A DNA stretch of 64,000 bases, from positions 64,679 to 128,678 of the forward strand of contig MFEQ01000004.1 in the NCBI GenBank assembly GCA_001777665.1, in the 5' to 3' direction. This document shows, in pieces, positions 1 through 64,000 of the stretch. Position numbers and translations under genes: made by a program. Each line of letters starts with the position of its first letter. Positions within the stretch are counted from its first letter, which is position 1. The notes beneath the pieces are model-generated. The model was not told the origin of the DNA and did not search any database. It saw only the letters and a list, made by a program, of their open reading frames with translations. The DNA is from Candidatus Doudnabacteria bacterium RIFCSPHIGHO2_02_FULL_42_25 (GTDB lineage: Bacteria > Patescibacteriota > Doudnabacteria > UBA920 > O2-02-FULL-48-8).

Positions 1-384
1 CGGCCCGGACTAAGCCCTCGAAAATTCGGCCATCAGATAAAACGACTCTGACTTGATTACTTTCTCGGATCGAATTGCGTGATGTGAAAATCAAGCCATC
101 AGAACTCATAATCGTTCCCAAACCTTGGAAAATGCTGTCATTATAAATCGAGACTGTGATGCCAGTGAGTTGTTTGCCCAGTTCGACTAAATTTACTCCT
201 TCATTTAACTGAACTTCAGTTGTCCGATTAATTATTATTGGCGAGGACGTAACCAGACGATTTAAAGTCTCCCAACGAGTTACCGAGGCCATCCAAGGAA
301 TAAAAAATCGGCCGAGCAGAATACTACCTAGAGCGCCCACAAAAAATGAGATCAAGATAATATTGAGAGCTTGTTTTTTATTCA
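1..384 (-). CDS. hypothetical membrane-anchored protein (C-terminus beyond window edge)
   Basis: ATG at 384 on minus strand, N-terminal hydrophobic helix (IILISFFVGALGSILLG), ORF runs off the window; no recognised motif. Confidence 0.3.
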
Positions 385-611
385 TAACGATAACCTTCCT
401 GTTTTAGCAGCTTTAGCTTCTGTTTGAGCCCTCCACGCGCGCTATATCCGCCCATACCATTATAGCCTACAACTCTGTGACACGGGATATATGGCGCATC
501 TTCGTTTCGGGCTAATGCATTCCCCACTGCTCTCGCGGCTTTCGGGTTACCAATCTTTCGGGCAACTTCCGAATACCTCATCACTTTACCAGGGGGAATA
601 GTTAGCGCCAC
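378..611 (-). CDS. MGMT-family protein (methylated-DNA-protein-cysteine methyltransferase DNA-binding domain only)
   Basis: 77 aa; IPCHRVV active-site cysteine signature of Ogt/Ada C-terminal domain; stand-alone C-domain. Confidence 0.7.
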   Translation of the reverse strand: MALTIPPGKVMRYSEVARKIGNPKAARAVGNALARNEDAPYIPCHRVVGYNGMGGYSARGGLKQKLKLLKQEGYRYE

Positions 612-658
612 TCGAAAAACTTTTTGCTGGAATGATGTATATTTATCCTAATTGATTG

Positions 659-1366
659 TCATCTTATCGGTCTCCACGGGGCTGTGCTCAAAGTTACGAT
701 AAGAACAATCGCTGCCAATGTTAGCTGCCAATAAACTTTCTGTCTCGTAAGCTTCCCGAAAAATGCTGAAAAAGAGAACAGCCACATGATATAAAAGAAA
801 ACAAATAGTATAACTCCTTGAACGAAAAAGTGCGTCGGCCAAAAACTTAAAGCCCAAGTCACTTCTGCTGTAACTACCGCAATCAAGAGGTGGAAATATT
901 TTTTCGACGGCAAACTAAATCCAGCAAATCCCTGGACTGCTAATAAATAACTAATAAGGAAACTGATCGGGACGATATACCAAACTTTGACATCGAAATA
1001 AAATTCAAAAGCAAACATGGACAGAAAAATCGCGAACACAGAAAGCAAATAAACGTTCTGGAGGAAATGACTTTCTTTGCCAAGCTTTAATTCAAGCAGA
1101 TAAAAAATAACCGAGATGCAGATCAAAAATAGGATTCGGATCGTTAAACTATTGATGATCACAAAAATACTTCCCGTCGCCATTAAATAAATCACCGGCA
1201 GCATCAAATGTGGCCAGGTGAAATTTAGTCTTTTAAAATTGATAGCTAGAGACGCAAAAATCAAAACGACCAGTGAAGCCACAAAAACATATAAATTGGC
1301 AGCGCTTCCTAAGAACACAAAAAACAATAAAATCGCCAATATTAAAGATGAGATTTTCGTGAACAT
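659..1366 (-). CDS. polytopic membrane protein, unknown function
   Basis: 235 aa, about 7 predicted hydrophobic helices, no motif recognised. Confidence 0.45.
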   Translation of the reverse strand: MFTKISSLILAILLFFVFLGSAANLYVFVASLVVLIFASLAINFKRLNFTWPHLMLPVIYLMATGSIFVIINSLTIRILFLICISVIFYLLELKLGKESHFLQNVYLLSVFAIFLSMFAFEFYFDVKVWYIVPISFLISYLLAVQGFAGFSLPSKKYFHLLIAVVTAEVTWALSFWPTHFFVQGVILFVFFYIMWLFSFSAFFGKLTRQKVYWQLTLAAIVLIVTLSTAPWRPIR

Positions 1367-1380
1367 GTACAGGTATTTTA

Positions 1381-2199
1381 TCAGTTTTTAGCTACTTTCC
1401 GCAAGATGAAAAAGCCACTGATAACAACCAAACAAAAAGCGATGATTTGGTCTACGCGAAAGTTGCCGACAAAGAAACTGTCTTCACGAATCCCCTCGAT
1501 GAAGAATCTGCCCAATGAATATAGAAAAAGGTAAGATAATCCGATAATTCCACTTTTAACTTTTCCTAAAAGCTTAAACAAAATCAAAAATATCGCTATG
1601 TCTAAAATGGCTTCGTATAAAAAAGCTGGATGATGGTATTGTCGATCTGCAGCGATGTACATTTTCCAAGGCAAATCTGTGACTAAGCCATAGGCTTCTT
1701 GGTTGACGAAATTCCCAAACCGACCGATTGCTTGTCCTAATGGCAAACTCAAAGCGATCAAATCAAACAAATGGAAAAAAGTATAAGCTTTTCGTCGGGC
1801 GTAAAAATATGTAAAAATTAAACAAGATAAAATCGCACCATAAATGGCCAGACCTCCGTGCCATATTTGATAAATCTCTGAAGGATTTTTCGAATAAAAA
1901 TCCCAGTTAAAAATGACTGTATAGACACGGGCTCCGAGTACTCCAATAATTACTAGCCAAAATGCATATTCATCTAAATTTTCCTTGCTGACTCCAAACT
2001 TCCACGAATTTTTTCTCGCAACTAAGTATGCACTAAAAATCGCTCCAGCCAAAATCAAACCGTACCAACGGATTTCGAGATTGCCCAAACTGATCACCGG
2101 GTTAATTACTATCTCACCGGCAAACGCTGGGATGAAAAAGAAAAAAACTGCGAGAGCAGCTAGGACTATGCCGGTTAAAATTAAAATATATTTTTTCAT
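1381..2199 (-). CDS. lgt: prolipoprotein diacylglyceryl transferase
   Basis: Perfect Lgt signature GRFGNFVNQEAYG, multi-TM topology, 272 aa. Confidence 0.85.
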   Translation of the reverse strand: MKKYILILTGIVLAALAVFFFFIPAFAGEIVINPVISLGNLEIRWYGLILAGAIFSAYLVARKNSWKFGVSKENLDEYAFWLVIIGVLGARVYTVIFNWDFYSKNPSEIYQIWHGGLAIYGAILSCLIFTYFYARRKAYTFFHLFDLIALSLPLGQAIGRFGNFVNQEAYGLVTDLPWKMYIAADRQYHHPAFLYEAILDIAIFLILFKLLGKVKSGIIGLSYLFLYSLGRFFIEGIREDSFFVGNFRVDQIIAFCLVVISGFFILRKVAKN

Positions 2200-2214
2200 G
2201 AATAGACGCGAGCC

Positions 2215-2793
2215 TTAAAATAACGCAGCTTGTCTGGCAATTGGTTTTCGCATCATCGGCTCGCTGAAACGCATCTGTAACTCCCTCATCTCAAAATAAT
2301 CCTTATACATACACTTCTCATATCGTAATATATAATCGTAGAGATCTTTGGTGATTCTGACATCATCTAGGCAATATTTTTTCAACTCTTCTATCTGTCC
2401 CAGTTTGTAAAATTTCAAAGCCTGCAATCCATCCCCGCTTTTCCCAACTCCCAAAGTAGATTGAGCTAAATTATCTAGCTTCAATCGACGCCCAAGTAAT
2501 TTTTCGATTTCCTCAAGGATGTCTAAGTAAGGAATGTCAGATAGTTGATAATTCAAATACGGTTGAAGGACTTGAAAATCGAAATTCTTGATATTAAAAC
2601 CGATCACCTGATCAGCTTCTGCGAGCATCTCACCTAACCGATAAAGTTGGTCTTCAGTAAAACATTGATATTTATTAGAAGGATAAGAGTAGACTCCAAC
2701 TACAGAAACTTTAAGTAAGTGATTTTTACCAAACCCCCCAACTTCTTCAAATGATTTTTGTGTCTCTAAATCGAGAACGATTTTGTTTAACAT
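2215..2793 (-). CDS. putative DEDD-type 3'-5' exonuclease (RNase H-like fold)
   Basis: N-terminal LDLET exo-I-like motif, about 190 aa; family assignment tentative. Confidence 0.4.
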   Translation of the reverse strand: MLNKIVLDLETQKSFEEVGGFGKNHLLKVSVVGVYSYPSNKYQCFTEDQLYRLGEMLAEADQVIGFNIKNFDFQVLQPYLNYQLSDIPYLDILEEIEKLLGRRLKLDNLAQSTLGVGKSGDGLQALKFYKLGQIEELKKYCLDDVRITKDLYDYILRYEKCMYKDYFEMRELQMRFSEPMMRKPIARQAALF

Positions 2794-2860
2794 ACATTAA
2801 GCATTATATCACAACCTGCTGCAATTTGGTCAATGCCAACAATTATGGTAAAATAATCAA

Positions 2861-4298
2861 TATGAATCGCACGCTTATTAAAGATACAATCAACAAAACC
2901 GAGCAGGAAGTTTTAATTAAAGGCTGGGTCAACATCAGAAGAGATCATGGCAAATTGATTTTTTTGGATATCCGGGACCGATCTGGTTTGATTCAAGCCG
3001 TGATCAATCCTAAGGTTTCTGCTGAAGCGCATGCGGTTGCCTCTGAAATCCGCAACGAATATGTAGTCGAGCTGATCGGAAAAATCAATCCACGCGGCGA
3101 AAAACAAATAAATCTAGACCTCGAAACTGGAAAGATCGAAATCGAAGTTACAGGGCTAAAGATAATCAACGGTGCCAAGCCACTCCCCTTTGATATTACT
3201 TCAGACACGAGAACGGTTTCCGAAGAAATACGTCTAAAATACAGGTATTTGGATTTGAGAAATGAGCGAATGAAAAAAAATCTCAAGCTAAGACATAATG
3301 TCATCCAATTCATCAGAAATTATTTGATGGGACTTGATTTCACGGAAATCCAAACACCAATCCTTACTAAATCAACACCTGAAGGAGCAAGAGATTACCT
3401 AGTACCATCGAGGATTTATCCTGGTAATTTTTTTGCATTGCCTCAATCTCCACAACAATACAAACAGTTGTTAATGGTTGGTGGAATAGAACGATACTTT
3501 CAGATAGCTCCGTGTTTTCGTGATGAAGACGCCAGAGCCGATCGAAGTCCGGGAGAATTTTATCAACTCGATCTTGAAATGTCTTTTGTCGAACAGGAAG
3601 ATATTTTAGAGTTGACTGAAAAATTGTTTACCGATTTGGTAAAAACTCTTACTCCAGAAAAACATATAACTTTTTCTCCTTGGCCAAGAATTACCCACAA
3701 AGAAGCAAAAGCGAAATTCGGAAATGACAAACCAGATATGCGTAAAGATAAAAATGATCCGAATGAATTGGCTTTTTGTTGGGTTTTAGATTTTCCTCTT
3801 TTCACTGAACAAACCGAAGAAGATTTCTTTCACGGAGCAGGAGATAAATGGGGGCCTTCGCATCACATGTTTACTGCTCCCAAATCGGAAGATATTCCAT
3901 TACTAGATACAGATCCAGGAAAAGCTAGAGGGTTACAACACGATTTGGCTTTGAATGGTGTGGAAATTGGCGGAGGTAGCATCCGTATTCATGATCCAAA
4001 AATTCAGGAAAAGATTTTTGATTTGATTGGATTTACTAAAAAGCAGAAACAACGATTCAATCACATGCTAGAAGCTTTTGAATATGGCGTTCCCCCTCAT
4101 GGTGGCATAGCTCCAGGAATAGATCGATTAGTTAGAATTTTAGCAGGGGAAGAAAAAATTAGTGAGGTCATCGCTTTTCCTCTCTCTGGATCAGTTCGCG
4201 ACCCTATGATGGGTTCCCCTTCCGACGTGTCAGACAAACAACTCAAAGAATTACACATCAAAGTGGATTTACCAAAGGAGAAAAAAATAGATATTTAA
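2861..4298 (+). CDS. aspS: aspartyl-tRNA synthetase, short archaeal/eukaryal-type (likely non-discriminating)
   Basis: OB-fold N-terminal domain, class II motifs (QSPQQYKQLLMVGGIERYFQIAPCFRDED, GGGSIRIHD), about 479 aa without GAD insertion; start moved to ATG 2861 (track ORF starts at 2751 inside the convergent neighbour). Confidence 0.85.
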
Positions 4299-4300
4299 TT

Positions 4301-4424
4301 CCCCCTCTTAGAATAAGAGGGGGTTAGGGGGGAGTTAGATCTCAAGCGTTAAACAGCAGCTTAATCCTTAAAGGATATAACCCCTCCTAGCCTCCCCTTA
4401 ATATAAGGGGAGGAACAACAGCAT
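4301..4424. mobile_element. MITE-like palindromic element (family 1: CCCCTCTTAGAATAAGAGGGG ... CTCCCCTTAATATAAGGGGAG); miniature of the DUF559 element at 33796-34251
   Basis: Both hairpin ends match the inverted ends flanking the DUF559 ORF; same 120 bp unit present in reverse orientation at 55135-55252. Confidence 0.7.
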
Positions 4425-4442
4425 ACACTCACCACCCTCAAT

Positions 4443-4511
4443 CCCATCTCGAACAGAGTGAGAGATCCCTCTTAAGAGCGATTTCTCGACTCGTTTCACT
4501 CGCTCGAAATG
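4443..4511. repeat. GC-rich hairpin repeat (family 2/3: CCCATCTCGAAC / GAGAGATCCCTC..GAGCGATTTCTC..CGAAATGG)
   Basis: Shares blocks with 56186-56240 and 62170-62193 and (reverse-complemented) 62604-62616. Confidence 0.6.
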
Positions 4512-4716
4512 GTTTACAAATTATATGCAATATCTTAAATCGGTCATAAATATTCTTTGGATCATAACTCTGATTATTGTAATAATTAATGATATCCAAA
4601 CACCAGGCACTGCACCTATACACTATTGGTATTTTTATGCTGCTTCAGTTATGATAATACTTAGGTTTATTGACGATAAATTTTATAAATCAAATAGTAA
4701 AAAATAACCGCTTTCC

Positions 4717-5190
4717 ATGGTTAATAAAATGATATCAAAACCTTTAGAAAAACTACTTAAAGCAAATAAAATCAAATACGAAATTGCGGAACACCGAAAA
4801 GTGTTCACGGCTATTGATGCTGCTGCAACGCAAGATTTAAAAACTGCTGAAGTCGCCAAAGCTGTACTTCTCAAGGGCAAAAACAATCTTTATTTGGCAG
4901 TTTTGCCTGCCGGTAACAACTGCGACTTTAAGGCGTTGAGTAAGCTTACCGCGGATAAAGTTTCCATGGCCAAGGAAAAAGATATTTCCAAAAATATCAA
5001 TGCCAAAATTGGTTTAATTCCCCCATTTGGTTCACTTTTCAAACTTCCCGTTTATCTGGATAAAAAATTACTGAAAAATAAAAAAATAAATTTACCAGCT
5101 GGATCATATACTGAATCTGTGGTTTTGAGTGTGAAAGATTATCAAAAACTGGAAAATCCGATTCTGGGAAACTTTAGTATCAAAAAATAA
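4717..5190 (+). CDS. YbaK/ProX-family aminoacyl-tRNA deacylase
   Basis: 157 aa, YbaK-like trans-editing domain pattern (GKNNLYLAVLPAGN...LIPPFG). Confidence 0.55.
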   Translation: MVNKMISKPLEKLLKANKIKYEIAEHRKVFTAIDAAATQDLKTAEVAKAVLLKGKNNLYLAVLPAGNNCDFKALSKLTADKVSMAKEKDISKNINAKIGLIPPFGSLFKLPVYLDKKLLKNKKINLPAGSYTESVVLSVKDYQKLENPILGNFSIKK

Positions 5191-5912
5191 TGGTCCAAAT
5201 CAAAACCGATCAATTTGAAGGGCCGCTCGATTTGCTTCTGACACTGATCGAAGAGCAAAAGCTCGATATATCCACTGTAGCATTAGCAAAAGTCACAGAA
5301 CAATTTTTGGATTATGTAAAAAATCTTCAGGTAAAAAATCCAATTAACTTAGCCGACTTTTTAGTCATCGCAGCCAAACTTTTAGTGATCAAATCCAAAT
5401 CGCTTTTACCAACTCTGGAATTGGGAGATGAAGAGGAAGAAGCGGCTTTTGATTTAACTGAAGCTTTGCTGCAATACAAAAAATACAAAGAGGTTGCGAG
5501 GCATTTCAGACGCATTGAACTTCGTCACACTCAATCCTGGACTAGAGATGTTGATTTCTCCGATCGAATCACTTTTGTCCCTGACCCGACCATCACTCCG
5601 CAAATCCTCTCCCAGAGCTTGCAAACACTGGCTATGGAACTGAAAGAGATTATCAAATTCCCTCGCCAAATAATGAAAGAGGTGGTGTCCATCTCTGAAA
5701 AAATCGCCCACATCCAGCAACTAATTTCGTCTCAAATTGAAACTTCGCTCGCTTCCCTCCTTAAAGAAAGTAAAAGCAAAACCGAAGTCATTGTAACTTT
5801 TCTAGCCCTGCTCGAACTGACCAAACAACGGATAATCCAGCTCGAACAAACTGAACATTTCGCCGACATCATTATTAAAAAACATCAGCTCCATGGACCC
5901 AGTCAAGCTTAA
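5190..5912 (+). CDS. scpA: segregation and condensation protein A
   Basis: N-terminal QFEGPLDLLLTLIEEQKLDI kleisin motif, followed directly by scpB. Confidence 0.8.
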   Translation: MVQIKTDQFEGPLDLLLTLIEEQKLDISTVALAKVTEQFLDYVKNLQVKNPINLADFLVIAAKLLVIKSKSLLPTLELGDEEEEAAFDLTEALLQYKKYKEVARHFRRIELRHTQSWTRDVDFSDRITFVPDPTITPQILSQSLQTLAMELKEIIKFPRQIMKEVVSISEKIAHIQQLISSQIETSLASLLKESKSKTEVIVTFLALLELTKQRIIQLEQTEHFADIIIKKHQLHGPSQA

Positions 5913-6450
5913 ATCCCAAATTCTCTCTATCCTCTTTGTGGCATCCAATCCAGTTTCCATCAAAGAAATTCAAGAATCTTTAGGGGTTAACGAAGACGAA
6001 ATAAAAATAGTCATTGAAGAACTTGTTGCAGCCAATCACAGTTCTGGCATTATTCTTTTGGCGCATAATAACAAATTACAACTGGCTTCCAATCCAGATA
6101 ATACGCAGGTTGTAAAAAAATTCTTGTCGCTGGAATTAAGAGAAAGATTAACTGATTCAGCTCTGGAAACTTTGGCCATCATTACCTACAAACAACCTGT
6201 CTCTAAAGCAGAGGTTGAAAACATTCGAGGGGTAAATTCCCAGTACATTTTGCGCCAACTGCTCATCCGAGGGTTGATTGAAAAAATCCCGTCCTCCTCT
6301 GACAAAAGGATGCAACTTTATAAAACTACTTTGGAATTCATGCAGCATTTGGGGATCAAGAGTCAGAACGAATTGCCAAACTTCGAAGAATTAACTAAAA
6401 ATATTACTCTTACCCCCCAAGCCCCACCCGAAGCCAAAATCGAGATTTAA
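5893..6450 (+). CDS. scpB: segregation and condensation protein B
   Basis: Two winged-helix ScpB repeats, overlaps scpA stop (operon). Confidence 0.75.
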   Translation: MDPVKLKSQILSILFVASNPVSIKEIQESLGVNEDEIKIVIEELVAANHSSGIILLAHNNKLQLASNPDNTQVVKKFLSLELRERLTDSALETLAIITYKQPVSKAEVENIRGVNSQYILRQLLIRGLIEKIPSSSDKRMQLYKTTLEFMQHLGIKSQNELPNFEELTKNITLTPQAPPEAKIEI

Positions 6451-7915
6451 TCGATTGGCGTTGGGGTTCCAGCATTTCGGTTCCTATCATTTCCAAAAAA
6501 ACTTTTAAAATATCAGGGTCAAAATGTGTTCCGGAAAGTGAAAGCATGTGCTCGATGGCTTCCTTATCATTCAAACTGCTCCTGTACGGTCGATCCGAAC
6601 GCATGGCATCCCAGACATCCGCAATTGCAAATATTCGAGCGCAAATAGGAATATCTTTACCTTTGAGCCCTCGCGGATAGCCTGTGCCGTCAAATTTTTC
6701 ATGATGGCAATAAGGGATGTCTTTAATGGTGTCCGAATATTCAAAACCTTCCAAAAATTGTGTCGCATATAAAGGGTGCTTCCGCATTATAATCCACTCC
6801 TCTTCAGAAAGCGGGCCTGGTTTATACAAAACATTGTCTGGAATTGCCATTTTTCCAATATCATGCAGCAGCGCTCCACGACGAATGTAAGCCTGCTCTC
6901 TTCTACTAACCCCCACTTTCTCTGCTAACTTCACGGTTAATTCTGCTACTCGCAGAGTATGCCCTTCTGTTTCTTTATCCCGAAGGTCCAAAGCTTTTGA
7001 CCATCCCTCCAGCGCATGTTCATACGCCTGCGAGAGTTTAATTTTACTTCGATTTCTTTCAGCAACAGTGGATGCCAGGAATAAAGTAGTTATCGCAATC
7101 ACGATCAAATACCCCAGAAGCATTACATGAGTATCTACAGGATAAGTTTTTACAAATGGACCAAAGCCTTGGTATGTAGCTATAATTGCAATCACGGCAA
7201 TTAAGAGAGTAGAATTTGCAGCTTCACGCTGGGTAAATCGAAGCCCGGCCCAGACTAAAAGCGGGATTAGCAAAAACCCCATGGGATGATTCTCTAGAAC
7301 ATTTCCATATACTAAATAACATACTGTAACAAGGCTGATAATAAATAATAATCTTTCTAAAGCTTGAACACCTCTGTAGATTTTTAATTTGGTATCTGCG
7401 ATCAAGAGCAGCGACGGAGTCAAAATAATTGCTGCCCCTAAATCACCGAGCCACCACCCAAACCACGCTTGCGAAGTCTGCGTCCAGGAATCAAAATCAC
7501 TGGTGGATAAAGCCAAAATTCCCACTGTGGCGCTCACAGCAGTGGCGATAACGCTAAAAAATACGAACATTTTAACGTTGACAGCCCGATCGTAAAAAAA
7601 TCTGCCGCCAGCGAATTTGTTAATTAAAAATGTTGCCAGCAAAGCTTCTGCTGCATTGCCAATTGCAATTATGGCTGATGATGTAATATCACCAGTGGTT
7701 GTAACGTTAACAATAAAAGCACCTATCAAAACGGCCGGCCAGAATTCAATGCCAAAGTATAACAAAGCAGCCAACGCAATTCCGGTCGGTGCCCAAACTG
7801 TGCTTATGCTGGGATTTATTTCAGCAAGCGATAATCCGAACTTACCAGCAGCGATGTAGATTAAAGAAAACAAAACAAAAATGGCACTCTGCTTCCAAGT
7901 AATTCTGTTTATCAT
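6410..7915 (-). CDS. membrane-bound HD-GYP domain protein (putative c-di-GMP phosphodiesterase/signal protein)
   Basis: N-terminal multi-TM sensor region; C-terminal HD domain with HHEKFDGTGYP (HD-GYP) motif. Confidence 0.75.
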   Translation of the reverse strand: MINRITWKQSAIFVLFSLIYIAAGKFGLSLAEINPSISTVWAPTGIALAALLYFGIEFWPAVLIGAFIVNVTTTGDITSSAIIAIGNAAEALLATFLINKFAGGRFFYDRAVNVKMFVFFSVIATAVSATVGILALSTSDFDSWTQTSQAWFGWWLGDLGAAIILTPSLLLIADTKLKIYRGVQALERLLFIISLVTVCYLVYGNVLENHPMGFLLIPLLVWAGLRFTQREAANSTLLIAVIAIIATYQGFGPFVKTYPVDTHVMLLGYLIVIAITTLFLASTVAERNRSKIKLSQAYEHALEGWSKALDLRDKETEGHTLRVAELTVKLAEKVGVSRREQAYIRRGALLHDIGKMAIPDNVLYKPGPLSEEEWIIMRKHPLYATQFLEGFEYSDTIKDIPYCHHEKFDGTGYPRGLKGKDIPICARIFAIADVWDAMRSDRPYRSSLNDKEAIEHMLSLSGTHFDPDILKVFLEMIGTEMLEPQRQSIKSRFWLRVGLGG

Positions 7916-7923
7916 AGACTATT

Positions 7924-8106
7924 TTAGTAGGCGAATTGTTCGCGCAATCGGAATAAATGGATATTGGCTACCTTCTCGATCGCAGTATCTTTGGAATTAA
8001 TAACTATCTGCTTCAGCCATTTTTCAAATTCTTTGAAGGCTTTTTTCGATTTAACCCTGGCGGCTTTATCTGCGATTTCATATAGGACTAGTAAGTTGAC
8101 TGACAT
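7924..8106 (-). CDS. small protein (60 aa), possible toxin-like partner
   Basis: Overlapping two-gene small-ORF module, basic/helical; no firm family. Confidence 0.3.
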   Translation of the reverse strand: MSVNLLVLYEIADKAARVKSKKAFKEFEKWLKQIVINSKDTAIEKVANIHLFRLREQFAY

Positions 8107-8257
8107 GGTGGTGTGTTTTCCTTTTAATTTTAATTTCTTGACCTAATTCCGCCCAATTTCTCCGAATATCCTCACTAAAAGTGCCGAAAAAATTGCGAAC
8201 TGCTTTTTCAGCTTCATTCTCTAGTGAAGCTATTTTGTTGGTTCTTGGTAGTTTCAT
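8078..8257 (-). CDS. small protein (59 aa), possible antitoxin-like partner
   Basis: ATG at 8257 preceded by GGTGAGGAGGAG SD; overlaps next small ORF by about 25 nt; below the 60-aa cut-off of the ORF track. Confidence 0.3.
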   Translation of the reverse strand: MKLPRTNKIASLENEAEKAVRNFFGTFSEDIRRNWAELGQEIKIKRKTHHHVSQLTSPI

Positions 8258-8333
8258 AACTCCTCCTCACCAAGAATGATATACCTAATCGCACCCCGAT
8301 CAAATTATGCAATTCGTACAAAAAAGTCCGAAT

Positions 8334-9566
8334 TTAGATTTGCTTTACCGTTGCTTTCTCCAAATATAGCACTTTGTTTAAAATTAGCGCAACTTTCAAT
8401 TCCATCGCATCATTAAATTTTCGTGGGTCCAGTCCTGTGACTTTTTTAATTTTATCCAGTCGATACAAAAGGGTGTTCCTGTGGATACTCAATTCCTTCG
8501 AAGTTTGAGTTAAGCTCATATTTCTATCAAAAAACTTTTCTAGTGTTTCGAGTAGATACTCTTCAGATAACAATTTCAGAAGTAATCGACGGACAAAATT
8601 ATCCTGCCACTTTCGGTTACCTCCAGCTAGTGTGGCTACCATTCCCAAATCATCTATATGATAGAGAATTTTGTTTTCCCCGATACTCAACCCTAAATTC
8701 AATGCACGTCTGGCTTCTTCGTATGCCAAAATCGCACCATCTTTGCCTCTGTAAAAACTTCCGATACTTATCAATAGACGATTATATCCATCTTTTTCGA
8801 ATTGTGAAGCAATTAGTTGATTTAATTCCTGGGCTCGATTGCGTATATTATCCACCATTTCTCGACCTTCCATGCTGTAAAGTTCGTCGAGCAGTACTAC
8901 AAACGTATCAGATCCAAAATAGGACACAGAACAACCCGATAATCTTCCGAAAAATTGACTGAAAGCTTGAAACAACTTTTTCTTATAATTGCTCAAGGCA
9001 GTTTGTTTTTCTTCCTCAGATGCAGTCGAATTTTCTCCAAATAGTGCTGACCAAAATCCTTCCACGGTTATAATTAAAACAACCTTATCGCGATTCAGGT
9101 TAATATCAAACAAATCAGCCTCTTCACGAACCTTACTATCTTCCACTGATAGTTTTCGGTGGAGCAGTCCAAACACAAAGTTATCTTTGATTTTATCTTT
9201 GTAGGGAAAATTATCAATAACCACATTCTGCTGAATCATGAGTTCGGCAGTGGTGCCGATGATGTTGCGATAGTGTTGGTATTCTTCCGAATTGTCTTCA
9301 ATAAATAAAGCTCCTGCGGTGTCCCCTCCATAATTAATAGGTATAGCTATGCCTTGGGCTAAGGTTGTTTTAGTTGCAGGCCCCGCTGTCTCGATTTCCT
9401 TGCTTGTATCGATAACTTTTTTGAGCTGCTCGTAATTCTTACCCGTTTCAGACAAATCAGTCGAGGCGAGGACATCCCCATTCACATCAGCTACAGTAAC
9501 TTTCTTTTTCAGGATGGAAGAAAGTTTATTCACTATACCTTCAGCTATAATTTCGTTAATTGTCAT
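8334..9566 (-). CDS. PucR/CdaR-family transcriptional regulator
   Basis: C-terminal PucR-type HTH (LTQTSKELSIHRNTLLYRLDKIKKVTGLDPR); start set to MTINEI with AAAGG SD. Confidence 0.7.
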   Translation of the reverse strand: MTINEIIAEGIVNKLSSILKKKVTVADVNGDVLASTDLSETGKNYEQLKKVIDTSKEIETAGPATKTTLAQGIAIPINYGGDTAGALFIEDNSEEYQHYRNIIGTTAELMIQQNVVIDNFPYKDKIKDNFVFGLLHRKLSVEDSKVREEADLFDINLNRDKVVLIITVEGFWSALFGENSTASEEEKQTALSNYKKKLFQAFSQFFGRLSGCSVSYFGSDTFVVLLDELYSMEGREMVDNIRNRAQELNQLIASQFEKDGYNRLLISIGSFYRGKDGAILAYEEARRALNLGLSIGENKILYHIDDLGMVATLAGGNRKWQDNFVRRLLLKLLSEEYLLETLEKFFDRNMSLTQTSKELSIHRNTLLYRLDKIKKVTGLDPRKFNDAMELKVALILNKVLYLEKATVKQI

Positions 9567-9748
9567 ATAGTTAAGCCTTTGTATGTATAAATATACAATC
9601 ATTATATAGAAAAGCAAGCGTCAGCATATAAAAAATGGCTAATTTTTGTGCATTAGTACAAAAATAGGCCCTTTTAACTAGTAGCAATTGTGCAAAAACT
9701 TTTTGCTTTTATACTTATCGACAAATTTAACTGGATAAGTGCATTTCC

Positions 9749-10744
9749 CTAATTGTTAAGTAATTCCTTCGCTTTGGCCCACATACCCCAATCATTATTG
9801 CGTTTGGCCATCCAATACCACCATTCGACCCCCCATAAATAGTTATCCACAAGCCCGACGCTTGAAGCGTAATCTATGTGCTCCTGGAAAATCTTTGGGT
9901 TCATCAGGGTTTTTTGGGTTTCGACATCAGTATTGAGCACACCAGAAAGCAACCAGGGTTCGGCCTGTAATTCAATTCCTACAATTGGAGTCTGGTGAAA
10001 TTTCTGCAAAAAACCAGCTCTGATTTTATAAAACCACGGCCCAATAGGATACTTATAATATCCAAGTTTATCATTATAAACCAACCGATACATGGTTACT
10101 CCTAAAATATCTGCTCCCGAACCCGCAGTATAATTCCAGTTACCTTGTTCACCGCTGTCAGTAAGTATGATCGGTCTGGAATCCAAACTTCTGAGTATCT
10201 CAATCTCTTTCCTCAAACTCTCACGAGTTTGCTTCGGGCAATCAATGCCAAATACAAAATAGGGTTCATTTTCAACTTGCCAGTATTTAATTGCTGAAAA
10301 GTTCCGAAAGTGTTCCACTGTTTTTTGAATCATGTTTAAAAGCGCTTGATCTTTTTTATCTTCATCTAAATTTTTATACCAATCTGGGTAATGGCACTCG
10401 GGCCAGCGCGGCTGTTTCTGCCCGATGACCAAAATCACCTCGACTCCACGATTGGAAGCTTCAGTTAACATCTCATCGATTAGTGCAAAGTCAAACTGTC
10501 CCTGATTTTTTTCAGTTTCGTTCCAATAAGTCATTAATCGGATTTTTTTTGGTTTCAAATCAGTAAGCATATCCAAATAGACCTGTTTCGAATCGAATCC
10601 CAGCGAGGCTGCCACGGTATGCGAAAAAGTTATGCCAAATTCAGGATTAGCAACCGGTTTAAATTGCAAATAAAAATAAAGAACTACACCTATCATTAGC
10701 CCGACAACAATTATTCCTAAACGAAAAGGAGATATAAGCCGCAT
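9749..10744 (-). CDS. membrane-anchored TIM-barrel glycoside hydrolase (GH5/GH42-like)
   Basis: N-terminal TM helix, WQVENEP catalytic-acid-like motif, GH clan-A pattern. Confidence 0.5.
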   Translation of the reverse strand: MRLISPFRLGIIVVGLMIGVVLYFYLQFKPVANPEFGITFSHTVAASLGFDSKQVYLDMLTDLKPKKIRLMTYWNETEKNQGQFDFALIDEMLTEASNRGVEVILVIGQKQPRWPECHYPDWYKNLDEDKKDQALLNMIQKTVEHFRNFSAIKYWQVENEPYFVFGIDCPKQTRESLRKEIEILRSLDSRPIILTDSGEQGNWNYTAGSGADILGVTMYRLVYNDKLGYYKYPIGPWFYKIRAGFLQKFHQTPIVGIELQAEPWLLSGVLNTDVETQKTLMNPKIFQEHIDYASSVGLVDNYLWGVEWWYWMAKRNNDWGMWAKAKELLNN

Positions 10745-11610
10745 GAAATAGTTCCAATTGCTATCAATTTCAAAGTTATTATTTCAGAAGAAATTTTTTC
10801 TTTCAAAACTTTCGGGAAATATAGCGAAAAAAAGCTTGTTAGTATCAACAAAAATACAAATTGTAAACCTTGCAATGCATTCACGACACTTACACTGCCC
10901 AATGATACTGCGTAATTTTGCAAAAAACCGCCAACAGTTCCAGTTGCCCGAGACGAATAATATAAAGCCACGTTTTTTACTCCAGCTTCTTTCGGGGCGC
11001 TAAAAATCGCCGACCGGTTTTTGGCTGACATCAAAATAAATGGGATCGGGAGTAGAAACCCGAGCCTGGTCCAGATCATACCTGAAATAAAGTTACTGTG
11101 ATCAAAAATATACTTAGTCAGTACCGAGGCGGTAGCGAAAAAGAAAGCCGCTGAAATCGCATTGAACAATGCTTTCAATGTCCAAACTCCGTGTTCTTTT
11201 TTTAAAGAGATCATTACTGCCCCCGCAACCAGGAATATAAATCCTATAGTTTGAAAAGTACTTAGACGTTCATTGAGCATAAAAAAGGCCATTCCAAAAG
11301 AAAATAAAGGCACAAATCCTCCTAAAATCGGCACAACCCTGGAAACCGAAGTTAAACTAATCGCCGCATATGTATGATATATAGCCCCGATAAATGCGGC
11401 CCCGGCAATAAGCGCAATAATGAATCCTTGAAGATTTAACATCTGTGCCCCAAACGGGAGAAGTAACAAGGAAAACGGCCCGGTGATGGCAGTGTAGAAT
11501 GCATAGGCAATTGGCGCCTTCACAACTTTTGAAACTAAAAATTTATCGGCGATCCCTGTGAAGGCCAGAAGAAAATACGCACCAGCTGCAATCAGAATCC
11601 AACTAACCAA
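10717..11610 (-). CDS. EamA/DMT-superfamily transporter
   Basis: 10-TM duplicated EamA-like topology, 297 aa. Confidence 0.55.
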   Translation of the reverse strand: MVSWILIAAGAYFLLAFTGIADKFLVSKVVKAPIAYAFYTAITGPFSLLLLPFGAQMLNLQGFIIALIAGAAFIGAIYHTYAAISLTSVSRVVPILGGFVPLFSFGMAFFMLNERLSTFQTIGFIFLVAGAVMISLKKEHGVWTLKALFNAISAAFFFATASVLTKYIFDHSNFISGMIWTRLGFLLPIPFILMSAKNRSAIFSAPKEAGVKNVALYYSSRATGTVGGFLQNYAVSLGSVSVVNALQGLQFVFLLILTSFFSLYFPKVLKEKISSEIITLKLIAIGTISCGLYLLFV

Positions 11611-12847
11611 TTTGCACCTCCTTCAAGACATCCGCGCTTTTTCTAATTTTTCGCGTTTGCGTCGCATAATCAATTTCCACTAATCCAAATCTCGGGCCAT
11701 ATCCCTCGGTCCACTCATAATTATCAGTCAGCGCCCAGTAACAATACCCTCGGACATCGGCTCCATCAGCGATGGCGTTTGCCACAGCTTGTAAACTATC
11801 TCGAATAAATTTTGGCCTTCGACTATCCACAGCATCTGCAATCCCGTTTTCTGTGACGTAAATTGGTTTTTTATACCACTTGAGATCCTTCAATAAGCGA
11901 TGTAATCCTTCCGGATATAAGACCCATCCCATATCCGATCTTTTATTCTGGTCAGTCAGCTTCATCTGTCCTTTATTAAAATTTTTATTCATTTCTTCGT
12001 AGCCCCGGCGCCAGCTCAATCTAACTTTGTTGTGAAAGTAATAATTAACCCCGATAAAATCCAATTGTTTCTGAATTTTCTCCAAGACATAATGATTGCT
12101 AATACTGTCAGCAAAATACGACAAAATTTTATCCAAAATATTATTTTTTCTATATGGTTGGTAGAATGAACTATTTTTAGCAATCCCAATTTTTGCTTTG
12201 GGTATAGTTCGTTTGATAGCTTTATATGCTGACTTATGTGCTGCAATTAAGTTTCTGATCACAATCCAAGTTTGGATTAAATTTTTTTTAAATGGCGGAT
12301 GCGATCCTTTTTGATGCGATAATCCGGCGTAGATTTCAGGTTCATTTAATGTAATCCAAAGATCGATGTCTTTTCCTAGATTCTGCGCCACAAACCAAGA
12401 ATAACGAGCAAAAGCTTCGACTCCAACATTTGTTTCAAACCCGCCTTTCGCAGCCAGCCACTGCGGCAAGGTCCAGTGCCAGAGAGTGACCATCCGAGTT
12501 AATCCATGATCTTTCATGGATTTTAAAACTTTTTTGTAATGCTCGATAGCGGCTGAATCCCACCGACCTTCTTCTGGTTCTATTCTCGCCCATTCAATCG
12601 AGATCCGCATGGCGTTCAAACCAATCTGTTCGGCTATGCCAAAATCTTCATCATATCTGTGGTAATGATCAGTAGCGATACCAGATTTAGGAACCTGTCC
12701 CAGTTGTTCCTCATGCCACCAATCCGAATTGATGTTGTTACCTTCCACCTGGTGTGCCGACAAGGCTGCTCCCAGCAAAAACCCTGTGGGGAAATGAATC
12801 TTTGTCTGCACTTTTTCCTTGGTTTTGATTTCAACTAATAACGCCAT
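11603..12847 (-). CDS. glycoside hydrolase family 1 beta-glucosidase
   Basis: GH1 N-terminal signature FLLGAALSAHQVEGNN, TLNEP acid/base, YVTENG nucleophile motif. Confidence 0.85.
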   Translation of the reverse strand: MALLVEIKTKEKVQTKIHFPTGFLLGAALSAHQVEGNNINSDWWHEEQLGQVPKSGIATDHYHRYDEDFGIAEQIGLNAMRISIEWARIEPEEGRWDSAAIEHYKKVLKSMKDHGLTRMVTLWHWTLPQWLAAKGGFETNVGVEAFARYSWFVAQNLGKDIDLWITLNEPEIYAGLSHQKGSHPPFKKNLIQTWIVIRNLIAAHKSAYKAIKRTIPKAKIGIAKNSSFYQPYRKNNILDKILSYFADSISNHYVLEKIQKQLDFIGVNYYFHNKVRLSWRRGYEEMNKNFNKGQMKLTDQNKRSDMGWVLYPEGLHRLLKDLKWYKKPIYVTENGIADAVDSRRPKFIRDSLQAVANAIADGADVRGYCYWALTDNYEWTEGYGPRFGLVEIDYATQTRKIRKSADVLKEVQIG

Positions 12848-12941
12848 ATTTCTTACATTATAGCAAGTTTTTATCTTATTTGCGTTTTATCAAATATGTA
12901 TTATATTAATGACGTAACCAATAAGTTGAAAGGACTAAGAA

Positions 12942-13919
12942 ATGAGAAGATATCTTGCTATAACCTTGGTTTTACTGGGTGTTTTCGTGTTCGTTCCACA
13001 GGCAGAAGCCCAAGGCTTGGTCTTAAGCCAATATTCTGTAAATGTGAATATGGGGCAGTCGCAAACGATAACAGTGACCACACCAGCTGGCCAAATTCCA
13101 AATTTAATCTCTCTGACCAATGGTACAGTGGCTTATGCTACCGTTAATAGCTATCAAATTACGATTTATGGACTCAACAACGGTAGTACGCAGATGACTT
13201 TTTGTACTTATGATAATTCTTGTGCTTCAGTAAGCGTTACAGTTGGTGGAGGTAATACAAATACTTATGGCCAGATTACATTTAGCCAAAATAATCCAAT
13301 CCTGACGGTGGGTCAATCGACGACTGTGAATATTTTTTCCAACATTAGCAATCCCAGTTACTACATCCAAAATAACACCAACTCGGGAATTGTATCCGCT
13401 TCACTCAATGGCTCTACACTATTCATCACAGCACTCAATACAGGTAGCACAAACGTAGTGATCTGTTCTAATAACATTAGCAGATGTGAAAGTGTATTCG
13501 TCATGGTCAGGACTTCGGGAAGTATTGCAGGGGCTTTAGTTTATAACAACGGCACACTGATCAATGACTACGGGACTATCTACATTACTTACAAGAATTC
13601 TAAAAGCGGCTTTACCTCGGCTCAAGCATTCACAAGCCTTGGCTACAAATGGGCAAATATCATTTCAGGCTCTACTGGCAATATTCCACATTCCGGTTAC
13701 AATATTTCTTCTGCTTCTGTAGCGCATCCTTGGGGATCCTGGATTAATAATGCCGGAACGATCTATTTCGTTCATGATTCTGGATTGATCCCAATCCCGA
13801 GCATGGGTATTTTCACCAGTAACGGTGGCGTGCTCAAAAGTGTCGTCGAAGCAAACAGCTACGACTTCAACAGACCAGTCCTGGCCCAAATGGACAACAA
13901 CGACTGGCGATTGAAATAA
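12942..13919 (+). CDS. secreted protein with tandem Ig-like (Big_2-like) repeats
   Basis: Signal peptide MRRYLAITLVLLGVFVFVPQAEA, three about 85-aa repeats. Confidence 0.5.
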   Translation: MRRYLAITLVLLGVFVFVPQAEAQGLVLSQYSVNVNMGQSQTITVTTPAGQIPNLISLTNGTVAYATVNSYQITIYGLNNGSTQMTFCTYDNSCASVSVTVGGGNTNTYGQITFSQNNPILTVGQSTTVNIFSNISNPSYYIQNNTNSGIVSASLNGSTLFITALNTGSTNVVICSNNISRCESVFVMVRTSGSIAGALVYNNGTLINDYGTIYITYKNSKSGFTSAQAFTSLGYKWANIISGSTGNIPHSGYNISSASVAHPWGSWINNAGTIYFVHDSGLIPIPSMGIFTSNGGVLKSVVEANSYDFNRPVLAQMDNNDWRLK

Positions 13920-14015
13920 ACTAAAATAAAAAGAACCGCTAGTTTTACCCAGCGGCGTGAATGTATGGTCGGCGCATACTGATTGTTTGCGCCGACCATT
14001 TCGTGAGGTCCTGTG

Positions 14016-14570
14016 CTACAGCAGGATATGGCAGGCGTCGACTTTGACCGACGACTCCGTGATCTCCTTCACCAGGAACAGGCCGTACTTGCCGGATTCC
14101 GTTGTCACGGCAAGGATCGTTCCCGGCGTCAGCGTCACGATCTGGTCGTTTCTCGAGATCGCGACACGAGCAACGCGTGCCAGCGCTGACCCATCCTTGA
14201 GCTCGCGGAGCTGTTGGAAGGTTTGCTCGGAAATACCCGCCGACGAAATCCATGTCTGGTTGAGCGCCCCGGCGACGACGCGGTCGTCCAGCAACTGGAG
14301 AGAAAGCAGCGCCTTGGGCGAGCAGACGCGCACGCCGTTGCCGAACACGAACGTCAGGTCAATCTCGTTGGCGTTCTGCTCCGCATCGTTGATCGGCCGG
14401 CTCTTGTTAGCCTTGCATTTCATCAGGTAGCACAAGGGCCTTTCACCGGTGAACTCGGCGCTGTAACGGTAAAACACCCCTCGCTCCGACGGAATCACCG
14501 GCTCTGACACCGGATTGGATAGATCTTGCGTTGACTGGTCTCTTGGCTCGACTTGCACGATACACCCTCC
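14016..14570 (-). CDS. hypothetical protein encoded in a GC-rich island
   Basis: GTG start near 14568 with AAGGAGGGTG SD; local GC about 55-58% against AT-rich surroundings; no family recognised. Confidence 0.4.
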   Translation of the reverse strand, partial: GGCIVQVEPRDQSTQDLSNPVSEPVIPSERGVFYRYSAEFTGERPLCYLMKCKANKSRPINDAEQNANEIDLTFVFGNGVRVCSPKALLSLQLLDDRVVAGALNQTWISSAGISEQTFQQLRELKDGSALARVARVAISRNDQIVTLTPGTILAVTTESGKYGLFLVKEITESSVKVDACHILL

Positions 14571-14691
14571 TTTGGGCTTCGCTGATTTACTGCGGTTAAA
14601 CTGAAAACTAGGGACACACTGAAGTGCCCCTAGTTTACCAAGTATCGGTAGGGCTTGCAACTAGCATATTTTAAACAATTTCGAATCCTAT

Positions 14692-14808
14692 TTAGTCCGC
14701 TGTGTGTTCGATTTTATCCCCAGCTTTTTTAAGGCCGTCTTTTACTTTTTCTTTCGTTTTCTCGTAGCCTTTCTCAATTTTTTCATCAAGATCACTAAAT
14801 GAACCCAT
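14692..14808 (-). CDS. small CsbD-like stress protein (38 aa)
   Basis: MGSFSDLDEKIEKGYEKTKEKVKDGLKKAGDKIEHTAD resembles CsbD/YjbJ-type small proteins; GAAAGGA SD; not in ORF track (<60 aa). Confidence 0.4.
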   Translation of the reverse strand: MGSFSDLDEKIEKGYEKTKEKVKDGLKKAGDKIEHTAD

Positions 14809-14818
14809 GGAATCCTTT

Positions 14819-14838
14819 CCTGCCTGCCGGCAGGCAGG
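14819..14838. repeat. perfect 20-bp palindrome CCTGCCTGCCGGCAGGCAGG (copy 1)
   Basis: Identical palindrome at 29607-29626 and 32015-32034; variant at 35660-35679. Confidence 0.9.
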
Positions 14839-14905
14839 CGTTAATGATGTAAAAGGATTCTATCATTTCAGGCAATTTAGAGAATTGGTATTTAGTCCAA
14901 TGTGA

Positions 14906-16339
14906 TTACCCAACCTCCAAAGAATCCAGAATTGCTTGATTGGTATCAGGAGTATACTTTTTAAGCGGCACTAGATTCTGTCCCCATGCTGTCATGATCG
15001 GATCTATAAATGCCCACATTGCCTTAACTTCAGCGGTTGATACAAACAAAGTTTGATCTCCAACTATACAATCCAGCAATAGTTTTTCGTATTCTTCGAC
15101 ATACTGCACTCGTTGAGCTGAATCACGCAAAATAAAATCAATCGTTCGTGACTCTTTTACCAAAGTAAGCCCGGGTTTCTTTGACCAAAACTCGATTGCA
15201 ATGCCTTCAGTAGGTTCCAGCGAAAAAGTAATCTTATTTTTATAATGTATTCCGCCTGGCGGGCAAAAGCATTCCTTGGGATGTGCGTAAGTGACTATTA
15301 TTTCCTTTCTCTGTTCGTGCATCCGTTTACCGCTTTCGAAAATAACTGGCACGTCTTTCCACCGAGGATCGGTAAGTGTGCCTTTAATCTTAAAATACGT
15401 CTCTGTATTAGAATTCGGGGGAACGAAGGCGATTGTCTGGTATCCCTCATACTGTGCTCGATAAGTTTGTGATTTTATTTCCTCCTGTGTCAAAAGCTTT
15501 AAATTGTTTAAAAGTTGGGCTCTTCTTAAATGGAGAGCGCTAGCTTGAAAGTCTAAAGGGTAATTCATTGTGATAAACGCCAGCATCTGCAACAGATGGT
15601 TTTGTCCCACATCTCTAAGCGCTCCCACACCATCATAAAAACTTCCTCTATGCTCCACTCCCAATGTCTCCCACAGTCTGATCTCGATTTTTTCTATAAA
15701 ATCCTTGTTCCAGGTCTTTTCAAAAATATCATTTGAAAACCGAAAGGTTAAAATATTTTGCACCATTTCTTTAGCCAGATAATGGTCAATCCTATAAATC
15801 TTGTTTTCTGCAAATAGATTTCCTAAAAGACTATCGAGTTTTTCAGCGGTCTCGGAATTTTTGCCAAATGGCTTCTCCACCAAAATTCTGGTTTCTACAT
15901 CTGTATTTTCGGGTCGGTCGCTTAGCCCCGAAAATTTCAACTGTTCGAAGATACTCTGATAAACATCCGGAGGCACGGCCAGATAGAACAGCCTGTTGGT
16001 TTTTGCTTGCCACGGCTCTTGGATTTTATCCAATAATTCTTTCAACGCTTCATACGATTCTTTTGATTCAAACAAACCGTGCTGGTACGAAAACAGTTTT
16101 GAAAATTCTTCAACCCTTTTTAGATCCGCATTTTGGATTTTGGCTCGGATCATTTCTGAGACAAAAGATTGAATGCTTTTGTCATCGAATGGTTTGCGCC
16201 CGAACCCCACGATCCGGAATTTTTCCGGAAGAGCATTTTTTAAATACAAGTTAAAAAGCGCTGGTGCTATTTTCTTTGCAGTTAAATCTCCAGTGATACC
16301 CAGGATTATTAAAATAGTTGGTGTGTGCTTGTCTGTCAT
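14906..16339 (-). CDS. zwf: glucose-6-phosphate 1-dehydrogenase
   Basis: Rossmann GITGDLTAKK, RIDHYLAKE (G6PD signature variant), EKPFG; start set to MTDKHTP (the track's 17 extra N-terminal codons run through the GC-rich hairpin leader). Confidence 0.85.
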   Translation of the reverse strand: MTDKHTPTILIILGITGDLTAKKIAPALFNLYLKNALPEKFRIVGFGRKPFDDKSIQSFVSEMIRAKIQNADLKRVEEFSKLFSYQHGLFESKESYEALKELLDKIQEPWQAKTNRLFYLAVPPDVYQSIFEQLKFSGLSDRPENTDVETRILVEKPFGKNSETAEKLDSLLGNLFAENKIYRIDHYLAKEMVQNILTFRFSNDIFEKTWNKDFIEKIEIRLWETLGVEHRGSFYDGVGALRDVGQNHLLQMLAFITMNYPLDFQASALHLRRAQLLNNLKLLTQEEIKSQTYRAQYEGYQTIAFVPPNSNTETYFKIKGTLTDPRWKDVPVIFESGKRMHEQRKEIIVTYAHPKECFCPPGGIHYKNKITFSLEPTEGIAIEFWSKKPGLTLVKESRTIDFILRDSAQRVQYVEEYEKLLLDCIVGDQTLFVSTAEVKAMWAFIDPIMTAWGQNLVPLKKYTPDTNQAILDSLEVG

Positions 16340-16342
16340 TAT

Positions 16343-16392
16343 TGGCAGCCCCACGGGGAATCGGACCCCGATTTGGTGGATGAGAACCACCT
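16343..16392. repeat. GC-rich triple-hairpin leader (CCCCACGGGG / CGGGGAATCGGACCCCG / GGTGGATGAGAACCACC)
   Basis: Seen directly; resembles the family-3 CCCCGGA..TCCGGGG hairpins. Confidence 0.6.
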
Positions 16393-16608
16393 GTCCTAAC
16401 CATTAGACGATAGGGCCTTGTTTAAACATAATTATAGTTTAATTGTTTTTAAAAATAAAGTCTCAAAGTTGACTCTATGTGTCGTCATCGACTACAGTAT
16501 ATGTAATTACAATGCTTGGTTTTACAGTGTAAAACTGATCCCTTCAGCCGGAAACTGCAGGATTGGGCGGCCGGAAACCGACACTAATCAAGCGTGTAAG
16601 GAGGGTTT

Positions 16609-17193
16609 ATGTTTTTCGGAAACAGCGGTCAGATTATCAGCATGTCTCATCACCTAACGCTTCCAGCGCAGTTCCGCCCTCAAAGACGTGAAGTGTTCTT
16701 CTGGTGGAGAATGCGCGTTCTCCTCCTATGGGGGATCATTGCTTTGAGTCTCGCAGGAATCTGGTGGTTCGGCCTAACAGGGCTGGAACCTGCCTTCGTA
16801 TTCACTGCAGCTTTTATGTATTCGTTGATCGATTGGCGGATATCAAAAGTTGTGGTTCTTCAACAGGCTGATCATCGTCTGGAACGATATAACCGGATGC
16901 TGAAATTGCTGGGTAACTGGAGTCCCGCTGGCTATGTCGACGCGAGGCAGACTGTAGACTATCCGACTGATCCCTGCAAATCAGCTGAATCCCTACTTTA
17001 CGAACTTGCTGCTGTGCGTCGGAATCTGGAAAAGGAGTGGGTCCAAACACCGTACGAAGAAAGAACGGAAGCTCACGACCACAATCTCTGGAGGTCACGA
17101 GAACGACTCAAAGAAGCGTACGACCTATTCCTCGAGTTCGGGCTCATTAAACCGACCGGTTACCAGAAATACTTCGATAAACCAGCGGCTTAG
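16609..17193 (+). CDS. hypothetical membrane protein in a GC-rich island
   Basis: TAAGGAGGG SD, GC about 50%, two TM helices; no family recognised. Confidence 0.4.
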   Translation: MFFGNSGQIISMSHHLTLPAQFRPQRREVFFWWRMRVLLLWGIIALSLAGIWWFGLTGLEPAFVFTAAFMYSLIDWRISKVVVLQQADHRLERYNRMLKLLGNWSPAGYVDARQTVDYPTDPCKSAESLLYELAAVRRNLEKEWVQTPYEERTEAHDHNLWRSRERLKEAYDLFLEFGLIKPTGYQKYFDKPAA

Positions 17194-17240
17194 TCACTAG
17201 CCGCTGTACCCGCCGACCGGTTCTCGGCGATTTTTTTAAA

Positions 17241-17276
17241 CAAAAAACCCGACCTTATGATCGGGCGTTTTTGTAT
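17241..17276. terminator. bidirectional rho-independent terminator (CCCGACC-TTATGA-TCGGG flanked by A/T runs)
   Basis: Hairpin with U-runs on both strands between convergent genes. Confidence 0.65.
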
Positions 17277-17295
17277 AACTTACTTGGAAGCAGAG

Positions 17296-17955
17296 TTATC
17301 TAAATAAATTTACGATTTTCGCGATCAGGACACCTGCTTGGGTTTTGAATTTCACCCATCCAGAATCACCGACTTGGACATCAGCCATAGTTTTCACTTC
17401 ACCATTGATTTTGACTTTCGTGTCGTCATTAACAGTCAAAGTTTGAGTGGTGTTAGTTAAACTATTCTTAATCGTAATGGAGTTATCAGTCTTCGCTGTA
17501 ACTTCGCCAAACGCCTTGGCTTTCCTGCGAGCTTGTTCTTCAGTTTTCTTATCGACATTGATGTGAACACTGGTCGCAGTGAGAGTAGTTCCACTAACTG
17601 TACCGATAGCAATTACTTTGTCTCCCACAGCGATATCAGCGAGTGTGGAAACTTTGTTGTTGCTGGTAAATTTCGTATCAGCATTTACATTAACTGTCGC
17701 CAAACTATTTACTAGATTTGGGACATTGGCTGTAGTTTTGGCTGTAATCACCAAACTTCCTGAAGTCTTCGATGAAACTGTGCCTAAAACTACAAACTTC
17801 GAATTATCAAGATTGGCATCTAAGAAATGGTCCAATCGAACTCCGAGTTTTGCTCCATGTCTGTTTTCGTTTTCGCCTCCATCATGTGCGAATGCTGGCA
17901 GTGCTACAGCAGCAACAACAGCCGCAATCGAAAAAGCAACTATATACTTTTTCAT
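17296..17955 (-). CDS. secreted repeat protein, unknown function
   Basis: Signal peptide, two internal repeats (VGDKVIAIGTVSG / VGDSGWVKFK). Confidence 0.45.
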   Translation of the reverse strand: MKKYIVAFSIAAVVAAVALPAFAHDGGENENRHGAKLGVRLDHFLDANLDNSKFVVLGTVSSKTSGSLVITAKTTANVPNLVNSLATVNVNADTKFTSNNKVSTLADIAVGDKVIAIGTVSGTTLTATSVHINVDKKTEEQARRKAKAFGEVTAKTDNSITIKNSLTNTTQTLTVNDDTKVKINGEVKTMADVQVGDSGWVKFKTQAGVLIAKIVNLFR

Positions 17956-18020
17956 GGGTTTTATTCCTTTCTTCCCTCAAATATATTGAACGAAGAAAGA
18001 AAGGTTGTGTTACCACACAT

Positions 18021-19280
18021 TTAAGCCCATTTTTCGCCTTGTCTTACCAATAATTCAGGGGCATGTTCTGGATCAGCCATGATTTCTTTGACGATCTTTT
18101 CCATGCGGGCTGACTGTGACCCTTTGACTAAAATAGTATCCCCTTCGATCAATGCATTTTGGATCGGCAGCCTCGCCATATCAGAATTTTCAAACATAAT
18201 TATTTTCCCTCCAAAGGATTTTTTCTTAAGCTCATTCGCAGTTAATTTAGTTTTCGGACCAACCAAAAAAACTAGATTAACTCCGGCTTCCACAATTTTC
18301 CCAGCAATTTCTCGGTGTCCCCAATCACTTTTAACTCCAAGTTCAGCCATATCTCCGATAGCTGCTAACTTCCGACCGATCGCAATGTTATTTAGGACAT
18401 CTAATGCTGCCTTTACCGAATCCGGTGCGGCATTATAGGTATCGTCAATAATTTTCGTATGCTTGATTCCATCCAATAAACGCAGTCGCCCTGGAGCTGA
18501 CTGATAGTTTTTTAGGGCTTCTGAAATTTGGACCATATTCATGTCCAGTTGTGAACCAACCCCGACTGCGGCCACTGCTGCATAAATCGCTGGCTTACCT
18601 AGGGCGTTTGGCAAAAAAAACGGAACGACATTGCCTTTATAGTGAACTTTAAAATTAGCGCCAATTGATCCTTCGGAGTTGATAATATGAAAATCAGATA
18701 TTAAAAGACTGGCTTGATAATCAAATCCGTAGCCAAGTATTTTTGCATTCGTTACTGATTTGGCTTCGAGTATTTTGGGATTATCAAAGTTAAGGACAGC
18801 CACCGATTCTTGGGTTAGTTTTTTGATCAAACTTAATTTCTCTTTGGCCAAAGATTCCGGATGGGCAAAAAATTCTAAATGTGAAATGCCGATATCAGTC
18901 AGCACCGCAACATCAATTTTGCCGAGTAACCTGACGAGATACGAAATGTCGCCTGGTCTGTCTGTTCCCAATTCCAAAACTAAAACTTTTGGATAATCAT
19001 TAGCAATTAATTTAAAAATTGCTTTAATAAAAATTATGGCCCACAAAACTATATTTCTACCACCGGTCTGTTCTCCGATAATCGTTAGTGGCACCCCGAT
19101 CTCATTGTTGTAATTATCAAAACTCGCCCTAGTCGAATACTTGGATCCCAGGACCGTGGCAATCGCCTCTTTGGTTGAGGTTTTTCCCACGCTACCCGTA
19201 ATAGCAACAACCCTTGGCTGATACCTAGCCAGGGTTAATTTCGCTAACGCTCTTAGAATAGTTTTTAGTGTATTACTCAT
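18021..19280 (-). CDS. murF: UDP-N-acetylmuramoyl-tripeptide--D-alanyl-D-alanine ligase
   Basis: Mur ligase P-loop VAITGSVGKTSTKE, dcw-cluster position. Confidence 0.85.
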   Translation of the reverse strand: MSNTLKTILRALAKLTLARYQPRVVAITGSVGKTSTKEAIATVLGSKYSTRASFDNYNNEIGVPLTIIGEQTGGRNIVLWAIIFIKAIFKLIANDYPKVLVLELGTDRPGDISYLVRLLGKIDVAVLTDIGISHLEFFAHPESLAKEKLSLIKKLTQESVAVLNFDNPKILEAKSVTNAKILGYGFDYQASLLISDFHIINSEGSIGANFKVHYKGNVVPFFLPNALGKPAIYAAVAAVGVGSQLDMNMVQISEALKNYQSAPGRLRLLDGIKHTKIIDDTYNAAPDSVKAALDVLNNIAIGRKLAAIGDMAELGVKSDWGHREIAGKIVEAGVNLVFLVGPKTKLTANELKKKSFGGKIIMFENSDMARLPIQNALIEGDTILVKGSQSARMEKIVKEIMADPEHAPELLVRQGEKWA

Positions 19281-21019
19281 TGTCTTGAGGGAGGGATCTG
19301 CATGTAGTTTAGGATAAAGCCGGCTATTTCACCAAACGCCGGGGCCGCAGTCGATTCAGCAAATTTCACACTGGTTGGATTATCTATACGGACTAGCATT
19401 AGGAACCGAGGGTCATCCACAGGACCAAATCCGATAAAAGATCCAATATTCGTGTTCGGATCATAGCCTGAACGATCTTTATAAGCAACCTGGGCTGTCC
19501 CTGTTTTCCCAGCAATATAATATCCAGACACCGCGGCTTTTTTGCCATGGCCACTCTCTACCACTTCGACCATCATGCCTGCGACCTGGACTGCGGTTTG
19601 GGTATCCAGGATCTGCTCTTCTGTGTCTGGCCTTGGTTCATCAATACTGCCGTCAGAATGCACTATTTTTCGCACAACGTACGGAGTCATCATTTTGCCA
19701 CCATTGGCGATGGCTGTAAATGCTTGGATCAATTGAATCGGAGTGACTGTAATCCCTTGACCATAAGACGCGGTGGCAAAGAAAATATCTCCTTTGCGCT
19801 TAAGATTGTCGAGATTTCCTTCAACTTGGCCGGATAAACCCAAATCAACTGATTTACCAAACCCAAACCTCTCCACATACTTTTTAAATTTGTCATTGCC
19901 AATTTGCTGTTGGGCGTACACCGCTCCGGTGTTTAACGATTCGGTCAAAACTTCAATCATATTTTGTTCACCACGAGGAGTTGGGTCAGAATTTTTAATT
20001 AACTTATCATCGATCTGTAATTCCCCTGCATCGACATATGTAGTTTGGGGTGTAACTTTTTTCTCATTGATCGCCGCAGCCATAGTAATTGGTTTAAATA
20101 TTGACCCTGGTTCATAGTCTCCGGAGAGCACCCGATTGTTGAACACTGACTGGTCCACGACCTTCCCGTAGTTGTTTAAATCAAAACCGGGTTCCGAAGC
20201 CATGGCTAATATCGCTCCAGTTTTGGGTTCCACTATCACAATCGATCCTGATGGCGCATCGTGTTCGGCTAAAGTTTTTTTAAGCACCTCTTCGGCTTTG
20301 AACTGAATAGTCCGATCTATGGTCAGATAGATATCATCGCCATCGACAGCAGGCACAAAGCTTCTGGAAGCCGTCGTAATCCACCGACCAGAAGGATCAG
20401 TGTCAGCGTCCAAAATACCAATACTTCCAGCTAACTCTTTTTGATATTTACCTTCTACCCCGTATTGTCCAACCCTGATGTCATCTTTGAAACCTAAAAA
20501 TCCGATAACCTGGCTGGCCAAATCTTTTTCTGGATAAAATCGGACATCTTCGGCCTGCAAATAAATACCTGGAAGATCCATAGCTTTCAGGGTTTTAGAA
20601 ACTTCATCATCCACCTGTTTTTTTATGATGGAAAAATTTCCACTGCCTGCCACTTTGTTTGCAACTTCAGTCAGATCCATCTCCAAGAGCTTGGCCAGCT
20701 TCGCTGCGGTATTCGGTTTATCTGTAACTTCTTTCGGCACGGCAAAAACCATATTTTTCGCAACATTCGTCGCCACTAAAACAGGAACACCATTATTGAT
20801 CGGACTAAAATATATTTCCCCGCGATTCGCATTGATTGCTTGCTGAATCCCATGCTGATTCTCAGCTAGCGCTTTGAAGTAATCCCCTCTCAGAATTTGT
20901 AAATTAAACACCCTAAAAATAATCAAGGCTACAAATAAAGTGATAAAGAGCAACAACAAAAAAATTCTTATAGTGTAAGAATTTTTGTTCGGCTTAGGAT
21001 AAGAGGTTATTGTGTTCAT
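19277..21019 (-). CDS. ftsI: penicillin-binding protein 2/3 transpeptidase
   Basis: N-terminal TM, SXXK (GSIFKP), SYGQG region, KTGTA motifs. Confidence 0.85.
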   Translation of the reverse strand: MNTITSYPKPNKNSYTIRIFLLLLFITLFVALIIFRVFNLQILRGDYFKALAENQHGIQQAINANRGEIYFSPINNGVPVLVATNVAKNMVFAVPKEVTDKPNTAAKLAKLLEMDLTEVANKVAGSGNFSIIKKQVDDEVSKTLKAMDLPGIYLQAEDVRFYPEKDLASQVIGFLGFKDDIRVGQYGVEGKYQKELAGSIGILDADTDPSGRWITTASRSFVPAVDGDDIYLTIDRTIQFKAEEVLKKTLAEHDAPSGSIVIVEPKTGAILAMASEPGFDLNNYGKVVDQSVFNNRVLSGDYEPGSIFKPITMAAAINEKKVTPQTTYVDAGELQIDDKLIKNSDPTPRGEQNMIEVLTESLNTGAVYAQQQIGNDKFKKYVERFGFGKSVDLGLSGQVEGNLDNLKRKGDIFFATASYGQGITVTPIQLIQAFTAIANGGKMMTPYVVRKIVHSDGSIDEPRPDTEEQILDTQTAVQVAGMMVEVVESGHGKKAAVSGYYIAGKTGTAQVAYKDRSGYDPNTNIGSFIGFGPVDDPRFLMLVRIDNPTSVKFAESTAAPAFGEIAGFILNYMQIPPSRQ

Positions 21020-21217
21020 CCCGTTAGAGACAGGGTCCGTTAGAAATCTTTATAACGGAGTTCTTGATTAAATTAATTATTATTCTATTAACAATCACTT
21101 GATAGGTCTTCTTAATTTCTAACGGACCCGTAAAATCACTAGTTCATCCAGTATATAATCTTTTATGTTCTAACTTAGTAATATAAACGCAAGATGTTTA
21201 GTTGTCTCTAACGGGAT
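21020..21217. other. structured intergenic element with nested inverted repeats (CCGTTAGAGACA / GGGTCCGTTAGAAAT)
   Basis: 12-mer 21020-21031 is the reverse complement of 21203-21214; 15-mer 21033-21047 is the reverse complement of 21113-21127. Confidence 0.5.
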
Positions 21218-21550
21218 TCATTTCAAAGCCACGTCTGAATCCTTAAGATAAGTGACATTACTTGCCGGAACAAAATTCAGGAGCTGCGCATCAGATTTGA
21301 TGCGATTGATAGATTGTAAATCGGAAACTTGTAATTGCAAGGCTTTTTGCTCTTTTTGTAAGTTGGTCAATTGTTGGTCCAATTTCCGGATCTCATAACC
21401 TTTAGTGCTCAACGCATTCACACTGTACAAATATACGAAACCGATTAAAAAAATAGCCGCGATAGTACTCAAATTTAAAATATAGGTCGAAACAAAAGAT
21501 CTAGATTTCTTTTTGCTAAAAACCGGAATCGCTAACGATAAATCACGCAT
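21218..21550 (-). CDS. ftsL: cell division protein FtsL-like
   Basis: Small bitopic protein with coiled-coil between rsmH and ftsI. Confidence 0.6.
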   Translation of the reverse strand: MRDLSLAIPVFSKKKSRSFVSTYILNLSTIAAIFLIGFVYLYSVNALSTKGYEIRKLDQQLTNLQKEQKALQLQVSDLQSINRIKSDAQLLNFVPASNVTYLKDSDVALK

Positions 21551-21575
21551 TTTTGCCGCCTGCCTTTTTCTTTTT

Positions 21576-21610
21576 ATCCAGCACCACTTTTTTCTAAAGT
21601 GGTGCTGGAT
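21576..21610. repeat. hairpin ATCCAGCACCACTTT / AAAGTGGTGCTGGAT between rsmH and ftsL
   Basis: Perfect 15-bp stem; related copy pair at 54357-54456. Confidence 0.7.
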
Positions 21611-22543
21611 TTAATTTTTTTCTAAAGCTCTTAATTTAGCTGGCTTACTTCTAGGATTCGCTTCAGTTTCCAAATCTGTCGCTTTGATTACTTTTCGAGT
21701 GAGAATTCTTACTGTCGAAGTTTTACCACAGACACAGGTCGGAAATTCAACAGGACAGATACAATCCTTGGCTTCGGAAACGAAGAATTCTTTAACAATT
21801 CGATCTTCAAGAGAATGGAAGGAAATAATTACCAGTCGTCCGCGTGGGGCTAGCGCTGACACCATCTTCGGTAAAGCAGATTTTAAATTCTCTAACTCAC
21901 GATTGACCTCGATCCGTATTGCCTGAAAAACTCGTCGGATATTATCATTGGCTTTAAATCGGATGGATGATGGGACGGCACTTTTGATAATTTCAACTAG
22001 CTGACTGGTGGTGGTAATTCTTTTTTCTTTACGCGCTGCTACTATTGCTGCGGCGATTCTGCCATTCAATCGTTCTTCGCCATAATTTTCAATTATATCT
22101 TCCAAATCTTTTGGCGAATATTGATTGACTACTGATTCCGCACTCGCCGTCTGCGACCGATCATAGCGCATATCCAGTGGTCCATCAGTGGCAAATGAAA
22201 AACCGCGTGACGAGTCTTCTAACTGTAGAGACGAAAAACCCAGATCCAGAAGAATACCGTCAACTTGATCCCAGCCCACTTGCTGTAAGATTTGATCAAT
22301 GTTTGCATAATTTCCCGAAACCAATTTGGTTTTTTGGCTCAACCCTCCTGCCGTAAGCTCTGCTTCGAGTTTACGTAAGGAGGCTTGATCCAAATCAATC
22401 CCCAATACTTCATTGGATTTGTTCCGAGAAAGAATTGCGCGCAGATGTCCGCCGCCGCCGACAGTGCCATCAACGAACTTCCCACCCTTATCCGCATTCA
22501 AATATTCTAATGTTTCATTTAAAAGAACTGGTATGTGCGCCAT
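21611..22543 (-). CDS. rsmH: 16S rRNA (cytosine1402-N4)-methyltransferase
   Basis: MAHIPVLLNETLEYL...DGTVGGGGH signature. Confidence 0.9.
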   Translation of the reverse strand: MAHIPVLLNETLEYLNADKGGKFVDGTVGGGGHLRAILSRNKSNEVLGIDLDQASLRKLEAELTAGGLSQKTKLVSGNYANIDQILQQVGWDQVDGILLDLGFSSLQLEDSSRGFSFATDGPLDMRYDRSQTASAESVVNQYSPKDLEDIIENYGEERLNGRIAAAIVAARKEKRITTTSQLVEIIKSAVPSSIRFKANDNIRRVFQAIRIEVNRELENLKSALPKMVSALAPRGRLVIISFHSLEDRIVKEFFVSEAKDCICPVEFPTCVCGKTSTVRILTRKVIKATDLETEANPRSKPAKLRALEKN

Positions 22544-22975
22544 TTAGACCCCAAGTTCTCCGAGTGCTTCTGCGATACTGGTACTTTCACTTTCAGTGGT
22601 TTTCTTGTATGCTTCCCAGGTTTGTGAATCCCAAATTTCAATTCGGTTATATAAACCTGCGACCACAACTTTTTTTCCGAGACTGGCAAACTTTCTCAAA
22701 TATTCTGGGATCATCATTCGTCCTTGCTTGTCTAATTCGGCATCATAAGCCCCGGCCAACATCAATCTGGCAAAAGCTCTGGAATTGGCTTTCGAAAGCG
22801 GTAAAGCTGCCAACTTCGTGGCAATTGCTTCCCATTCGCTTTTCGTGTAAAGGAACAAACTTCGATCTAGTCCCCTCGTTACTACGGCAGCTGCGGAAAG
22901 CTTGGATCGGAATTTAGCCGGAACCGCGATTCTTCCCTTCGCATCCATACTGATTGTATACTCGCCTATAAACAT
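22544..22975 (-). CDS. mraZ: transcriptional regulator MraZ
   Basis: Duplicated SpoVT/AbrB-like MraZ domains, MFIGEYTISMDAKGRIAVPAKFR. Confidence 0.85.
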   Translation of the reverse strand: MFIGEYTISMDAKGRIAVPAKFRSKLSAAAVVTRGLDRSLFLYTKSEWEAIATKLAALPLSKANSRAFARLMLAGAYDAELDKQGRMMIPEYLRKFASLGKKVVVAGLYNRIEIWDSQTWEAYKKTTESESTSIAEALGELGV

Positions 22976-22995
22976 TCTTGTGATCGCGAGTTTCC

Positions 22996-23070
22996 TACGA
23001 AATACGAATTGGTACGAAACTACGAACTGGGCTTAATTCTTTCGTATTTTCGTAGATTTTCGTAGTTCGG
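22996..23070. promoter_or_regulatory. TACGAA/TTCGTA iteron palindrome (copy 1) in mraZ 5' region
   Basis: 4 direct TACGAA repeats then 3-4 inverted TTCGTA repeats; same architecture at 31445-31524, 35119-35190, 61170-61264, 63134-63245. Confidence 0.7.
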
Positions 23071-23104
23071 AGAGAAAACTCCATTAATAGCTACAGGAAC
23101 CGAG

Positions 23105-23253
23105 TTTTCCACATTTCCCCACTTTTATCCACAATTCACCACTTACAAGTTAGTATAACCCACCCTAAACCACCCGTCAAAGCGGTTAAACATAACAAAA
23201 ATAGGCTTAAATAAGCCTATGAAGTTTCACGTTTCCACACAAAGTTTTCCACT
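23105..23253. promoter_or_regulatory. cluster of DnaA-box-like 9-mers (TTTTCCACA, TTATCCACA, GTTTCCACA, TTTTCCACT)
   Basis: One perfect TTATCCACA at 23125-23133 plus three one-mismatch boxes, all in one orientation. Confidence 0.4.
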
Positions 23254-23259
23254 AAAAAA

Positions 23260-23285
23260 CTGCCCCAAATAGTGGGCAGTTTATT
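23260..23285. terminator. bidirectional terminator hairpin CTGCCCC-AAATAGT-GGGCAG
   Basis: Stem-loop with A-run upstream and T-run downstream. Confidence 0.55.
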
Positions 23286-23574
23286 ATGCTAAGCAGCAGC
23301 TTCGTCTTTTTCTTCAGCCATATCTCCGCCTTCTGTTGGCATAGCTGGTGTTGCTGGTGTTGTGGCTTCATCATCCATGAACATGTGTTTGTAAGCTTTC
23401 TGTCCTTAGGACCATTAATAGCAGAAACATTATAACGTATTGCTGATACCTGGTCAACCCCTTAATGGCTCGGTATTATTTTGCAAAATTACCGGCCATA
23501 AAATTCTGCTGAATTTTTGGCCTACGCGCTCGGATCGTCATCCTGCGCGAGTTAATTTTACAAAAAATACCTCG

Positions 23575-23811
23575 CTAACCTCTTGATAAGAGGAATTTGA
23601 TAATACCGGAGACACTTTCCCAGACATTTTTTAAAATCGGTATCGAGGCTGGTAAAAGCACAACCAGGAGGATTAGATAAATAAATTCTCTCTTAATAAC
23701 CTTAAATACTCCGATCACGATCAGCACCGCCAGCGCTATCGAAACTATGCCGTGAAGGTTGGAAGGAAAATAACTAAGAAATTGGTTGTAGATTGAATAG
23801 ATTTGATCCAT
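23575..23811 (-). CDS. small membrane protein, unknown
   Basis: 78 aa, two TM helices. Confidence 0.4.
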   Translation of the reverse strand: MDQIYSIYNQFLSYFPSNLHGIVSIALAVLIVIGVFKVIKREFIYLILLVVLLPASIPILKNVWESVSGIIKFLLSRG

Positions 23812-24477
23812 TTATTTATAAATTAGCCTGGCTAATGGTTTACGTTGTTTGGTTTTATCTATCACTATTAGCGGATTGTTCTCGAGAATGTTTTTCACAA
23901 ACCGATCATTCAAAATCTTTCGGTATTCAAACTCTTGAATCGAAAAAATAGTGTAACTAATTTCTTGCTCGGCAAACTTCTCAGCGAGAGTGATAAAAGT
24001 ATTCAATCGTTTCGTCCCGATTTTACCGACAATCAAAATATCGGTTTCCAGTCTCGGCTTACCGACAAAGACTCCGGTTAAGGCAATCAGCTTCGCGCTT
24101 GTCAGTTTCGATGCAGCTTTGGCTAGATTGTCAGTCGGGATCTGTCTGACCTTTCGCAGCAGCGTGACTAATTCCGGATAGAGAGTAAAATGCTTGTTCA
24201 TCTGGTAGTATCGAACTTTATTTTTTGCAGTCATGTTTATGAACTCAATTTTATCAAGTTCACGGAGAGTCTGCTTTAGAATTTTAGAAGGAGCATTTGA
24301 ATTGACCCGAAGTTCGGTAAATGAAAAACTTCGCACCGGGTGTGCCAGAAATAAATTAATGACGTTGGTTTTGAGCCTGGATGATAATAGTTGGCTTAAC
24401 ATGAACCAAATATAGCATAAAATGATTATATTTGCTATACTAAACAACGTTATGGCCCGACTAGAAACACAAATCAA
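23812..24477 (-). CDS. hypothetical protein (possible winged-helix N-terminus)
   Basis: About 200 aa, no motif recognised. Confidence 0.35.
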   Translation of the reverse strand: MICVSSRAITLFSIANIIILCYIWFMLSQLLSSRLKTNVINLFLAHPVRSFSFTELRVNSNAPSKILKQTLRELDKIEFINMTAKNKVRYYQMNKHFTLYPELVTLLRKVRQIPTDNLAKAASKLTSAKLIALTGVFVGKPRLETDILIVGKIGTKRLNTFITLAEKFAEQEISYTIFSIQEFEYRKILNDRFVKNILENNPLIVIDKTKQRKPLARLIYK

Positions 24478-26347
24478 TCAAATTTATCTGATCAACCCCG
24501 AGTCGAAAAAGAACTCGTTAGTCCTCTACGAAGAACAACTTAATAATTCTCTACAGCTCTTTATCGTCGCTGAACTCTGGAACATGACACGCAAAACAGA
24601 GAGCAATGATTTAAAAAAAATCCTGGAAATTATTCTTGGTTCGTTTAAAGAAAACAAAAAGTTACCGGCAGAAACTTTATTCGAAACTTCACTCTCGCAA
24701 ATCAATCAGAATTTAGCCGACCTCGCTCACGAAGGGCGTAAATCTTGGGTCGGCAAATTTTCGTGTGTGATTTGCGCTCATGGCGGCGACAATAACATCT
24801 ATCTGGCCAACAACGGCCAAACCGCGGCGTGGTTAAAACGAAAATCGGAAATGATGGAGATCTTACCCGCAGAAAAGCGTGGAACTCACCCACTCAAAAC
24901 TTTCGTGAATTTTACACAGGGCAAACTCACTGACAAAGATAGTTTAATCCTGACCACTTCCAATATTTTCAATTACATTTCGTTTGGACTGTTTACAAAA
25001 ATCTTAGATCAAAAACCTTTAGACGAAGCCGGTCAGGAAATCACAAAAATTTTACAGGATGCCAAAGCTCCTGACATGGCTTTTTGCAGCTTTATGCTGC
25101 ACTTTGCAAAAGCTATGGAGATCTCACCGCTCTCTACGCCTGCGAAAGATATCTATGCCCCTCTGCCTGAAAACGAGGTAATAGAGGATAAAAAACCTAA
25201 ATTTAAATTAAAACTACCAGCTTTTTCTCTTCCGACTTTTTCTATTCGAAAACCAAATTTTGAATGGTTGCAAAAAATTAAAGGTTTTGGATATTTTAAA
25301 AACTTAAGTAAACCTGGAAAGTTTTTTGTTATTTGCTTCGGAATTTTTTTATTGCTGTTTTTGATTAACCTCAGCATCTACGCCAGTAAAATCCAAGACA
25401 AAAAAACCCAAGTCCAAATCACTCAACTTGTTGAAAAAATTAATCAGGATGTTTCCGCAGCTCAATCCGCTTTGATCTATAAAGATGAAAACCAAGCCAT
25501 CACTTATCTCAATCAAGCGATTGAGGATTACAACCAACTCCTGGCTTTAGATCCAATCAAAGCTCAAGAATTAGATCCAAAAATCGAGCAAGTCAAAACC
25601 GTCATCAATAAAATTAACATCATTGAGAACCCGACAGTTTTTTTGGATTTGAAACACAGTCCTCTCTTTATGTCCAAAACGCCGATTGGATTTTTGTTTG
25701 GCAATCAGGATTCCAATTCGCTTTCACGCTTTGATGAGACCCTTACTGACTATTTTCTCCTCAACAGTCTGACTGATCCGATTACTGCTATTGATCACAC
25801 TCAAACCACGGGCGTGATTGTTTTGGCTGGAAGTAAAATTTATCGGATAGATCCGATTCTCAAACAATTTGAACCAATTGTCAGTGTGGAAAATGGCGAT
25901 CTCACTACGATGCTGGTCGGGAACAGTGCTATCTACACCCTGGACAAAGCCAACGACCAGCTACTAAAAATTCTTTATACCAAGAGCTATCGCAAACAAA
26001 TCAGTGTCTCGGGTAACGTCCGCGATGCCCGCGATTTCGGGATTGATAAAGACATATATATTCTCTATGCAGATAAAATTACTAAATACGTTTCAGGTCA
26101 GCTTCAAGCTTTCCCACTTCCAAACATGTCCGATCCTCTAACTAACGGTGATAAAATTCAAGTGGCATCTAGTCTTTATATTTTGGAAGCAAATAAAAAA
26201 CGCGTACTAATTTTAAACAAGAATGGGACTTTAATAAATCAAATCTATTTCCCAACGACAAATGCGCCCACTGATTTCTATGTCGACGAAGCCTCGAGAA
26301 GTCTCTACCTCCTTGATGGAAATAAACTTTTCAAAGTGACAATCTAG
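24422..26347 (+). CDS. large membrane protein: cytoplasmic PP2C-like region, one TM, extracytoplasmic beta-rich domain
   Basis: 641 aa; LANNGQTAAWL resembles the PP2C VANVGDSRA motif (tentative); TM near residue 300. Confidence 0.4.
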   Translation: MIIFAILNNVMARLETQINQIYLINPESKKNSLVLYEEQLNNSLQLFIVAELWNMTRKTESNDLKKILEIILGSFKENKKLPAETLFETSLSQINQNLADLAHEGRKSWVGKFSCVICAHGGDNNIYLANNGQTAAWLKRKSEMMEILPAEKRGTHPLKTFVNFTQGKLTDKDSLILTTSNIFNYISFGLFTKILDQKPLDEAGQEITKILQDAKAPDMAFCSFMLHFAKAMEISPLSTPAKDIYAPLPENEVIEDKKPKFKLKLPAFSLPTFSIRKPNFEWLQKIKGFGYFKNLSKPGKFFVICFGIFLLLFLINLSIYASKIQDKKTQVQITQLVEKINQDVSAAQSALIYKDENQAITYLNQAIEDYNQLLALDPIKAQELDPKIEQVKTVINKINIIENPTVFLDLKHSPLFMSKTPIGFLFGNQDSNSLSRFDETLTDYFLLNSLTDPITAIDHTQTTGVIVLAGSKIYRIDPILKQFEPIVSVENGDLTTMLVGNSAIYTLDKANDQLLKILYTKSYRKQISVSGNVRDARDFGIDKDIYILYADKITKYVSGQLQAFPLPNMSDPLTNGDKIQVASSLYILEANKKRVLILNKNGTLINQIYFPTTNAPTDFYVDEASRSLYLLDGNKLFKVTI

Positions 26348-26421
26348 CAGTTACTCTCAAGCACAGAAATGTAGCGTGCCCATTTATGGGCTCGAGCTGA
26401 TAAATCAGCGCGCTACAAAAT

Positions 26422-26484
26422 CTACCCCGCCTAACCTCCAGCCCCCGGCGGCCGATGAGGGATGGAACATCTGTTCCAGGGGAG
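26422..26484. repeat. family-1-type end (CTACCCCGCCTAACCTCC...GGGGAGG) with expanded loop
   Basis: Shares CTACCCC(A/G)CCTAACCTCC with 34212-34229. Confidence 0.5.
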
Positions 26485-26553
26485 GAATTTTATAACCCAA
26501 ATAAAAAAGGCGGGTCCGGTGCAGAACCTGCCTGAAGCAAACCACAACGGCTA

Positions 26554-26835
26554 TTACGCCGTTTTTAGTTCAGGGTAAGCCCGAAGTCGGTCGCAGAGAG
26601 CCTGGAACTTATCCCGATCTACCGGAAGTTCCGGGTTCGGAGTGCCAACCGGCTCAACGTCGTTAACGACCCGACGGTACCAGGACAGGAAATCTCGAAT
26701 GATTGAGGTTTCCTTTGTATGACGGCTTGCGACGGGATAGGCCGTCATAAGCGCTTCACGGAGCGCGTAGCAATGCTTCAATGTCGGCTCCTCGATGTTG
26801 ACGACAAGCATTTCCTGCAATTCCTGTATGCTCAC
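26554..26835 (-). CDS. hypothetical small protein in a GC-rich island
   Basis: GTG start with GGGAGGAGGA SD; GC-rich; no family. Confidence 0.4.
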   Translation of the reverse strand: MSIQELQEMLVVNIEEPTLKHCYALREALMTAYPVASRHTKETSIIRDFLSWYRRVVNDVEPVGTPNPELPVDRDKFQALCDRLRAYPELKTA

Positions 26836-26890
26836 GAAAATCCTCCTCCCAGAGACGAGTTATTTTAACCTTTTATTAAAAACTGATCAA

Positions 26891-28582
26891 CTATTTAGGC
26901 TTAGTGGATTCCAAAGCCGACCGTCTGGATTCTAATTTTTGAAGATCTGTTCTCATTTTCTGAAGCTCTGTCTGGTTCTTGTTTAGAATGCTACGTTGAA
27001 TTTCCAATCTGTCATCTGCCCGGTAGGAATCACGCATGAGATTACTTCCTAAACCAAGTTTAATTCCTTCCTGTTTTTCTTTTAACGTCGCTAGTACTTG
27101 CTGCTCTTGCGGCAATTCTCGCCCGATGTTTTCAATTTTTTTAGTCAATATCTCTTGTTTTATCTTATCTTTTACCCCGCCGAAAAAACCTTTAGGTAGA
27201 TCCCGCAGTGTTATTTGAGTTTCAGATAATTCTTTTTGAAGTCGGACAATTTTTTCACCTTGCACTGTCACTGCACGACCTGCTTTGTCGTAGTCTAGAT
27301 TCTTTTGCAATATAACAACTTGTTCCTGAGTGCTGACTATCTCCCTTTCTATTTCATCTATTCTTACCACTAAGCCTTCAATTTTCTTCTGGATGTCCTT
27401 CAACTCTCTTTGACGATTAAACTCCCTATCTTCAACCAGAGCATCTTCTTTAATTCTTCCTACGGTTTCTGGATTAAATTTGAACCCTAGCGAGGTTTTC
27501 AACTCTTGCATCGGCATATTGGTATCTTTAATCGCCGCTTCCAATTTTGCTTTTTGTTCATCGGATAACTCCCAAGAATAAGGTAAATGAGGCATTCCCG
27601 CAGCACTAACGTCTTTTGACTCCCATTTCTCAACTCCTCCCCAACCTACTGCACCATTCCAAACTTGAACCTTAACTTGGTCTTTACCTCCTCCAATTAT
27701 AAGATTCAAGCTGCTATTTGCAGCTTTCACAGCTTCTTGTTCATGGTTATCTCCGGGTTGACTGTGGTTGGACGCAAAAGTTTCTTGAATTTTCTTTAAA
27801 ATACCTTCTTTGATTCGCTGTAAAAGTTCGGGATTAGATACGAGTTTCGATGCTGCTTCAGTCGAACCGAACTCTCTAAAATTTAAATCAAGATCATATT
27901 CAAAATCTCTTTTGTCAGACCATTCATTTCGATCTCTTCGACTTCTTTGAGTTCCAGTAATAATTTGAGAATAAATTCTTTCTACGAGTTTATTAATGTC
28001 AAACTGCATCTCAACTTCTTTTGCTTGAGCAGCAATTTCTCTTCGCTTAATCACATACTCTTGAAGAGCCGGAAAAATTTCTTCTTGTCGACGAACTTCA
28101 GGACTCAAGCCCATTATTTTTTCGGCTTCTGCTGTGGTTTGGTCTATCTTTTGTGTTTTTGATGCTACAAGTTCATTCGCTTCTTGGATTGCTTCTCTAG
28201 TTTGTGCAATCTTTTCGTCTATTTGTCTATCATCAACTCCAGCTTGTGTTTGCACTTGACGATACAAAGATTTTACCTCATCAGGAGTCTGCTCATCTGC
28301 TATCGCAGCATCAGCTTCCTTTTTACTTTCGAACACCTGTGTCTTTTGATTATTAAGCGCTCTTATATGTTGCCATTTTAGGTTACTCGCCGTATTGGTA
28401 TTAGATATATCCGAGTTAAGCGCTACCTGTTCTTCACGGTCAGCGTAAAGCTTATCCACTTGTGAAGTAACAGCGGCCTGTTTATCATCCGCGGCTTTTT
28501 GTTCTCGCTCTTGTTGGATAGAAGCCGCTTTATCGCGAGCTTGAGCTAAAAGTTCTTCCATGTTTGGTTGTGATTCGCTCAT
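26891..28582 (-). CDS. large coiled-coil protein, unknown function
   Basis: 563 aa, highly charged E/K/Q-rich heptad-like sequence, no TM. Confidence 0.5.
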   Translation of the reverse strand: MSESQPNMEELLAQARDKAASIQQEREQKAADDKQAAVTSQVDKLYADREEQVALNSDISNTNTASNLKWQHIRALNNQKTQVFESKKEADAAIADEQTPDEVKSLYRQVQTQAGVDDRQIDEKIAQTREAIQEANELVASKTQKIDQTTAEAEKIMGLSPEVRRQEEIFPALQEYVIKRREIAAQAKEVEMQFDINKLVERIYSQIITGTQRSRRDRNEWSDKRDFEYDLDLNFREFGSTEAASKLVSNPELLQRIKEGILKKIQETFASNHSQPGDNHEQEAVKAANSSLNLIIGGGKDQVKVQVWNGAVGWGGVEKWESKDVSAAGMPHLPYSWELSDEQKAKLEAAIKDTNMPMQELKTSLGFKFNPETVGRIKEDALVEDREFNRQRELKDIQKKIEGLVVRIDEIEREIVSTQEQVVILQKNLDYDKAGRAVTVQGEKIVRLQKELSETQITLRDLPKGFFGGVKDKIKQEILTKKIENIGRELPQEQQVLATLKEKQEGIKLGLGSNLMRDSYRADDRLEIQRSILNKNQTELQKMRTDLQKLESRRSALESTKPK

Positions 28583-28591
28583 AGATATTTA

Positions 28592-29173
28592 TTAATAATA
28601 GCCTTGGGAACTGCAAGTTCCCACGTATTGATTAACTTCTCCATTAAAAATCGCCAAACAGTAGGATTGGCCGGTTACGCCGTCTATGATTGTGCGCCAA
28701 GCTCCAGTCGCACTACCAGCTACCACAGGTGTTTCAATGGTTTTCACTACTTCTCTGTAAGGAATGAGGTTATATAGTGGCTCTTCCGTCATGAAATTAG
28801 GCACAGTTTCTGCTGATGGGAGTGGCCCGTGAGCCAAATTCGAATCGGATTGATCAAAAACGTCGGCAAATATCTGGTAAACAGACCCCCAAACAAAATA
28901 GATATCAGCATCCGCTTCCGAGTCCTCTAGAAACGCAATGGTGGCATCAGCTGATTGAGTATAAAAATTTTGGACTGTATCGTATATAAAAAATACTTCT
29001 TCAAACCAGGCTCGATCTCCGATTGTTTGTTGCCAACCGATATCGAGTCGCTGAACCATATCCTGCTGAACTGATGCAACTTCTGGATTTGAAAGTGGCA
29101 CAAACAGAAAAAACGCTGTCGAAACAACGATCGCCGCCAAACCATAATAAATTGGTTTTGCTTGCGCGTACAT
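28592..29173 (-). CDS. membrane-anchored protein, paralog family member 1
   Basis: N-terminal TM; shares D.V...FY.(Q/E)SA motif with next two genes. Confidence 0.45.
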   Translation of the reverse strand: MYAQAKPIYYGLAAIVVSTAFFLFVPLSNPEVASVQQDMVQRLDIGWQQTIGDRAWFEEVFFIYDTVQNFYTQSADATIAFLEDSEADADIYFVWGSVYQIFADVFDQSDSNLAHGPLPSAETVPNFMTEEPLYNLIPYREVVKTIETPVVAGSATGAWRTIIDGVTGQSYCLAIFNGEVNQYVGTCSSQGYY

Positions 29174-29185
29174 TTTTGTTTTTGT

Positions 29186-29593
29186 TTAAAACGTCGAAGC
29201 TCTAGCGAATGAAGACAAATCCAAAAGCGTAGTTAATTCTTCTGCTGCGCTTTCGTAAAAGCTATTCGTGTATTCAGTCAGCTGCAGAATTTGATCGAAA
29301 GGATTTTCTGGGAGTGATAACAGCTCTGTCATCGCCGTGGCTGATTCCTGATAAAAAGTATCGATTGTCTTTATCGCATCAACAACTGGCTGCATGACGA
29401 CGATTGTATCAGTGACTGCTTCAGAAATAGCTGAACTCATGTCCAGCATCGACAGCCCGCTTTGCCAATCTGCAATCTCTGCACTTCCCATCAAAAATCC
29501 TTCGAGCAGCAAAACGACTGCCAAGATGATCAGGAGGTATTGTGGCTCGTATTGTTTTGGTTTTTTTGATTTTGATTTTGATTTTTTTGTCAT
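29186..29593 (-). CDS. membrane-anchored protein, paralog family member 2
   Basis: K/S-rich N-terminus, TM, VVDAIKTIDTFYQESA motif. Confidence 0.45.
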   Translation of the reverse strand: MTKKSKSKSKKPKQYEPQYLLIILAVVLLLEGFLMGSAEIADWQSGLSMLDMSSAISEAVTDTIVVMQPVVDAIKTIDTFYQESATAMTELLSLPENPFDQILQLTEYTNSFYESAAEELTTLLDLSSFARASTF

Positions 29594-29606
29594 ATTTTTT
29601 GTTCTC

Positions 29607-29626
29607 CCTGCCTGCCGGCAGGCAGG
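29607..29626. repeat. perfect 20-bp palindrome CCTGCCTGCCGGCAGGCAGG (copy 2), intercistronic
   Basis: Abuts stop codon of upstream gene, 13 nt before next ATG. Confidence 0.9.
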
Positions 29627-30169
29627 TTAGTACGCCTCGACCTTGGCGAAATTATTCAAAAAATTAATATTTGGAGTTTCAAATTTATAAGGCATCTCCA
29701 ACTCCAATTCATAAGTTGGTTCGGTATCTATAGAACCAATCTCTATTATTGCTCCCAAAACCTTTCCTTGTGTATCGTATGAAATCTGTTGTTGCCCCTC
29801 ATAACCCGATCTCACCTGGTCAGTTAAATGATTAATCGCGAGTGAGTAAGCTTCTATTGTTGGTTCGAAATCCTCGAATGGAATTGTTGCAACTTCAGTG
29901 AAGGCCAGATAGAATTGTTCATAAAAATCATTTTGCGCATCCCAAACGAAGGTAACCGTATCGACAACTCCCTGGGCTTGCTGATTCATATCAAGAATCG
30001 TAACTGCCTGCGCTACATCAGACTGCATTTGAGGAGTGAGGCCGGTGAAAAAAACAATTCCAACCACTACCACACCGACAAATCCCCAGGCAACTAATGA
30101 AGTCTCAAACCAATTTAAATTTTGATAATCTGTTTTCATAATATGCTTTTTGTTTTTGAAGATAATCAA
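29627..30169 (-). CDS. membrane-anchored protein, paralog family member 3
   Basis: TM, VVDTVTFVWDAQNDFYEQF motif. Confidence 0.45.
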   Translation of the reverse strand: MIIFKNKKHIMKTDYQNLNWFETSLVAWGFVGVVVVGIVFFTGLTPQMQSDVAQAVTILDMNQQAQGVVDTVTFVWDAQNDFYEQFYLAFTEVATIPFEDFEPTIEAYSLAINHLTDQVRSGYEGQQQISYDTQGKVLGAIIEIGSIDTEPTYELELEMPYKFETPNINFLNNFAKVEAY

Positions 30170-30326
30170 AAAGATCGGACTTGGTGATTACCCAATCCCG
30201 TCCAATTTTACGCGCTCTGATTTTACCTTTACGCGCTAACAAATTTAAATAGTCCGCGCTGTAAGGACTTAAGCTCGATGCGTCCTTCAAGCTTAAAAGC
30301 TCAAGGTCCGATGCTTGGCTGTTCAT
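30105..30326 (-). CDS. HTH_17/excisionase(Xis)-like DNA-binding protein
   Basis: YSADYLNLLARKGKIRARKIGRDWVITKSDLFDYL matches MerR-like/Xis HTH pattern. Confidence 0.5.
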   Translation of the reverse strand: MNSQASDLELLSLKDASSLSPYSADYLNLLARKGKIRARKIGRDWVITKSDLFDYLQKQKAYYENRLSKFKLV

Positions 30327-30469
30327 TTATTTAATTTTCTTTTTGTTTTAGACCCTTTTTGTTTCGATCAGGATCGGCTAGCCGATACTATATCTACTTG
30401 TATTATAGCAAAAAATCGCTCTCTTGTCAACAATTCAGGCTAGTAATAAGTAAGGAGTAATTAGTAAAT

Positions 30470-30500
30470 AGAAAACTGCGGGGTTGGCCGCAGTTTCTTA
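30470..30500. terminator. rplL terminator hairpin AAAACTGCGG-GGTTGG-CCGCAGTTT
   Basis: Stem-loop with flanking A/T runs; near-identical hairpin at 33151-33168. Confidence 0.65.
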
Positions 30501-30521
30501 TTACTTTTTACTTATTACTAA

Positions 30522-30896
30522 TTACTTGAGCGTGACTTTCGCGCCAGCTTCTTCGAGTTTTTTCTTTAATTCTTCAGCTTCGGCTTTTGCGATATTTTCT
30601 TTAATCGCTTTAGGAGCAGCATCAACTAAGTCTTTCGCTTCTTTCAAACCCTTGCCAGTAGCTTCGCGTACGACTTTGATGACGTTGATCTTGTTGGCCC
30701 CGGCATCGGTAAGCTCAACTGTGAATTCAGTCTTTTCTTCTACAGCAGCAGCTCCACCTGCAGCCGGGCCTGCGGCCATCATCATCGGAGCCGCAGCAGA
30801 AACACCAAACTTTTCTTCCAAAATTTTCACCAATTCAGAAAGCTCGAGGGCCGTTAACTTTTCAATCTCTGAAACGATATTATCAAAATTTGCCAT
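30522..30896 (-). CDS. rplL: 50S ribosomal protein L7/L12
   Basis: Classic L12 N-terminal dimerisation and C-terminal domain sequence. Confidence 0.9.
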
Positions 30897-30910
30897 ATGT
30901 GTAATCCTTT

Positions 30911-31435
30911 CTAATTCGACCTTTTGTCCTTAATTGCGTTAAGTACGTTAAGAAGATTTCGAGTATTCCCGAAAAGTACAGTGACTAATCCCCTAGCCGG
31001 ACCCGCGATAACAGAAACTAATTGGCCTAAGAGTTGTTGTTTGGTTGGAAGTGTTGCAAGTCTGCTGACAACTGTTGCGTCAACTAATTCTGAATTGAAA
31101 ATTCCACCATCGAGAATCAACTGCGGATTTTCTTTTGTCATACCTTTGAGAACTCTTGCTGGAGTTGTTTCCTCTTCTTCTGAAACCGCAATCGCGACTG
31201 GTCCTGTATATTTCATTCCGTCAGTTTTAATTCCAAGTGCTTCCATCGCTTTCTTGAGTAGAGTAACTTTTACAACTTGGTACTGCACATTTTCTTTACG
31301 GAGATTTCTTCGTACGAGGTTCATTTGCTTCACAGTCATGCCACGGTATTCCGTGAATACAACACCTCGAGCTTTTTTCAAAAGCTCTGTGAGTGAAGCA
31401 AGTATTGATTCTTTCTCTTTCCTGGTTATAGCCAT
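30911..31435 (-). CDS. rplJ: 50S ribosomal protein L10
   Basis: L10 N-terminal pattern, precedes rplL. Confidence 0.9.
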
Positions 31436-31444
31436 AGTTATTAT

Positions 31445-31524
31445 CTACGAACTTACGAAATTTTTACGAAAGTACGAAGAGCTAATTTTTTTCGTATTTT
31501 CGTACTTGTTCGTACTTTCGTAGC
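31445..31524. promoter_or_regulatory. TACGAA/TTCGTA iteron palindrome (copy 2), immediate rplJ leader
   Basis: Ends 10 nt upstream of rplJ ATG. Confidence 0.7.
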
Positions 31525-31729
31525 CGTTAATTATATAAAATAAAAACTGTCAGATTCAAAGACAGTGATTGCTTGCCGATTTATCGGCTCTCATCTGCTT
31601 AGCGAATTAAGGCATATAGCCAGCTAAGGTCTTTGAATTAAGTTCTCACATAGTATAAATGATTTTCGGCATCAGGTCAAGAGCGCAACCTCGATAAAAA
31701 ATCGGGTCCCATATAGGAACCCGGCGGGT

Positions 31730-31936
31730 CTAGTACCAAGCAGCTCTTCGCTGAAGTGAACCGTAATTGATACGATCCAGCTCCGCGTCAGAGAGTCGCA
31801 GCGCTGGGCCGTGCTGAGCGTCTTTGAGATCGACTTTCTTGTTTTTGATCTCTTTTCGTCGCGCCCGTTCAAGAAGACGCTTGTGTCTTGCTCGCCCCCG
31901 GACTCGTTTCCTCCGTATTCGCCATTGTATACTCAT
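31730..31936 (-). CDS. small basic protein (68 aa) in a GC-rich patch
   Basis: R/K-rich, GC about 52%, own terminator 31690-31728; no family. Confidence 0.4.
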   Translation of the reverse strand: MSIQWRIRRKRVRGRARHKRLLERARRKEIKNKKVDLKDAQHGPALRLSDAELDRINYGSLQRRAAWY

Positions 31937-32014
31937 CTTCGCACCCCTGTGGATAACAGCTTAACATAAAAACCCCAGCTTTCGCCAGAGTCCCTTTTTA
32001 CTTATTACTTTTTA

Positions 32015-32034
32015 CCTGCCTGCCGGCAGGCAGG
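32015..32034. repeat. perfect 20-bp palindrome CCTGCCTGCCGGCAGGCAGG (copy 3)
   Basis: 7 nt after mltG stop; flanked by TTACTTATTAC motifs. Confidence 0.9.
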
Positions 32035-32041
32035 CTTATTA

Positions 32042-33130
32042 CTATCTCAAGTATTTCGCCCTATTCTCCCCATGCTCTTCCAGAGTCTTGGCAAAATATG
32101 CTGTTCCATCAGGTGAATTCAAGAAAAATAAATAATCAGAGTTCGCGGGATAAATTGCTGCTTTGATCGAATCAATTCCTGGATTGCCTATCGGTCCTGG
32201 TGGTAATCCACGATTAGCATAAGTGTTGTAGGGAGATTTAATTTTCGTATCTTCGATGGTTACAGACCGATCGGATTTCCCTGTCACATAATTTATCGTT
32301 GCATCTGATTCTAACGCCATACCAATTTCTAGTCGATTATAAAACACTGATGCGACCAGTTCTCTTTCGTTCTGCATAATTTCCAAATCTTCATCAGTAA
32401 GATTTTCTTTATTCCTTCCGACTTCCTTCTCTATGATAGAAGCTAAAATCAATATTTGTCCGAAATCATAATTTGTTTTCTCCGCATCTTCCACCATTTG
32501 ATCTGTAACCTTACTTTCAAAATTATTTAACATTTTACTAATCAAATCTTCTAGATGATTTTCTTTACTCAAGGTGTAAGTGTCCGGAAATAAAAATCCT
32601 TCGTAGTTAAATTTGTCACCCAAAATTTTAAATTCAAAATCAAAGTTGCCAGCCAAGGCATTATTAAATTCGGTTTCAGAACTGATGATATTTCTGTTAA
32701 CCAAATATTTTCCAATTTGTTTATTACTCCAGCCTTCGATCATGGTCACGTTCCGATTCTCACTCACAACTTTTCCGTGCGTCAGGATGTCGACAATTTC
32801 TGGAATTGCCATGTTGCTGTTTAACACATATTCGCCTGCCTGAATTTTTCCTCCAGCATTGTGAAGCTTAGTATAAATCAAAAAAATATATTTATTGCCT
32901 ATAACTTTTTCTTCCCATAGCAGCTGCCCGGTTTGTTTGGTCGAAAATCCTTTTTCTACAGTGATGTTTATTTCATGACTTTCGTCAGTAGCAGCGGCAT
33001 TAACTTTAGTTAGATAGTAAGTAACCATCACTAACCCTACTACAACAATCAATGCCAACAGCAGTAAAAGGCTTTTGCGCAGCCCTCGCTTTGGATCAAT
33101 TATTTGATATTCGTTCGGATTCATTTGCAT
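32042..33130 (-). CDS. mltG: endolytic murein transglycosylase MltG (YceG family)
   Basis: N-terminal TM, YceG-like domain, GLPPGPIGNPG motif. Confidence 0.8.
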   Translation of the reverse strand: MQMNPNEYQIIDPKRGLRKSLLLLLALIVVVGLVMVTYYLTKVNAAATDESHEINITVEKGFSTKQTGQLLWEEKVIGNKYIFLIYTKLHNAGGKIQAGEYVLNSNMAIPEIVDILTHGKVVSENRNVTMIEGWSNKQIGKYLVNRNIISSETEFNNALAGNFDFEFKILGDKFNYEGFLFPDTYTLSKENHLEDLISKMLNNFESKVTDQMVEDAEKTNYDFGQILILASIIEKEVGRNKENLTDEDLEIMQNERELVASVFYNRLEIGMALESDATINYVTGKSDRSVTIEDTKIKSPYNTYANRGLPPGPIGNPGIDSIKAAIYPANSDYLFFLNSPDGTAYFAKTLEEHGENRAKYLR

Positions 33131-33197
33131 AAAACTATTATAACATAAAAACTGCGGTTTCCGCCGCAGCTTCTGTTTACTGTTAACTGATTACTGT

Positions 33198-33677
33198 TTA
33201 CTGACTAAGAGTCAGCTTCTGATCCCGACTACCAAACAATTGGACTACCAAATTTGTGTTGTTGCGAGTGACTATGGCTAGGCCAACGTCAGAATAATAC
33301 GGAGACAAAATGTTTGCGCGGTGAGGTTCGGATTCCATCCAAGATTTTTCTAATTCCAAAGGATCAGAATAACCTTCTGCTAAGTTCTCACCGGCGTATG
33401 TGTAGTCATAACCCATGCTCGTGATCCAATGCCAGGGAGTCTCGCCATCAGGCGAAGTATGGGCAAAGTAATTGTCGGAGGACATGTCCTCGGCTTTAGC
33501 GAGTGCGGCCAAATTCAAAGTTGGATTCAGTGTTAGCTTCGAGAGACCGTGTAGAGAGCGGTCAGCATTTACCAAATCCAAAATAGCACGAGAAGTCAAC
33601 GGTTCTGACTTCATGCTCAAAGACATTGTTAGGGTTAAAAACCCCAATAAAAAACCAAACTTCAATTTGGAATTCAT
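33198..33677 (-). CDS. secreted CAP/SCP (PR-1-like) domain protein
   Basis: Signal peptide; HTSPDGETPWHWITSMGYDYTYAGENLAEG CAP motifs. Confidence 0.7.
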   Translation of the reverse strand: MNSKLKFGFLLGFLTLTMSLSMKSEPLTSRAILDLVNADRSLHGLSKLTLNPTLNLAALAKAEDMSSDNYFAHTSPDGETPWHWITSMGYDYTYAGENLAEGYSDPLELEKSWMESEPHRANILSPYYSDVGLAIVTRNNTNLVVQLFGSRDQKLTLSQ

Positions 33678-33795
33678 GTACCTAATATTCTTTTTTATTT
33701 TTGTTTCTTTAGTAAGACTCTCACCTTACATACATAGTATAGCAAATTTTCCGGATTTTGTAAATAGGTATGAGTAATTTCGCCCGCAGTTTTTC

Positions 33796-34251
33796 CCCTC
33801 CTAGAATAGGAGGGGCTAGGGGTGGTAGAACCTAAGGCAACTCACGAGAAATTTTTTCAATTACACCTTCAATACTTTCCCGAACCTCATCATTCGTAAA
33901 ACGAAGAAGTCGAATTTGATTAGATTCTAAAAAAACTTCTCTTCTCTTGTCATATTCGTTTCCTTTTGGATCTAGAAAATGTGAATCACCATCTACTTCA
34001 ATTCCTAACCTTAATTCATTACAATAAAAATCCAAAATATAATTACCAATTCCATATTGTCGTCTAAATTTATAACCTTTAAGGTTCTTACCTCTTAGAT
34101 AATACCAAAGAATCTGCTCTGCTTGAGGCATATTGTTCCTTAGTTGCTGTCTTCTGCTTTTATATTCTTTTTTGTTGTATAAATAATCCATACTTTATTC
34201 TACCTCACATTCTACCCCACCTAACCTCCCCTATTCTAGGGGAGGAACAAC
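33796..34251. mobile_element. small palindrome-ended element carrying a DUF559 nuclease gene (ends CCCCTCCTAGAATAGGAGGGG / CCTCCCCTATTCTAGGGGAGG)
   Basis: Inverted hairpin ends flank the ORF; MITE-like ORF-less derivatives at 4301-4424 and 55135-55252. Confidence 0.65.
33832..34191 (-). CDS. DUF559 (Vsr-like PD-(D/E)XK) endonuclease-domain protein
   Basis: LW..LR...GYKFRRQYGIGNYILDFYCNELRLGIEVDGDSH hallmark of DUF559. Confidence 0.8.
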   Translation of the reverse strand: MDYLYNKKEYKSRRQQLRNNMPQAEQILWYYLRGKNLKGYKFRRQYGIGNYILDFYCNELRLGIEVDGDSHFLDPKGNEYDKRREVFLESNQIRLLRFTNDEVRESIEGVIEKISRELP

Positions 34252-34317
34252 TGCAAGCTTTCGCAAAGGCGATTTCCGGGATGGTTAAAAAACGTTAATT
34301 AATTTTTCTTCAAAAAA

Positions 34318-34349
34318 ATCCACGGCTGAAAAATTGCCGCGGATTTTTA
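34318..34349. terminator. terminator hairpin ATCCACGGC-loop-GCCGCGGAT with T-run
   Basis: Downstream of membrane-protein gene 34378-35061. Confidence 0.6.
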
Positions 34350-34377
34350 TTTTTACGTTGTAGATCTACAACTTAAT

Positions 34378-35061
34378 TTAAGACTTGATGTCTCGTTCAA
34401 TTCGATCGAGCACTTTGCTCGCATGTTCTTTTCCACCCAGACCAAACGCCAGACCACCAGCGATCGCTAACATAGCGATGATACCAGTGAAGAGCGTTGT
34501 CACAAATCCTTCTGCAACTCTAAGTTGATCCAAAGTTGCAAGAACAGTGAAGATCATCACAGCCCAAGTCGTAACTGTTGCCAGAAGATCAGCAGAAACG
34601 AGTCCGGCAGCTTTGACGCTGTGGCGGACCAAGTTTCCCAAAAATCTCGCAAGCATCGTACCAACTAACAGAATCGCAGCGGCAGCGATGACGCTTGGAA
34701 TGTAAAGCAACACTTGATTCAAGAACGCTGAGATTTCTGTAAGATTCAAAATATCAGCTGCAGCGAGGAAGACAGCAATTAACAAAAACCACTTCACGAG
34801 CCAAGCTAGAGTGCCTGACACGCTCATCTTCATTCCAGTGCGGTTTGATATTTCATCCAATCCCAGTTTGTCTCCGATCTCGTCAACTTTTGCAGAATGC
34901 AAAACTTGTCTGATAAGTTTTGCCACAAAGGATGCAACTACCCAGCCAACGACCAGAATAATGACCGCGACTAAGAAGTTTGGCAAAAAATTTATGAAAC
35001 GTGCGTAGAGATTCTGTAACGAATCAGCTACAGTTTGAGAATAAGAATTGTAATCATTCAT
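34378..35061 (-). CDS. membrane protein, unknown (possibly a small mechanosensitive-channel-like protein)
   Basis: 227 aa, 4-5 TM helices; assignment weak. Confidence 0.4.
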   Translation of the reverse strand: MNDYNSYSQTVADSLQNLYARFINFLPNFLVAVIILVVGWVVASFVAKLIRQVLHSAKVDEIGDKLGLDEISNRTGMKMSVSGTLAWLVKWFLLIAVFLAAADILNLTEISAFLNQVLLYIPSVIAAAAILLVGTMLARFLGNLVRHSVKAAGLVSADLLATVTTWAVMIFTVLATLDQLRVAEGFVTTLFTGIIAMLAIAGGLAFGLGGKEHASKVLDRIERDIKS

Positions 35062-35118
35062 TTTACCAATTCACCCCCTCTCATCCCCTCCCACCCCCAT
35101 TCTCGACCTTTAAGATAT

Positions 35119-35190
35119 CTACGAACTACGAATTTTTACGAATATACGAACTGGGGTTAACCCTTTTCGTAAATTCGTGTTTGTTCGTAA
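35119..35190. promoter_or_regulatory. TACGAA/TTCGTA iteron palindrome (copy 3) with GGGTTAACCC core
   Basis: 58 nt upstream of 35061 start. Confidence 0.7.
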
Positions 35191-35346
35191 GTTGCCAGCA
35201 CAAAAAAAGCAAAGCCCGAAATTCAGGTTTTACTCGTTTTTTCGCACTACGGATTGTTGTTGGGTTTCCATCAAAAAATCGTATCTATCCACATTATACA
35301 ATATAAAGCCCCCGCTTGTCAACGGGGGCAATATATTTTTGGTTTT

Positions 35347-35631
35347 TTAGAGGATTGCGTCTTTAGCAGCCTTGGCTACTCTGAACTTTACTACAGTCTT
35401 AGCAGGGATTTTGATTTGTTCCCCGGTAGCTGGGTTGCGGCCCATGCGGGCATCGCGGTGCTTCTTTAGAAGCTTACCCAACCCTGGCAGGGTGAATTCA
35501 CCACTATTCTTAGCTTCTGCATACGCTAGATTAGCGACAGCATCTAAGAATTCTGCCACTTCTTTGCGGGTTTTGCCGGTTTTCTCGGCTAGGGCGTTGA
35601 GCACCTCTGACTTGGTCATTCCTTTGGCCAT
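35347..35631 (-). CDS. hup: DNA-binding protein HU
   Basis: GFGKF-like arm ...RMGRNPATGEQIKIPAK. Confidence 0.85.
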   Translation of the reverse strand: MAKGMTKSEVLNALAEKTGKTRKEVAEFLDAVANLAYAEAKNSGEFTLPGLGKLLKKHRDARMGRNPATGEQIKIPAKTVVKFRVAKAAKDAIL

Positions 35632-35659
35632 GAACGTACCTTTCTTAATAAATTATTAA

Positions 35660-35679
35660 CCTGCCTACCGTCAGGCAGG
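35660..35679. repeat. 20-bp palindrome variant CCTGCCTACCGTCAGGCAGG (copy 4)
   Basis: In hup 5' region, next to a GC-rich island. Confidence 0.8.
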
Positions 35680-35769
35680 CAATCTGAAAACCAGTATAGC
35701 AAATCCTTAACAAATACGCTAGTTGCGGTCAAGGAATAAAAAAAGACCGCGGGTTTTAGTGACCGACGG

Positions 35770-35994
35770 TCAGGTCTGGACAATGTCGCTGGCAGCAGCC
35801 TTGGCCTGTTGTTCGGCGTGCTTCCGAGCGTTCCTGCGTACGCCATTCTGCGCCCAATTGTGCAAAATGCGTTCGGCGAAGGAAAGTTTTCTGTATGGAT
35901 TGTGGCGAAGTTCAAAAAACCACAGCCCAGCGCACGCGAGACTTCCGCCGACGACGATTATCTTCAGCCACTGTTGCCATGTCAAGTCAGCCAT
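35770..35994 (-). CDS. small membrane protein, GC-rich island
   Basis: AGGAGGTAATCCCG-ATG SD; one TM. Confidence 0.4.
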   Translation of the reverse strand: MADLTWQQWLKIIVVGGSLACAGLWFFELRHNPYRKLSFAERILHNWAQNGVRRNARKHAEQQAKAAASDIVQT

Positions 35995-36006
35995 CGGGAT
36001 TACCTC

Positions 36007-36147
36007 CTAGACTGGAAGTTTGAGGTTTTCCAGAATGTTCTCGCCGTCTGGAACCTTGGCGAGTCGTTCATAGCAGTACACGAGGGCAAAAACGCCAAAG
36101 CAGACAGTGCCCACAGCCACAACGACACCTACAACAACAAGTGTGTG
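36007..36147 (-). CDS. small hydrophobic protein, GC-rich island
   Basis: Likely start MHTLVVVGVV at 36147 with GAAGGGGG SD; single TM. Confidence 0.3.
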   Translation of the reverse strand, partial: HTLVVVGVVVAVGTVCFGVFALVYCYERLAKVPDGENILENLKLPV

Positions 36148-36154
36148 CATGCCC

Positions 36155-36454
36155 CTAGCCCCCTTCGTAGTAGACGCAAGGTAAATCGGTAAATGACGCG
36201 CGCCCTGTCCTGAAGTACTGGAATTCACGGTAGGACTCGAGTCGGCATTCGGGAAGCAATCGCGCCGGAGAACGATGAATCGCGCTTATGACCTCGTCTT
36301 CGAGATCCATGAGAAAAACTACAAGCCCCATGCATTCAGCGCCAATCGTATCGATGATCGTGACCTGATCCGCACCTATTTGCGTCAGTTCGTTGAGAAG
36401 TCCCGCTTTCGCCAGCGGGATCGAAATCGCCAGCTTGAAGTGCGTGACTTCCAT
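36155..36454 (-). CDS. small protein with P-II-like/ferredoxin-like fold pattern, GC-rich island
   Basis: AGAGGG SD; beta-alpha-beta pattern MEVTHFKLAISIPLAKAGLLNEL; family uncertain. Confidence 0.35.
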   Translation of the reverse strand: MEVTHFKLAISIPLAKAGLLNELTQIGADQVTIIDTIGAECMGLVVFLMDLEDEVISAIHRSPARLLPECRLESYREFQYFRTGRASFTDLPCVYYEGG

Positions 36455-36569
36455 GTGTATACCCTCTTGAAAGTTGAATTCGATAGTAAATAGTGTAGCT
36501 CAATTCTAAGGTTTCAACAAGGACTCTTGATTATTTTGCTATTTTTTGCTATAGTAATTTGGCTTTTTG

Positions 36570-36645
36570 GCCGTTGTAGCTCAGCTGGTAGAGCAACTCC
36601 ATGGTAAGGAGTAGGTCCGCGGTTCAATTCCGCGCAACGGCTCCA
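36570..36645 (+). tRNA. tRNA-Thr (anticodon GGU)
   Basis: Cloverleaf folded by hand: acceptor GCCGTTG/CAACGGC, anticodon loop ATGGTAA, TTCAATT T-loop, discriminator U, CCA encoded. Confidence 0.8.
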
Positions 36646-36791
36646 CGAGTCAACTAACCCTTAGGCCTCCGCGTATCCGACATCGTCGAATCCGCTCCGG
36701 CCTTCGGGATTACTGCCTCTCTCAAAACAAAATGTTATAACTAAATCTTAAAGTACATTTTGTTTTGTATTAACTCAAAAGAAAGGGATTC

Positions 36792-36947
36792 ATGTCACAA
36801 GATAATTTAATCAATTTGGAATGCACAGTTTGCCATCGGATCAACTACCATTCCAGAAAAAATAAAAAGCTGAATACTAACCGATTGGTTATTATTAAAT
36901 TTTGTAAGTGGGACAAGAAACGCACGGAACACAAAGAAACTAAGTAG
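36792..36947 (+). CDS. rpmG: 50S ribosomal protein L33
   Basis: 51 aa, CTVC...YHSRKNKK...LVIIKFCKWDKKRTEHKE pattern of L33; AAAGGGA SD; missed by 60-aa ORF cut-off. Confidence 0.75.
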   Translation: MSQDNLINLECTVCHRINYHSRKNKKLNTNRLVIIKFCKWDKKRTEHKETK

Positions 36948-36970
36948 CTTTTCCCGCCAGAAGCGGGCAT

Positions 36971-37044
36971 GGGGGCTTAGTACAATGGTAGTATCTTCCT
37001 CTCCAAAAGGAAAGATGTGGGTTCGATTCCTACAGCCCCTGCCA
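36971..37044 (+). tRNA. tRNA-Trp (anticodon CCA)
   Basis: Acceptor GGGGGCT/AGCCCCT, anticodon loop CTCCAAA, GTTCGATTC T-arm, CCA encoded. Confidence 0.8.
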
Positions 37045-37078
37045 AAAAAGGCCTGACATATGTCAGGCCTTTTTTGAT
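37045..37078 (+). terminator. terminator AGGCCTGACA-TA-TGTCAGGCCT + T6
   Basis: Perfect 10-bp stem followed by TTTTTT. Confidence 0.8.
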
Positions 37079-37083
37079 TTAAT

Positions 37084-37815
37084 TTATTTAGTTCTCACTA
37101 TTGGCAGGGTGAAGAAAAAGGTCGTTCCCTTCCCTAGCTGCGATTCAAACCAAATTTTGCCGCCAGAGCCTTCGATAAAAGCTTTGGCTATGTATAGACC
37201 CAAACCAGTACCCACTGACTCAACTTTCGAAACATTACTACCCCGGAAAAACTTTTCAAAGACATCTCCCGCCTGATCTTTTGGTATCCCTATTCCTGAA
37301 TCTGTAACTGAACAGACCAACATTGTTCGGTCTTCATCTTTAAATCTTAAATCAATCTTAACCTTTCCGTTGTCAGGAGTGTAGCTTACCGCATTCGCTA
37401 TAATATTATGGATTGCCTGTTTAATCTTTATCGGTTCAGTGCGAACGACTGGAAATGGTTCTTGTTCGACGGTGAAGCTGACATTTAAATTCTTTTGCTT
37501 GATCTCTTGCGCTTTGTCCATTAGCAACTGACGGATAATCACGACCATGTCGGTTGGTTGGAGATAAAGTTTGGTATCCCCTGACTCAATTCTGGAGACC
37601 TCCAATAGATCATTGACCAGGGCAATCATTCGTTCATTCAATGCATAAATTTTGAAAATAAAATCTTTTTGCTTTTTATTTAAAGTTCCAGTGTTGGGTT
37701 TTTGGAGTAGCTCCAACATCCACTTCATCCCTGACAATGGAGTACGCAATTGGTGCGATGTTAAATTTGCAAAATCAGCATTAATGCTGTTAAAATCTCT
37801 ATTTTTAGGTGGCAT
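37084..37815 (-). CDS. cytoplasmic sensor histidine kinase (HisKA + HATPase_c)
   Basis: H-box SHQLRTPLSGM, N/G1/G2 boxes. Confidence 0.75.
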   Translation of the reverse strand: MPPKNRDFNSINADFANLTSHQLRTPLSGMKWMLELLQKPNTGTLNKKQKDFIFKIYALNERMIALVNDLLEVSRIESGDTKLYLQPTDMVVIIRQLLMDKAQEIKQKNLNVSFTVEQEPFPVVRTEPIKIKQAIHNIIANAVSYTPDNGKVKIDLRFKDEDRTMLVCSVTDSGIGIPKDQAGDVFEKFFRGSNVSKVESVGTGLGLYIAKAFIEGSGGKIWFESQLGKGTTFFFTLPIVRTK

Positions 37816-39553
37816 TAACTTTTTCCTTGGCTATTGGCAATACACAATAAAAAGTTGACCCCTTACTAACTTCCGAAAATACCCCGACGCTCCCCCCGTG
37901 GGCTTCAGCAATTCCTTTGGAAATAACTAGTCCTAAGCCCGTTCCTTTTTTCTCCGAATGCGCTGATTCTTCGAGTTGGGTAAATTTGTTAAATAATTTA
38001 GAGAGTTGCTCCTCTGCAATCCCCACCCCGCTATCTGTAACACCAAGGATTAGAACATCTTCTTCAAACGTTTTGTCTTTTATACCAGGCCAAATCATTC
38101 CGAGACTACTCACTTTATTTAGAAAACTCTCCCCTTTTTTTACTGTCAAAGCCGAGACTATAATTTTCCCTTCTTTCGTAAATTTAATCGCATTTGATAA
38201 GAAATTATTTAACACCTGGGCAATTTTGTTTTCATCCAAAGAAAAAGTGGCTACGCCTGGTTCGACTTTCGATTCGAGTGTTAAATGATTTTCTTCAGCG
38301 AGCGAAACAAATGATTGGATACGAACCTTAATTACTTCTGGAATATTGGTATCCCTTCGTAGTATTTGAAGTTTCCCTGACTCCAATTTTGCGACGTCCA
38401 GTAAGTCATTCACCAAATCCAACATCGATGAGGAATTCGAAACGATTAATTCGATAAATTCTTGATATTTTTTCTGTTCGTTCTTTATTTTATCTTCACG
38501 GAGTAAGTTGGCAATCGATCGGATTCCAGTTAGAGGACTCCGCAATTCGTGAACCATCATCGAGGTAAAATCTTCGCGCATTTTTTCTATAGATTTTTCT
38601 TTAGTGATATCGTGGAATAGTACGACTGCTCCTAGCGGTTCGTTGGCTGCGTCTTTGACTGGACTGACTAAGACACGCAAAACTTTTTCGTCCAATTTCA
38701 ATTGCTCTTCCACTTCTAATTTATCCTTTCGTAAGCTCTCCTCGATTTTTGTCCTTAAATCCATTTTCGACGATAGTTTTCCTAAAATATCAAAAATCGA
38801 TGGTTGAGCTTTATCGATCCCCAACATTTTTTGCGCAGTCGGGTTGATCACCAATAATCTATTCCTAGTATCCACCATCAAAACTCCATCGGCCATGGAT
38901 TCAACCATGGAATTGAGTTTCCCCTTTTCCAAATTCAAAATATTTTCTAACTTCGAAACCGCAGTTGATGCTTGGTGCATGATTGTATAGAGCAGCATCA
39001 TTTCTTCTTCTTTGTACAATCCTGGTTTGTGCGATGAAACATTGAGTAACCCGACTGGTCGATTATTAATCACTACTGGAATATTGAAAAAAGATTGAAT
39101 CGTGGTTTTATTGGTTTCATCAGTAATTGTGCCGGAAATGCTTTCATCGACTTCGCTTTCTTTAACCTCTCTGTTCAGCAGCGCGGTCAGAGCCGCCAAC
39201 ATGCGTGATTCCACATCTTCAATAAATTTTTTGTTCACAGACTCTTCGACAATACAGTGAAAAATAATACGACCTTCATCGCTTAAAATCAAATACGAAA
39301 CCGTGGAATAATCCAGTAATTTGCGAAGTGACCCCGTCACGACATCAACGATTTTTTGGACATTTAACGAATACCCGATTCTCTCCCCTAACTCTTTCAA
39401 AATCGAAACTTCGTACATGCGCCGTTGCATTTCGTGTTCTTTGCCCAGCAAATTTTTGCGCATCCGTTTGTTTTCAATCCAAACAAAAATAAAGACAATC
39501 ACACTATAGATTGCCAACATAATAAACAGCTGACTGTTATTTAGAGTAACCAT
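37805..39553 (-). CDS. membrane sensor histidine kinase with GAF/PAS-like sensor
   Basis: N-terminal TM, H-box HELRSPLTGI, HATPase_c. Confidence 0.8.
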   Translation of the reverse strand: MVTLNNSQLFIMLAIYSVIVFIFVWIENKRMRKNLLGKEHEMQRRMYEVSILKELGERIGYSLNVQKIVDVVTGSLRKLLDYSTVSYLILSDEGRIIFHCIVEESVNKKFIEDVESRMLAALTALLNREVKESEVDESISGTITDETNKTTIQSFFNIPVVINNRPVGLLNVSSHKPGLYKEEEMMLLYTIMHQASTAVSKLENILNLEKGKLNSMVESMADGVLMVDTRNRLLVINPTAQKMLGIDKAQPSIFDILGKLSSKMDLRTKIEESLRKDKLEVEEQLKLDEKVLRVLVSPVKDAANEPLGAVVLFHDITKEKSIEKMREDFTSMMVHELRSPLTGIRSIANLLREDKIKNEQKKYQEFIELIVSNSSSMLDLVNDLLDVAKLESGKLQILRRDTNIPEVIKVRIQSFVSLAEENHLTLESKVEPGVATFSLDENKIAQVLNNFLSNAIKFTKEGKIIVSALTVKKGESFLNKVSSLGMIWPGIKDKTFEEDVLILGVTDSGVGIAEEQLSKLFNKFTQLEESAHSEKKGTGLGLVISKGIAEAHGGSVGVFSEVSKGSTFYCVLPIAKEKVNAT

Positions 39554-39572
39554 TTTGTTTTGCTACTACTAC

Positions 39573-39878
39573 CTACTGTTTGTTAACTGATCCCAGTTTT
39601 GAAAACGCTATCCCGAGTAAAACTAAACTCACTAAAATAAGCAGGTCTTGAAAAACTGAAGCTGTCAGAGAATGCTCGACAATTTTAAATTTCAAAAGCA
39701 CGTTTTCGATAGAAGCCACGGCAACCAACATCGTCGCCACCCCTATCAGACGAACTGCTTTGCCGATAATTCCGCCATAGAGTTTGGTGCTCATCATTAA
39801 ATTATAAAACACACCTATGATAATTATGGCTATCAGTGATTGAATTAAAATATTAGCTGTGGAATTAAATTCGTACAT
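39573..39878 (-). CDS. small membrane protein, unknown
   Basis: 101 aa, 3 TM. Confidence 0.4.
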   Translation of the reverse strand: MYEFNSTANILIQSLIAIIIIGVFYNLMMSTKLYGGIIGKAVRLIGVATMLVAVASIENVLLKFKIVEHSLTASVFQDLLILVSLVLLGIAFSKLGSVNKQ

Positions 39879-40131
39879 TGATTTCAGGATATTTCAGCAG
39901 GACCGGATTAAGAATATTTTTGACGATCTGACCTGACAGAGTTACGTATTCATTAATTAAATTTTGTAAAACCTCTTGAGGATCACCATCAATGCTTTCA
40001 ACTTTTCCACCCGAGCTCAAATTTAAACCCTTCACGTTTCTCGCCTTTAATAAAACAATATCCGGTCCTAAAATAATAGTTTGTTTGGCGATAATTTCGT
40101 CGATTAAATTTTGATAATTTTGTGTTTCCAT
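39865..40131 (-). CDS. hypothetical protein
   Basis: 88 aa, in two-component operon. Confidence 0.35.
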   Translation of the reverse strand: METQNYQNLIDEIIAKQTIILGPDIVLLKARNVKGLNLSSGGKVESIDGDPQEVLQNLINEYVTLSGQIVKNILNPVLLKYPEINVRI

Positions 40132-40140
40132 TTTTTGGGA

Positions 40141-40545
40141 CTAGACTCCCGTAGCTTCAGCTTTATTTCGATCAAGAACAGTTTTGATTTTGCTAACTAA
40201 TTCTTCTAAGCGATAGTTGGCTTTGACTAGATAATCCATGGCTCCGAGGGAGAGTGCGTCCGAAACTTTGTCGTAATCTGATAAATTGGTCAGGATGACT
40301 ACTGGAATATTTTTTGTCTGGTCATTTTCTTTCAATTGCTTAAGTGCTCCGATACCATCCAGTTTCGGCATAACTAAATCCAGTAAAATTAAATCAGGCA
40401 TTTCGGAGGCAGCTTTGGCTACCCCTTCTTCACCATCTTTGGCCCCGACAGCGTCAAATCCCTCTTGTTTTAGCTCTTCTGCTAAAGCAGTAAGCAAAAT
40501 TTCTTCGTCTTCGACTATTAAAATCTTAGTTTTTTTCTCATCCAT
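40141..40545 (-). CDS. single-domain response regulator (CheY-like receiver)
   Basis: KILIVEDEE...LILLDLVMPKLDG receiver motifs. Confidence 0.8.
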   Translation of the reverse strand: MDEKKTKILIVEDEEILLTALAEELKQEGFDAVGAKDGEEGVAKAASEMPDLILLDLVMPKLDGIGALKQLKENDQTKNIPVVILTNLSDYDKVSDALSLGAMDYLVKANYRLEELVSKIKTVLDRNKAEATGV

Positions 40546-40665
40546 ATAGTTTTATTTCACTTCTTTTGTGGTTAAATAACTTGGCATTATTATAGCATAA
40601 ACGGTCAAGAATCACTAATCTTGAGTAATTCAGCTAAATTTGCTAAAATTTCCAGGTACAACTCT

Positions 40666-40740
40666 GCCGAGATAGCTCAGTGGTAGAGCAACGCTTTTGT
40701 AAAGCGAAGGTCGGAGGTTCGAATCCTCTTCTCGGCTCCA
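40666..40740 (+). tRNA. tRNA-Thr (anticodon UGU)
   Basis: Acceptor GCCGAGA/TCTCGGC, anticodon loop TTTGTAA, discriminator U, CCA encoded. Confidence 0.75.
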
Positions 40741-40869
40741 GAGAATTAGTATAGTTACAAACAAAAATAGGGGCGCAGCGAAGCGAGCACGATTTTTGTT
40801 TGAGAGGAGCAACAGAGGACCGTAGCACAATTGCGAGGCAATTTGCGAAGTGTCCGATAGTTGCGACGA

Positions 40870-40956
40870 GGGCAGGTAGCGAAGTGGTCAAACGCGGCTG
40901 ACTGTAAATCAGCTGGCCTTGCGCCTTCACAGGTTCGAATCCTGTCCTGCCCACCA
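40870..40956 (+). tRNA. tRNA-Tyr (anticodon GUA), long variable arm
   Basis: Acceptor GGGCAGG/CCTGCCC, anticodon loop CTGTAAA, 15-nt variable arm, CCA encoded. Confidence 0.8.
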
Positions 40957-40990
40957 GAAAAAAACCGATTAATTGATCGGTTTTTTTCTT
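40957..40990. terminator. bidirectional terminator AACCGATTAATTGATCGGTT flanked by A7/T7
   Basis: Seen directly. Confidence 0.75.
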
Positions 40991-41029
40991 TTTTCCTATA
41001 ACCACTCACAGAAAAACTGCTGTGGAATT

Positions 41030-41878
41030 TCAAATTCTCAACCGCATCAACTTTTCACGGGCGGATTTATTTGTAGGTTCGTGAGACAATATTTGCTCCA
41101 ATACTTCTTCGGCACGGACACTATTCTCTAGTTTGATGTAAGCATCTGCCAGCAGAGTCATGTAATGAATATTGAGCTTATCCAAGTCCAGTGCTTGTGA
41201 AATTGCTTTGACTGCTTTGGTGTAATCATCCAGAGCCTCAAAGCACAAACCCAAATTTATCCATCTCGTCGGAATTTTATTGTTGATGCTTAGCGCTTTC
41301 TCGTACGCAATCTTCGCTTTCTGATATTCCTTGAGTGAATAATGTGACAAGCCGAGGTTGCTATAGTAAATATCTTTTGTCGGATCAAGTTTAATCAGAT
41401 ATTCATAAATCTGGACCGCATCTGCAAAGTTTTTATTCTGCAGATACAATCGGCCGAGTGCCGCGTAAGCTTCTTTGTCATTCGGATTGCGTTTGATCGC
41501 TTCCAGATATAGATCTTCGGGATTTTGTGTAGCCGTAGGCTTAATCGACAGCTCTGCGGCTTCTGGAAGCCACGCTGGTTCTACTTCCGAAGATCGAATT
41601 CGAATTCGAAAAGCACTTTTAACTTTTTCGTATTGGTTATGAATTGATTTGGTTGTCGAAGGCGTTAGATCTTTAGCTTCGAGAATAAAATGCCAAACTT
41701 TTCTAACGATCGCATTGATTTTCTGTTTGACATAAGGCCAAAGCTCGTGGTGATGATGTTCTGTGTTCAGACGCATCCGCACATGTGGGCGAGAGTTGAG
41801 CTGTCCGATTTTTACCAAAAATAAACTTATCGCCACCAGTACTGCGATCGATAAAATTATGATTGCCGCGATGATCAT
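41030..41878 (-). CDS. TPR-repeat protein with N-terminal TM
   Basis: Several TPR units (AYAALGRLYLQNKNFADAVQIYEYLIKLDP...). Confidence 0.65.
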   Translation of the reverse strand: MIIAAIIILSIAVLVAISLFLVKIGQLNSRPHVRMRLNTEHHHHELWPYVKQKINAIVRKVWHFILEAKDLTPSTTKSIHNQYEKVKSAFRIRIRSSEVEPAWLPEAAELSIKPTATQNPEDLYLEAIKRNPNDKEAYAALGRLYLQNKNFADAVQIYEYLIKLDPTKDIYYSNLGLSHYSLKEYQKAKIAYEKALSINNKIPTRWINLGLCFEALDDYTKAVKAISQALDLDKLNIHYMTLLADAYIKLENSVRAEEVLEQILSHEPTNKSAREKLMRLRI

Positions 41879-42466
41879 TTATTCTGATCCAAGCATAAAG
41901 CGAGTAAACCTTCGAACTTGGATGTTCTCGCCTAATTTACTGACTGATTCCGCAATCAAATCCTTGATTTTCTTTTCAGGCTCGCGGACATAGGGTTGAT
42001 CGAGCAAACAAACCATTTCATAGTATTTTTCCAGTTTACCGGCAATTATCTGGTCCTGCATCGCCACTGGTTTATCTTTGATTTGCTCACGATAAATGTT
42101 CTTTTCATTATCAGCAACCGCTTCGGGAACTTGGTCCCGACTGACATAGATCGGGGCGGCTGCAGCGATATGAAGAGCGATTTCTTGGGCCAGAGCCTGG
42201 AAAGCTTCGTTGCGTGCGACAAAATCTGTCTCGCAATTAAGTTCAATCAACACGCCGACTTTACCACCAGCGTGAATATAAGAAGCAACAATTCCTTCTT
42301 TGGTTGTTCGCTCTGATTTTTTAGCCAGAGAAGCATGACCTTTTTTACGAAGCAGCGCGACTGCTTCATCAAAGTTGCCAGCTTCAAGGAGAGCTTTTTT
42401 GGCATCCATCATACCAGCGCCTGTGGCTTCTCTTAACTTTTTTACATCTTCAGTTGAAATTTGCAT
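41879..42466 (-). CDS. tsf: elongation factor Ts (short form)
   Basis: N-terminal UBA-like LREATGAGMMDAKKAL, follows rpsB. Confidence 0.85.
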   Translation of the reverse strand: MQISTEDVKKLREATGAGMMDAKKALLEAGNFDEAVALLRKKGHASLAKKSERTTKEGIVASYIHAGGKVGVLIELNCETDFVARNEAFQALAQEIALHIAAAAPIYVSRDQVPEAVADNEKNIYREQIKDKPVAMQDQIIAGKLEKYYEMVCLLDQPYVREPEKKIKDLIAESVSKLGENIQVRRFTRFMLGSE

Positions 42467-42558
42467 GTTAATTTTTAATTCTGAATTTTGTATTTCGAAT
42501 AAAATTATTAAATTCTAATTTCGAAATTGAATCAAAATTCTTAATTCTTAATTCAAAA

Positions 42559-43290
42559 TTACTTTGCTATTGCAGCGTCTTCGGTTTGAGTCATCACAGC
42601 CTGCTGCATTTTGCTTTTACCTTCATTAATCGCTTCTGCCATGATGTTGGCCATGAAGCTGATAACTTTTATCGCATCGTCATTTGATGGGATTATATAA
42701 TCAACTTTGGTTGGATCCGAATTGGTATCGACGAGTCCGATAACTTTGACTTTGGACAATCGAGCTTCAGTCACTGGAATGTGGTCGTGCTTGGTATCGA
42801 GAACGAAAATAGCTTCCGGTAATTTCTTCATTTCTTTGATTCCAGAGAAGAAGGTTTTCATTTTCTCAATTTCGCGGGCTGTCATCAACTGTTCTTTTTT
42901 CGTATATTTCTTGATCTCACCAGTCTCAATCATTTTTTCCAAACGTTCCATTTTCTTGATTGTTTTCTGGATTGTACGGAAGTTCGTAAATGTACCACCT
43001 AACCAGCGTTCTACGACGTAAGGCATACCGCATGATTCCGCAGCTTTACGCACTTCATCTTTTGCCTGTCGTTTCGTTCCCACAAACAAAACAGTACCGC
43101 CCTTGGATGCAACTTCTGTTGCGAAGTTTACTGCATCCGACAGTTTGTTTTTGGTTTTTTCCAAATCCAAAATGTGGATGTTGTTGCGCTGGGTGTAAAT
43201 GTATTGCGCCATTTTTGGATTCCACAAAGAAGTTTTGTGGCCAAAATGAACCCCAGCTTTAAGCATCTCCATTAGTTCAATGGACTTCAT
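42559..43290 (-). CDS. rpsB: 30S ribosomal protein S2
   Basis: MLKAGVHFGHKTSLWNPKM signature. Confidence 0.9.
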   Translation of the reverse strand: MKSIELMEMLKAGVHFGHKTSLWNPKMAQYIYTQRNNIHILDLEKTKNKLSDAVNFATEVASKGGTVLFVGTKRQAKDEVRKAAESCGMPYVVERWLGGTFTNFRTIQKTIKKMERLEKMIETGEIKKYTKKEQLMTAREIEKMKTFFSGIKEMKKLPEAIFVLDTKHDHIPVTEARLSKVKVIGLVDTNSDPTKVDYIIPSNDDAIKVISFMANIMAEAINEGKSKMQQAVMTQTEDAAIAK

Positions 43291-43332
43291 GTAATATAAT
43301 CCTTTCTTCGGCTACTTTCGTCATTTGAGTTT

Positions 43333-43378
43333 GGGACCCAGCCCCAGTTAGTTCCCGCTAACTTGGGGCTGGGCAGGA
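43333..43378. repeat. long GC-rich hairpin CCCAGCCCCAGTTAG-TTCCCG-CTAACTTGGGGCTGGG
   Basis: 15-bp stem with one bulge, in rpsB upstream region. Confidence 0.6.
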
Positions 43379-43569
43379 CCAAAACCATCAAAAAGTATGA
43401 ATATTAATTGCCCAAAGAGTTTAACATATATAGCTTGTCTTGGCAACCCGTCTGCTTTGGAAAAACCAATATTAAGCATTATATATACACATTAAAATTG
43501 CTACGTATTTTATACAAATGTACAAAATAGAGTACAAAAAAAGAAGCCTTCGAGATTGCCTCGTAGGCG

Positions 43570-43773
43570 TTAACGCTTCGTGTAGGGTACGATACATCCA
43601 ATCGCGCCCAACAACAGTGCTAGAAAGACCAATCCAAGGATTAAGATTGACCCTGCATCGCCCACATACGGAACGAGTTTCGCCTCAAGTGGCGAAACGC
43701 TTTGCGAAGGTCCAGTGAAGTAAAGAAGCACTCCGGCAAGTCCCAGTAAAGTCCAACCAATCGTTTTCCTCAT
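43570..43773 (-). CDS. small membrane protein (2 TM), unknown
   Basis: AGGAAGAGGAGA SD directly upstream. Confidence 0.45.
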   Translation of the reverse strand: MRKTIGWTLLGLAGVLLYFTGPSQSVSPLEAKLVPYVGDAGSILILGLVFLALLLGAIGCIVPYTKR

Positions 43774-43928
43774 GATCTCCTCTTCCTAATTTTCCGTTGA
43801 CTTCTTCTCTTCATCGACATCTGAATCCCGAAGACGAAAGAGAAGACGAATGCCGCTAGCAGTATAAAAATAGTCCAACTGTCCAACTCGTATCCCCCTT
43901 TCGATTTTACACCACATACTACCCTGTC

Positions 43929-43957
43929 TTGACGAACGTGTCAATCTATGCTAATAT
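43929..43957 (+). promoter_or_regulatory. sigma70-type promoter for rpmE (TTGACG -17- TGcTAATAT)
   Basis: Consensus -35, 17-nt spacer, extended -10; ATG 10 nt downstream. Confidence 0.6.
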
Positions 43958-43966
43958 TTCGGAGAT

Positions 43967-44215
43967 ATGAAGAACGAGATTCACCCACAATATTTCACAG
44001 CTGCTAAGGTTGTTTGTGCATGTGGCAACTCCTTTATTACGGGCTCTACCCAACAAGAGCTCCATGTTGAAATTTGTTACAACTGCCATCCTTTCTATAC
44101 TGGTAAACAAAACCTGATCGATACTTCAGGTACCATTGATAGATTCAAAAAACGTTCATCTAAAGCTGCTGAACTCAAGTCCAAACGGATTACGAAAAAA
44201 TTAGCTAAAGCTTAA
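43967..44215 (+). CDS. rpmE: 50S ribosomal protein L31
   Basis: MKNEIHPQY...CxxC...[12 protein letters not shown]. Confidence 0.9.
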
Positions 44216-44226
44216 CCACTCCAAAG

Positions 44227-44263
44227 ACACGCCATCTAAGAAACATCTTTAGGCGTGTTTTTA
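44227..44263 (+). terminator. rpmE terminator ACACGCC-loop-GGCGTGT + T5
   Basis: Seen directly. Confidence 0.6.
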
Positions 44264-44269
44264 AATTAT

Positions 44270-45340
44270 ATGGGACTGAATTACTCTGCAATCAAAAAAG
44301 AATACGAACAGATAAGTGAGAAGCTCTCTCAAACTACTGATTCGCAAGAACTGGCTAAACTTGGCAAACGCCAGCGAGAACTTTTGCCTATGGTTACAGA
44401 TATCGAAAAATTGGAGAACGTAGAGAGAGAAATTCTTGAACACGAAAAAATGATTGCAGATAAATCTGAATTAGCCGAAGTGGCCGCGACTGAACTCCCC
44501 GCGCTCAAATCCGAACAAGAAAAGCTTTTGGAACAGCTCAAAATCGCGATGTTACCGAAAGATCCTTATGATGAGAAAAATATTATTATTGAAATTAGAG
44601 CGGGAGCTGGTGGTGACGAGTCTGGCTTGTTTGCTGCAGAACTATTTCGTATGTACTCCAAATACGCAGAAAAGCTTGGATACAAAGTTCACATTCTTAC
44701 CACGAATCGCACATCCATTGGCGGCTACAAAGAAGTAATTTTTGAAATTGTTGGTCCGCCAACTGGCGGAGGTGCTTATTCCAAATTCAAATACGAGTCA
44801 GGAGTACACCGGGTACAAAGAGTCCCTGAAACTGAAAAATCAGGACGTGTGCATACTTCCACTGTGACCGTCGCGGTCATGCCGGAAATTGAAGAAGTTG
44901 ATTTTAAAATCGATCCAAAAGACTTAAAATTTGAAGCGACCACCTCTTCTGGTCATGGGGGTCAATCCGTAAACACTACCTATTCTGCTGCGAGAATCAC
45001 CCACATCCCCACCGGGATCATGGTCATCATTCAAGACGAACGGTCTTTATCCCAAAACAAAGAAAAAGCCATGAATGTTATGCGCGCGCGGTTGCTGGCC
45101 ATCGAAGAAGAGCGAAAGCGGAAAGAGTTAAGCGATAAACGTAAATCCCAAATCGGTACGGGCGATCGTTCTGAAAAAATCCGAACATATAATTTTCCTC
45201 AAGATCGAATTACAGATCATCGAATCAATACGAATTGGAATCAAATCGGTTTGATTATGGATGGCAACATGGGGCAAATCACAGACGCCATGATCGCCGA
45301 AGATCAAAAAAGACAACTGGAGAAAGCGTCGAGCGTTTAA
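44270..45340 (+). CDS. prfA: peptide chain release factor 1
   Basis: GGQ motif [20 protein letters not shown]; RF1-type RVQRVPET(PxT)-region; start set to ATG 44270 (the track's GTG 44255 lies inside the rpmE terminator). Confidence 0.85.
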
Positions 45341-45408
45341 CGTCAGTGCCGCGCGTATCGGTTAACGTCTGACGATACGCGTTGCGCAGACGAATAACCC
45401 TAACCGTC

Positions 45409-46248
45409 ATGACCATTCACCAACTTATAAATTTAGGAATCAAAAAACTCAACAAAACCTCCCCATCAGCAGCCCTCGATTCGGAGGTTCTTTTGTCTTA
45501 TGTGTTGAAAAAACCGAAAGAGTACCTAGTTGTCCATATGGGCAACTACGTCAGTCCGAAACAGGAAAAAAGATTTTTAACATTTATCAATCGCAGGTTA
45601 CTCGGCTGGCCCGTGGCTTATCTGACGAAGTCTAAAGAATTTTATAAACTCAATCTCTACGTCGACAAGCATGTGCTGATCCCCCGCCCCGAGACTGAAG
45701 GACTTGTAGAATTAGTCCTGAATTACCTAAAAGTACGATCGGACCAAATAGGTAAAATTAACATTTTAGATATTGGGACGGGCTCTGGAAATATTATCAT
45801 CTCCCTCGCTAAAAAACTCGGGACCAAGCACAATTACTTCGCCTCCGACATTTCACCAAAAGCTATCGCTGTGGCTAAGAAAAATGCTAAGCGCCAGAAA
45901 GTCAAAATCAAATTTGTGGATGGCAATTTACTCGAACCGTGGGGCAAACAGCATTTTGATTTAATCGTGGCCAATCTTCCCTACCTAGCAAAGCTCGTGG
46001 ATCCATCGACAAAGTTTGAACCGAGAGGCGCTTTGGTCGCTGCGAAAAAAGGGCTAAAACTCTATGAGGAATTATTCAAGCAAATCTACAACCTACAACC
46101 TAAATCCTACAACCTCTTTTTGGAAATCGGCCACGACCAGGCACCAGCAATAAAAAAACTGGCCAAAAAATTCTGGCCAGTTTCGAAAACGAAAATATAT
46201 AAGGATTTATTTGGACGACAGCGCTACGCGGTGATTACTCTTCTTTAG
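45409..46248 (+). CDS. prmC: release factor glutamine methyltransferase PrmC/HemK
   Basis: SAM motif LDIGTGSGNI, (N)LPY substrate motif, follows prfA. Confidence 0.75.
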   Translation: MTIHQLINLGIKKLNKTSPSAALDSEVLLSYVLKKPKEYLVVHMGNYVSPKQEKRFLTFINRRLLGWPVAYLTKSKEFYKLNLYVDKHVLIPRPETEGLVELVLNYLKVRSDQIGKINILDIGTGSGNIIISLAKKLGTKHNYFASDISPKAIAVAKKNAKRQKVKIKFVDGNLLEPWGKQHFDLIVANLPYLAKLVDPSTKFEPRGALVAAKKGLKLYEELFKQIYNLQPKSYNLFLEIGHDQAPAIKKLAKKFWPVSKTKIYKDLFGRQRYAVITLL

Positions 46249-46927
46249 TTTTCTTATCCTCTGTGGCAGGTACCGCGGCATCATCAGTAACTCCAGGTTC
46301 GGGTTTAATCACACCTTCCACAGCTGTGACGTCTTCCACAACTTTTTCTTCCAAAGACTTCATTTCTTCTTCAGTTCGAGGTTTAGCGACATTGGCTATC
46401 ACTTCTTCTGGAGATGCTGAGATTGTAACTTTATCACCGACATTCAAACTGGAGACGCGAATCGCATCTTCAAATGTATTCAGTGAAGAAATATCAATTT
46501 CAAAGGCTTGAGGGATATCCCCTGGCAAACATTCCACCTCGACTTCAGAAAGATTTTTCACCAGAGTTCCACCCAAATTCTTTACTGCTGGAGATTCACC
46601 ACTAAAGTGAATAGGAACGTGAACTTTAACTTTTTCCGCCATGTTTACGGCATAGAAATCAACGTGAATTGGTTTACCTTTCAAATAATGGTTCTGAACT
46701 TCATGAATTAACACGGGTCGGGTCTGGCCATCTACCACTAAATTGACGATTGTAGATTCACCGGCTTTTCGAAAAGCCATGGCAAACTCACGTTCAGAGA
46801 TTTCAATTTGTGTCGTATCTACTTTGTGACCATACAAAACAGCTGGCAGTTTTCCTGCATTGCGTAGATTCTTTACTCGTTTGCCAGAAACTTCACGCTT
46901 CGTGGCGATAATTGAAATATTTTGCAT
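46235..46927 (-). CDS. rplY: 50S ribosomal protein L25/general stress protein Ctc
   Basis: L25 N-domain plus acidic C-terminal extension. Confidence 0.8.
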   Translation of the reverse strand: MQNISIIATKREVSGKRVKNLRNAGKLPAVLYGHKVDTTQIEISEREFAMAFRKAGESTIVNLVVDGQTRPVLIHEVQNHYLKGKPIHVDFYAVNMAEKVKVHVPIHFSGESPAVKNLGGTLVKNLSEVEVECLPGDIPQAFEIDISSLNTFEDAIRVSSLNVGDKVTISASPEEVIANVAKPRTEEEMKSLEEKVVEDVTAVEGVIKPEPGVTDDAAVPATEDKKTKEE

Positions 46928-46978
46928 AAATTAAAATAGCTGTCATATCCTAACACTTTTGTGTGCCTAAGTCAACAG

Positions 46979-47338
46979 CTATTTTCGTAAGGCTGATTTG
47001 AAGTCACCATCAAAAGTTCGAAGGAACTCATGAGTAGCCAAGACTTCATCAGATGTAATGGGTTCACGATTTTTGAATTTGCTGGTATCTTGGCTGGTTA
47101 GATCAGTGACCATACCGATAGAAAAAATTTCTGGACCATCGATGGCGATTGAAAACACAACGGAACTTTTACATCGCTCGCAATCCGTATGCACTAGTAA
47201 ACTTCGGCTATTAACCGGTTTATCCTCACCCGAATCAATAACCTTGGTCTGGTCAGCGTTATATTTTTGTCCACATACAGGACACTTTAGTATATATGCC
47301 AACCACTGGAGAATTTTGTTGTAATCAAACTTGGCCAT
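46979..47338 (-). CDS. zinc-ribbon protein, unknown
   Basis: CPVCGQ...CERCKS motifs. Confidence 0.4.
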   Translation of the reverse strand: MAKFDYNKILQWLAYILKCPVCGQKYNADQTKVIDSGEDKPVNSRSLLVHTDCERCKSSVVFSIAIDGPEIFSIGMVTDLTSQDTSKFKNREPITSDEVLATHEFLRTFDGDFKSALRK

Positions 47339-47396
47339 ATCTTCTTTGTCTAACTATATTTTAAAACTCTAGAATGCAGTCGTCAATCAACAGTCA

Positions 47397-48521
47397 TTAC
47401 TGGCTGAATCTAAGGGCTTTTTGGCGAGCGATTATGCTCTGTACTAATCCTAAAGCAAAAAGACTAGTCAAAAGCGAACTGCCGCCATAACTCACAAACG
47501 GTAGTGGAATTCCTGTTACAGGCGCAAGTTTAATATTCATGCCGATGTTAATCACCATTTGGGATAAAAACATTATCAACACACCGAGTGACAAATACAT
47601 GCCGAAGTTATCCCGGGCATGTTTCGTCGCTTGAACCAATCGATAAAAAATAACACCAAACATTCCCAAGACAAACATACTGCCCAAAAATCCCAGTTCT
47701 TCAGCTATCGCGGCAAAAATAAAATCAGTTTGCCGAGCTGGTAAAAAATTTAGTTGCGATTGATATCCTCTGCCTACGCCCCGTCCCGTTATTTCTCCAG
47801 AACCGACGGCAATTTCTGACTGAATAACATTGTAACCCGTCCCCAGCGGATCGCTTTCTGGATTGAAGAAAGTATGAATTCGATCCTTCTGATAATCTTG
47901 AAGGACAAAAAACCAGCTTAATGAGGCTGCGACCAAAAATGCTGCAAATAAAATCATCAGGTGACGTTTGTTAACATTACTGGCGAGGAGCATTCCCAGC
48001 CAAATGAGAAAGATAACAATCGAAGAGCCCAAGTCTGGTTCTATAAAAATTAGCACTGCTGGAATACCTGCGTAAATCGCAAACATTGCGACATAACGGA
48101 AATCTTTTATTCGCTCAAGGTTTCGATCCAAAAACTTCGCCATGACGATGACCATCCCTAGTTTCGCGAATTCGCTCGGTTGGATCAAAAAAAATCCAAC
48201 GTCAAACCAACGAGTCGAGCCCTGAATGGTTTCCCCAAATAGCCAAACTGATATCAAACTTAGCACAACTCCTAAGTAAACAACCCAGCTGGCGTTTTTC
48301 AGTTTACGATAATCAAAAAACGCCAGAGCAAAAAGACCGACATAACCAGCAATTGCAAATGCTAATTGTCTCCACATGAGATTAGAGGCATCTTCCAGAG
48401 TTGTCGAATAAATCATAAGCAAACCCAAAACAAGCAGCAAAGTGCTGCTTGTGGCGATATATACATCGAAGTAACGAAAATTATTTAACCAATTACGCAT
48501 GAGTTTACTCATCTCGTCCAT
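47397..48521 (-). CDS. SEDS-family peptidoglycan glycosyltransferase (RodA/FtsW)
   Basis: 10-TM, FDVGFFLIQPSEFAKLGMVI motif. Confidence 0.8.
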   Translation of the reverse strand: MDEMSKLMRNWLNNFRYFDVYIATSSTLLLVLGLLMIYSTTLEDASNLMWRQLAFAIAGYVGLFALAFFDYRKLKNASWVVYLGVVLSLISVWLFGETIQGSTRWFDVGFFLIQPSEFAKLGMVIVMAKFLDRNLERIKDFRYVAMFAIYAGIPAVLIFIEPDLGSSIVIFLIWLGMLLASNVNKRHLMILFAAFLVAASLSWFFVLQDYQKDRIHTFFNPESDPLGTGYNVIQSEIAVGSGEITGRGVGRGYQSQLNFLPARQTDFIFAAIAEELGFLGSMFVLGMFGVIFYRLVQATKHARDNFGMYLSLGVLIMFLSQMVINIGMNIKLAPVTGIPLPFVSYGGSSLLTSLFALGLVQSIIARQKALRFSQ

Positions 48522-49329
48522 CTATGGGCGACGATTCCGGCGGCAAGCCAAAAATTTCTCGATCAAAAACATTAACTTCATAGGAAATTTCTGCTCTGAC
48601 TACACCCTGCAGCCTGGATGGCCAAGAATATTGAAAAGTTCTGGTCTCGTTCGATACAAGGTCGTTAATAATGGTCGAACCCACACCCAGCACCTGATTA
48701 TTATTACCGTAGAGAATAACAGGTAGGTCTACTCGCTTTAACGTATAAGGACTATTGTTTTTTACTCCAGCGTAGACAATCGTCCCACTTGCGGGATGCG
48801 TAATTTCAGTTCGTTGGATATCTAGGTCGACATTAATTTCAGGGGCATGAGAAAACTTCGTTTCACCTAGTCGAAATACAATTTCTTGCGGTGTTTGTTC
48901 ATGCGTGAAGCGAGAGAACACAATTATTTTATCCGAGCTGGGAAGAATAAAAGTCGACCCGTCAACTCTGGTCAAAACAGTGCCTCCGACAGTTTTAAAT
49001 TCTGCCGTGTATTCTTGGCGCCTGACCCCCCATTCGTATTCTATATTCCTTATCTTAACATACCCTGCATAAGTATTCGGCGCAAGTGTAAAAATTTTTG
49101 ATTCTAAAACTTCCAGCGGCTGCTTATCCTCATCGCTGTAAATTACCTGTGGCTCACGATGGGTCTGCATCATGATCGATATAAACCCAAATTTCAATAA
49201 ATAGTAAGCGGGAACCATGGCAACTATTGTTATCCCCAAGGCATACCAAACTTTCGTACCAACTGCTTGGGTTTTCTCTTGAGCCATGAGAACTACTTCC
49301 TGAATTCGTTCGTTATCATTTAAAGCCAT
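48505..49329 (-). CDS. membrane-anchored protein, unknown (upstream of rodA)
   Basis: N-terminal TM, beta-rich extracytoplasmic region. Confidence 0.4.
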   Translation of the reverse strand: MALNDNERIQEVVLMAQEKTQAVGTKVWYALGITIVAMVPAYYLLKFGFISIMMQTHREPQVIYSDEDKQPLEVLESKIFTLAPNTYAGYVKIRNIEYEWGVRRQEYTAEFKTVGGTVLTRVDGSTFILPSSDKIIVFSRFTHEQTPQEIVFRLGETKFSHAPEINVDLDIQRTEITHPASGTIVYAGVKNNSPYTLKRVDLPVILYGNNNQVLGVGSTIINDLVSNETRTFQYSWPSRLQGVVRAEISYEVNVFDREIFGLPPESSPIDGRDE

Positions 49330-49383
49330 TTGATTTGAGTTTTTCTATTAAGCAAATTATATCATTTTTCATACCCATAGTCA

Positions 49384-49452
49384 CCCATCCCAGACGCCAC
49401 GAAGGGCGATCCGGGATCCACTTTATTGGACCCCGGATCAAGTCCGGGGTGG
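49384..49452. repeat. GC-rich hairpin repeat family 3 (ATCCCAGA..TCCGGGAT / ACCCCGGATCAAGTCCGGGGT)
   Basis: Two hairpins; the second is identical at 56330-56353. Confidence 0.7.
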
Positions 49453-49484
49453 TTTTTGCTCTCTGGCTTGGCTATAATGCAAAC

Positions 49485-52400
49485 ATGGCTAAAAAGTTTA
49501 CGCATTTACATGTTCATTCGCATTATTCCCTACTCGATGGCCTTTCAAAAATCGATGCGCTAGTTAATCGCGCGAAAGAACTGGGTATGGAAGCCCTGTC
49601 TCTGACTGATCATGGTGTCATGTATGGCATAATTGAATTTTATAATGCCTGCCTGGATGCTGGAATTAAACCGATAGTCGGAATCGAAGCCTATATCGCC
49701 CCTAGAACGCTCCAGGACAAAGAAGGTAAAATCGATTCTGATTATTTTCATTTAACTCTGCTGGCCAAAAATGATGCGGGCTATAAAAATTTGCTGAAAC
49801 TGACAACTATCGCTCACATTGACGGTTTTTACTACAAACCGCGGATTGATTTGGAAACTTTAAAGCAGCATTCGGAAGGTTTGATTTGTCTTTCCGGTTG
49901 TATGCGGGGAGAACTTTCCCGAGCTGTCATGAACAAATCCGAGACAGAAATTCAATCTGTTTTAAAAAAACATTTAGATATTTTTGGCCCGGATAATTAT
50001 TACATCGAGATTCAGCGAAATGGTAAAGGCTCAAACACCCAAGACGAGCGAGACAAAGAAAAACAAACGCAGAAACTGATCACTCTTGCGAAAAAAGAAA
50101 ATTTAAAACTAGTGGCGACAGCGGATTGTCATTATTTATACCCGGAAGATAGTGAAGCCCAGGATGTCTTGATTTGTATTGGAACCGGCAAAACCATCAA
50201 TGATCCAGATCGGCTGGACATGCGGGGCTGGGATCTGTCATTAAAATCTGAAGAAGAAATGCTAGAGCATTTCCAGGATATTCCCGAAGCTGTTTTGAAT
50301 ACTGTGGAAGTCGCTGAAAAATGTGATTTAAAACTCCTTCTCAATCAGCGATACTTTCCACAAGTCGAACTTCCGGCTGGCAAAACCTCTGCCGAACATT
50401 TACGAGACCTGACTTATGCGAAAGCAATTCCTTTCTATAGTAAAGATGGAGTCATTCCTGAAGAAATTCAAAAACGCATCGACTACGAACTCGATATTAT
50501 TATCAAAAAAGGTTTTGATACTTATTTTTTGATGGTAGCTGATGTCGTCGAAGGCGCTCATAAAATTGGGGCGATTACAAATACCAGGGGGAGTGCTGCT
50601 GGTAGTATTGTCGGTCGTATTTTAGGAATTACTAATGTCGACCCTTTATATTATGAACTGCCTTTTGAGCGATTTTTAACGGAACACAGACCGACTCCTC
50701 CTGATATTGATTTGGATATTGCTGACAATCATCGCGATGAGGCTATTGAATACATCACGAAAAGATACGGCCAAGATAAAGTTGCCCAAATCATTACGTT
50801 TGGAACGATGATGGCCAGGGCTGCTATCCGCGATGTCGGTCGTGCTCTAGGTGTTCCATACAGTAAATGTGATCAGATCGCCAAAATGATTCCTTTCGGG
50901 AAACAAGGATTCCACATGACGCTAGACAAAGCCGTGGATATTAACCCTGATTTGAAAGCAGCCTACGATAAAGACCCAGAAACGAAAAGAATTTTAGACA
51001 TTGCCAAAAGATTAGAAGGATGCGCCAGACACGCATCAGTCCATGCTGCGGGAATTGTTATCACACCTACGGCTTTGACTGACTATATTCCTCTACAATT
51101 TGAACCCGATGGCAATCGTACTATTACTCAATACGACATGTACGCTTTGGATTTGAATGCCAATGCCAAAGCAATTGGTGTGGTCAAATTGGATCTTTTG
51201 GGAATTCGCAACCTTTCTATTTTGGAAGCTGCGGTGCGGATAGCGCAGAAGCGCCATGATGTCACGATAGATATTTATAATCTCCCCCACCCGGATAAAA
51301 AAACTTTTAAACTACTTTCTGAAGGTCATACTTTTGGCGTGTTCCAAATGGGATCATCAGGCATGACTCGTTATCTGATGGAACTCCGGCCGAACAGTAT
51401 TTTCGATATCATGGCCATGATTGCCCTTTATCGACCAGGGCCGATGCAATTTATCCCCGACTATATCAAACGCAAACATAATCCACGACTGGTCAGTTAC
51501 ATGGATCCAGCACTCGAGAAAATTTTACATCGAACTTACGGAATTTTGGTTTATCAGGACGATCTCCTGACGATTGCTCATGATTTGGCCGGCTATTCGT
51601 GGGAAGAAGTTGATAAATTCCGTAAAGCTGTCGGTAAAAAAATTCCCGCCGAAATGGCCAAGCAAAAAGAAAAATTTATCAACGGTTGTATGCAAACTGT
51701 GAATTGGAGCAAAGATAAAGCTGCTGAAATTTGGGCTTGGATTGAGCCCTTCGCTGCATATGGTTTCAATAAATCACACTCCGCTTCCTACTGTGTCGTC
51801 AGTTATCAAACCGCTTACATGAAAGCCAACTATACTGTGGAATTTATGGCTGCTCTCATGACCGCTGAATCCGGCGATCTTCCCACAATATCCGAAGCTG
51901 TGGAAGAATGTAAAAAATTAAATATTGAAGTACTTCCTCCTGATGTCAATGAAAGTTTGGCCAATTTTACTGTAGTAGATGAGAGTCACATTCGGTTCGG
52001 ATTGTCTGCAATTAAAAATTTGGGTTCTGATGTGGTTGGGATTATTATTGAACAACGGAAACAATCTGGAAAATTCACCTCGATTGAAGACTTCGTCAAA
52101 AGAATTCAGACCCGCAATTTCAACAAAAAATCCTGGGAAGCCTTGGCCAAATCAGGAGCCTTGGATTCATTGGGCGAACGCAATCAATTATTAGCCAATA
52201 CTGAAGTTCTCCTAGAATTTGCCCGAAGCTTTGGGAAAACCGAAAACCAAGCATCTTTGTTCGGGGCTGAACTCATGCCTGCATCTGCACTCAAGCTTCG
52301 CGAAGTGGAAGCCGCGACCAAAAAAGAAATGCTTGGCTGGGAAAAAGAATTACTCGGCCTCTATGTCAGCGCTCACCCGATGGAAGAATATGTAGAACAA

Positions 52401-52916
52401 CTGAAAAAAATCGCCAAACCGATCAAAGAAGTGATAGAAAATAAAATCGCGAATACTACTATCGGTGGCATCGTAACTAGAGTTCAGAAAATCTTGACCA
52501 GAAAAGGCGAACAGATGGCATTCATCGATTTGGAAGATTTGGGAGGCCTCATCGAACTCGTTGTCTTCCCCGGGATCTATAACAAACACAATGACCTTTT
52601 AGTCGAAGGTAAAATTGTGCTGGCCACTGGAAAACTTTCTGACAAAGATGGAGAGCCTAAATTCCTAGTGGATGATATGCGAGAATTTGGACAGCAATCA
52701 ATTCCACAAGAACCACAGTCTGTGACTATCAAAATCCCAGAAGCTGCGACTGATGAATTATTTGCCCAACTAAAAACACTTTTTGAATCTGCTCCAGGTG
52801 ACATGAGCGTAAATCTCATGATCCGAGAGCAAAAAGTCAAAACACCTTTTCGAATCAACCTTGACGATGAGCTTAAGGTTAAAATCAAGGCACTGCTCGG
52901 GAACAATTTGCAATAA
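49485..52916 (+). CDS. dnaE: DNA polymerase III alpha subunit
   Basis: PHP HLHVHSHYSLLDG, polymerase core, OB-fold; TATAAT at 49473-49478; start MAKKF (the track's N-terminal extension translates the hairpin repeat). Confidence 0.9.
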   Translation: MAKKFTHLHVHSHYSLLDGLSKIDALVNRAKELGMEALSLTDHGVMYGIIEFYNACLDAGIKPIVGIEAYIAPRTLQDKEGKIDSDYFHLTLLAKNDAGYKNLLKLTTIAHIDGFYYKPRIDLETLKQHSEGLICLSGCMRGELSRAVMNKSETEIQSVLKKHLDIFGPDNYYIEIQRNGKGSNTQDERDKEKQTQKLITLAKKENLKLVATADCHYLYPEDSEAQDVLICIGTGKTINDPDRLDMRGWDLSLKSEEEMLEHFQDIPEAVLNTVEVAEKCDLKLLLNQRYFPQVELPAGKTSAEHLRDLTYAKAIPFYSKDGVIPEEIQKRIDYELDIIIKKGFDTYFLMVADVVEGAHKIGAITNTRGSAAGSIVGRILGITNVDPLYYELPFERFLTEHRPTPPDIDLDIADNHRDEAIEYITKRYGQDKVAQIITFGTMMARAAIRDVGRALGVPYSKCDQIAKMIPFGKQGFHMTLDKAVDINPDLKAAYDKDPETKRILDIAKRLEGCARHASVHAAGIVITPTALTDYIPLQFEPDGNRTITQYDMYALDLNANAKAIGVVKLDLLGIRNLSILEAAVRIAQKRHDVTIDIYNLPHPDKKTFKLLSEGHTFGVFQMGSSGMTRYLMELRPNSIFDIMAMIALYRPGPMQFIPDYIKRKHNPRLVSYMDPALEKILHRTYGILVYQDDLLTIAHDLAGYSWEEVDKFRKAVGKKIPAEMAKQKEKFINGCMQTVNWSKDKAAEIWAWIEPFAAYGFNKSHSASYCVVSYQTAYMKANYTVEFMAALMTAESGDLPTISEAVEECKKLNIEVLPPDVNESLANFTVVDESHIRFGLSAIKNLGSDVVGIIIEQRKQSGKFTSIEDFVKRIQTRNFNKKSWEALAKSGALDSLGERNQLLANTEVLLEFARSFGKTENQASLFGAELMPASALKLREVEAATKKEMLGWEKELLGLYVSAHPMEEYVEQLKKIAKPIKEVIENKIANTTIGGIVTRVQKILTRKGEQMAFIDLEDLGGLIELVVFPGIYNKHNDLLVEGKIVLATGKLSDKDGEPKFLVDDMREFGQQSIPQEPQSVTIKIPEAATDELFAQLKTLFESAPGDMSVNLMIREQKVKTPFRINLDDELKVKIKALLGNNLQ

Positions 52917-52944
52917 CCAATCTGAAGTCCTATAATAATCTTAA

Positions 52945-53110
52945 GTTTTTGAAAGCGATGCTTGTCCGCCGTAGCCTTGGCGGAGGCGGAAAACGGCTAC
53001 CAACCGTGGAGCTTTCTCGAGAACTTGCCTCGTTATGCAAGAAATGAAGATAAAGTTTTGGGTGGAAACGTCCTCCTGGACCCCAAGCATCAGTGCTTGG
53101 ATTTTTTATT
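52945..53110 (+). promoter_or_regulatory. candidate T-box (Thr) leader upstream of thrS
   Basis: TATAAT at 52931-52936, T-box-like GGGTGGAAACG at 53060-53070, terminator CCAAGCA-TCAGT-GCTTGG + ATTTTTTATT, ACC in CTACCAACC upstream. Confidence 0.35.
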
Positions 53111-53123
53111 AACCTATATAACT

Positions 53124-54356
53124 ATGAGCGAACAAGAACACGATCACAAAATTTTAGGACCGAAACTCGACCTGTTTACCTTTTCAGATGCAGTAGGCAA
53201 AGGGTTGCCGCTGTTTACAGCCAAAGGTGCCACAGTTCGACGGGAATTGGAACGCTTTATAGTCGATGAAGAAATCAAACGCGGCTACCAACACGTTATA
53301 ACTCCCGACATCGCAAAGCTGGATCTCTACCGTAAATCCGGACATTATCCGCATTACAAAGATTCCATGTACGCCCCGATCAAAGTCGAAGATGAAGAGT
53401 TTATGCTACGCCCTATGACCTGTCCTCACCACTTTGAACTTTATCTTCGCAAACCGGTAAGCTACCGAGAGCTTCCTATGAGGATCGCGGAGGTGGCAAA
53501 ACTTTATCGCTTTGAGCAATCTGGTGAGCTTATGGGTTTGCAGCGCGTTCGTAGTTTTTGTTTGTCTGATGCACATATTATTTGCGCGAGCGAAGAACAA
53601 GCTACTGATGAAGCTTCTCAAGCTCTAGATTTGATTGAATACGTAACGGGAGTGCTTGGTTTAACTCATGGGAAAGACTATTGGTACAGACTTTCTCTGG
53701 GTGATCGAAGTAACAAAGAAAAATATTATAAAAATGACGCGGCTTGGGAAAAGGGTGAGGAGTTGCTTCGACAAATGCTTCAAAAACGAGGTCAAAAATT
53801 TGATGAAGCTAAAGACGAGGCGGCTTTCTACGGTCCGAAAATCGATGTCCAGATGAGAAACGCAAATGGTAAAGAAGATACCGCTTTTACAGTCCAGTAC
53901 GACTTCTGCATGCCTGATCGATTTGATCTAACTTACGTAGGTCCAGACGGCGAATCGAAACGAGCATTTGTAGTTCACCGCTCCTCCATTGGCGCGATTG
54001 AACGAATCATGGCATTTTTGATTGAACGGTATGCCGGCGCTTTTCCGGTTTGGCTGTCCCCTATACAAGCCAAAATCCTGCCGATCTCGGATAAGCTAAA
54101 TAAATATGCTCAAGAGTTAACTCTAGAGTTAAAAAAACATGATATCCGGGTAGAACTTGATGATCGATCAGAATCAGTGGGCAAAAAAATCCGTGACGCG
54201 GAAATGGAAAAAGTTCCTTATATGCTAATCATCGGTGAAAAAGAAGCTAAAGCAAAAACTGTTTCTATCCGTGGCCGCAATCAAAGGGATCTGGGAACTA
54301 TGAAACTCGAGAACTTTATCAAAAAGATTTCAGACGAGATCGCAAACCGAGCATAA
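53124..54356 (+). CDS. thrS: threonyl-tRNA synthetase (catalytic + anticodon-binding core only)
   Basis: Class II motifs (CPHHFELYL, HRSSIGAIERI), about 410 aa without N-terminal TGS/editing domains. Confidence 0.85.
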   Translation: MSEQEHDHKILGPKLDLFTFSDAVGKGLPLFTAKGATVRRELERFIVDEEIKRGYQHVITPDIAKLDLYRKSGHYPHYKDSMYAPIKVEDEEFMLRPMTCPHHFELYLRKPVSYRELPMRIAEVAKLYRFEQSGELMGLQRVRSFCLSDAHIICASEEQATDEASQALDLIEYVTGVLGLTHGKDYWYRLSLGDRSNKEKYYKNDAAWEKGEELLRQMLQKRGQKFDEAKDEAAFYGPKIDVQMRNANGKEDTAFTVQYDFCMPDRFDLTYVGPDGESKRAFVVHRSSIGAIERIMAFLIERYAGAFPVWLSPIQAKILPISDKLNKYAQELTLELKKHDIRVELDDRSESVGKKIRDAEMEKVPYMLIIGEKEAKAKTVSIRGRNQRDLGTMKLENFIKKISDEIANRA

Positions 54357-54456
54357 ATCCAGCACCAGTTTTGACTGGTGTAGGTATGTGGAAAATTTTT
54401 AATAATTAAAAAGACGAAGTATTATCTCTATCCTAACAAAAAAACTGGTGCTGGAT
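54357..54456. repeat. inverted 16-bp pair ATCCAGCACCAGTTTT ... AAAACTGGTGCTGGAT enclosing about 70 bp
   Basis: Related to hairpin 21576-21610. Confidence 0.7.
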
Positions 54457-54480
54457 AAAAAAAGCGCCTTCCCTAAGGGG

Positions 54481-54936
54481 TCAGCGCGGCTTGGTCGCGA
54501 TCAACTTCGCAGGATCATGCATGCGAGTGAACGTTCCAACGAACAGTTCAGAAAGCGGTTTCCCTCTATCTACTCGTTGCATTTCTTCTTCTAGTCTTTC
54601 GTAGCCCTCCTTCATGATTGCCTCGTGAGCTGCACTGTCCTCACCATTGTGACTCTGGGCTTTCTCGATCTCTCGTTTGATCTCAAAAACAAGCTCTTGT
54701 CTCCGCACATCCATTGTCTGAATAACACGACCACCGCCCAGCTTAACTTTCGCTAACGCTAGGTAGACGGCACGAATATGCTGACCCATTGGATCAGTAG
54801 ATCTCGGGTCAAAGCGCGGTACCTGGATCAGGCCCGATAACCCGTCACTCATTTCCTGCGACGCCAAGTACCAGCCGTTGCCCTCCGCTTGTTCATACGT
54901 TAACTTGATGATCTTACGGTCACTGCTGTTAACCAA
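54481..54936 (-). CDS. hypothetical protein in a GC-rich island
   Basis: TTG start with GAGGTGA SD; GC about 52%; no family. Confidence 0.4.
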   Translation of the reverse strand: MVNSSDRKIIKLTYEQAEGNGWYLASQEMSDGLSGLIQVPRFDPRSTDPMGQHIRAVYLALAKVKLGGGRVIQTMDVRRQELVFEIKREIEKAQSHNGEDSAAHEAIMKEGYERLEEEMQRVDRGKPLSELFVGTFTRMHDPAKLIATKPR

Positions 54937-55134
54937 GGGTTCACCTCAATTCAATCATAACAAATTAAATCCTGTGGATAACACAACGATGCCAAAAATT
55001 GAAAATAACCTCAAAGCAGAGCGCCGAGAAGTCAAAAAACGCCCCCGAATGAAAGTCCACGGAGCCTCTTTGAAACGGCCATCTAAATTTGCGGGTCTAA
55101 AAATTGTAAAGAAGAAAAGTTAACTTGATGTTGC

Positions 55135-55252
55135 CAGCAGTTGTTCCTCCCCTTAATATAAGGGGAGCTAGGAGGGGTTATCCTTAAGCGTTAAGCTGCT
55201 GTTTAACTCTTGGAATCAACTCCCCCTAACCCCCTCTTATTCTAAGAGGGGG
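55135..55252. mobile_element. MITE-like palindromic element (family 1), reverse-orientation copy of 4301-4424
   Basis: Near-identical block order in reverse complement. Confidence 0.7.
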
Positions 55253-55268
55253 AATTTACAGCAAACTT

Positions 55269-56201
55269 ATGTCTAACAAACTAATAGTAATTTTAGGCCC
55301 TACCACCTCGGGGAAATCATCACTCGCTATCAATCTCGCCCAAAAATTCAATGGCGAGATTATTTCTGCTGACTCCAGGCAAGTCTACAAAGGCATGGAT
55401 ATCGGCACTGGTAAAGTTACTAAAGCAGAACAAAAACTAATCAAACATTATCTTCTCGACGTCTCCTCCCCAAAAAAGCAATTCACTGTTTCGGATTTTA
55501 AGCGTCTTCTAATTTCAGCGATCGCTCAAATTAGAGGAAAAGACAAATTGCCTTTCTTAGTTGGTGGCTCGCCTTTTTATATTTATGCGGCCATAGATAA
55601 TCTACAAATTCCAGAAGTCACACCCAATCAAAAACTACGTAATCAACTACGTAGAAAAACTACTACCCAACTTTTTGCCATGCTTAAAAAACTTGACCCA
55701 GTTCGAGCAAAAAATATTGATAAAAATAATCCTCGGAGATTGATAAGAGCTATTGAAATAGTAAAAGCGACGGGAAAGCCGGTACCACCCCCACCTAACC
55801 TCCCCCTGGCAGGGGGAGGTGCCTTGATCATTGGGATCAAGAAGTCTCGTAAACAGCTCTACAAGCTTATCGATCAACGACTTGAGCAAAGACTCAATCA
55901 AGGAATGGTTAATGAAGTCAAAAAACTTCTGAAACAAAAAATCAGCCACAAACGGCTGCAAGAAATGGGATTAGAGTATCGCTTTATTTCTCTTTATCTG
56001 CAAGATCATCTCACCTATGAGCAAATGGTTGAACAATTGAAAAGCGCTATTCACAAATTCAGCAAACGCCAAATGACTTGGTTCCAAACCGACAAACGTA
56101 TCAAATGGATCTCTTCAGAAAAACAAGCAGAACGACTAATTAAGGACTATATAAAACCATCTCGACCCCGGACTACGATCCGGGGGAGAGATCCCTCCTG
56201 A
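55269..56201 (+). CDS. miaA: tRNA dimethylallyltransferase
   Basis: P-loop GPTTSGKSSLAINLA, DSRQVYKGMDIGT; carries two in-frame palindromic insertions (55789-55819 and 56166-56201). Confidence 0.85.
   Translation: MSNKLIVILGPTTSGKSSLAINLAQKFNGEIISADSRQVYKGMDIGTGKVTKAEQKLIKHYLLDVSSPKKQFTVSDFKRLLISAIAQIRGKDKLPFLVGGSPFYIYAAIDNLQIPEVTPNQKLRNQLRRKTTTQLFAMLKKLDPVRAKNIDKNNPRRLIRAIEIVKATGKPVPPPPNLPLAGGGALIIGIKKSRKQLYKLIDQRLEQRLNQGMVNEVKKLLKQKISHKRLQEMGLEYRFISLYLQDHLTYEQMVEQLKSAIHKFSKRQMTWFQTDKRIKWISSEKQAERLIKDYIKPSRPRTTIRGRDPS
55789..55819. repeat. family-1 hairpin CCCCACCTAACCTCCCCC-TGGCA-GGGGGAGG inserted in-frame in miaA
   Basis: Shares 17-mer CCCCACCTAACCTCCCC with element end 34215-34231; translated as PPPNLPLAGGGA. 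Confidence 0.7.
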
Positions 56202-56366
56202 GAGCGATTTCTCACTAATCGTTCGAAATGGGTAATCCCATCCCGGACGCTACAAGCGAAGCGCGGGCGATCCGGGATCCACTACACTAATTAATATCAA
56301 ATGATTCTTATTTGAAATGGACCCCGGATCGGCTTGATCGCCGGAGAGACGATCAAGTCCGGGGTG
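56166..56366. repeat. composite GC-rich hairpin repeat (family 2/3) overlapping the miaA 3' end
   Basis: CCCCGGA-CTACGA-TCCGGGG encodes the last miaA codons; GAGAGATCCCTC block; ATCCCGGA..TCCGGGAT; ACCCCGGATC..GATCAAGTCCGGGGT. Confidence 0.7.
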
Positions 56367-56706
56367 GATTATTTACAAAAATTCTTTCTACTGCTTTTGC
56401 TGAAATGAATCCAAGTATAATAAATAGCACTAAATCTAACCCTAGCGCTAAATAATTTTTTCTAATTATAGTGTCTTCACAATATGTTTTTTTAGTCACG
56501 TAAGATCCATTGGAAAACTCGAACGGCCAACCTATGGGACGTTGTAATCCAACGCCTACAGGATTACAGAGGGTGTACAGGTCACTCTTTCTTATCTGTC
56601 TTTCATTTTGCCCTAACGCTATCTGATAAGATTTGTCTCCGAATCGCATAGATAGAAATCCGAACAATAAAAGAGATAAAATTATACAAATAATCTTTAT
56701 TATCAT
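56353..56706 (-). CDS. small membrane protein, unknown
   Basis: 117 aa, 2 TM. Confidence 0.35.
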   Translation of the reverse strand: MIIKIICIILSLLLFGFLSMRFGDKSYQIALGQNERQIRKSDLYTLCNPVGVGLQRPIGWPFEFSNGSYVTKKTYCEDTIIRKNYLALGLDLVLFIILGFISAKAVERIFVNNPPRT

Positions 56707-56996
56707 TAAGTTCTTTTTATAGCTAACTTCCCAATAATTAATGCCGACACAAGAAAAACAGCTATATTAATTCCAAAGGAAATTATATTAATATAATCCA
56801 CTCCGCACATCGAATTATAGTAAAAATCAAAAGGCCAACCGTAGTAAACCCCACCAATCGCAGCACACGTAGGACCATAGAGCTCCTCTAAATAAAGAGT
56901 TCCAAATTGGAGATGGAATCTTATCGGAATTAACTGAATAAACGTAAAGGCTAAGATTAGTATTACTATAACAAATAATACTCGTAAACTCTTCAT
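56706..56996 (-). CDS. small membrane protein, unknown
   Basis: 96 aa, 2 TM. Confidence 0.35.
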   Translation of the reverse strand: MKSLRVLFVIVILILAFTFIQLIPIRFHLQFGTLYLEELYGPTCAAIGGVYYGWPFDFYYNSMCGVDYINIISFGINIAVFLVSALIIGKLAIKRT

Positions 56997-58441
56997 AATC
57001 CCAACTCTTTCTTTACCAAATCATTCAAGATTTGAGGGTTGCCTTTACCTTTGAGTTCTTTCATGGCTTGACCGACTAAGAAGCCAAGTGCTCTCTCGTT
57101 TTTCTTGGCATCTTCAACACCCTTAGGATTTGCAGCAACTACTTTCTTCACTACTTCTAGCAGTTCGCCTTGATCTGATACTTGATGTAATCCTAACTGA
57201 TCCAAAATATTCGATGGGTCCTCACCAGACTCAAACATATTTGCAAACACATCTTTAGCCGCCAGATTGGAAACTTTTCCGTCCAAAATAAGCTTCATCA
57301 ATTCTGCAAAATTTTCTTCAGTAACTTTTGATTCTTCTGGAAAGATTTTCTTTTCGTTGATTGCCGCAAGAAAGGGACCTAGGATCCAACTCGCTACCAT
57401 GGATCCTTTCTTGTCAGTTGAGCCAGTCCATTCTGCTAATTCTGACATGACATGCTCAAAGTACTCTGATAATTCTTTATACGAAACCAAGGTTTGGGCA
57501 TCCTTATCGACTAAAGCATATTCTTTCATCAATCTTTCTTTACGGACTTTCGGTAGCTCTGGTAATTCTTTTTGTAAATCTGCTAACCAAGTTTTAGTGA
57601 AATGTAGAACAGGTAAATCCGGTTCAGGGAAATACCGATAATCTTGTGATTCTTCTTTTGATCTCTGCGAAACAGTAATTCCTTTGTCATCTATCCAGCC
57701 ACGGGTTTCTGAAGGAAGTTTTTCGCCAGTTTCCAGAGCTTGTGTCTGACGCTTGATTTCAAATTCAATCGCGTTGGCTACAGCGCGAAACGAATTCATG
57801 TTTTTGACTTCGACTTTGTACGGCGGCAGTCCACTCTCGCCTACTTTACGCAAACTAATATTCGCATCACAACGGAGATGGCCTTTTTCCATATCAGCAT
57901 CAGATACACCTAGATAGCGCATGATATTTTGCAATTCCTGCAAATACTGCTTGGCTTCTTCTGATGATCGAATATCTGGCTCTGAAACTATCTCTAATAA
58001 AGGCGTTCCGGCTCGGTTATAGTCAACGAGGCTAAAACCTTTGCCATGCATAAGTTTGCCAGCATCCTCTTCCAAATGCGCTCGAGTGATTCCGATTGTC
58101 CGCGTCTGTCCGTTTACTGTCAGTTCCATTTGTCCGCGTCCGTTTATCGGCATATCAAATTGGGAGATCTGATAACCTTTGGGTAAATCAGGATAAAAAT
58201 AGTTCTTTCGGTCAAATTTTGAATATTCAGCAACTTGACAATTCAAAGCCAGCCCGACCAAAACGGACTTTCTCACAGCTTCTTTGTTGATGACCGGTAG
58301 AGTTCCTGGCTGGCCAGTACAAACTTCGCAGATGTGAACGTTCGGTTTGGAACTTTCAGCATTCCTACTGGAACAGAACATCTTGCTATTCGTCTTTAAC
58401 TGGACATGGACTTCCAGACCAATGATCGGTTCGTATTTCAT
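56993..58441 (-). CDS. gatB: Asp/Glu-tRNA amidotransferase subunit B
   Basis: MKYEPIIGLEVHVQL N-terminus. Confidence 0.9.
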   Translation of the reverse strand: MKYEPIIGLEVHVQLKTNSKMFCSSRNAESSKPNVHICEVCTGQPGTLPVINKEAVRKSVLVGLALNCQVAEYSKFDRKNYFYPDLPKGYQISQFDMPINGRGQMELTVNGQTRTIGITRAHLEEDAGKLMHGKGFSLVDYNRAGTPLLEIVSEPDIRSSEEAKQYLQELQNIMRYLGVSDADMEKGHLRCDANISLRKVGESGLPPYKVEVKNMNSFRAVANAIEFEIKRQTQALETGEKLPSETRGWIDDKGITVSQRSKEESQDYRYFPEPDLPVLHFTKTWLADLQKELPELPKVRKERLMKEYALVDKDAQTLVSYKELSEYFEHVMSELAEWTGSTDKKGSMVASWILGPFLAAINEKKIFPEESKVTEENFAELMKLILDGKVSNLAAKDVFANMFESGEDPSNILDQLGLHQVSDQGELLEVVKKVVAANPKGVEDAKKNERALGFLVGQAMKELKGKGNPQILNDLVKKELGL

Positions 58442-58836
58442 TTCTTGTTCAAACCGTTCAGTGAATCAAGATTAAAGTTCACTAAATCAGGATTAATTTG
58501 GTTCAAAAGGATATAAGCTGTAAACAAAATAACTATCCCGATCAAAGCTCCGGTAATGTATTCTTTTCCTTTTGCTGCCTGTTCGGCGTTACCAGAAGAA
58601 GTCATATAATAATACCCGCCAACCACGATCATCAATAATGCCAAAAGTACGGCAACTCCCAATGACCAGACATAAATTTGGTTAACACATCGAGGCAATG
58701 TCGATGCCGCACCGCCAGTTTGGGTTTTAATTCCTGCTAACGAACAAGGATTTCCCGGGGCAGTTGTCTGGGCTAAAGCAACAGTTGGTAAAAGCACTAA
58801 CACTAAAAGCAAAATAGCTAAATATTTTTTTATCAT
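58438..58836 (-). CDS. small secreted two-TM protein with VirB2/TrbC-pilin-like topology
   Basis: Signal peptide, then two hydrophobic segments; 132 aa; inserted between gatA and gatB. Confidence 0.35.
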   Translation of the reverse strand: MIKKYLAILLLVLVLLPTVALAQTTAPGNPCSLAGIKTQTGGAASTLPRCVNQIYVWSLGVAVLLALLMIVVGGYYYMTSSGNAEQAAKGKEYITGALIGIVILFTAYILLNQINPDLVNFNLDSLNGLNKK

Positions 58837-60284
58837 AGGTTTGGTTTTAATTTTAAATTTAATGATTTTTCCAAAGCATGACCGGCTTGGAATAATTTTT
58901 CCTCTGCAAAATGGTTGGCAATTAGCTGTACTCCGACTGGTAATCCGCTCTTTGTTAAACCACCTGGGACGGACATCGCAGGCACTCCAGCAAGATTAAT
59001 AGGGCCCGTAAACACATCTTCCAAATACATAGATACCGGATCTTTTTTCTCATCTATTTTAAATGCTGGTTTTGGTGAAACTGGCGTTAACAGTAAATCA
59101 AATTTATCGAATGCCGATTTAAAATCTTGTTGGACCAATGATTCAATTTGTTTGGCTTTTTTGTAATATGCATCATAATATCCGGCAGACGAAGCATAAG
59201 TCCCGATCATAATTCTTCTTTTGACCTCGGCTCCCAATCCTTGGGACCTGGAATTATAATAAACTTCTTCCAAAGTTTTTCCAGGCACTGATAACCCATA
59301 ACGGATTCCGTCATACCTGGAAAGATTGGCAGAAATTTCTACTGGTGCAATGATATAATACGCCGGAACTGAATATGGAACATTCGGCAAACTGACTTCT
59401 GATACTTCAGCTCCCAGTGCTTCTACTTGTTTGATTGCATTCTCAACTATCGCTCTAACCTCTGGATCAATACCTTCTACAAAAAATTCTTTTGGGATAC
59501 CGATTTTCATGCCCTTTAAATCTTCGGATAGTGCTGCTGAATAATCCGGAACAAGTTTAGGTAAACTCGTACTGTCTTTGACGTCTTGTCCGACAATCAT
59601 TTGCAGAGCCAACGCTGCGTCTTCTACTGTTCTCGTAAATACTCCGATCTGGTCCATCGATGAACACATGGCTATCAAACCAAATCTGGATACTCGGCCA
59701 TAGGTCGGTTTCATACCTACGACACCACAAAACGATGCTGGCTGTCGGATCGAACCAAATGTATCGGATCCAATACTAAAAATTACTTCGCCAGAGGCAA
59801 CCGATGCAGCAGAACCTCCAGAAGATCCACCTGGCACCCTAGACAAATCGTATGGATTTTTGGTCGGGCCATAAGCAGAATATAGAGTCGATGCTCCCAT
59901 GGCGAATTCATCCAAATTCGTTTTCCCCATCATCACAGGAGAAACTTTTTTTAATTTTTCAATAACTGTCGCGTCATATGGTGCGACATAATTTTCCAAA
60001 ATTTTTGAAGCTGCTGTAGCTTTCATGCCTTTGACTAAAATACAATCTTTCACCGAATAAGGAATCCCAGTTAACGCAAAATTTTCATTGTCAGCAATGA
60101 TCATTCGGTCGACTTCATCCGCTTGCTCCATCGCCTCTTTTTCCGCTACATACAAAAAAGCATGAACTTTATCATCCACTTCTTTGATTCGTTCCAAAGA
60201 CATCTCTGCCAGTTCTTTCGCAGAAACTTCTTTTTTCGCAATCAACTCTGATGCAGATTTAATTGTAAGGTCTGTAAAATTCAT
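58833..60284 (-). CDS. gatA: Asp/Glu-tRNA amidotransferase subunit A
   Basis: Amidase signature GGSSGGSAASVASG. Confidence 0.9.
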   Translation of the reverse strand: MNFTDLTIKSASELIAKKEVSAKELAEMSLERIKEVDDKVHAFLYVAEKEAMEQADEVDRMIIADNENFALTGIPYSVKDCILVKGMKATAASKILENYVAPYDATVIEKLKKVSPVMMGKTNLDEFAMGASTLYSAYGPTKNPYDLSRVPGGSSGGSAASVASGEVIFSIGSDTFGSIRQPASFCGVVGMKPTYGRVSRFGLIAMCSSMDQIGVFTRTVEDAALALQMIVGQDVKDSTSLPKLVPDYSAALSEDLKGMKIGIPKEFFVEGIDPEVRAIVENAIKQVEALGAEVSEVSLPNVPYSVPAYYIIAPVEISANLSRYDGIRYGLSVPGKTLEEVYYNSRSQGLGAEVKRRIMIGTYASSAGYYDAYYKKAKQIESLVQQDFKSAFDKFDLLLTPVSPKPAFKIDEKKDPVSMYLEDVFTGPINLAGVPAMSVPGGLTKSGLPVGVQLIANHFAEEKLFQAGHALEKSLNLKLKPNL

Positions 60285-60565
60285 TCCAGTATACTTTTAA
60301 CTTTAATATAATCATCATGACGTGAAGGCACTTGATCTAAAAATAATTTCGGATCAGCGCTCTCGATTGCGACATCGTCTCGCATTAAATTCAATGCATC
60401 TTTATCATACTCTTCCCCTAGCACTTTACTTTGAATTGCTTTGAGCTGATCCACGTAATCCAAAATGGCTGACAATTCAGTTTGTAGTTTTTGTTTCTCT
60501 TCTTCTTCGAAGGAAAGTCTGGCTAATTTGGCGATACGATTGACTTCGTCGAGGGAAATAGACAT
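60281..60565 (-). CDS. gatC: Asp/Glu-tRNA amidotransferase subunit C
   Basis: 94 aa, first gene of gatCAB. Confidence 0.8.
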   Translation of the reverse strand: MSISLDEVNRIAKLARLSFEEEEKQKLQTELSAILDYVDQLKAIQSKVLGEEYDKDALNLMRDDVAIESADPKLFLDQVPSRHDDYIKVKSILE

Positions 60566-60591
60566 AATATTAGTAATTAATTATAACATAT

Positions 60592-61167
60592 ATGCTCATT
60601 TTTTGGATAGTTCTCGGTTTACTGGTACTTGGGTTTATAGGTATTTACAACAGTTTAATCCATTCCCGCAACAGAGTGGATGAAGCTTGGTCAGATATTG
60701 AAGTTCAGCTCAAACGTAGATATGACTTGATCCCGAACTTAGTCAATACGGTCAAAGGTTACGCACAGCATGAACAAGGGACTCTGACGAAAGTCACTGA
60801 AGCGAGAGCCAAAGCTACGGCTATTACCATGGATCCGACCAAGCTCAACGTGGAACAGATGGCCAAATTCCAAGCTGCGCAGGGTGAATTGTCTCAAGCG
60901 ATCGGCCGACTCTTTGCACTGTCCGAACAGTATCCAGATTTGAAAGCCAATCAAAATTTCATGCAGTTACAGTCTGATCTAACTGACACGGAAGATAAAA
61001 TTCAGGCATCCAGACGTTTCTACAATGGTAATGTCCGCGACTTCAATACTAAACTGCAAACATTCCCAACCAACTTGTTTGCTAGTATGCTTGGGTTTAC
61101 TGCCAGAGCCTTCTTCGATATCGATGAAAAAGGTGTGATCGGCCAAACTCCAAACGTTCAGTTCTAA
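60592..61167 (+). CDS. lemA: LemA-family protein
   Basis: N-terminal TM, LemA pattern. Confidence 0.8.
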   Translation: MLIFWIVLGLLVLGFIGIYNSLIHSRNRVDEAWSDIEVQLKRRYDLIPNLVNTVKGYAQHEQGTLTKVTEARAKATAITMDPTKLNVEQMAKFQAAQGELSQAIGRLFALSEQYPDLKANQNFMQLQSDLTDTEDKIQASRRFYNGNVRDFNTKLQTFPTNLFASMLGFTARAFFDIDEKGVIGQTPNVQF

Positions 61168-61169
61168 GC

Positions 61170-61264
61170 CTACGAAAGTACGAATTCTCGAATTACGAAC
61201 TGTTCGCCCGCCTGCCATGACGGCATGTCGGGCAGGTAGTTTCGCAATTTCGTATTTCGTAGAA
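61170..61264. promoter_or_regulatory. TACGAA/TTCGTA iteron palindrome (copy 4) with core CGCCCGCCTGCC..GGGCAGG, abutting htpX ATG
   Basis: Core is the reverse complement of the core in copy 5 (63151-63192). Confidence 0.7.
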
Positions 61265-61269
61265 ATACC

Positions 61270-62154
61270 ATGATCTACACCGAGATCTCGAAAAACAAAC
61301 GTAATACAGCATTGCTAATAACTTTTTTCCTAGTCCTCATAGTCGGGCTTGGATATGTCTTTTCGCTTTATGTGGATGAACCCCTACTGCTGCCAATTGC
61401 TGTCGGGTTCTCCATCCTTATGAGTTTCTTTAGCTATTATTTTTCTGACACAATAGTGCTCAAAATGTCGCATGCGAAAGAAATAAAACGAATTGATGAT
61501 CAAGAGCTTTATCGATCAGTTGAAAACTTAGCGATTACCGCAGGATTGCCCACGCCGAAAATTTACTTAATCGAAGATACCGCACCCAACGCATTTGCGA
61601 CAGGCCGAGACCCGAAACATGCAGTGGTCGCCATTACTACTGGGCTTCGCCAAAAGTTAACCAAGCAGGAACTGGATGGGGTCATGGCTCATGAGCTATC
61701 CCACATTGGCAACTATGACATCCGCCTCACCACAATTATTGTCGTCTTAGTTGGAGTCGTGACATTGCTGGCTGATTGGATGCTCCGGATATCATTTCAT
61801 GGTCGAAGACGAGAAGGTGGCGGTTTGATTATGCTCATCGGATTGGTCTTAGCACTTCTCTCACCTATTGCTGCCACGATTATCCAATTGGCTATTTCCA
61901 GAAAACGAGAATACCTGGCTGATGCTTCAGGAGCTCTACTCACTCGATATCCCAAAGGATTAGCGGATGCGCTTCGAAAAATATCCCATGATCATGAGCC
62001 TCTGGAAGTGGCCAACAAAGCGACAGCGCATCTCTACATCGTCAATCCACTCAAAGAACATTTAGACCAAAAAGATCGGATCGGTCGGTTTGCTTCACTC
62101 TTCCAGACCCATCCCCCACTCCAGGACCGCATCGAGCGTCTAGAAAAGATGTAA
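61270..62154 (+). CDS. htpX: M48 zinc metalloprotease HtpX
   Basis: HELSHIGNYD zinc-binding motif, 4 TM. Confidence 0.85.
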   Translation: MIYTEISKNKRNTALLITFFLVLIVGLGYVFSLYVDEPLLLPIAVGFSILMSFFSYYFSDTIVLKMSHAKEIKRIDDQELYRSVENLAITAGLPTPKIYLIEDTAPNAFATGRDPKHAVVAITTGLRQKLTKQELDGVMAHELSHIGNYDIRLTTIIVVLVGVVTLLADWMLRISFHGRRREGGGLIMLIGLVLALLSPIAATIIQLAISRKREYLADASGALLTRYPKGLADALRKISHDHEPLEVANKATAHLYIVNPLKEHLDQKDRIGRFASLFQTHPPLQDRIERLEKM

Positions 62155-62169
62155 CCATATTGACCTAAC

Positions 62170-62193
62170 CCATCCCGAACTTGATCCGGGATC
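62170..62193. repeat. family-3 hairpin CCCATCCCGAACTTGATCCGGGAT
   Basis: Left flank of GC-rich ppnP-like gene. Confidence 0.6.
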
Positions 62194-62233
62194 TTTTTCA
62201 TGCTAAAATCCTCCTACTGAATCAGGAGGAAAC

Positions 62234-62512
62234 GTGCTTACACATCGCATTCACGAAAACCGCAGAGGCTTAGGTAACGCCCAGAGTCTGTACTTCCAAG
62301 ACTCCTCGGATCGGTTCAGCGTCGGAATCGTTGCCCCAGGACGATACCCTTTCAAGAAGCAACCTGCTCAGAGCATAAAGGTCGTCCGCGGCGCGCTTGA
62401 AATCAACGGCATCAACTTCACACCTGAATCTGGTCCCTGCATTATTGAAGGGGGTCAGAACGCAACTGTAGTTGCGACTCAACCGTCGGCCTACATCTGC
62501 GAAGGCGACTAA
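62234..62512 (+). CDS. PpnP/YaiE-like (DUF1255) pyrimidine/purine nucleoside phosphorylase, GC-rich
   Basis: Alignable by eye to E. coli YaiE (YF..SVG..G.Y.F...GAL....EAG..F.VP...T.YLC); GTG start; SD AGGAGGA sits inside hairpin TCCTCCT-loop-AGGAGGA. Confidence 0.5.
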   Translation: MLTHRIHENRRGLGNAQSLYFQDSSDRFSVGIVAPGRYPFKKQPAQSIKVVRGALEINGINFTPESGPCIIEGGQNATVVATQPSAYICEGD

Positions 62513-62603
62513 TAATCGCCTGAACTTCAATTTACAGAGCCTGACTCGTTCGGCTCTTTCTTTTTTTAAAACATTAGCGAAAAATCACTTCTTAAGGCTC
62601 TGA

Positions 62604-62678
62604 AGAGGGATCTCTCCCCCGGATCGGAGTCCGGGGTCGAGATGGTTACCTATTTGGTCCGATCGTACAAATAGGTAA
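62604..62678. repeat. family-2/3 repeat (GAGGGATCTCTCCCCCGGATCGGAGTCCGGGG) plus hairpin TTACCTATTTG/CAAATAGGTAA
   Basis: Right flank of ppnP-like gene, abuts recX stop. Confidence 0.6.
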
Positions 62679-62679
62679 T

Positions 62680-63105
62680 TCAGCAAAAATCCTGAAGAAT
62701 TGTTCTGATCACATCATTTCGAAAACCCTTACTCGACAGTCGTTGGGCAATTTTTGGTTTCGGTAAATTTCCTGATTTGTTTAAAACCTTTTTGGCGAGT
62801 TCTAACTCGAGTTCAAAAGTTAAATTTGCTTTCAGTGCTGCTTCCGCTTCATTGCTTGCAATCCCCCGCTGCATTAACTTACTCTTAAGGCCATAGAAGC
62901 CATAAGTTTTATTTCTAAGTAATTCGTCCAAATAGAGTTGGACAAACCGATCATTGTCGATAAGGTTTTCTTCCTGTAATTTCTGAATTACACCCTCAAC
63001 TTCCTCACGACTAAAACCTCTCATCAACAGCTTTTTGGTTAATTCGCCTGAATGATGAGGCCTGATTTTCAACAGTTTTATGGCTTTATCGTAAACGCTT
63101 GACAT
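62680..63105 (-). CDS. recX: RecA regulator RecX
   Basis: Three-helix-repeat RecX pattern. Confidence 0.65.
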   Translation of the reverse strand: MSSVYDKAIKLLKIRPHHSGELTKKLLMRGFSREEVEGVIQKLQEENLIDNDRFVQLYLDELLRNKTYGFYGLKSKLMQRGIASNEAEAALKANLTFELELELAKKVLNKSGNLPKPKIAQRLSSKGFRNDVIRTILQDFC

Positions 63106-63133
63106 ATCTGCTATAATATTAGTATAGTACTGC

Positions 63134-63245
63134 CTACGAAAGTACGAAAGGATTACCTGCCCGACATGCCAGTCATGGCAGGCGGGCGAAAATACGAAAG
63201 GTTTTCACACATGTTCGTATTTCGAACAAATTCGTAGTTCGTAGA
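63134..63245. promoter_or_regulatory. TACGAA/TTCGTA iteron palindrome (copy 5) in the recX/clpC divergent region
   Basis: Inverted copy of 61170-61264 including the GC-rich core. Confidence 0.7.
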
Positions 63246-63284
63246 AGAATTTTAACCATTTGCTTTAGGCATCAAAATTCAAAT

Positions 63285-64000
63285 ATGAACCACTTTTCAT
63301 TCATTTTAGAACGATTATCGTCCAGAGCCAAGAACGCTTTGATCACTTCACAGCGAATTTCTGAAGATTTGCATCATGACCACATCGGCACGGAGCATTT
63401 ACTTTATGGAATCGTCGAAGAAAAAGCGTCTTTCGCTGCGGAAATTTTACTTAAAAACAAAGTCACTCCAGAAACCGTAAAGAATGAGATAATCCACATG
63501 AATCAAACTCATGTTTCTGATAAATGGCAGCCAAAATTGTCCAACAATCTTCGTGAAGTCATAGAGAAAGCTGCCATTATCGCTAGCCGCTATCAATACC
63601 AATTTATCGGCACGGAACATTTTCTCTACGGCATTACAGATATGGACAGCGATGAAGCCAAAGGTATGCTTCTAGGAATGAAAGTTTCTGTCACTGAACT
63701 TCGAAAAAATCTGCTCTCTATTTTTGAAAATGTTTCTCGCTTCCCTGACTTACTCAATGTCGATGAGCAGCCAGAACTCGCTATGCCTACAGAAAAAAAT
63801 TCCAAAACGCCGGCGCTCGATTATTTCACTACTGATCTTTCTAAAAAAGCACATAAAGGAAAAATCGATCCTGTGATCGGACGCAAAAGCGAAATCGAAC
63901 GGTTGATTTCCATTCTGAATCGACGCACAAAAAATAATCCGGTTTTGATTGGCGAACCAGGAGTCGGTAAAACTGCAATTGTAGAAGGTCTAGCCCTCGC
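63285..64000 (+). CDS. Clp ATPase (ClpC/ClpB-like), 5' partial
   Basis: Double Clp_N repeat then Walker [16 protein letters not shown]; continues beyond window. Confidence 0.85.

Follow-up and report, generated by a model that had tools for sequence, protein, structure and literature searches.

What are the palindromic sequences that fill the spacer behind aspS in a genome of Candidatus Doudnabacteria, and how did different repeats come to lie side by side there? The question was raised by a first-pass annotation of a 64-kb stretch of DNA (hereafter, the window) originating from Rifle aquifer groundwater. The gene row at this place is aspS/small ORF/ybaK/scpAB. The aspS gene (2862–4298, plus strand) encodes an archaeal/eukaryote-type AspRS of 478 aa (Pfam tRNA-synt_2, E 1e-113); its coordinates agree with the gene call on identical contigs, and the protein is 100% identical to that of Candidatus Doudnabacteria RIFCSPLOWO2_02_FULL. 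The repeat patch begins immediately 3' of the stop codon (4296–4298). A small hydrophobic ORF of 60 aa (4525–4707, plus strand), present in the ORF list and annotated as a gene in contigs L002 and L003, starts 12 nt 3' of the patch. It is followed by a ybaK-like aminoacyl-tRNA editing gene (4717–5190, plus strand; Pfam tRNA_edit, E 4e-24), the downstream anchor of the spacer. A promoter and terminator scan detected no plus-strand promoter-like site and no terminator-like site in 4300–4520, and the 60-aa ORF is probably cotranscribed with aspS through the patch. A minus-strand ORF at 4438–4623 overlaps the palindrome, has no Pfam match and was discarded as spurious.

Folding of the whole patch was much stabler than that of shuffled sequences (z = -6.5). 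Its GC content was 46.8% (4301–4520), with 49% in 4443–4511, compared to 41.2% for the window and 26–32% for the AT-rich downstream flank; the contrast of about 60% against 35% proposed initially was not reproduced. Two unrelated repeat families are indeed neighbours here, as first proposed, but they do not abut directly: an 18-nt spacer, ATACACTCACCACCCTCA (4425–4442), lies between them. Similar ATAC..C-rich stretches precede units at 49371 and at L092:16615, and from this weak, by-eye observation ATACACTCACCACCCTCA may be a leader of the second element. We assign a probability of roughly 0.6 to the reading that the patch consists of two different non-coding palindromic mobile elements, both gene-less forms of nuclease cassettes, in the transcribed aspS/small ORF/ybaK/scpAB spacer.

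The first element, family 1, occupies 4299–4424, where a 120-bp MITE had been placed at 4301–4424. It is 126 nt long and non-coding, and the hairpin-bearing end on one side is an inverted copy of that on the other. The predicted fold comprises a terminal hairpin (4301–4323), a long central stem (about 4324–4390) and a second terminal hairpin (4391–4413), followed by the terminal GGAACAACAGC to 4422. A second shell of this family (copy B) lies on the minus strand at 55137–55256, between a small conserved ORF and the start of miaA. In a BLAST comparison within the window, the two copies were 87.8% identical over 123 nt (E 6e-23), and in a global alignment 111 of 126 positions were identical. Because copies A (at aspS) and B have the same non-coding centre, the gene-less form itself appears to have been copied.

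A full-length relative of these shells is found at 33786–34254 on the minus strand. There, a 119-aa Vsr-like nuclease ORF (33832–34191, minus strand; 30.8% GC; Pfam DUF559, E 1.9e-32; PDB 3HRL, E 7e-18) lies between hairpin-bearing inverted repeats of 52 nt (33786–33837 and 34203–34254) with 79% complementarity. Both ends of 4299–4424 match the hairpins and tails of these repeats, and the signature motif GGGGAGGAACAACWGC occurred three times versus 0.00 expected. As judged from the matching ends, the arms of family 1 are those of a DUF559 (Vsr-like PD-(D/E)XK) cassette. Hairpin inverted repeats bracketed the DUF559 gene in all five loci examined from Doudnabacteria, Uhrbacteria and Nitrospinota, among them L089 and L090 (Doudnabacteria), L098 (Uhrbacteria; 36-nt repeat, 92% complementary) and L099 (Nitrospinota; 41-nt repeat, 93% complementary). 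The genomic sites differed: CAP and MscL-like genes in the window, tfoX and mgsA in L089 and L090, rpiB and rpe in L098. In 13 of 120 homologues the protein has a tail such as LPPLTPPILGGE, produced when translation reads through into the hairpin arm. The DUF559 search gave 1890 matches at E below 1e-10, and many homologues were located on very short contigs. The cassette of the window is abutted by a family-2/3-type half unit, AAGCTTTCGCAAAGGCGATTTCCGGGATGG (34255–34284, minus strand), and this is a second site with both kinds of element adjacent.

The second element of the patch, family 2, had been listed as a hairpin block at 4443–4511 and was found at 4443–4512, running from CCCATCTCGAAC to CTCGAAATGG. 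It is non-coding, 70 nt long, and composed of a left arm (4443–4471; CCCATCTCGAAC-AGAGT-GAGAGATCCCTC), the centre TTAA (4472–4475) and a right arm (4476–4512; GAGCGATTTCTC-GACTCGTTTCACTCG-CTCGAAATGG), so that its arms read CCATCTCGA..GAGAGATCCCTC and GAGCGATTTCTC..TCGAAATGG. The family-2 signature GAGAGATCCCTCNNNNGAG was present three times versus 0.00 expected. In a close relative (L085) and a metagenome contig (L065), a 93-aa GIY-YIG ORF (Pfam E 5e-11 and 1e-13, respectively) lies exactly between family-2 arms, CCCATCTCGA..GAGAGATCCC and AGCGATTTCTC..TCGAAATGG, and the four blocks of 4443–4512 have the same order and orientation as in these cassettes. A gene-less family-2 copy (L065:6418-6506) is located right beside the L065 cassette. 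No GIY-YIG gene was found within the 64-kb window, and NCBIfam and cluster look-ups for the GIY-YIG protein returned nothing further. The arrangement at the two loci identifies 4443–4512 as one defined element, apparently a UPF0213-type GIY-YIG cassette frame without its gene, and this replaces the view of the block as a loose set of GC hairpins. Both kinds of cassette thus have the same plan, one small ORF enclosed by family-specific inverted repeats with a stable hairpin in each arm.

Recurrence of the block elsewhere in the window was largely corroborated. The copy indicated at 56186–56232 gave a core match at 56186–56213 (92.9% over 28 nt, E 1e-5) and is part of a family-2 shell at 56157–56232 (plus strand) with a CCCCGGA..TCCGGGG hairpin nested in its left arm. 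The reverse-complement copy indicated at 62604–62616 corresponds to a match at 62597–62616 (95% over 20 nt, E 0.003), within a family-2 copy at 62565–62647 (minus strand) between a Ppnp-like ORF and recX. This copy forms an inverted repeat 94% complementary to 56155–56205; its left arm is intact and contains a nested hairpin, and the right arm is degenerate. The recurrence indicated at 62170–62193 stands only in part: it shares nothing beyond a 12-nt head, identical at 11 positions of the 12, and the design of the hairpin; BLAST gave no match, and the sequence is a simpler family-3 unit. A metagenome scan with GAGAGATCCCTCNNNAGAGC returned 52 loci, of which L032 is the window's own genome, L038, L052 and L065 contain further family-2 copies, and L066, L067 and L069 contain a different repeat, GAGATCCCTCG..CTCGGGATGAC; the remaining loci (about 45) look like chance matches. 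A genome scan with a 20-base pattern gave one real locus (Doudnabacteria L084) and one chance locus.

Overall, the 64-kb stretch holds at least five palindromic repeat families. The units begin with CC(C)AYC, and the consensus of the family-3 unit is (C)AYCCYGRA-CTTGN-TYCRGGRT-C. Inverted pairs of this unit occur upstream of dnaE, where promoters diverge (49384–49452), and at 56237–56367, where the pair contains nested hairpins and fills the gap to the stop codon of a convergent gene; such pairs were also present in L086 and L088. Family-3 GC hairpins are nested inside family-2 arms at 56159 and 62643 of the window, at L038:577 and in L087. A single unit followed by TTTTT (62169–62193, plus strand) lies after the M48 peptidase gene and is terminator-like; L092 has CCCCGGA-CTTGG-TCCGGGG plus a T-run in the same place.

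Hairpin units were also found in frame within genes, in miaA (window, L091 and L092) and in prmC (L092). In miaA of the window, a solo family-1-type arm, CCCCACCTAACCTCCCCCTGGCAGGGGGAGG (55789–55820, plus strand), encodes PPNLPLAGGG, as supported by the direct repeat, the hairpin, the protein alignment and the DNA of relatives; L091 and L092 have a family-3 hairpin in this linker instead. The miaA reading frame runs further into the family-2 shell at 56157–56232 and ends at a TGA in the shell centre. All homologues of the window's MiaA are shorter, by about 13 aa.

Comparison with related genomes separated the two halves of the patch. Family 1 does not occur between aspS and ybaK in any of the four relatives (L085–L088) and so behaves as a lineage-specific insertion at this site. 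Copy B upstream of miaA is likewise absent in L091 and L092, where the flanking genes overlap or abut. Seven family-1 hairpins were counted in the window, six in L088 (with copies in the lgt/RNase H and scpA/scpB spacers) and none in five other Doudnabacteria loci. The family-2/3 patches after miaA (56157–56367) and before dnaE (49384–49452) are missing in L091 and L092, and the gap between the two convergent genes at the miaA end is only 0–4 nt in relatives. By these comparisons, the gene-less copies are dispersed and their presence varies between related genomes. The empty sites come from other species, with about 75–84% protein identity, and no clean empty-site junction is definable. The ends of family-1 copies A and B have no target-site duplication in common; the flanks of copy B show a possible imperfect AACTT(G)ATG repeat, compared to empty sites of other species only. 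The insertion hotspot or nested insertion suggested by the first-pass annotation is partly borne out, by the family-1 insertion and by the family-3 hairpins nested in family-2 arms; the movement itself we infer.

Classical MITEs, such as the Correia elements of Neisseria, resemble both elements of the patch in being non-coding, about 70–130 nt long, strongly structured by prediction, multi-copy, bounded by terminal inverted repeats and located at gene boundaries, and dispersed copies with presence or absence between related genomes were found here as well. They differ in that no clear target-site duplication was seen here, and that the full-length relatives with the same ends encode nucleases (DUF559, GIY-YIG) and no autonomous transposase. 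Free-standing homing endonuclease genes are also small selfish nuclease genes of the GIY-YIG and Vsr-like kinds, and Vsr-like homing nucleases exist. Both nuclease superfamilies found here are used by homing endonucleases, and the place of the DUF559 gene in the genome varies among related genomes. Here, by contrast, the proteins consist of the catalytic domain alone (93 and 119 aa), without a DNA-binding extension, and the genes are chromosomal in bacteria and not in introns or phages. The GC-cluster/double-hairpin elements of fungal mitochondria are mobile hairpins that collect near nuclease genes and at gene ends.

For RUP, one of the small pneumococcal repeats, an IS630-type transposase is the presumed mobilising enzyme, and we know of no nuclease-cassette partner of BOX, RUP or SPRITE. 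These different families gather at shared intergenic positions, where they insert into each other, and some are terminator-like (PMC10969869); clustering and mutual insertion are shared with our elements, but the sequences are unrelated and the host belongs to another phylum. Rickettsia palindromic elements (RPE) are tolerated in frame in essential protein genes (PMC10969869), comparable to the hairpins that encode a variable linker of MiaA and part of PrmC. This likeness is one of description, and RPE measure about 100–150 bp versus 26–31 nt for our in-frame units.

The REP/BIME repeats and REPtrons of gamma-proteobacteria, in which a RAYT gene is flanked by inverted REPs, also share features with the elements described here. 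Both are short imperfect palindromes that pair in inverted orientation at gene ends and within operons, occur as genome-specific variants without a clear target-site duplication, and combine a presumed mobilising gene between inverted repeats with many scattered gene-less copies; the family-3 unit is itself an imperfect palindrome of 20–40 nt in inverted pairs. These features would suit a rival explanation in which REP/BIME-type elements are moved by an HUH (RAYT/IS200-like) transposase encoded elsewhere, the nuclease genes are secondary invaders homing into palindrome centres, and the gene-less copies are empty targets. A homing endonuclease gene usually interrupts the very site that its product recognises, so a gene between two arms would be expected. 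Neither nuclease is linked to repeat mobilisation beyond the sequence arrangement, and the genes could be invaders of pre-existing palindromes. Nevertheless, we consider this explanation unlikely. The gene tables of the fetched Doudnabacteria loci, a small part of each genome, contain no Y1 transposase, and no RAYT gene flanked by repeats was present in these tables. The family-specific arms travel with their own nuclease gene across phyla, which fits gene and arms moving together. The units have no GTAG or CGTC tag at their ends, by which the two REP super-families are named (PMC3733652). Compared with REP/BIME repeats and REPtrons, the arms here are longer (35–70 nt) and composite, the in-frame copies in miaA and prmC depart from a purely extragenic location, and the enclosed genes encode a Vsr-like PD-(D/E)XK DUF559 protein and a UPF0213 GIY-YIG protein, unlike the HUH Y1 transposase of REPtrons.

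A second rival explanation regards only family 1 as selfish and the family-2/3 half as a selected, vertically inherited RNA element of the aspS 3' region, such as a hairpin for mRNA stabilisation or processing, an attenuator or a weak terminator. A conserved structured RNA in the orthologous spacer, recognisable by covariation in place of presence/absence differences, had been named at the outset as the finding that would speak against insertion, and for the family-2/3 half it was encountered in part. Related hairpin modules follow aspS in three of the four relatives, and the modules of L086 and L088 differ by six compensatory double stem changes, with the loops CTTGA and TTTC identical. Three of eight stem pairs covary across ten unit copies, a count biased by the choice of copies with perfect stems. 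The hairpin with a T-run after the M48 gene, in both the window and L092, is in line with the same explanation, and selection for a function as RNA or terminator would likewise suit hairpin modules that stay in place behind aspS and the M48 gene while their stems change in a compensatory way.

Set against this, the module architecture differs between relatives and L085 has none, and the same units lie in the divergent promoter region at 49384–49452 and in frame in miaA and prmC and are absent at orthologous sites. Searching the whole window against Rfam 15 at gathering thresholds matched only tRNAs, and at E up to 10 the region 4250–4560 yielded nothing except far-below-threshold miRNA and sRNA matches driven by hairpin shape; a known RNA family was rejected accordingly. 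The patch has no U-tract, while canonical A/T-tract terminators exist elsewhere in the window. An intrinsic terminator at the patch was rejected as well: no terminator-like site was present in 4000–5000, GGTTTAC follows the patch, and among our elements only 62169–62193 qualifies. We therefore hold the RNA explanation to be improbable; the aspS 3' site looks like a favoured place of recurrent occupation or replacement and not like one conserved RNA gene.

That the similarity arose by chance, or that the assembly was wrongly joined at a repeat, has a negligible probability: short repeats often break or mis-join metagenome assemblies, and many DUF559 homologues sit on very short contigs, but the patch is base-for-base identical in four contigs assembled independently from different samples of the same population with different assemblers and is hence not an assembly artefact, and neither the signature motifs, at three occurrences versus 0.00 expected, nor the family-1 match at E 6e-23 suggest chance.

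Several other candidates were considered and rejected. The cassettes are solitary, with repeats on both sides, and neither an array nor an integrase was found nearby as for integron cassettes (attC). In IS200/IS605 PATE elements the hairpins are on the same strand, while the arms here are true inverted repeats. Hammerhead and twister ribozymes were dismissed for lack of core motifs and Rfam matches, and a k-turn for lack of a 3-nt bulge beside tandem G.A pairs. A phage origin received no support: scans of a viral collection with three DNA patterns and one protein query gave nothing, or chance matches without the element context.

In the preferred reading, that of two mobile elements related to nuclease cassettes, the repeats are MITE/REP-style, yet nucleases, and not transposases, are the products of the genes that have matching ends; how the repeats move is what we infer. 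Family 1 would have entered the aspS spacer in the lineage of the window, beside an older hairpin module. The gene-less forms would multiply as such, copied in trans: the cognate structure-specific nuclease may nick extruded hairpins or cruciforms, and repair would then copy the element into hairpin-prone places at gene ends. Nick-and-repair copying of this kind would lead elements to pile up beside, inside or in place of each other without a visible target-site duplication. The patch probably forms part of the operon transcript and is tolerated there, and it may at most modulate mRNA stability. To our knowledge, neither the DUF559 nor the GIY-YIG family acts as a prokaryotic transposase.

We propose tentatively, as a possibility that may well prove wrong, that minimal nuclease cassettes framed by hairpins make up a class of bacterial mobile elements not described before, REPtron-like and driven by structure-specific nucleases, whose shells and solo hairpins would colonise gene ends and coding loops in the tiny genomes of the Candidate Phyla Radiation (CPR) and in other phyla. 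A search of the literature on DUF559 or GIY-YIG with inverted repeats and on REP or MITE in CPR/Patescibacteria brought up no account of such cassettes. CPR genomes of about 1 Mb are tightly packed, and yet the 64-kb window alone has its five or more palindromic repeat families, some altering protein termini or encoding loops. Read-through of the arms accounts for unusual peptide tails such as LPPLTPPILGGE among predicted proteins, and the cassettes may contribute to contig breaks in metagenome assemblies, where many DUF559 homologues are found on very short contigs. DUF559 and stand-alone GIY-YIG (UPF0213/YhbQ-like) proteins are very common and, as far as we know, have no assigned function. 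Because each family is enclosed by its own hairpin inverted repeats, and gene-less frames are dispersed and polymorphic, it is a testable hypothesis that both are selfish, structure-targeting nucleases that spread palindromic DNA. If the undescribed class is real, it would provide a biological role for two very large protein families of unknown function.

The repeat patch downstream of aspS is a true composite of two distinct and mobile palindromic elements, each framed by inverted repeats in the manner of a small nuclease cassette. The aspS stop codon (TAA, 4296–4298, plus strand) is followed at the very next base by a family-1 element of approximately 126 nt (4299–4424) and then, after an 18-nt spacer, by a family-2 element running from CCCATCTCGAAC to CTCGAAATGG (4443–4512). 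A BLAST search with the patch as query detected, within the window, an inverted second family-1 copy at 55140–55256 (87.8% over 123 nt, E 6e-23), the family-2 core at 56186–56213 (E 1e-5), and its reverse complement at 62597–62616 (E 0.003). The ~120-bp repeat element and the side-by-side position of two families reported by the first-pass annotation were thus confirmed, but the families do not directly abut; of the hairpin-block recurrences it listed, the copy at 62169–62193 has only a 12-nt head and the hairpin design in common with the patch. The proposed contrast of ~60% GC in the patch against a ~35% background was not reproduced: GC content was 46.8% in the patch and 41.2% in the window, AT-richness being confined to the flank just downstream. 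The signature motif of each family occurred three times vs. 0.00 expected from shuffles, and the fold energy of the patch was −81.5 kcal/mol vs. −52.4 ± 4.5 in shuffles. The structural claims on the patch elements are well supported.

The family-1 element consists of two hairpins, CCCCCTCTTA/TAAGAGGGGG and CCTCCCCTTA/TAAGGGGAGG, on either side of a long central stem, with AACAACAGC following the second. The same ends frame a 469-nt unit at 33786–34254 with 52-nt inverted repeats (79% complementary), the sole ORF of which (33832–34191, minus strand, 30.8% GC) encodes a full-length DUF559/Vsr-like nuclease (Pfam E 1.9e-32; PDB 3HRL E 7e-18). Such bracketing is a general arrangement: two other Doudnabacteria (L089 and L090), an Uhrbacteria MAG (36-nt repeat, 92% complementary), and a Nitrospinota MAG (41-nt repeat, 93%) all have C/G-rich hairpin inverted repeats on both sides of their DUF559 genes. 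Among the 120 best DUF559 homologues, 13 have a translated arm as a tail (e.g., LPPLTPPILGGE) or as a head (e.g., SSPRIGEVRRG); by hand translation, the arm of the window cassette reads LPPLAPPILGGE. The two gene-less family-1 copies in the window have a common non-coding center (111/126 identical), and therefore the gene-less form itself was copied. Three family-1 elements with a left arm almost identical to that of the window were present in a relative's locus (L088), all at other sites, and none were found in five other Doudnabacteria loci examined. A family-2/3-type half unit (34255–34284, ..GCGATTTCCGGGATGG) directly adjoins the DUF559 cassette at its right end, so that, at three of its four sites in the window, family-1-type sequence has a family-2/3 hairpin beside it or replaces one.

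The family-2 element is composed of a left arm CCATCTCGA-x-GAGAGATCCCTC, a 4-nt center, and a right arm GAGCGATTTCTC-y-CTCGAAATGG, which is approximately the reverse complement of the left one. Each arm forms a 5-bp stem with tandem G.A pairs; its cap is either a loop, which varies, or a nested hairpin. A motif scan across all fetched loci revealed two full cassettes and one gene-less neighbor. In L085, a relative's locus, and in metagenome contig L065, a 93-aa GIY-YIG ORF (Pfam E 5e-11 and 1e-13, respectively; closest solved structures, UPF0213 proteins 1ZG2 and 1YWL) separates the two arms in the layout ...GAGAGATCCC-TTTAACAAAGTTCC-ATG...TAA-AGCGATTTCTC.... The gene-less copy adjoining the L065 cassette, ..GAGAGATCCC-TTAAATAA-AGCGATTTCTC.., matches the window form ..GAGAGATCCC-TCTTAAG-AGCGATTTCTC... 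Further gene-less copies were found in L038 (two), L052, L065, L084, and L087, and no GIY-YIG gene was found in the 64-kb window. Pattern matches in high-GC metagenome contigs of other organisms (L066, L067, and L069) included a different repeat, GAGAGATCCCTCG..(A)GCTCGGGATGAC, which has the GAGATCCCTC core in common with family 2, to which it may be distantly related as an element of the same type.

The family-3 unit, (C)AYCCYGRA-CTTGN-TYCRGGRT-C, is simpler than family 2. It occurs singly, as inverted pairs (49384–49452 and 56237–56367), and, at 56159, 62643, and L038:577, capping the arms of family-2 copies. Compensatory changes affected three of eight stem pairs with the loop kept (10 copies, 7 loci), these copies having been picked for perfect stems, which biases the pairing percentage. 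Downstream of the M48 peptidase gene, in the window and in L092, the unit is followed by a T-run and is terminator-like; ordinary A/T-tract terminators are present elsewhere in the window. At 62169–62647, a family-3 unit on one side and an inverted family-2 copy on the other flank a GC-rich (53%) Ppnp-like ORF (62234–62512), which is therefore framed by oppositely oriented repeat units. Another palindromic family, approximately four TACGAA units opposite approximately four TTCGTA units, was exclusively intergenic (22995–23073, 31445–31525, 35118–35175, and 63129–63245, the last with a nested GC hairpin; half copy at 61234–61266). The short perfect palindrome CCTGCCTGCCGGCAGGCAGG had four copies near gene ends (14816–14839, 29604–29627, 32012–32035, and 35657–35680).

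The aspS-ybaK spacer is 418 nt long in the window and contains a family-1 shell, a family-2 shell (shells being gene-less copies of the cassette frame), and a small ORF. In four relatives, with AspRS 84, 82, 80, and 80% identical to that of the window, it comprised, respectively, 186 nt with only the small ORF and no hairpins (L085), 71 nt with two tandem hairpins (L086), 96 nt with a family-2 copy 2 nt after the stop and a CCTGCCTGCCGGCAGGCAGG hairpin nested in it (L087:11437–11534), and 72 nt with two hairpins differing from those of L086 by six compensatory changes with identical loops (L088). None of the four relatives had family 1 in this spacer, which favors the insertion proposed earlier. 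Hairpin modules persist there in three of the four, two of them differing by the compensatory changes, which partly speaks against insertion for the family-2/3 half. We infer that family 1 arrived here in the lineage of the window, beside an older hairpin module.

Both families vary in presence among related genomes. Near miaA, the upstream family-1 copy, the downstream 210-nt family-2/3 patch, and the hairpin pair upstream of dnaE were not found in two relatives' loci (L091 and L092), where the genes neighboring the element-free sites overlap or are only 0–4 nt apart. An unannotated, very basic 44-aa ORF just upstream of miaA (54989–55123, MPKIENNLKAERREVKKRPRMKVHGASLKRPSKFAGLKIVKKKS) is conserved in both, where it overlaps miaA or abuts it at its start; in the window, insertion of the family-1 copy has separated the two. 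Different hairpin families reuse the aspS 3' end and the hypervariable MiaA linker between TGKPVP and LILGIKK. In the window, the linker PPNLPLAGGG is encoded by a family-1-type hairpin arm (55789–55820, within miaA 55269–56201), and in L091:7639 and L092:10530, RYPELVSGSQ and RHPELGSGS are encoded by an in-frame family-3 hairpin; palindromic repeats thus reside in-frame in an essential gene. At 56157–56201, the stop position of relatives' MiaA is missing, and the frame enters the family-2 element for approximately 13 codons (KPSRPRTTIRGRDPS), ending at a TGA in its center; all 120 homologues listed cover only 93–97% of the window MiaA query (most 95%). PrmC of L092 (L092:81–989) contains ..VIPAKAGIQTKSSLSGSRIKSGMT.., in which LSGSRIKSGMT is a translated in-frame family-3 hairpin (ATCCCGGATCAAGTCCGGGAT) and IPAKAGIQ looks like another translated hairpin type.

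The gene row is aspS, a 60-aa hydrophobic ORF starting 12 nt downstream of the patch, ybaK-like, scpA, and scpB. Proteins 100% identical to AspRS and to the ybaK-like protein are encoded on contigs from the Rifle aquifer, and the one matching AspRS is named Candidatus Doudnabacteria bacterium RIFCSPLOWO2_02_FULL. The 3' end of aspS (4278–4298) reads GAG AAA AAA ATA GAT ATT TAA vs. GAG AAA AAA TAG/TAA/TGA in relatives; an additional A within the A-run appears to put an ancestral TAG out of frame, with the apparent result that AspRS gains three C-terminal residues (IDI) and reaches the family-1 boundary. Since a scan of the patch found no promoter-like or terminator-like site on its plus strand, it is probably transcribed as part of this row, its elements probably being neutral passengers in the operon transcript.

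The mechanism of mobilization is hypothetical. Gene-less forms would be non-autonomous and copied with the aid of the cognate nuclease. Extruded hairpins or cruciforms would be the substrate of this enzyme, and subsequent repair would copy the element. This would explain why target duplications are lacking, why elements cluster at gene ends prone to hairpins, and why one hairpin replaces another. A REP/RAYT-type system with nuclease genes as secondary invaders fits the anatomy but is unlikely, no transposase being present in the parts of genomes seen. A selected RNA role of the family-2/3 half of the patch seems quite improbable: hairpin modules do persist at the same position with compensatory changes, but the units also occur in promoters and coding sequence and are variably present at other sites, and the patch has neither a U-tract nor an Rfam match. 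An assembly artefact is excluded by independent contigs carrying the identical patch sequence; the spacer is identical in four contigs from different samples.

Among known systems, these elements are closest in architecture to the REPtron, in which inverted REPs enclose a RAYT gene, and in behavior to the pneumococcal BOX, RUP, and SPRITE repeats, which cluster and insert mutually, and to Rickettsia palindromic elements, which occur in-frame in genes (PMC10969869). They differ from classical MITEs by the lack of a transposase partner and of any target duplication seen, and from REPs in lacking the end tag and in not being confined to extragenic locations. In a full-text literature search of incomplete coverage, which an earlier description may have escaped, neither DUF559 or UPF0213 cassettes bracketed by hairpins nor repeats of this type in CPR bacteria were found to have been described. 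It is notable that palindromic elements of this kind may have as their drivers two nuclease families, both very large and both of unknown function.

What the first reader, a model, noticed from the sequence alone, without database searches (positions are those of the whole stretch)
13925..14690. Scattered GC-rich gene cassettes with canonical GGAGG Shine-Dalgarno sequences and GTG/TTG starts in an AT-rich genome
Eight short segments stand at about 50-58% GC against a background of about 35-40%. They are 13925-14690, 16560-17230, 26350-26860, 31690-31960, 35700-36500, 54470-54940 and 62230-62520, plus the repeat blocks themselves. Each carries one to three small ORFs with strong GGAGG-type ribosome-binding sites and often non-ATG starts: GTG at 14568, GTG at 26835, TTG at 54936, GTG at 62234. 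Native genes here use weaker AAAGGA-type sites. The products include a PpnP/DUF1255-like protein, a P-II-like fold protein, small membrane proteins and several unknowns. Several islands sit beside the 20-bp CCTGCC..GGCAGG palindrome or the CCGGA hairpin repeats. This looks like repeated acquisition of small foreign cassettes, possibly mobilised with the palindromic elements, and not like normal compositional variation.
Basis: partly seen in the sequence, partly recalled or inferred. Interest (0 to 1): 0.7.

Follow-up and report, generated by a model that had tools for sequence, protein, structure and literature searches.

The report
Persistently GC-rich conserved gene in CPR bacteria
The GC-rich patch at 13925-14690 is one self-contained gene of a protein family found across candidate-phyla-radiation bacteria; the gene stays far more GC-rich than its AT-rich host genomes over very long evolutionary distances, so it is not a recently inserted foreign cassette.

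Summary
The seven listed segments are 51-55% GC against 40.5% elsewhere. Their ORFs have higher GC3, stronger Shine-Dalgarno pairing and more non-ATG starts than 64 native genes. Details need correcting: the background is 41%, and the island-1 start is GTG 14558, not 14568.

Island 1 is one gene (14016-14558, minus strand, 180 aa, GC3 0.78). It has a GGAGGG site and hairpins on both sides. The window comes from a Doudnabacteria genome assembled independently many times.

The protein belongs to an unannotated family with a confident HmuY/DUF4466-like fold. It occurs in 39 species genomes, nearly all CPR. In 30 of 40 loci the gene is more than 8 GC points above its flanks. It has the top GC3 in 24 of 35 loci. 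Syntenic, co-diverging neighbour genes (ribosomal operon, S66 peptidase) match the host composition; this gene does not. Neutral decay after a single acquisition cannot give the observed values.

The GC richness is therefore an inherited, actively maintained family trait. The cause is unknown; selection on the mRNA or on translation is my inference. One copy sits moron-like in a 62% GC phage. The palindrome is a separate, conserved 5'-leader element. The other islands are orphans or near-orphans, and their origin remains open.

The parts
14016..14558 (-). Island-1 coding sequence: 180 aa, GTG start. Member of a conserved CPR-wide family with motifs VIPAVxGEFYSYS, LMKCKANKxRP, SGKYGLFLVKE and a C-terminal IDACHILL. 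GC 0.59; GC1/2/3 = 0.59/0.41/0.78.
14565..14570 (-). Shine-Dalgarno GGAGGG, 6 nt upstream of the GTG start.
   Evidence: Sequence. Anti-SD duplex -12.3 kcal/mol against a native mean of -2.9. Homologues mostly carry GGAGG or AGGAG.
14605..14636 (-). Strong stem-loop (13-bp stem) followed by UUUUCAGUUU, about 35 nt upstream of the SD. It is either the terminator of the zwf/small-ORF transcript or a 5'-leader hairpin of the island gene.
   Evidence: Inverted repeat I5. Fold of the 82-nt leader: -30.1 kcal/mol, z -5.05. No sigma-70 consensus promoter found in 13700-15000.
13965..13999 (-). First 3' hairpin after the stop codon (15-nt arms, 93% complementary).
   Evidence: I3; sequence.
13925..13956 (-). 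Intrinsic-terminator-like hairpin plus T-run downstream of the gene.
   Evidence: stem 13956-13935, then TCTTTTTATT. Homologues in other genomes also end in a hairpin followed by a T-run.
14692..14808 (-). Neighbouring 38-aa ORF of native AT-rich composition, between zwf and the island. Not part of the GC-rich unit.
   Evidence: No significant family hit.
14819..14838 (.). 20-nt perfect palindrome CCTGCCTGCCGGCAGGCAGG, 11 nt upstream of the small ORF's ATG. A separate conserved leader element, not a cassette end.
   Evidence: 4 copies, 0 expected by chance. Exact copies in Wolfebacteria and other Doudnabacteria loci, downstream of TTGACT-17-TATAAT promoters.
16609..17193 (+). Island 2 ORF: 194 aa, GC3 0.52, SD AAGGAGGG, no family hit.
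   Evidence: Viral scan negative.
26554..26835 (-). Island 3 ORF: 93 aa, GTG start, SD GGGAGGAGG, GC3 0.60. An orphan.
   Evidence: Only itself among 5.8 billion proteins.
31730..31936 (-). Island 4 ORF: 68 aa, very basic, GC3 0.49. The weakest island; coding status uncertain.
35770..36454 (-). Island 5: a three-gene GC-rich operon. Genes are 36454-36155 (99 aa), 36150-36007 (47 aa, one TM segment, SD AAGGAG) and 35994-35770 (74 aa, one TM segment, SD AGGAGG).
   Evidence: No significant family hits. AF2 of the 99-aa protein is poor.
54481..54936 (-). Island 6 ORF: 151 aa, TTG start, SD GAGGTGA, GC3 0.55. A rare family.
   Evidence: 8 clusters at E <= 1e-3 among 1.84 billion representatives. 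Alignment A2.
62234..62512 (+). Island 7 ORF: 92 aa, GTG start, SD AGGAGG, GC3 0.57. A divergent PpnP/DUF1255-like protein flanked by CCCCGGA..TCCGGGG hairpin repeats.

Best explanation
Island 1 is a single, insulated gene: a GGAGGG ribosome-binding site, a GTG start, 180 codons, and hairpins on both sides. It encodes a cytoplasmic protein of a conserved, unannotated family that is essentially restricted to CPR/Patescibacteria and has an HmuY/DUF4466-like beta fold.

Its GC-rich coding sequence (G and C equally enriched at third positions) and its strong SD are inherited traits of the family. They are maintained in place in AT-rich genomes; they are not the residue of a recent foreign insertion.

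Shown: the gene is conserved, mostly vertically inherited with conserved neighbours, and stays GC-rich far beyond synonymous saturation, while adjacent co-diverging genes take on the host composition.

Inferred: the GC content is held up by selection acting on the nucleic acid. Candidates are a stable mRNA that resists AU-directed decay, or codon-dependent control of translation. The strong SD may be a consequence of this, because a GC-rich, structured mRNA needs strong SD pairing in a genome where most genes initiate from AU-rich leaders with weak or no SD.

The biochemical role is unknown. Invariant Cys/Lys/His residues and recurrent S66, S51 or GNAT neighbours hint at binding or processing of a peptide-like or aminoacyl compound. 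The 20-nt palindrome belongs to the neighbouring gene's leader and is unrelated.
For: Spread and composition. There are 73 homologues of about 180 aa; the named ones are nearly all CPR. 39 GTDB species genomes carry the gene, nearly all of them Patescibacteria. The gene exceeds its flanks by more than 8 GC points in 30 of 40 loci, with a mean of +11 and a maximum of +23. It has the highest GC3 of all ORFs of at least 100 aa in 24 of 35 loci.

Synteny. In L001 and L010 the gene lies beside the same S13-S11-S4-RpoA-L17-L13-S9 operon. The ribosomal genes have GC3 0.27-0.38 in L001 and 0.56-0.70 in L010, yet the family gene has 0.73-0.77 and 0.85. TGT lies nearby in L011, L012 and L013. In eight Paceibacteria-type genomes the gene and the adjacent S66 peptidase gene align as one nucleotide block and co-diverge (amino-acid distance r 0.61). 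The S66 dS runs from 0.95 to saturation. In the six AT-rich genomes of this set the family GC3 is 0.51-0.80 against 0.27-0.34 for S66.

Neutral bound. With the S66 dS as clock, and even assuming an ancestral GC3 of 1.0, neutral two-state decay gives at most 0.31-0.62. All 15 pairs exceed their bound.

Phylogeny and sampling. The gene tree splits into a Doudnabacteria-type clade and a Paceibacteria-type clade. No near-identical donor exists among 5.8 billion proteins; the best hit is 61% identical. The gene is present in every independent assembly of this species listed.

SD and structure. SD strength correlates with island status, and most homologues have a strong SD plus a terminator hairpin. 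The model is confident and matches DUF4466 and HmuY-like structures.
Against: No direct evidence shows which property is selected. The mRNA does not fold better than synonymous shuffles (mean z -1.1; window z -0.27), and there is no conserved overlapping ORF.

Polarised synonymous changes in six close pairs run 64 S->W against 22 W->S. This suggests present-day decay rather than equilibrium. However, parsimony with saturated outgroups biases the count in this direction, and the AT-rich neighbours show the mirror-image bias (67 against 34).

A few lineages encode the protein with AT-rich codons (L028 and L029, GC3 0.28), so high GC is not obligatory.

The S66 and GNAT neighbour types are intermixed in the gene tree, and the Wolfebacteria copies fall in two subclades, so some transfer has occurred.

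A copy nested in the Doudnabacteria clade sits in a 62% GC phage head module. A GC-rich mobile pool therefore exists.

The family is patchy: 39 species carry it. The pattern search gives only a lower bound.
Confidence: 0.55

Rival explanations
1. Recurrent acquisition or allelic replacement from a GC-rich mobile pool. On this view the family lives mainly in about 60% GC phages or their hosts as a moron-like accessory gene. CPR genomes repeatedly pick up fresh copies, so each resident copy is young and not yet ameliorated.
For: One IMG/VR contig (L049, 62% GC) has lambda-type terminase, portal, capsid and cement genes. It carries a family copy on the opposite strand between portal and terminase, with its own terminator and a divergent small gene, and the copy's GC equals the phage GC. 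That copy nests inside the Doudnabacteria clade. Its terminase is closest (43-46%) to phages of Roseobacter, Acidithiobacillus and Paracoccus. Doudnabacteria copies sit in at least three different contexts. Polarised changes show an S->W excess. GC1 and GC2 are also raised (0.59/0.41), as expected for a gene shaped in a GC-rich replicon. [quoted passage not shown]
Against: Only 1 of 2.9 million viral contigs carries the family. There is no hit in 50,697 phage or 72,556 plasmid records. No sampled sequence is more than 61% identical to the window's protein. Synteny with ribosomal, TGT, S66, S51 and GNAT genes, and co-divergence with S66, would require repeated replacement at the same site. Mobile DNA is usually more AT-rich than its host (established knowledge, Rocha and Danchin 2002).
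Confidence: 0.25
2. A single ancient horizontal acquisition from a GC-rich donor that is still ameliorating neutrally.
For: The composition is anomalous at all three codon positions. There is an S->W excess. Some lineages are fully AT-rich (L028, L029). Gene GC correlates with flank GC (r 0.55).
Against: With the adjacent S66 gene as clock, the observed GC3 exceeds the neutral maximum in all 15 pairs, even from an ancestral GC3 of 1.0. Doudnabacteria-type copies that are only 40-60% identical in protein still have GC3 0.73-0.87.
Confidence: 0.07
3. Assembly chimera or contaminant reads, or a structured non-coding RNA mistaken for an ORF.
For: GC-rich patches in AT-rich genomes are often RNA genes. 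GC-rich DNA also yields long spurious ORFs, as on the + strand here.
Against: The same contig was assembled independently more than 20 times. The same anomaly recurs in about 30 other genomes. There is no Rfam match even at E <= 1 and no excess folding. The protein alignment is well conserved, and AF2 gives pLDDT 90.
Confidence: 0.02

Closest known systems
Phage morons (independent transcription units added to phage genomes; Hendrix and colleagues; review PMC3594210)
   Same: A single gene with its own ribosome-binding site and terminator, whose base composition differs from its neighbours. One family member (L049) sits exactly in a moron-like position, on the opposite strand between portal and terminase.
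   Different: The window copy and about 40 others are in cellular CPR chromosomes next to housekeeping genes. They have conserved neighbours and class-level phylogenetic structure. No promoter was identified.
Horizontally acquired genomic islets and the amelioration model (Lawrence and Ochman 1997; established knowledge)
   Same: A local compositional and codon-usage anomaly with atypical translation signals.
   Different: The anomaly is GC-rich in an AT-rich host, whereas foreign DNA is usually AT-rich. It is shared by orthologues in about 30 genomes and persists beyond the neutral decay bound. There are no integrase, tRNA-edge or direct-repeat hallmarks.
HmuY-family hemophores and DUF4466 proteins of Bacteroidota (PDB 3h8t, 6eu8, 6r2h, 8b6a, 4ei0)
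   Different: Sequence identity is at most 14%, and there is no Pfam hit. There is no signal peptide or lipobox; the N-terminus is polar and disordered. The conserved residues are Cys48, Lys52, Cys176 and His177, not the HmuY His-His heme ligands. The organisms differ: CPR, not Bacteroidota.
Gene-specific GC elevation attributed to selection, e.g. gene transfer agent genes (PMC7360931, from its abstract)
   Same: A defined gene set whose GC content and amino-acid composition bias are attributed to selection, not to foreign origin.
   Different: Different genes and organisms, and a different proposed cause (energy cost of protein production). Here the effect is strongest at synonymous sites (GC3 0.78) in a single small gene.
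Integron gene cassettes
   Same: A small ORF followed by a 3' hairpin. Homology between some loci ends just after that hairpin.
   Different: The hairpin is a perfect short stem plus a T-run, that is, a terminator, not an attC site. There is no integrase and no cassette array.

Membership tests
Recently acquired foreign islet (HGT) | Base composition and codon usage atypical for the host | tested here: met
   GC 0.59 against 0.40; GC3 z 7.2
Recently acquired foreign islet (HGT) | Absent from, or differently placed in, relatives, with no shared history with flanking genes | tested here: not met
   Synteny with the S13-S9 operon (L001/L010), TGT, S66, S51 and GNAT genes; co-divergence with S66. 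The strict empty-site test failed for lack of close relatives.
Recently acquired foreign islet (HGT) | Compositional anomaly decays toward the host value as divergence accumulates (amelioration) | tested here: not met
   Observed GC3 exceeds the neutral maximum in all 15 pairs
Recently acquired foreign islet (HGT) | Mobility hallmarks at the borders (integrase, transposase, tRNA edge, direct repeats) | tested here: not met
   None among the annotated genes within 10 kb on either side. No flanking direct repeats around 13925-14690. tRNA-Glu lies 1.7 kb away, beyond zwf.
Phage moron | Own terminator and translation signals | tested here: met
Phage moron | Own promoter | tested here: inconclusive
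   No sigma-70 consensus found. A weak TTGCAA-17-TAAACT candidate overlaps the upstream hairpin (read from the sequence).
Phage moron | Inserted between genes of a phage or prophage | tested here: not met
   The window neighbours are zwf, a pilin-like secreted protein and the dcw cluster. The feature is met only for the homologue in L049.
Integron gene cassette | attC recombination site and an integrase or cassette array | tested here: not met
   The 3' hairpins are terminator-type. No integrase is annotated.
HmuY family / DUF4466 | Match to the family sequence model | tested here: not met
   No Pfam or NCBIfam hit at E <= 0.1 apart from chance-level AbiEi_3_N
HmuY family / DUF4466 | Shared fold | tested here: met
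HmuY family / DUF4466 | Secreted lipoprotein with heme-ligating residues | tested here: not met
   The N-terminus is polar and disordered, with no hydrophobic signal segment. Heme binding itself cannot be tested here.
PpnP / DUF1255 (island 7 product) | Score above the curated family cut-off | tested here: inconclusive
   Pfam PF06865: 26.9 bits against a cut-off of 25. NCBIfam equivalog NF007875: 20 against 143.
Structured non-coding RNA | Match to a known RNA family, or folding beyond what composition gives | tested here: not met
   Rfam at gathering and at E <= 1: only tRNAs, nothing in the islands. MFE against synonymous shuffles: z -0.27.

The most novel reading that the evidence does not exclude
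The GC-rich codon set plus strong SD may be a selected expression signature, not a scar of transfer. In AT-rich CPR genomes, where most genes have weak or no SD, a small set of genes (this family, and perhaps the window's other islands) would be written in G/C-ending codons. Their mRNAs would then survive AU-directed decay, or be translated only when particular tRNAs or ribosome states are available. This would be the mirror image of rare-codon control such as bldA/TTA in Streptomyces. A more speculative variant is that the signature tunes expression to a GC-rich partner cell or phage. The family copy nested in a 62% GC phage of proteobacterial type would then mark gene flow between CPR cells and the phages of their hosts.
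Probability: 0.25. Interest if true: 0.8.

Novelty: new variant of a known kind. Interest (0 to 1): 0.6.

Why it matters
Compositional islands are routinely read as recent horizontal transfer. Here that reading fails a quantitative test. An orthologous gene keeps GC3 of 0.5-0.87 in genomes whose other genes have GC3 of 0.2-0.45, next to syntenic neighbours, across divergences at which neutral sites are saturated.

If selection on the nucleic acid is responsible, this family is a clean natural system for asking what holds GC up against the universal AT mutation bias. It would also warn against GC-based HGT calls in CPR genomes.

The work also defines a conserved, unannotated CPR protein family with a confident HmuY/DUF4466-like fold and invariant Cys/Lys/His residues. 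It gives a rare sequence-level link between a CPR lineage and a phage of a GC-rich bacterium.

Tried and rejected
- Known RNA families: Rfam at gathering and at E <= 1 gave only tRNAs.
- Overlapping or antisense gene as the cause of high GC3: no alternative frame is consistently open against synonymous shuffles (mean z below 1; the first attempt timed out).
- Selected mRNA structure: MFE against synonymous shuffles gave mean z -1.1 and window z -0.27 (the first attempt timed out).
- Empty-site test through zwf relatives in metagenomes: the nearest relatives are only 55% identical and share no synteny.
- Viral-contig scans with islands 2, 3, 5c and 6: nothing found. The I6 alignment was too divergent to scan with.
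- PHROGs and PADLOC for all island proteins: nothing meaningful.
- INPHARED phages and PLSDB plasmids for the family protein: no match.
- BFVD fold search: nothing significant. The AFDB50 fold library was unavailable.
- Palindrome as a cassette boundary: rejected. It is not adjacent to the family gene in other genomes, and it sits in the 5' leaders of other genes.
- Polarised substitution counts as a test for equilibrium: run but judged inconclusive, because parsimony with saturated outgroups produces the same pattern, as the mirror-image result in the AT-rich neighbours shows.
- Homologues of the other islands among the 40 fetched CPR loci: none.
- L032, a GC-rich contig binned as Thermoanaerobaculia: Pfam gave no informative annotation.
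Full report
**1. Observation**

The window is 41.2% GC. Island 1 is the outlier. It peaks at 64-68% GC in 100-200-nt windows. Its ORF is 59% GC, whereas 543-nt windows elsewhere average 40.4% (SD 2.8%) and never exceed 49.4%.

I compared 64 native genes with the nine island ORFs.
- GC3 is 0.385 +/- 0.055 in native genes and 0.49-0.78 in island ORFs (Mann-Whitney p 8e-7).
- Predicted anti-SD pairing averages -2.9 kcal/mol in native genes. It is -9 to -12 in seven of the nine island ORFs, and -6.3 and -2.5 in the other two (p 6e-5).
- Non-ATG starts are 9 of 64 in native genes and 5 of 9 in island ORFs.

Three corrections apply.
- The background is about 41%.
- The island-1 start is GTG at 14558, with GGAGGG at 14565-14570, not 14568.
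- The 'P-II-like' label has no support, and the PpnP assignment is marginal.

Rfam finds only five tRNAs and nothing in the islands, even at E <= 1.

**2. Source and assembly**

The island proteins carry NCBI names from Candidatus Doudnabacteria MAGs; P0075, for example, is from RIFCSPLOWO2_01_41_7. They occur on more than 20 independently assembled contigs of up to 205.9 kb from NCBI, JGI, ENA and Logan. A chimeric assembly is excluded.

Island 1 lies in an ordinary chromosomal setting, between zwf (14906-16354) and a pilin-like secreted protein (12942-13919), near the dcw cluster.

**3. Anatomy of island 1**

Island 1 holds one minus-strand gene, 14016-14558 (180 aa). Third-position bases are G 76, C 65, A 20 and T 20, so the enrichment is general for G and C and is not a preference for C-ending codons.

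Upstream there is a 13-bp stem-loop with a U-tract at 14605-14636; the 82-nt leader folds with z -5.05. Downstream there are two hairpins, 13965-13999 and a terminator-like one at 13935-13956 followed by a T-run. No sigma-70 consensus promoter was found. The long + strand ORFs in this region are by-products of the high GC.

**4. The protein family**

The search found 73 homologues of about 180 aa at 35-61% identity. None has a Pfam domain, and the named ones are nearly all CPR. The alignment shows strong motifs (VIPAVxGEFYSYS, LMKCKANKxRP, SGKYGLFLVKE, C-terminal IDACHILL) and invariant Y30, Y32, C48, K52 and H177.

There is no signal peptide. I therefore treat the match as a shared fold, not as membership of those families. 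PHROGs, PADLOC, NCBIfam, INPHARED and PLSDB give nothing.

**5. The key result: GC richness is a family trait**

A scan of one genome per GTDB species found 39 loci. Nearly all are Patescibacteria: Doudna-, Wolfe-, Zambryski-, Lloyd-, Lipton-, Nomura- and Taylorbacteria, and Paceibacterota. A few bins carry other labels.
- In 30 of 40 loci the gene exceeds its roughly 12-kb flanks by more than 8 GC points. The mean is +11 and the maximum +23, with GC3 up to 0.875.
- It has the highest GC3 of all ORFs of at least 100 aa in 24 of 35 evaluable loci.
- Most copies have a GGAGG or AGGAG site and end in a hairpin followed by a T-run.
- Further metagenome contigs show the same pattern.

**6. Inheritance**

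The neighbour-joining tree splits into a Doudnabacteria-type clade, which contains the window's copy, and a Paceibacteria-type clade. Conserved neighbourhoods exist in both.
- In L001 and L010 the gene lies beside the same S13-S11-S4-RpoA-L17-L13-S9 operon. The ribosomal genes are 62-86% identical, with GC3 0.27-0.38 in L001 and 0.56-0.70 in L010. The family gene has GC3 0.73-0.77 and 0.85.
- L011, L012 and L013 share a nearby TGT gene.
- Paceibacteria-type loci fall into three neighbourhood types: an adjacent S66 LD-carboxypeptidase gene, an S51 peptidase gene or a GNAT gene. All three were confirmed with Pfam. Nucleotide homology covers the family gene plus that neighbour and nothing else in the flanks.

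In the S66 group the two genes co-diverge (amino-acid distance r 0.61), and the S66 dS runs from 0.95 to saturation. In the six AT-rich genomes of that group the family GC3 is 0.51-0.80, against 0.27-0.34 for the gene next door.

I used the S66 dS as a clock in a two-state neutral decay model. Even an ancestor with GC3 of 1.0 could retain only 0.31-0.62, and all 15 pairs exceed their bound. A single acquisition followed by neutral amelioration is therefore rejected. A recent acquisition is at odds with the synteny, and no sequence more than 61% identical to the window's protein exists among 5.8 billion proteins.

**7. What maintains the GC richness?**

Three simple causes were tested and rejected.
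- There is no conserved overlapping reading frame.
- The mRNA does not fold better than synonymous shuffles.
- It is not the general codon bias of highly expressed genes, because ribosomal genes in the same loci have the host composition.

What remains is selection on a bulk property of the nucleic acid, such as mRNA stability or codon-dependent translation. That is my inference.

The strong SD could be a consequence of this. A GC-rich, structured mRNA needs SD pairing in a genome whose native genes mostly lack it.

Several results count against a simple selection equilibrium.
- Polarised synonymous changes in close pairs run 64 S->W against 22 W->S. Parsimony with saturated outgroups produces such a skew by itself, however, and the AT-rich neighbours show the mirror image (67 W->S against 34 S->W).
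- A few lineages have AT-rich versions of the gene (L028 and L029, GC3 0.28).
- The S66 and GNAT neighbour types are intermixed in the tree.

**8. The mobile-pool rival**

One of 2.9 million viral contigs carries the family. L049 is 62% GC and encodes a gpA-type terminase, a lambda-type portal, a capsid protein, a cement protein and a methylase. The family gene sits between portal and terminase on the opposite strand, with a divergent 167-aa gene, an AT-rich promoter region and its own terminator. This is the classic moron arrangement (definition in PMC3594210).

The copy's GC equals the phage's GC. It nests within the Doudnabacteria clade. The terminase resembles those of Roseobacter, Acidithiobacillus and Paracoccus phages at 43-46% identity. 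A GC-rich mobile copy therefore exists, and gene flow between a CPR lineage and a phage of a GC-rich bacterium is likely (compare PMC10746230).

One such copy, against about 40 chromosomal and largely syntenic ones, does not make the pool the main home of the family. I give this rival 0.25.

**9. The palindrome and the hairpin repeats**

CCTGCCTGCCGGCAGGCAGG occurs four times in the window, where none is expected by chance. It sits about 10-30 nt upstream of the start codons of a 38-aa ORF, a 135-aa gene and the HU gene.

The exact 20-mer also occurs in Wolfebacteria (L018, twice, each about 30 nt downstream of an identical TTGACT-17-TATAAT promoter), in another Doudnabacteria genome (L011) and in the metagenome contig L084. 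In those loci it is not adjacent to the family gene. It is a conserved leader element or operator, not a cassette end.

**10. The other islands**

- I3 and I7 have no relative other than themselves by word-seeded search of 5.8 billion proteins.
- I6 has 8 clusters among 1.84 billion representatives.
- None of the island proteins has a viral, defence or family match.
- Island 5 is a three-gene operon that includes two one-TM peptides.
- Other sporadic GC-rich ORFs occur in the fetched CPR loci, but only the island-1 family recurs among them.

The origin of these islands (foreign, de novo, or the same selected signature) remains open.

**11. Verdict**

The anomaly is real. It is more interesting than 'foreign cassette', because it is an inherited and maintained compositional signature of a conserved CPR gene. 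The mechanism of maintenance and the protein's function are unresolved.

Noticed in passing
window 14819-14838, 29607-29626, 32015-32034, 35660-35679; L018 2135-2154 and 7210-7229; L011 3452-3471; L084 3024-3043: The 20-nt perfect palindrome CCTGCCTGCCGGCAGGCAGG is conserved exactly between Doudnabacteria and Wolfebacteria genomes. In the window it lies about 10-30 nt upstream of the start codons of a 38-aa ORF, a 135-aa gene and the HU gene. In Wolfebacteria two copies follow an identical 70-nt TTGACT-17-TATAAT promoter-leader. It looks like a conserved 5'-leader hairpin or operator shared across CPR, and it is not in Rfam.
   Followed up: partly
window 14689-14704 and 14889-14904: A 16-nt direct repeat (TATTTAGTCCGCTGTG / TATTTAGTCCAATGTG, 200 nt apart). 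On the minus strand one copy contains the stop codon of the 38-aa ORF and the other that of zwf. The 200-bp unit of palindrome plus small ORF may be an insertion or duplication at the 3' end of zwf. It could also be chance.
   Followed up: no
L049 (IMG/VR UViG_3300037258_001063) 4699-5868: A 62% GC phage head module with a proteobacterial-type terminase carries a copy of the CPR family that nests in the Doudnabacteria clade. The copy is paired with a divergent 167-aa gene that has no family hit. This suggests gene flow between CPR bacteria and phages of GC-rich bacteria.
   Followed up: partly
L014, L019, L021-L023, L033, L017, L039 (S66); L027, L035, L036, L038, L043, L046 (S51); L016, L018, L020, L025, L026, L029, L030, L041, L044, L048, L085 (GNAT): In Paceibacteria-type genomes the family gene is recurrently adjacent to one of three enzymes that act on peptides or aminoacyl compounds: an S66 LD-carboxypeptidase (MccF-like), an S51 peptidase or a GNAT acetyltransferase. 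This may be a functional hint. It was not tested.
   Followed up: partly
window 62167-62193, 62597-62647, 56155-56205, 4450-4479: Hairpin repeats of the form CCCCGGA..TCCGGGG flank the PpnP-like island 7 on both sides. The 51-nt copy at 62597-62647 is 94% complementary to 56155-56205. This is a dispersed repeat family of unknown nature.
   Followed up: no
window 4297-4422 and 55137-55256; 33786-33837 and 34203-34254: Long dispersed inverted repeats rich in CCCCTC/GAGGGG hairpins. One pair is 35 nt long, 100% complementary and 51 kb apart. Another pair brackets the 119-aa gene 33832-34191.
   Followed up: no
window 16343-16417 and 36570-36645: tRNA-Glu(CUC) and tRNA-Thr(GGU), which read G/C-ending codons, lie within 0.2-1.8 kb of GC-rich islands 1, 2 and 5. 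This may be coincidental, but it bears on the codon-dependent translation idea.
   Followed up: no
L001 6800-8000: In GCA_034680565 a stretch of about 1.2 kb at 48-52% GC, with no called gene, lies immediately upstream of the family gene in a 42% GC genome. Its content is unknown.
   Followed up: no

Follow-up and report, generated by a model that had tools for sequence, protein, structure and literature searches.

A perfect 20-bp palindrome shared by Patescibacteria, other phyla, and phage contigs is probably a miniature mobile element

Short palindromic repeats and where P stands among them

Bacterial genomes carry several kinds of short palindromic repeat, among them the REP and REPIN sequences. 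These are GC-rich hairpin repeats of 20 to 40 bp that are present in multiple copies, lie mostly between co-directional or convergent genes and sometimes within genes, are regarded as mobile DNA of the non-autonomous kind, and are able to act as hairpins in RNA. The perfect 20-bp palindrome CCTGCCTGCCGGCAGGCAGG, which we call P, is like them in all of these respects. By definition, one end of a REP carries the tetranucleotide GTAG (or CGTC), and the repeat derives its polarity from this tag (PMC3733652). On P we found neither tag: the sequence is perfectly symmetric, has no polarity, and has no conserved tetranucleotide in its flanks. REPINs are paired arrangements, and P lacks such pairing; a RAYT gene is typically flanked by REPs, and we found none near P. 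Finally, each REP family belongs to one species or genus, whereas the identical P is shared by about ten phyla and by phage contigs.

Other described elements share some of the features of P. Rickettsia palindromic elements (RPE) and in-frame MITEs (e.g., those of Coxiella) are, like P, palindromic selfish DNA found in spacers, in RNA genes, and as in-frame peptides in tolerant protein loops; however, an RPE is 100 to 150 bp long and confined to one genus, whereas P has 20 bp, needs a compensating indel, and crosses phyla. Fungal mitochondria contain GC clusters and double-hairpin elements, short GC-rich palindromes that have invaded AT-rich genomes and, as P does, sit in spacers, in frame within genes, and nested within one another. 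Unlike P, they are organellar, longer (30 to 50 bp and more), and diversified into family variants, and some classes duplicate a short target of fixed length. MITEs derived from DDE insertion sequences (e.g., Correia/NEMIS) resemble P in being non-autonomous, in having terminal inverted repeats, and in occasionally duplicating their targets. DNA uptake sequences and the cyanobacterial HIP1 repeat, too, place an identical short sequence at many loci, with preferred frames in genes, and uptake sequences often pair into hairpins after genes. The difference is one of origin and range, for those repeats arise by point mutation together with biased uptake or repair and are lineage-specific, whereas P arrives as a 20-bp insertion and is not.

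We class P with the REP/MITE-like elements, as a variant that stands apart from those described. Four features make P notable: it is invariant across phyla, it is found in phages, it turns up repeatedly in essential genes, and it recurs at one and the same site of ftsK, as discussed below. Searches with the sequence of P, its 12-nt core, the peptide LPAGRQ, and keywords returned no description of the element in the searchable literature.

P in the spacers of a CPR genome

Our starting point was a 64-kb stretch of a groundwater Patescibacteria (CPR) genome, referred to here in its entirety as the window; matches to its exact proteins assign it to a CPR population of the Rifle aquifer. The window carries three exact copies of P and one copy with two mismatches, and all four lie in short spacers of minus-strand genes. 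Copy 1 (14819-14838) lies 67 nt past the stop (14906) of the G6PD gene and 10 nt ahead of the ATG (14808) of a 38-amino-acid CsbD-like open reading frame (ORF), in the spacer that separates the two. Within a single string of minus-strand genes, copy 2 (29607-29626) adjoins the TAA stop (29627-29629) of a 170-amino-acid ORF and stands 13 nt upstream of the following ATG (29593), which opens a 135-amino-acid ORF. Copy 3 (32015-32034) lies 7 nt past the stop codon (32042-32044) of the YceG/MltG gene, is bordered by the 9-bp direct repeat CTTATTACT, and adjoins a run of CTTTTTA heptamers; a separate terminator-like hairpin with a U-run (about 31945-31985) follows 17 nt further on. Copy 4 (35660-35679), the diverged one, is CCTGCCTACCGTCAGGCAGG and precedes the ATG of hup (35631) by 28 nt. 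Its sequence on the sense (minus) strand is CCUGCCUGACGGUAGGCAGG; of the two changes, one falls in the loop and the other converts a G-C pair to G.U.

The original prediction had located the three exact copies correctly, together with their distances from the CsbD-like ATG, from the stop and start codons around copy 2, and from the mltG stop. Its claim that an exact 20-mer occurring four times is beyond chance holds in substance, in that 100 dinucleotide shuffles of the window gave no match to P, although the exact copies number three and the fourth has two substitutions. It had also placed copy 4 about 30 nt before hup, which is right, with one substitution in each arm, which is not, one of the two changes being in the loop; and of the three cases in which it saw the 3' arm touching a Shine-Dalgarno sequence, two (copies 1 and 2) are borne out. 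The window holds no further match to P at three or fewer mismatches, and the half-sites CCTGCCTGCC and GGCAGGCAGG occur nowhere in it outside the P copies. The four flanks all differ from one another, and no transposase Pfam family, Y1_Tnp included, is present among the called genes of the window.

These positions are reproducible. JGI, NCBI, and two ENA projects provide independent assemblies with the same P sites: the compared parts of a 165-kb JGI contig (window positions 22042-43130) match at 100% identity, and the NCBI assembly GCA_001780145.1 and several ENA assemblies contain the same region. A strain of about 99.6% identity (21 of 9252 positions differ) and a contig of another project have P at the same three sites. 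It follows that the window copies are not an assembly artifact. In exact-protein look-ups with YceG and HU, we saw no presence/absence polymorphism of the four copies, and all sampled strains carry them.

P across phyla and phages

How far does P extend beyond this genome? In a scan of one genome per bacterial or archaeal species (596 Gb), the matches listed put exact P in more than 119 stretches of genomes, distributed over about ten phyla, whereas about 0.5 occurrences would be expected by chance (5.96e11 positions x 4^-20). The hosts among these matches include many classes of Patescibacteria, Bacteroidota, Ignavibacteria, Omnitrophota, Planctomycetota, Verrucomicrobia, and Elusimicrobia, as well as Thermodesulfovibrionales (Nitrospirota type), Thermodesulfobacteriota (Desulfobacterota type), Bdellovibrionales, and one Chloroflexi genome, with phylum assignments taken from database labels. 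Some of the "Gammaproteobacteria" labels of metagenome-assembled genomes look unreliable; the GatB protein of one locus discussed below (L103) is closest to Shapirobacteria proteins. Among the matches listed are seven Bacteroidota isolates, namely, of Winogradskyella, Flagellimonas, Longitalea, Flavivirga, Aquiflexum, Agriterribacter, and Aestuariivivens.

P is also present in viruses. In IMG/VR, 35 stretches contain it, compared with none for a swapped-arm palindrome, none for a composition-matched palindrome, and one for a compensated double variant, which served as controls. One 29.5-kb IMG/VR contig has six copies of P and encodes a terminase and an adaptor protein, which marks it as a real phage. 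No full copy of P was found in the PLSDB plasmids (7.3 Gb) or in cultured phages (2.3 Gb). Around the YceG relatives of other CPR lineages (34 loci, about 400 kb), P was likewise not found; the nearest of these relatives is just 63% identical, so that orthologous spacers are not comparable and cannot be aligned, and the set was used as a P-free control only.

The flanks of P are unrelated between loci, and the repeated unit is the 20-mer alone. At about 30 of some 150 loci, additional mutated copies lie within a few kilobases of an exact one, suggesting that genomes with P typically hold many copies of different ages. Every solo half-site (CCTGCCTGCC or GGCAGGCAGG) in the 1.17 Mb surrounding P copies proved to be part of a decayed P, which speaks against a larger parent element. 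Nor is there support for the halves of P as the ends of something longer: arms placed 1 to 30 nt apart enclosed mostly unrelated fillers, in numbers close to chance.

P is gained as a 20-bp unit

The most direct view of how P arises comes from pairs of sites that differ in its presence. Three loci (L036, L105, and L029) have an intact tRNA gene with a partial 5' copy of it alongside, the tRNAs concerned being tRNA-Lys, tRNA-Gly, and tRNA-Val, and the difference between gene and copy is exactly P. There is no target duplication at these sites, and L029 shows, in addition, a C-to-A change at the junction. Among the P-bearing tRNA pieces that we inspected closely, those of L036, L105, L029, L084, and L015 are partial or disrupted; that of L147 looks complete.

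A protein-coding gene offers a second comparison. The gatB gene of L103 encodes ETDD-LPAGRQ-VVY, and its 95%-identical orthologue P0121, from L226, encodes ETDD-GQ-TVY and represents the empty state; the 9.5 kb available for L226 contain nothing resembling P. In L226 the empty sequence runs GATGA^CGGTCAAACTGTCTATACT (GATGA^CGGTCAAAC...), and in L103 the filled one runs GATGA[P]TGGTTTATACT (GATGA[P]TGGTT...). The left junction is thus clean, 20 nt have been gained, and 8 nt have been lost on the right, for a net gain of 12 nt that leaves the gene in frame. L103 has a second P, which lies between two diverged copies of the last 57 to 62 nt of gatB; the upstream copy now terminates the gene, and the downstream copy resembles the end of gatB in L226. 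This arrangement is an imperfect target duplication of considerable length, and it rescues gatB.

P has also been inserted into itself. At four loci (L018, L021, L041, and L027), one P is nested within another, at or beside its center. In total, these comparisons establish that P is gained as an exact 20-bp unit that carries no flanking sequence along, and the mutated copies show that it decays by point mutation.

P within genes and the case of ftsK

Most copies stay clear of genes. At loci with a GC content of 50% or less, where crude ORF calls are usable and to which this count is limited, 88 of 106 copies (about 83%) lie outside ORFs of at least 100 amino acids. Among copies with two neighbors, 43 are in tandem spacers, which make up 63% of the spacer length, 12 are in convergent spacers (21.5%), and 5 are in divergent spacers (15.6%). 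Where P does fall within a bona fide gene, it is always in the frame that gives xLPAGRQx and is located in a variable loop; the genes concerned encode FtsK, GatB, dTDP-glucose dehydratase (rfbB), a BNR-repeat protein, membrane proteins, and phage proteins. Since 20 is not a multiple of three, P needs a compensating indel in a gene, and every copy in a real gene does have a change of +1, -2, or -8 nt alongside.

The ftsK gene provides a further comparison. Orthologues without P read ...AAC GGC GGC AAG... (N-G-G-K), and removal of P from three filled genes restores AAY GGC GGA. In these three genes, the frame is recovered by one extra nucleotide no more than 10 to 15 nt downstream of P; in a fourth lineage, it is recovered through the loss of 2 nt inside P. 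Only with P in place does the conserved motif PLPYLLIIIDELADLM further downstream stay in frame, and thus P is translated and not spliced out.

The three filled genes belong to separate CPR lineages (L013, L219, and L222), and exact P sits at the same nucleotide of ftsK in all of them. The FtsK proteins are 67 to 71% identical, and codon identity at conserved fourfold-degenerate residues is 0.35 to 0.47, indicating that synonymous sites are saturated. With the amino acids conserved, the chance of the six P codons remaining identical is 0.003 to 0.013 per pair. Two further lineages have a decayed P at the same place, and in a neighbor-joining tree of ftsK, itself poorly resolved, the P-bearing genes are found among P-less ones. 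An exact P at one nucleotide despite such saturation points to either site-preferential reinsertion or active maintenance. The same-site copies of ftsK do not fit a purely neutral element that inserts at random.

Taking all settings together, P persists mainly in intergenic spacers, at hairpin tips, in dispensable gene duplicates, and in variable protein loops. We read the stems, arrays, and short spacers mainly as places where a 20-bp hairpin does no harm.

Junctions, targets, and neighboring genes

What does P require of its target? P is preceded by A in 41% of cases and by T in 9%. When both borders are considered, the most frequent combinations are A[P]T (24%) and G[P]G (23%), the latter being C[P]C when read on the opposite strand. 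Beyond this weak preference for A at position -1, the flanks contain no strong target motif. The best-resolved empty sites all take the form A^CGG, as in GATGA^CGGT (gatB) and AA^YGGCGGA (ftsK), and CGG is also found at the center of P itself (TGC^CGGCAGG), where the nested copies sit.

Abutting direct repeats were scored for 162 copies, and no target-site duplication of fixed length was found: 94 copies have none, and repeats of 1, 2, 7, and 8 nt are seen at 50, 10, 5, and 1 copies, respectively, with rare longer repeats of 14, about 28, about 57, and about 76 nt. The left and right flanks are nonetheless similar more often than those of intergenic controls (a similarity score of at least 12 at 9.6% of P sites versus 2.8%; Mann-Whitney p = 0.004). 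This similarity, together with the indels of +1, -2, and -8 nt beside in-frame copies, suggests one precise and one imprecise junction. This pattern would be compatible with insertion into a break that is staggered or has been processed, or with a target-primed reaction.

P stands at the tip of a preexisting perfect stem of at least 6 bp in 8.8% of cases, versus 1.9% at random positions, and within 30 nt of a tandem array of 6- to 9-nt units in 33 of 169 cases. The stem figures lend modest support to a targeting of hairpin tips, which is not the rule.

The genes adjoining P are ordinary housekeeping genes. The flanking ORFs spread over 173 Pfam families with no enrichment, and among the 150 ORFs beside P no nuclease or transposase family stands out. 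Small GIY-YIG genes adjoin tRNAs near P at two to three loci only. A jackhmmer search for IS200-like ORFs found only two in 1.6 Mb, both flanked by hairpins other than P, which is a weak negative for Y1 transposases.

P as a probable miniature insertion element

In total, the observations outlined above make it probable, in our judgment, that P is a miniature non-autonomous insertion element, a piece of selfish DNA consisting of nothing but a 20-bp perfect palindrome, and that the four window copies are insertions into the tiny spacers of a CPR genome. The original prediction had listed the core of a mobile palindrome among its options, and this is the option that the clean 20-nt differences between filled and empty sites, the nesting, the in-frame copies in genes, the unrelated flanks, and the patchy spread across phyla all favor. 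That the window copies lie so near to start and stop codons is best accounted for by the spacers of this genome, which are very short and are where insertion is tolerated.

We posit the following mechanism. P would be mobilized in trans, the gene for the enzyme lying elsewhere in the genome or on a mobile element. Of the two junctions, one would be clean, often following an A and, in the best-resolved cases, preceding CGG; the other would be imprecise, with the target left unchanged, altered by a small indel, or duplicated over 1 to about 75 bp. Only the harmless products would then survive selection. Several observations sit uneasily with an insertion element: no mobilizing enzyme was identified in the genes beside P or among those of the window, neither of the two IS200-like ORFs is flanked by P, the four window copies are present in all sampled strains, the sequence is identical across phyla, unlike the lineage-specific REP and MITE families, the same-site copies of ftsK do not suit random neutral insertion, and target preference is weak overall.

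Known palindromic repeats (REPs, RPEs, and MITEs) are lineage-specific, so an invariant P across phyla points to a horizontally mobile machinery with a strict sequence requirement or to a mechanism that keeps the copies identical. This consideration leads to a more specific and more tentative proposal, which we regard as a possibility and not as the likely case: that P is the product of an undescribed DNA-"writing" or transposition activity, marked by an invariant 20-bp hairpin, a preference for A^CGG, and same-site reinsertion or perfect upkeep, and shared horizontally, perhaps on phages, among Patescibacteria, FCB, PVC, and other bacteria. If this were true, P would be the smallest known mobile unit in bacteria and a source of new peptide loops in essential proteins. 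If P is an insertion element at all, a noncoding 20-bp sequence has spread unchanged across phyla and their phages. Apart from this, P offers a concrete and datable record of insertions in CPR genomes, a group otherwise difficult to investigate, and it shows how selfish DNA can add peptide loops to essential proteins (FtsK and GatB). For annotators of metagenome-assembled genomes, P accounts for spurious frame problems, split tRNAs, and odd intergenic hairpins.

Could P instead be a functional RNA hairpin (a 3' exonuclease barrier, a processing site, or a modulator of translation) that has been recruited repeatedly and whose stem is under selection? As RNA, P is predicted to form an 8-bp stem with a CCGG loop at -13.9 kcal/mol. 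Copy 4 is predicted to fold at -12.0 kcal/mol; as its changes amount to a loop substitution and a G.U pair, the stem stays at 8 bp on the sense strand. Each of the four window copies occupies a transcribed spacer between genes of the same direction, and two of the copies touch a Shine-Dalgarno region. Copy 1 is predicted to sit at the tip of a longer helix in which GAAUCCUUUU pairs with AAAGGAUUC of the Shine-Dalgarno region (-30.6 kcal/mol, z = -3.8), the upstream GAAUCCUUU pairing with the Shine-Dalgarno region of the CsbD-like ORF; this fold is consistent with insertion of copy 1 into the loop of an existing regulatory hairpin. The underrepresentation of P in divergent, promoter-containing spacers (5 of 60 copies versus 16% of the length) points the same way and is not significant, and exact P across the saturated ftsK lineages could reflect selection on the stem.

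Several findings nonetheless make an RNA function unlikely to be the reason that P exists. None of the four window copies is followed by a U-tract or T-run on either strand, and Rfam 15 has no match at P, yielding only five tRNAs in the window. Copies are translated within ORFs, embedded in pieces of tRNA pseudogenes, nested, and strung in tandem arrays, and the distances from P to the neighboring gene are broadly spread. A structural requirement would permit compensatory variants, and yet IMG/VR contains about 35-fold fewer stretches with the compensated double variant than with P (1 versus 35). Moreover, a hairpin function leaves the clean gain of an identical 20-mer in unrelated phyla unexplained. 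The earlier suggestion of an mRNA processing or stability hairpin therefore survives as a side effect at most, stable though the predicted fold is: if transcribed, the P hairpins of the window may incidentally affect mRNA stability or ribosome access, which would not be why the copies exist.

We give a similarly low probability to P being a classical REP or REPIN, moved by a RAYT, that is, by a Y1 HUH transposase of the IS200/IS605 type acting on single-stranded hairpins. P matches REPs in its size, its GC-rich hairpin, its intergenic bias, and its occasional intragenic copies. IS200/IS605 elements insert without target duplication (PMC3733652), and a duplication is frequently lacking at P as well. 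Against this stand the untagged ends and perfect symmetry of P and its identity across phyla, where REP families are specific to a species. The called genes of the window include no Y1_Tnp member, the two IS200-like ORFs noted above adjoin other hairpins, and the variable target duplications and small deletions at one junction are unlike the products of IS200/IS605. Y1 transposase genes are, we presume, common in the phyla that carry P, a point that we count in favor of a RAYT.

An operator for a conserved dimeric DNA-binding protein, which the original prediction had also proposed, is very improbable. In its favor, P is a perfect 20-bp dyad, and two window copies stand just ahead of start codons. 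However, the neighbors of P are unrelated housekeeping genes with no family in common, no promoter-like site was found beside copy 1, and P keeps no constant distance from start codons. Copies also occur after stop codons, in coding sequence, in pseudo-tRNAs, in phages, in tandem, and within P itself, and P is gained by insertion and has not evolved in place. Palindromic operators of the CIRCE type, by comparison, occupy the promoter or 5' regions of a coherent gene set and stay outside coding sequence, whereas P is found inside ftsK, gatB, rfbB, and pseudo-tRNAs.

Weakest of all, at a probability close to nil, is a technical artifact in the form of a palindrome from an adapter or linker that came in when libraries were built or sequences assembled: P is indeed a perfect palindrome, seen mostly in metagenome-assembled genomes and identical in unrelated organisms, but its positions repeat across independent samples, projects, and assemblers and in the 99.6%-identical strain (so that the adapter-like contaminant raised as a concern in the original prediction is not what we see), it is present in isolate genomes and long-read chromosomes, it has decayed copies beside exact ones, it shows a strong intergenic bias and, in genes, a single reading frame with compensating indels, and it is absent from 9.6 Gb of plasmid and phage records.

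Other candidates were rejected. P is not an intrinsic (Rho-independent) terminator, given the four copies without a U-tract and the lack of any terminator-like site around copy 1 (14500-15000). It is not a MITE of a DDE insertion sequence, as there is no parent element with CCTGCCTGCC/GGCAGGCAGG ends and no fixed duplication length, most copies having no duplication. It is not an intervening sequence removed at the RNA level (a mini-intron), since removing P breaks the ftsK frame and the P-bearing tRNA pieces are mostly partial or disrupted. When P was deleted in silico, ARAGORN called no new tRNAs, owing to the state of most of those pieces, and this result also argues against a mini-intron in functional tRNAs.

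A related element, Q

The original prediction had further noted stems of the form CCTGCC...GGCAGG at the cores of two TACGAA elements near the end of the window. These cores are real and prove to be a single 33-nt element, Q, present in both orientations. An exact-pattern scan of IMG/VR for Q gave nothing. One copy (61207-61239, plus strand) is the GC-rich imperfect palindrome CCCGCCTGCCATGACGGCATGTCGGGCAGGTAG and is nested at the center of a TACGAA inverted-array element; the other (63154-63186, minus strand) has a 1-nt indel and is nested off-center in another TACGAA element. As RNA, Q is predicted to fold at -17.1 kcal/mol.

P in tRNA genes

Several of the stretches from other records place the 20-bp palindrome P inside tRNA genes. 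In L015 (4015-4225), one tRNA (acceptor GTCAGGG...CCCTGAC-ACCA) is split into 5' and 3' halves that lie about 100 nt apart, with a complete tRNA-Met gene within the dividing interval, and the D-arm of the 5' half carries P. In the phage contig L147 (2240-2330), P is located in the variable loop of tRNA-Met, and both halves of the gene are otherwise intact; a tRNA-Met with P at the same position is found in L124 (8570-8660). P in the L147 tRNA-Met would form a long extra arm, as in class II tRNAs.

Two further stretches carry a small GIY-YIG-type ORF, intact in L105 (3600-4070) and decayed in L036 (2100-2480), and in both it is flanked on one side by the intact tRNA and on the other by a second copy of the 5' part of that gene. 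This arrangement is what a homing-type insertion that brings a replacement tRNA segment would be expected to look like.

P also has lineage-specific subfamilies (e.g., CGTGCCTGCCGGCAGGCACG in L145), and the viral contig L156 holds a tandem array (3914-4125) of at least 10 units of a 21-nt P variant, CCATGCCTACCGGCAGGCAGG.

Inverted arrays of short units

Five TACGAA elements occupy spacers in the window (22995-23075, 31445-31523, 35119-35195, 61170-61265, and 63134-63250). Each is laid out as about four TACGAA units at a spacing of 8 to 10 nt, a short core, and about four TTCGTA units, and each forms a long imperfect hairpin. Two other spacers hold heptamer inverted arrays that are identical in architecture to these elements but differ in their units: TAGTAAT (four copies) faces CTTATTA (four copies) at 30441-30527, and TTAATTT faces AATTCTT at 42468-42560.

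Similar inverted or tandem arrays, with units of 7 to 8 nt that often include an ACGAA/TTCGT-like unit, also occur in other phyla and in phage contigs. Outside the window, such arrays frequently host P (e.g., L100, L144, L188, and L123).

Further hairpin families

Hairpins of a second family in the window, with the form CCCC(T/C)C..loop..G(A/G)GGGG, lie at 4301-4323, 4391-4413, 33795-33815, 34225-34245, 55147-55167, 55230-55252, and 55798-55820, mostly as pairs with 90 to 430 nt between members. One such pair has between its hairpins a small gene for a DUF559 protein, a Vsr-like endonuclease (33832-34191), an arrangement suggestive of a small mobile cassette. A third small family, with CCCCGGA...TCCGGGG stems, is found at 49430-49450, 56166-56185, and 62617-62636 and also at 56268-56331.

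The CsbD-like ORF

The 38-aa CsbD-like ORF on the minus strand (14692-14808; MGSFSDLDEKIEKGYEKTKEKVKDGLKKAGDKIEHTAD) is uncalled in the public annotation examined (ENA, L196). Its Shine-Dalgarno region is predicted to pair with a complementary stretch upstream, a pairing that might act as a translational switch.
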